7,031 nt of DNA from Zygophlyctis sp. KS116. Taxonomy: Eukaryota > Fungi > Chytridiomycota. The notes under the pieces are model-generated. The model made no database searches and was not told the DNA's origin. It worked only from the letters and a program-made list of their open reading frames with translations. The number at the start of each line of letters is the position of its first letter. Within the stretch, counting starts at the first letter, position 1. This document shows, in pieces, positions 1 to 7,031 of the stretch. The translations under genes were made by a program, and so were the position numbers. Where the stretch lies: contig BAAFSQ010000420.1 in the NCBI GenBank assembly GCA_054661495.1, forward strand, positions 1-7,031, written 5' to 3'.

Positions 1-357
1 GATTGTGGTAATATTCTGCCATTACACGTGACTAAATTCCAGTCTTTGCTAATAGAATGGATTGAAATTCCAAGTGAATGCCCACTAGAAGTAATCTCGT
101 GTCTCTTGAAGAATGTTTCCGGAATCATTTTAGTCTCAAACTCAACCAATTTTCAATTTTTAGATCAGATTTCTGCAATCACATCAATCAACAATATTAT
201 ATTGTTTAAAACAAAATCTTGTCTATTTAAAACTAGACAGAATCTCTATCATGAAGTATTCTTGGACTTGAAGAGTTCTGATCACTTGTTTAAAGCACAG
301 CCTACTCTAAATCACTTTTTAGAGACAGTTATTTCACAAAATCCTGCAAGATCATAG
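1..357 (+). CDS. 3' part of a gene running in from the left edge; hypothetical protein with weak similarity to Rab-like (RABL3-type) small-GTPase C-terminal half
   Basis: Frame 1 is open to TAG 355-357. There is a probable 35-nt intron at 8..42 (GTAATA...CTAA..TTCCAG), so the last exon would be 43..357. 'LLIEWIEI...KNVSGIILVSNSTN' recalls the beta3 / 'vnGIILVhDlTN' segment of Rab-like proteins, but the G3 DxxG and G4 NKxD motifs are absent. Confidence 0.5.
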   Translation, partial: DCGNILPLHVTKFQSLLIEWIEIPSECPLEVISCLLKNVSGIILVSNSTNFQFLDQISAITSINNIILFKTKSCLFKTRQNLYHEVFLDLKSSDHLFKAQPTLNHFLETVISQNPARS

Positions 358-368
358 TAATTATTGGA

Positions 369-836
369 TTATTGTAAAAGATGATTGGCTAAAATCGTAT
401 CCATTTTCTGTTTCATTTTCTCCAGCAAATGTTTACTCATATCATTCTCTACAGCCAGTTCTAGAGACACTTTCTGATTCTCCTTTTCCAACTCTATCAT
501 TTCATCTAATTGCTCCTGTTTAGTCATTTGTATTCCTGGTAAGTTTTCAATCAGGAATTCAATTCTCTTTGAAGTCTCCAACAGATCGCTTGTTACAACT
601 TTTACAAAATTCTGAGTTGAATCTTTACTTTTCTGTAAATCTTGAGCTGATCAAGTTATAATAAAGCAATTACCAGTCCAATGCGTTACTGGAACCTGCG
701 GGTCAATGGCTTCTAATGGGGCATCTCTCTGTAGTACTCCAACAGCAGTATAAAATATTTCCAGCAACTTTCTAGTCAGTCGATGGAATAATACCTTGTC
801 TAAATGATCTTGAAGTTGCGACAGACGATCAGTCAT
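369..836 (-). CDS. MED21: Mediator of RNA polymerase II transcription subunit 21 (Med21/Srb7), 137 aa, 3 exons: complement(join(369..646,674..767,795..836))
   Basis: ATG 836. Spliced product MTDRLSQLQDHLDK-LLEIFYTAVGVLQRDAPL...DLLETSKRIEFLIENLPGI...EQLDEMIELEKEN matches the Med21 hallmarks (MxDRLTQLQ; I..LI.sLPG; C-terminal coiled coil). Introns are 768..794 (27 nt, GTATTA..CTGAC..AAG) and 647..673 (27 nt, GTAATT..CAG, contains in-frame TGA). Exon total is 414 nt. Confidence 0.93.
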
Positions 837-921
837 TCTTCTCCTAACCAGCAAACTTGGACACTTTCATGGACACTTGATATCTCATTGAAATAATTCA
901 GAGGAAAAAGTATATGCTTTT

Positions 922-1821
922 TTAATAAAATGTTCCATGTGATCCATTCATCGTTGGATTATTCAACATTTGACCATTTTCTAGATTTTCTTCTTCTTTT
1001 TTGACCTTGTCTAGATTTTCTAATTCCATTTTAATGATTTCCAGCTTATTCTTCAAAATTTCAAGTCCTTCAGAGATTACATCAGGTGGTGGAATAGCCC
1101 CTGTAGTTTCTACATTAAAGTAAAATGCTTCTGGAACCGCTAAAGGATCATAATCTTCTGGATTTCCTTGATCTTCCCATGCCGCTGCTTGTGATGCTGG
1201 CCATTCTTTTTTAATATCATCTTCATACCAATAAGTAGTATGTCTCAATTTATTATGAGGATCGTATTCAAACCCAACAGCAGAGACTGGAGACCATTTT
1301 GCATGTTCCTTTCCAAATCCTTTTTTAGCAATACAATTCAACTTTATTTCCTTTTTTATTTAACAAAATATTGCAAATAGTACCTGATTTGTGCCTAATT
1401 TAGCGATTAAAATGCCATACTGATCTTCAGCCCCAAAAGCCTTTACATATTCCCCAGAGAGAGTCAAATCTTTTGAAGTGACTTCTCTTTTCCTTTCATT
1501 CTGAGCACATTTTACATCCAAATTAATTATTTCAGAGCAACCAGAACAGTAACTGTCACAGCTACAATCGCTTGTATACATCATTTGTTTAATATGATCT
1601 GGGTTCATCTTTAGCGGTATAAGACCCATTCTATGTGAGATAAATTCATCAGTCAAGACTGAAGTATTATTTTCAATTTCCACCAAATCTATAGCTACAG
1701 TAGGAACCTCTGCAATCATTATTCTTCTGAGTGCATTTGCCAGTGACATATCTGCATTTTTGAGAGTAAAAGCGATAGAGTCTTCCTTTAGATCTCTAAT
1801 GATGATTTCTGGGTTTGGCAT
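922..1821 (-). CDS. RPB3: DNA-directed RNA polymerase II subunit RPB3 (POLR2C), 288 aa, 2 exons: complement(join(922..1350,1384..1821))
   Basis: SLANALRRIMIAEVPTVAID, NTSVLTDEFISHRMGLIPL, zinc site CSCDSYCSGC (CxCxxxCxxC, typical of Rpb3), KLGTNQ|EIKLNCIAKKGFGKEHAKWSPVSAVGFEYDPHNKLRHT. A 33-nt intron at 1351..1383 (GTACTA..AAG, in-frame TAA) joins the two ORFs. Confidence 0.97.
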
Positions 1822-2001
1822 TTCCTCTATAGGGCTGTGCTCAAGACTTGGGTCTACTAATGCTCTAGAACTCTTACTGGGGAGGGCCGAAAAAATGCCT
1901 GGTATTGCGCCAGCAAGTCAACAAGTGTAATCAGTGCTGATCAGAGGGCTTTGGACGCGCAAGTGGCTTCGAAAACGGTAAATTTGACCTTATCAAAAAA
2001 A
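1822..2001. promoter_or_regulatory. Short divergent (bidirectional) promoter region between RPB3 and the mucin-TM-SH3 gene
   Basis: 180 nt between head-to-head ATGs (1821 on -, 2002 on +). It is visibly more GC-rich than flanking introns. Position-based inference; no TSS data. Confidence 0.6.
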
Positions 2002-3147
2002 ATGAGCACAAGCACGATAGTAATAGTTGTTCGACCCACTACCTCTATAGTTGAACCGCCCCAGTCGTCTACATTGCCCCCTCCTGTTACTTCTTCACAA
2101 CCACCTTCAACATCACCTGTTGTAATTCCAACTGAGCCACCGTCATCATCTGGCTCTACAATTACACAAATCATTGTCCCCATCACTACATCAAATTCAC
2201 CAATCTTACCTGTAACTAGTAGTAGTAGTACAACCTCAAGTACAACTGCAAGGAATATAGTGTCTAGTATCCTTGCGTCTTCTGTTACTGTTGGATCTAG
2301 CACTACCATGTCTGCAACTATTTGTAATTATTATTTTTTAAAAATCTTAGCTCCCACTCCCACTAAAGCTGATGCATCTCCAAGTGAGAGTGGTACTTCT
2401 CCAGTACTGGTGACCACCATCTCGGTAGTGGTCGGTGGAATACTTTTGGCTCTTTTGGCTGCTTGGCTGATTCACACTCTTATAAAGTCTAGAAGAGAGA
2501 AAAAGGAAAATGATCGGCTAGCAGCGGATGAAGATTTGGATGGAATGTTTCAGGCTCCTGTTATGGGTAGTATATCTAGTGGTAGAAGTATGTATGATCA
2601 TAATGAATCTTTTTGGGATCAGAAAAATCAAGATAATCGACTTTCTATTGTTTCTGTGGATAATTTAGATTATTCTAGACAATCTCCGGAATCGGATGGT
2701 AATTTTATATCGGGATCGCAAGATTCTGAAGATCACGGAGGGCCAGAATCTAGCTTGCAAGCAAACAGCAATGTAGAAGCCCTGGAAGTAGCTGCTGTTT
2801 CTGGAGCTGCTGTTGCTGGAACAGAATTATCTCGACAAGTGACTATGGGATCCACTTCTACCACTCCTCTAATTCCGAATGCACCTACTGGTGGCAATTT
2901 TGTGAGGGTAAACAAAAGTTCAAATTTATTTGTTAGGTTATTAGCGATTACGTTGCTGTCAGGCCAGATGAGCTGAATATGAGACAAGGGCAGATTCTTA
3001 TGTTAGAGCAAACTTTCCAAGATGGTATTCTTTTCTAGAACTGATAATTTAGGCTGGGCGTATGGAAAAAATATCACTACGCAGGAGCGTGGAATGTTCC
3101 CATTCAACTTTGTTGCGTCTGTAGATCCGTCATTATTCCAGCGTTAA
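2002..3147 (+). CDS. Ser/Thr/Pro-rich single-pass membrane protein with C-terminal SH3 domain (Fus1-like architecture), ~353 aa: join(2002..2323,2351..2907,2937..3024,3053..3147)
   Basis: ATG 2002 lies in an A-rich context, followed by a mucin-like S/T/P stalk. The hydrophobic TM VLVTTISVVVGGILLALLAAWLIHTLI (2404..2484) is followed by KSRREKK (positive-inside). The spliced C-terminus FVRVISDYVAVRPDELNMRQGQILMLEQTFQDGWAYGKNITTQERGMFPFNFV is an SH3 (xDY, DEL, GW, GxFPxNFV). Introns are 2324..2350 (27), 2908..2936 (29) and 3025..3052 (28). Stop is TAA 3145-3147. The start is uncertain (upstream ATG 1895). Confidence 0.88.
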
Positions 3148-3179
3148 TTTCAGTAGTTTTGGCGAGATTATTTGGTTTG

Positions 3180-3185
3180 AATAAA
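3180..3185 (+). promoter_or_regulatory. Candidate polyadenylation signal AATAAA for the SH3 gene
   Basis: AATAAA begins 33 nt after the stop codon. The motif is common by chance in AT-rich DNA. Confidence 0.4.
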
Positions 3186-3210
3186 AAGAATTTTAACTTG
3201 AGATTTTCTC

Positions 3211-3224
3211 TTACGTCACGTCAT
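3211..3224. promoter_or_regulatory. Overlapping tandem CRE/ATF-type bZIP sites (TTACGTCA + ACGTCAT)
   Basis: TTACGTCACGTCAT lies ~50 nt upstream of ATG 3274. TTACGTCA fits the ATF/CRE consensus. ACGTCAT is the reverse complement of ATGACGT (S. pombe Atf1-Pcr1 M26 heptamer). Confidence 0.5.
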
Positions 3225-3273
3225 AGTGCTGCCGCCTTCGGACTCGGAAATATTAGAATTTAGTTTCTTTACC

Positions 3274-6200
3274 ATGACAGAAGCGAAAGACTCACTTGTT
3301 CTTGAAGATTATTCAGTAGTAGATGAATCTGACGAGCTTTCTAAACTGAATGAGTTGAATTCAACTTTCAAACAAAATTTGGTGGATCGAATGGCCCAGC
3401 AGTTCTCTATATCTATTCTCGAAGAGGCTCTAAAGGCAGCATCTCTAAGAGCTGAAATCAATCAAGTTTCTCATGAAAATGTCCCTCGTTCAGTTGATCT
3501 TGATAATCTTAAGCTTGAGGAAAGTGGGGAATATCTGCCATTAAATCCCAAAACTGAAATAAAGACAGCAGATATGCCTCAAAAAATCCAACAGAAAATT
3601 TCGAATAATCAAGTTGTTGTTTATCATCCCCAATCCGTATTTCCTTTCTCTAATGGTGTAAATTTTATCTTACGGTCGGACACATCAACTTCTCAGCGGC
3701 CTCAACAGAATATAGCCAGTCCTTCAAATAATTCTGTAAAACATTCCTATTCAAAATTAATCTCTGATTCAGACCAAATTTCTCAAGCTATACAGACACC
3801 AAATTTAGAACAGCCAGCTCTAGATATTCAACAAATACAATTGACTACTATTCAAACTGATCCAGAAATGAACAAAGCTATGAAGGAATCGGATCATTAC
3901 TATTCCGAATCACAAATTAATACTGAAAATCCGGCCGTCGAGCATAAAGTATCAGAAGATTCCCCTTCTGAAAAAAATACTATAAATATTTCACAAGAAC
4001 ACTTTAATCAAAAATCAATCCAAAGCTTAGAGACATTAGATAGGAATTCGCAGAAAGACAACTTCTTACATATGGTAGTAAACCCTGATCATTCAATCCC
4101 TACAAATCAGGGTAATGCATCACAATCATGTGAAATATATCCAGCCGAAAGGTTGCAATACAAAGAGAACGCTGTTCCCGTGAAAAGCTCATTAAATCAA
4201 CATCAAATCTCAGAAATAATGCACTCAGATTCTAATTCAAAGAAAAAAAGAAGATCAGAGGAAATTAGTCACGAAAGTCCATCAGAACATCCTCCTGTAA
4301 CAAAAAATAATGAGAGGGAGATTAAAGGTCATAAAAGAAAAAGTGACTCAGCAAAGTTTAAAGTATCCCAGGCTTGGGATATACAAGATTCTGCCAGTAA
4401 AAATGAGTCAAAACATATGAATCTTTTGAATTCAACCAGCAACAAGGTATTTATCTCTGCATGCCATTAATTTTAGAGCTTTTTTAATTCGGAAATTTTA
4501 GATTCTATAGGTAACAACTCACCGAGCCCAAACAAGCCAAAAAAGAATAGGCGTCGTTCTGCTACTCAACCTTCGATCAACCCGCATCAGGAAGCCGCAA
4601 TTATTTACGAACGTCAGTCAAAGGTTTTTGAAGTTTCCACACACGATCGCCTTAGCGCCTTTGATTCTTCTCCTGTACAAAAAAACGTCATTCCAAACTC
4701 AAGACATCTAGAAAAAGATAGGCTTACATGTATTCATGCACTCGGAATACTGGAAAATGTTGATCGTAAGTGGAAAATTTACTTAAATTAGTATCTCGAC
4801 TAAACAAAATTACTTACTTGTGCAATCGGCTACTTAATGGAAGCGCTTGTATTTTAAGTATAGTCGACCTTGATCGAGTCATATGGATCTCATCTCACTG
4901 GTCCGTAAGTTCCAAATACAATGTAGGAGAAGAGCCACGGTATATTTTTCTCTTTAAAGGCATTTAGATATGAATCTTTCTGCTCATGGGTTGTGCAGGA
5001 TGATACTGGTAGAGGAGTAACAGTCATGGATGCTCGCACTGATCCACGATGCACTCATATGCGCTTCAAGCCAAATTTTGAATTCTATGCCGGAGTTCCT
5101 TTGGTCACCAGTGATGGTATCAGAATCGGGGCTCTAAGTATTAGAGGCCCATCTCGTACACAATTTAGTACCATGGATATGAACTTGATGCATGAGTTGA
5201 GTACGTGGGCGATTGGAGAAATAGAAATGATATCATTGAGGCGTGATTTAGAATTGCGGGAGTTGATGCAACGTGCAAGAGCAAAGATTGGAAGAATAAT
5301 TGATGCTGAAAATGAAGTTGAAAAGGGGCTTGGTCACGTGGTTGTTGAAAATGTATTTGAATTCAATTAATCATAGATTTTAAGCCTGATCCGTGAATCT
5401 TTGAGAGCTACAGCTGTCGTGCTAATCAGAATAGTTCCAGAGAACGATCGGTAAGGTTTTCAAAATAAAAAGTTAGCTTTAGATCAATATGTCATTCAGT
5501 ATCATCATCTATCACTGGTTGTATTCTCAAATCTGGAGATGAAGCTTTCCATGAACTAACAGCACAAACTCTAAAAAAGGAATTAAATTCATCCACTCTA
5601 GCATTAGATCCTCTTCCTTCTGGGATACAGATTGAAGTTGATAAATATTTGAGTAAAAGTATCTTTCGTTCTGCAAGTGAAATAATTTTTTCGTTCGGTC
5701 AGCCAGTTGGTATTTTAATTGCCTTTATAGACGGTGCTTACCGCACAATTTCACCGCAGGTAATCCTTTTCTATTCATGTAAGGATTCACAGTTTCTTGC
5801 TGCGTCTGCAAATGCGCTATCATCTTTGTGGGTAAAGATGGAAACGTTGGAATCGTTTAGACAGGCTCAATGTATGTCGAAGCTGGTATCTGCTGCAATT
5901 AAAAGATATTCAGTGAGTGTTGGGGATCGTATGAACGGATTGACACCTTGTGTTCTTATCGCTGAACCTGTCTTTGCCGAAAAAAATCCTAACTCTCCGG
6001 AACTTCAAAGAAGAGAGAACAAAAAAGGAGAAGCCAAAGGAGAAGCTAATGCAAAAAGAATTCTAGACATGAATACAATTGACACTGTGATTGGATCTGA
6101 TCGAGCGCGCGATCTGATCAAATCATTCCCAAATAGTGACAAATTTATTGCAGAAAACACACAGACACCACTCTCTCCTAATGAAATAGTCCTGATTGTA

Positions 6201-6845
6201 GCCGACTTACAACAGATGCTGGATGTTCTGACTGATAGATTTGGTTTGCGGCGGGCAAAGAAATTTGGAAACATGGTAAGTCTAATTTAAATAATTTTTA
6301 GTTCTGTAAGCAATTATAAATATTGATCTCAAGTTTTGATATGTAACATAGGTCCAGATACTGGTTCTCCTGAAAATGCAGCAAATATCGCTCATCAGCT
6401 TTTCTTTAGTTTGGATATTTATCGACAGAAAACCAAAAGAAATTTTCAAGCTAGAGTAGGCATCCATTCGGATTTTGTTCGTAGCTCAACAGAAGATATT
6501 GATGTTCATAATCAATGGTCCTTAATGTGTATGTTTAATTTTTTTAATTGTCTAGTGAATACAGCGCATAAGTTGGTAAGCTTTCATTTAATGAATAATT
6601 AGGAAATATGCAGTGAAAATATTTTGGTGTCTGATTTCTTCTATTCAATTTCAAAAGATAAATGTACATACGAGCCTTCAAAATGCATATTCGTGAGAGG
6701 GCAGGGTTCTATAAACACTTATAAATTGATAGGTGTATCAGAGTCTGTCACTGAGGACAAACATACAGTCAAGACTTATAGTGCATCAGAATCGAACGGA
6801 TTGGTGGAAGTAAAAGGACGGAAGAAAAAATGCAACATATTATAA
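3274..6845 (+). CDS. Tandem-GAF, degenerate class III adenylyl/guanylyl cyclase-like protein with polybasic CaaX tail, ~1101 aa, 11 exons: join(3274..4446,4477..4765,4792..4939,4968..5352,5377..5450,5477..5759,5784..6275,6302..6305,6334..6528,6556..6575,6603..6845)
   Basis: Ten GT-AG introns (30,26,28,24,26,24,26,28,27,27 nt) join six ORF fragments into a 3306-nt stop-free frame. GAF-A: EKDRL..IHALGILE..RLNKITYLCNRL...LSIVDLDRVIW...PRYESFC...DARTDPR...FYAGVPLVTSDGIRIGALSI. GAF-B: ILSLIRESLRATAVVL...GQPVGILIAF...ISPQDSQFLAASANAL. Cyclase: SPNEIV..QQMLDVLTDRFGLRRAKKFGN, RVGIHS, W....NTAHKLE, ILVS, IFVRGQGSINTYKL. Ends KGRKKKCNIL*. The acceptor at 5476 versus 5482 is ambiguous (both in frame). 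Confidence 0.85.
6302..6305 (+). other. 4-nt micro-exon (TTCT) between a 26-nt and a 28-nt intron
   Basis: ATG|GTAAGT..TTTTAG|TTCT|GTAAGC..TCTCAAG|TTTTG. Inclusion gives GNM-FF-LICN, aligning to cyclase GD-A-YM-VVSG. Skipping gives ATG TTT TGA. Confidence 0.8.
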
Positions 6846-7031
6846 TCTGAGACGGTTAATCAATTAATTAATAGCAGCTGCTTTTCACCAGATTTCGATA
6901 TCTGACTTTTATCATCATTCAATGTAAATTAAGCTATTATATTAATAGTTTCAAATACTTTTAAGATATGTTCCAGTCCAAAGGATGAGTGAGAACTTTA
7001 TCAATTATTTAAAAAATATAACCCAAAAAAT

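Follow-up and report, generated by a model that had tools for sequence, protein, structure and literature searches.

Several described systems each share part of their design with the chytrid protein reported here. In CyaB1 and CyaB2 (GAF-GAF-PAS-class IIIb adenylyl cyclase, AC), which are active homodimers devoid of a CaaX box, a tandem of cAMP-binding GAF domains with NKFDE motifs lies N-terminal to a class III domain. PDE6 (GAF-GAF-PDE-CaaX) joins cGMP-binding GAFs to an active phosphodiesterase and a CaaX anchor (PMC3355970). GCY-35 and GCY-36 are soluble class IIIa cyclases with H-NOX/PAS sensors and a C-terminal isoprenylation signal, which use GTP specifically and are catalytically competent when heterodimeric. 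To the same kind of atypical soluble guanylyl cyclases (sGC) belong sGC beta2 and Drosophila Gyc-89D. Since Caenorhabditis elegans GCY-36 carries such a signal, which is needed for ciliary localisation (PMC3192831), the pairing of a cyclase with a CaaX box has precedent. The membrane-spanning NeoR/RGC heterodimers of Chytridiales, like tmAC with its C2 domain, are built of class IIIa domains in which one half-site is degenerate; chytrid cyclase heterodimers in which the degenerate site is allosteric have been documented (PMC12264004), and in CcNeoR4 the cyclase is dead, but that protein is a rhodopsin (PMC10622942). Finally, bacterial DcsBIS fuses a single GAF, whose large empty pocket binds neither cAMP nor cGMP (PMC4937426), to an active GGDEF domain.

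The window analysed here (7,031 nt, contig BAAFSQ010000420.1) comes from the 12.7 Mb genome of Zygophlyctis sp. KS116, a Rhizophydiales-like chytrid, and holds a gene whose predicted product combines two GAFs, a cyclase-like domain and a CaaX box (Table 1). An initial sequence-only reading knew of no characterised protein with this combination, and our full-text searches, which covered few subscription papers, likewise found no published account of the family, its architecture, such pseudo-cyclases or the ortholog accessions. The likeness to CyaB (fold match 1ykd) lies in the GAF tandem ahead of a class III domain, but the chytrid protein has neither NKFDE motif nor PAS domain (none in the model of the Batrachochytrium dendrobatidis, Bd, ortholog) and its cyclase domain is a dead IIIa type. 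It resembles PDE6 in its tandem GAFs, C-terminal enzyme fold and CaaX anchor, but that fold is another one (PDEase_I, PF00233, has no match at the locus) and there is no sequence kinship. The analogy with PDE6 and CyaB that had been drawn at the outset therefore stands for the domain layout and falls for the kind of GAF, NKFDE being absent from both domains. Whereas NeoR keeps the metal-binding aspartates and loses the Asn/Arg pair, the chytrid pseudo-cyclase does the reverse, and it has no transmembrane helix. GAF1 shares with the DcsBIS GAF the SFC, DPR and FYAGxP motifs and a degenerate NKFDE. Pfam found no domain of fungal Cyr1 (RA-LRR-PP2C) or rhodopsin domain of CyclOp in the orthologs, and ESM Atlas matches were generic bacterial GAF-cyclase clusters only. 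Precedent exists for each pair of parts, and the surprise is moderate; by analogy, the protein may be likened to those subunits of sGC or NeoR that join a sensor to a degenerate cyclase, with an anchor like that of PDE6 or GCY-36.

A conserved, intron-rich chytrid gene

Read in three frames, positions 3274-6845 show short interruptions, each with GT and AG borders, and manual splicing of ten GT-AG introns (24-30 nt) yields a 3306-nt coding sequence of 1101 codons for amino acids, with no internal stop, that ends in KGRKKKCNIL and a stop at 6845. Database searches were run with single exons and structure prediction on the core of the Bd ortholog (35-row alignment); the spliced model was compared locally with fetched sequences, and cyclase pieces from metagenomes and from the genome itself were joined by X.

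Table 1. Features of the GAF pseudo-cyclase gene in the window (aa, residues of the spliced model)
Feature	Position	Strand	Basis or remark
Whole gene, 11 exons, 1101 aa	3274..6845	+	Three-frame reading, RNA contig, ortholog introns
Exons	3274-4446, 4477-4765, 4792-4939, 4968-5352, 5377-5450, 5477-5759, 5784-6275, 6302-6305, 6334-6528, 6556-6575, 6603-6845
Intron 2, 26 nt	4766..4791	+	Removed in an RNA contig
Microexon, 4 nt, required for frame	6302..6305	+	Flanked by 26- and 28-nt introns
Low-complexity N-terminus, probably disordered, aa 1-465	3274..4698	+	Composition, ortholog comparison
GAF1, DcsBIS-type, aa 470-625	4711..5232	+	Pfam, family profile, structure match
Long helix from GAF1 to GAF2, aa 626-660	5233..5337	+	Helix 144-190 of Bd model
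GAF2, divergent, aa 661-805	5338..5846	+	Predicted fold only
Class IIIa cyclase-fold domain, aa ~833-1066	5928..6737	+	Family profile, Bd model
Disordered insert after beta1 of cyclase fold, aa 850-915	5979..6176	+	Bd model, alignment
Basic tail and CaaX box (KGRKKK-CNIL, stop), predicted prenylation site Cys1098	6813..6845	+

Transcript evidence comes from a freshwater metatranscriptome, the sole run with this stretch. It confirms the splicing of intron 2 (contig covering 4662-4838) and offers two further contigs, one identical over 5012-5162 and one with six differences over 5839-5989; no contig in that run bridges the GAF and cyclase parts. The linkage of the two parts is nevertheless direct, because 5478-6275 is a single open frame, which takes in the greater part of GAF2 and the cyclase domain's first half, and because full-length orthologs are single annotated proteins containing both. 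Of the ten introns, nine (introns 2-10) recur at the same codon and phase (488/1, 537/2, 666/0, 690/2, 785/0, 949/0, 950/1, 1015/1 and 1022/0) in annotated orthologs (Globomyces, Boothiomyces, Phlyctochytrium or Rhizoclosmatium) or in the metagenomic orthologs L006 and L002, which supports even introns 6 and 9, in-frame and stop-free as they are. The microexon is also 4 nt long in L006 and L002, and a single intron in its place breaks the frame. Intron 1, in-frame with a stop inside, is more tentative; Gorgonomyces has a similar junction.

Orthologs were found in Rhizophydiales (Terramyces, Boothiomyces, Globomyces, Kappamyces, Gorgonomyces, Bd, B. salamandrivorans and Homolaphlyctis) and Chytridiales (Rhizoclosmatium, Obelidium, Chytriomyces, Physocladia, Phlyctochytrium, Irineochytrium and Entophlyctis), together with a fragment in Borealophlyctis (Rhizophlyctidales); single-exon searches, of limited sensitivity to distant kin, gave no named match among other fungi. 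The ortholog of Rhizoclosmatium globosum is ORY49107.1, that of Bd BDEG_26942. In metagenome and prokaryote contigs, pattern scans brought no confirmed locus, a result that is uninformative for so intron-rich a gene. The gene is single copy in Zygophlyctis, as it is across the family, and a midpoint-rooted 20-row tree (with Entophlyctis luteolus as P0093) separates Chytridiales from Rhizophydiales with full support and places the window protein and L006 as sister to the sampled Rhizophydiales. The gene order Med21-Rpb3-SH3 membrane protein-GAF pseudo-cyclase is common to Gorgonomyces and the window. Single copy number, a host-like tree, conserved introns and synteny together point to long-term selection.

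The gene had been expected to be missed or fragmented by annotation. It is not missed, since full-length orthologs sit in GenBank/UniProt under automatic names (hypothetical, 'GAF domain-containing' or 'Guanylate cyclase domain-containing'); fragmentation is real for metagenome calls, which split it, and two models merge it with a neighbour, but full-length entries exist. These two models (Bd JAM81 and Gorgonomyces) add a cNMP-binding domain, which we rejected as part of the protein: other Bd annotations split it off, and Gorgonomyces DNA has a stop ~35 nt ahead of the next ATG, between the gene and its cNMP-binding neighbour.

The overall layout first proposed from the sequence (a low-complexity N-terminus of ~470 aa, two helix-linked GAFs, a class III cyclase fold, a CaaX tail and no transmembrane helix) is borne out, domain order included. 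The N-terminal 465 aa are 59% S/N/Q/E/K/P/D, with a mean hydropathy of -0.95 and no significant enrichment in PKA sites; their sequence is unconserved, orthologs having 200-700 aa of like character. In the Bd core model (pLDDT 83, pTM 0.81), GAF1 is followed by a long helix, GAF2, another helix and a cyclase fold with a disordered insert. No transmembrane helix is predicted, the top 19-residue hydropathy (1.68, at aa 759) falling on a GAF2 beta-hairpin in that model.

GAF tandem

GAF1 is the most conserved part of the protein (51-63% to Rhizophydiales, 34-42% to Chytridiales). Exon 4 alone matches Pfam GAF_2 (E 2e-4), the sole and weak match in single-exon Pfam/NCBIfam searches, Pfam GAF is above cut-off in five orthologs, and the genome-wide PF01590 search missed the locus. 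By both sequence and structure, the nearest solved relative of GAF1 is the GAF of DcsBIS (PA2771; E 1.8e-10, Z 22.9). GAF2 gave no match in sequence searches and is recognised from the model of the Bd ortholog (37% identical), in which it has a pLDDT of 87.6 and Z 13-15 against many GAF structures. There are 40 near-invariant positions in GAF1, with Cys542 of the SFC motif invariant, against 17 in GAF2; it is therefore likely that a ligand or partner binds at GAF1, and the role of GAF2 may be structural. Tandem GAFs dimerise in parallel, and ligand binding is relayed along the connecting helices.

The layout is that of the cNMP receptors CyaB1 and PDE2/5/6, and PDE, CyaB2 and bilin-binding GAFs are all among the fold matches; moreover, Rhizophydiales have a Cys (DPRCxH) near the bilin-attachment position. 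Yet it is very improbable that the tandem is a receptor for cyclic nucleotides or a cyanobacteriochrome-like bilin photoreceptor. The NKFDE motif, of which the genome's CyaB-like protein (C199), our positive control, has two, is missing from both GAFs; cAMP and cGMP are not ligands of the nearest solved relative (PMC4937426); and the DPRC Cys, rejected as a bilin-binding residue, is Phe in all Chytridiales members, while Z-scores are tied across all GAF types.

A cyclase fold without metal aspartates

That the C-terminal domain has a class III fold is attested by the family profile, which matches AC9, RhGC (its two best sequence matches) and Rv1625c-type/mycobacterial class IIIa cyclases (E 1e-11 to 2e-13; best PDB match 2e-13), by PF00211, which exceeds its cut-off in five of the eight orthologs, and by the Bd model (Z 16-18.5 against class III cyclases). 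The window exons alone give no cyclase match in Pfam, and the genome-wide PF00211 search misses the locus too. Within the same genome, the closest cyclases are class IIIa (RGC, E 1.5e-11; 12-TM cyclase, 5e-6; IIIb types, 0.02-0.15). An insert of 60-100 aa, which the sequence-only reading had not mentioned, splits the domain after beta1 and in most members includes a short KG-x-A-x-A helix motif.

The pseudo-cyclase status suspected at the start holds in every aligned member: the metal Asp is absent at both positions (E or Q at site 1; N, S, Q, R or C at site 2), while the genome's own cyclases keep both. The window has E845 and N947 at these sites, K943 (ATP-type), N1009, W1011, N1016, K1020 (for Arg) and R1053. 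The alignment of N947 (G-N for G-D) with the second Asp is unambiguous. E845 is not placed by sequence alignment alone, and no conserved Asp occurs in that interval either; in the model, the first position probably corresponds to E845, on the strand ending E845-P846, the only one before alpha2. Structural alignments start 11 residues before E845 and, with the Asp numbering assumed for Rv1900c and Ma1120, equally far ahead of the first Asp in these two proteins. An alternative beta1 with D890 was discarded, this residue being unconserved and disordered in the Bd model. Class III cyclases work by a two-metal mechanism, and with both Asp missing a homodimer, judged from its residues, cannot act as a cyclase. 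It is hardly credible that it is nevertheless active with unusual metal ligands, Glu serving at site 1: Glu is nearly invariant there (15 of 16 members), but site 2 is never acidic, with Arg in three members, and E845 is followed by Pro and the large insert where the phosphate-binding loop is expected.

The remaining active-site residues could suit a C2/beta-type half-site giving Lys, Asn and Arg/Lys to a partner that gives the aspartates, the product being a GAF-controlled, lipid-anchored adenylyl cyclase heterodimer. K943, W1011 and N1016 are retained, as is a basic residue in the xRGQG loop; the five C2 positions read K, D, H, R and R in Bd; and in tmAC, sGC and NeoR/RGC the active site is, as a rule, split (PMC12264004). 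We consider this unlikely, however, because Bd alone has the transition-state Arg, K, Q or H standing in its place elsewhere, and Bd in turn has His for the transition-state Asn, so that no member has both; of the base-specifying pair, which is Lys and Asp or Glu and Cys in active cyclases, the Lys is mostly kept but the second residue varies (N in the window, D in other Rhizophydiales, A, K, N or S in Chytridiales); and there is no free C1-only partner gene among the ten Pfam cyclase matches in the genome, a search that degenerate domains escape. A canonical catalytic heterodimer is further weakened by the beta4-beta5 dimer arm, which is of class IIIa length but has no conserved column, is the least conserved part of the domain and is predicted as a helix rather than a hairpin (Bd model, 35-sequence alignment). 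This remodelled arm and the insert after beta1 may, as modelled, block canonical head-to-tail pairing.

The same features, i.e. a remodelled, variable arm and a long insert, would also fit a prenylated GAF sensor in which the cyclase fold has come to serve for protein interaction or dimerisation and the output is not a cyclase (a scaffold or a receptor with another effector). That conservation within the cyclase domain falls mostly on structural residues (GIH, S1031, GxG, DFxQ), that the catalytic Arg and the second base residue drift freely and that GAF1 is better conserved than the cyclase domain all favour it. Against it, the substrate Lys position (K or R in 13 of the 14 aligned members having it) and the transition-state Asn (14 of 15) are kept across two orders, suggesting that the former active-site face is under selection, and an IDR-cNMP-binding gene lies immediately upstream in Bd and Gorgonomyces. 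We see this as possible, if somewhat doubtful.

A C-terminal prenylation signal

The complete C-termini number 16, from 13 database proteins, two metagenomic loci and the window, and every one of them has the form Cys-x-(V/I/L/M)-(L/M). The tetrapeptides are of 12 kinds and the sequence upstream is unconserved; the chance of such an end is ~2e-4 per protein, although the sequences are related. The CaaX signal is thus a conserved, predicted prenylation site. Three to six basic residues precede the Cys in most members; of the polybasic CNIL tail first described, the CaaX box is upheld and the basicity is just moderate. CaaX boxes ending in Leu favour geranylgeranyl, those ending in Met farnesyl. 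The genome has three CaaX/Rab prenyltransferase beta genes and ICMT-family genes; its search for PDE6-delta (PF05351), run with no working control, gave no match.

Possible partners and a working model

The cyclic-nucleotide genes of the same genome include two rhodopsin-GCs, a 12-TM cyclase, an FHA-GAF cyclase, the GAF-GAF-PAS cyclase C199, six PDE loci and a CNG-type channel; its GAF-GAF-PDE (C109) is a separate gene and has no CaaX box. Bd retains the GAF pseudo-cyclase gene but has no CyclOp (PMC9616733), hence a rhodopsin-GC is not an obligatory partner and a dedicated role in phototaxis is unlikely.

The reading that we tentatively favour is that of a prenylated, ligand-sensing pseudo-cyclase that modulates or localises an active class IIIa partner cyclase. 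We prefer it because of the fold, the domain order, the missing Asp, the CaaX box in every complete C-terminus, single-copy conservation and IIIa kinship, and because heterodimeric cyclases are known in chytrids (PMC12264004) and the cNMP gene set is rich. Like the sequence-only reading, we infer a regulatory subunit of a cyclase system. In such a subunit, (i) the CaaX Cys would be prenylated and, with the basic patch, keep the protein at the inner face of the membrane, (ii) GAF1 would bind a small hydrophobic or thiol-reactive ligand other than cAMP or cGMP, (iii) binding would reposition the cyclase-like domain, (iv) this domain would bind the cyclase domain of an active class IIIa enzyme, with the 12-TM cyclase and the rhodopsin-GCs as candidates, and (v) the partner would be damped, sequestered or localised, which would tune local cAMP/cGMP, none being made by the pseudo-cyclase itself.

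Concluding remarks

Chytrid zoospores steer and encyst by means of cyclic-nucleotide signalling, of which rhodopsin cyclases alone have been characterised so far. A pseudo-cyclase of ancient conservation, equipped with a sensor tandem and a lipid anchor like that of Ras, is a candidate light-independent input, kept in Batrachochytrium, the frog pathogen, which lost the light-sensing cyclase and retained this gene. Class III would gain a pseudoenzyme that is free-standing and has its domains in a new order, and through GAF1 the ligand of DcsBIS-type GAFs can be approached in a eukaryote. It is conceivable, though on balance improbable, that the protein is the sensing subunit of a chytrid chemoreceptor, in which an external cue would cause the lipid-anchored tandem-GAF protein to pair with a separate cyclase domain in trans, thereby switching local cAMP/cGMP synthesis. 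If so, fungi, in which no free-standing 'half-cyclase receptor' is known, would have one, and zoospore chemosensing or encystment would be candidate roles for it, Batrachochytrium included.

Cyclic-nucleotide and light-sensing genes in the genome

The chytrid genome that encodes the pseudo-cyclase also carries other cyclases and sensors (table). The paired rhodopsin-guanylyl cyclases have intact catalytic residues and, as a tandem, resemble the Rhizophydiales RGC(b) clusters (PMC10622942). The N-terminal PAS parts of the two phytochrome kinases are nearly identical, which suggests recent duplication or gene conversion. The CyaB1-like GAF-GAF-PAS adenylyl cyclase has intact catalytic residues and two NKFDE (cNMP-binding) motifs, both intact. 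The 12-TM cyclase has C2-type residues in domain 1 and C1-type aspartates in domain 2, and the GAF-GAF-PDE has NK motifs and a C-terminal end without a CaaX box.

Features and their locations (C entries and L008-L011, L019 and L020, parts of the Zygophlyctis genome, G000; L018, Gorgonomyces haynaldii locus)
Feature	Location	Strand
Rhodopsin-guanylyl cyclases, tandem pair	C71 (L008:4353-8045)	-
Phytochrome histidine kinases, two in tandem	C178 (L020:1138-7658)	+
GAF-GAF-PAS adenylyl cyclase, CyaB1-like	C199 (L011:2677-5600)	-
FHA-GAF-adenylyl cyclase, bacterial class IIIb type	C80 (L010:3976-5962)	+
Two-domain cyclase, 12-TM	C219 (L009:3185-7468)	-
GAF-GAF-PDE, PDE2/5-like layout	C109 (L019:1822-4186)	-
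Disordered protein, one cNMP-binding domain	L018:5001-7484; BDEG_26943 (Batrachochytrium dendrobatidis)	
Med21-like	window 369-854	-
RNA polymerase II Rpb3	window 922-1880	-
Single-TM protein, Ser/Thr-rich, C-terminal SH3	window about 2004-3147	+

Gene structure and neighbourhood

All 10 introns of the pseudo-cyclase gene (window 4447-6602) measure 24-30 nt; orthologous introns measure 19-22 nt in Boothiomyces and the metagenomic locus L002, and 45-85 nt in Chytridiales. The Podochytrium record KAJ3061541.1 (P0037), a partial model with a calmodulin-like start and a cyclase piece N-terminal to the GAFs, is probably a chimeric annotation. Upstream, the Med21-like/Rpb3/TM-SH3 gene order is common to the window and G. 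haynaldii, and the TM-SH3 gene also precedes the ortholog in L006 (metagenomic). Directly upstream of the ortholog in B. dendrobatidis and Gorgonomyces lies the cNMP-binding-domain gene (proteins 59% identical), which is not at the corresponding place in the window, L006, Globomyces or Boothiomyces, and which two annotations fuse with the ortholog. Its position next to the ortholog possibly reflects a functional link, or plain synteny.
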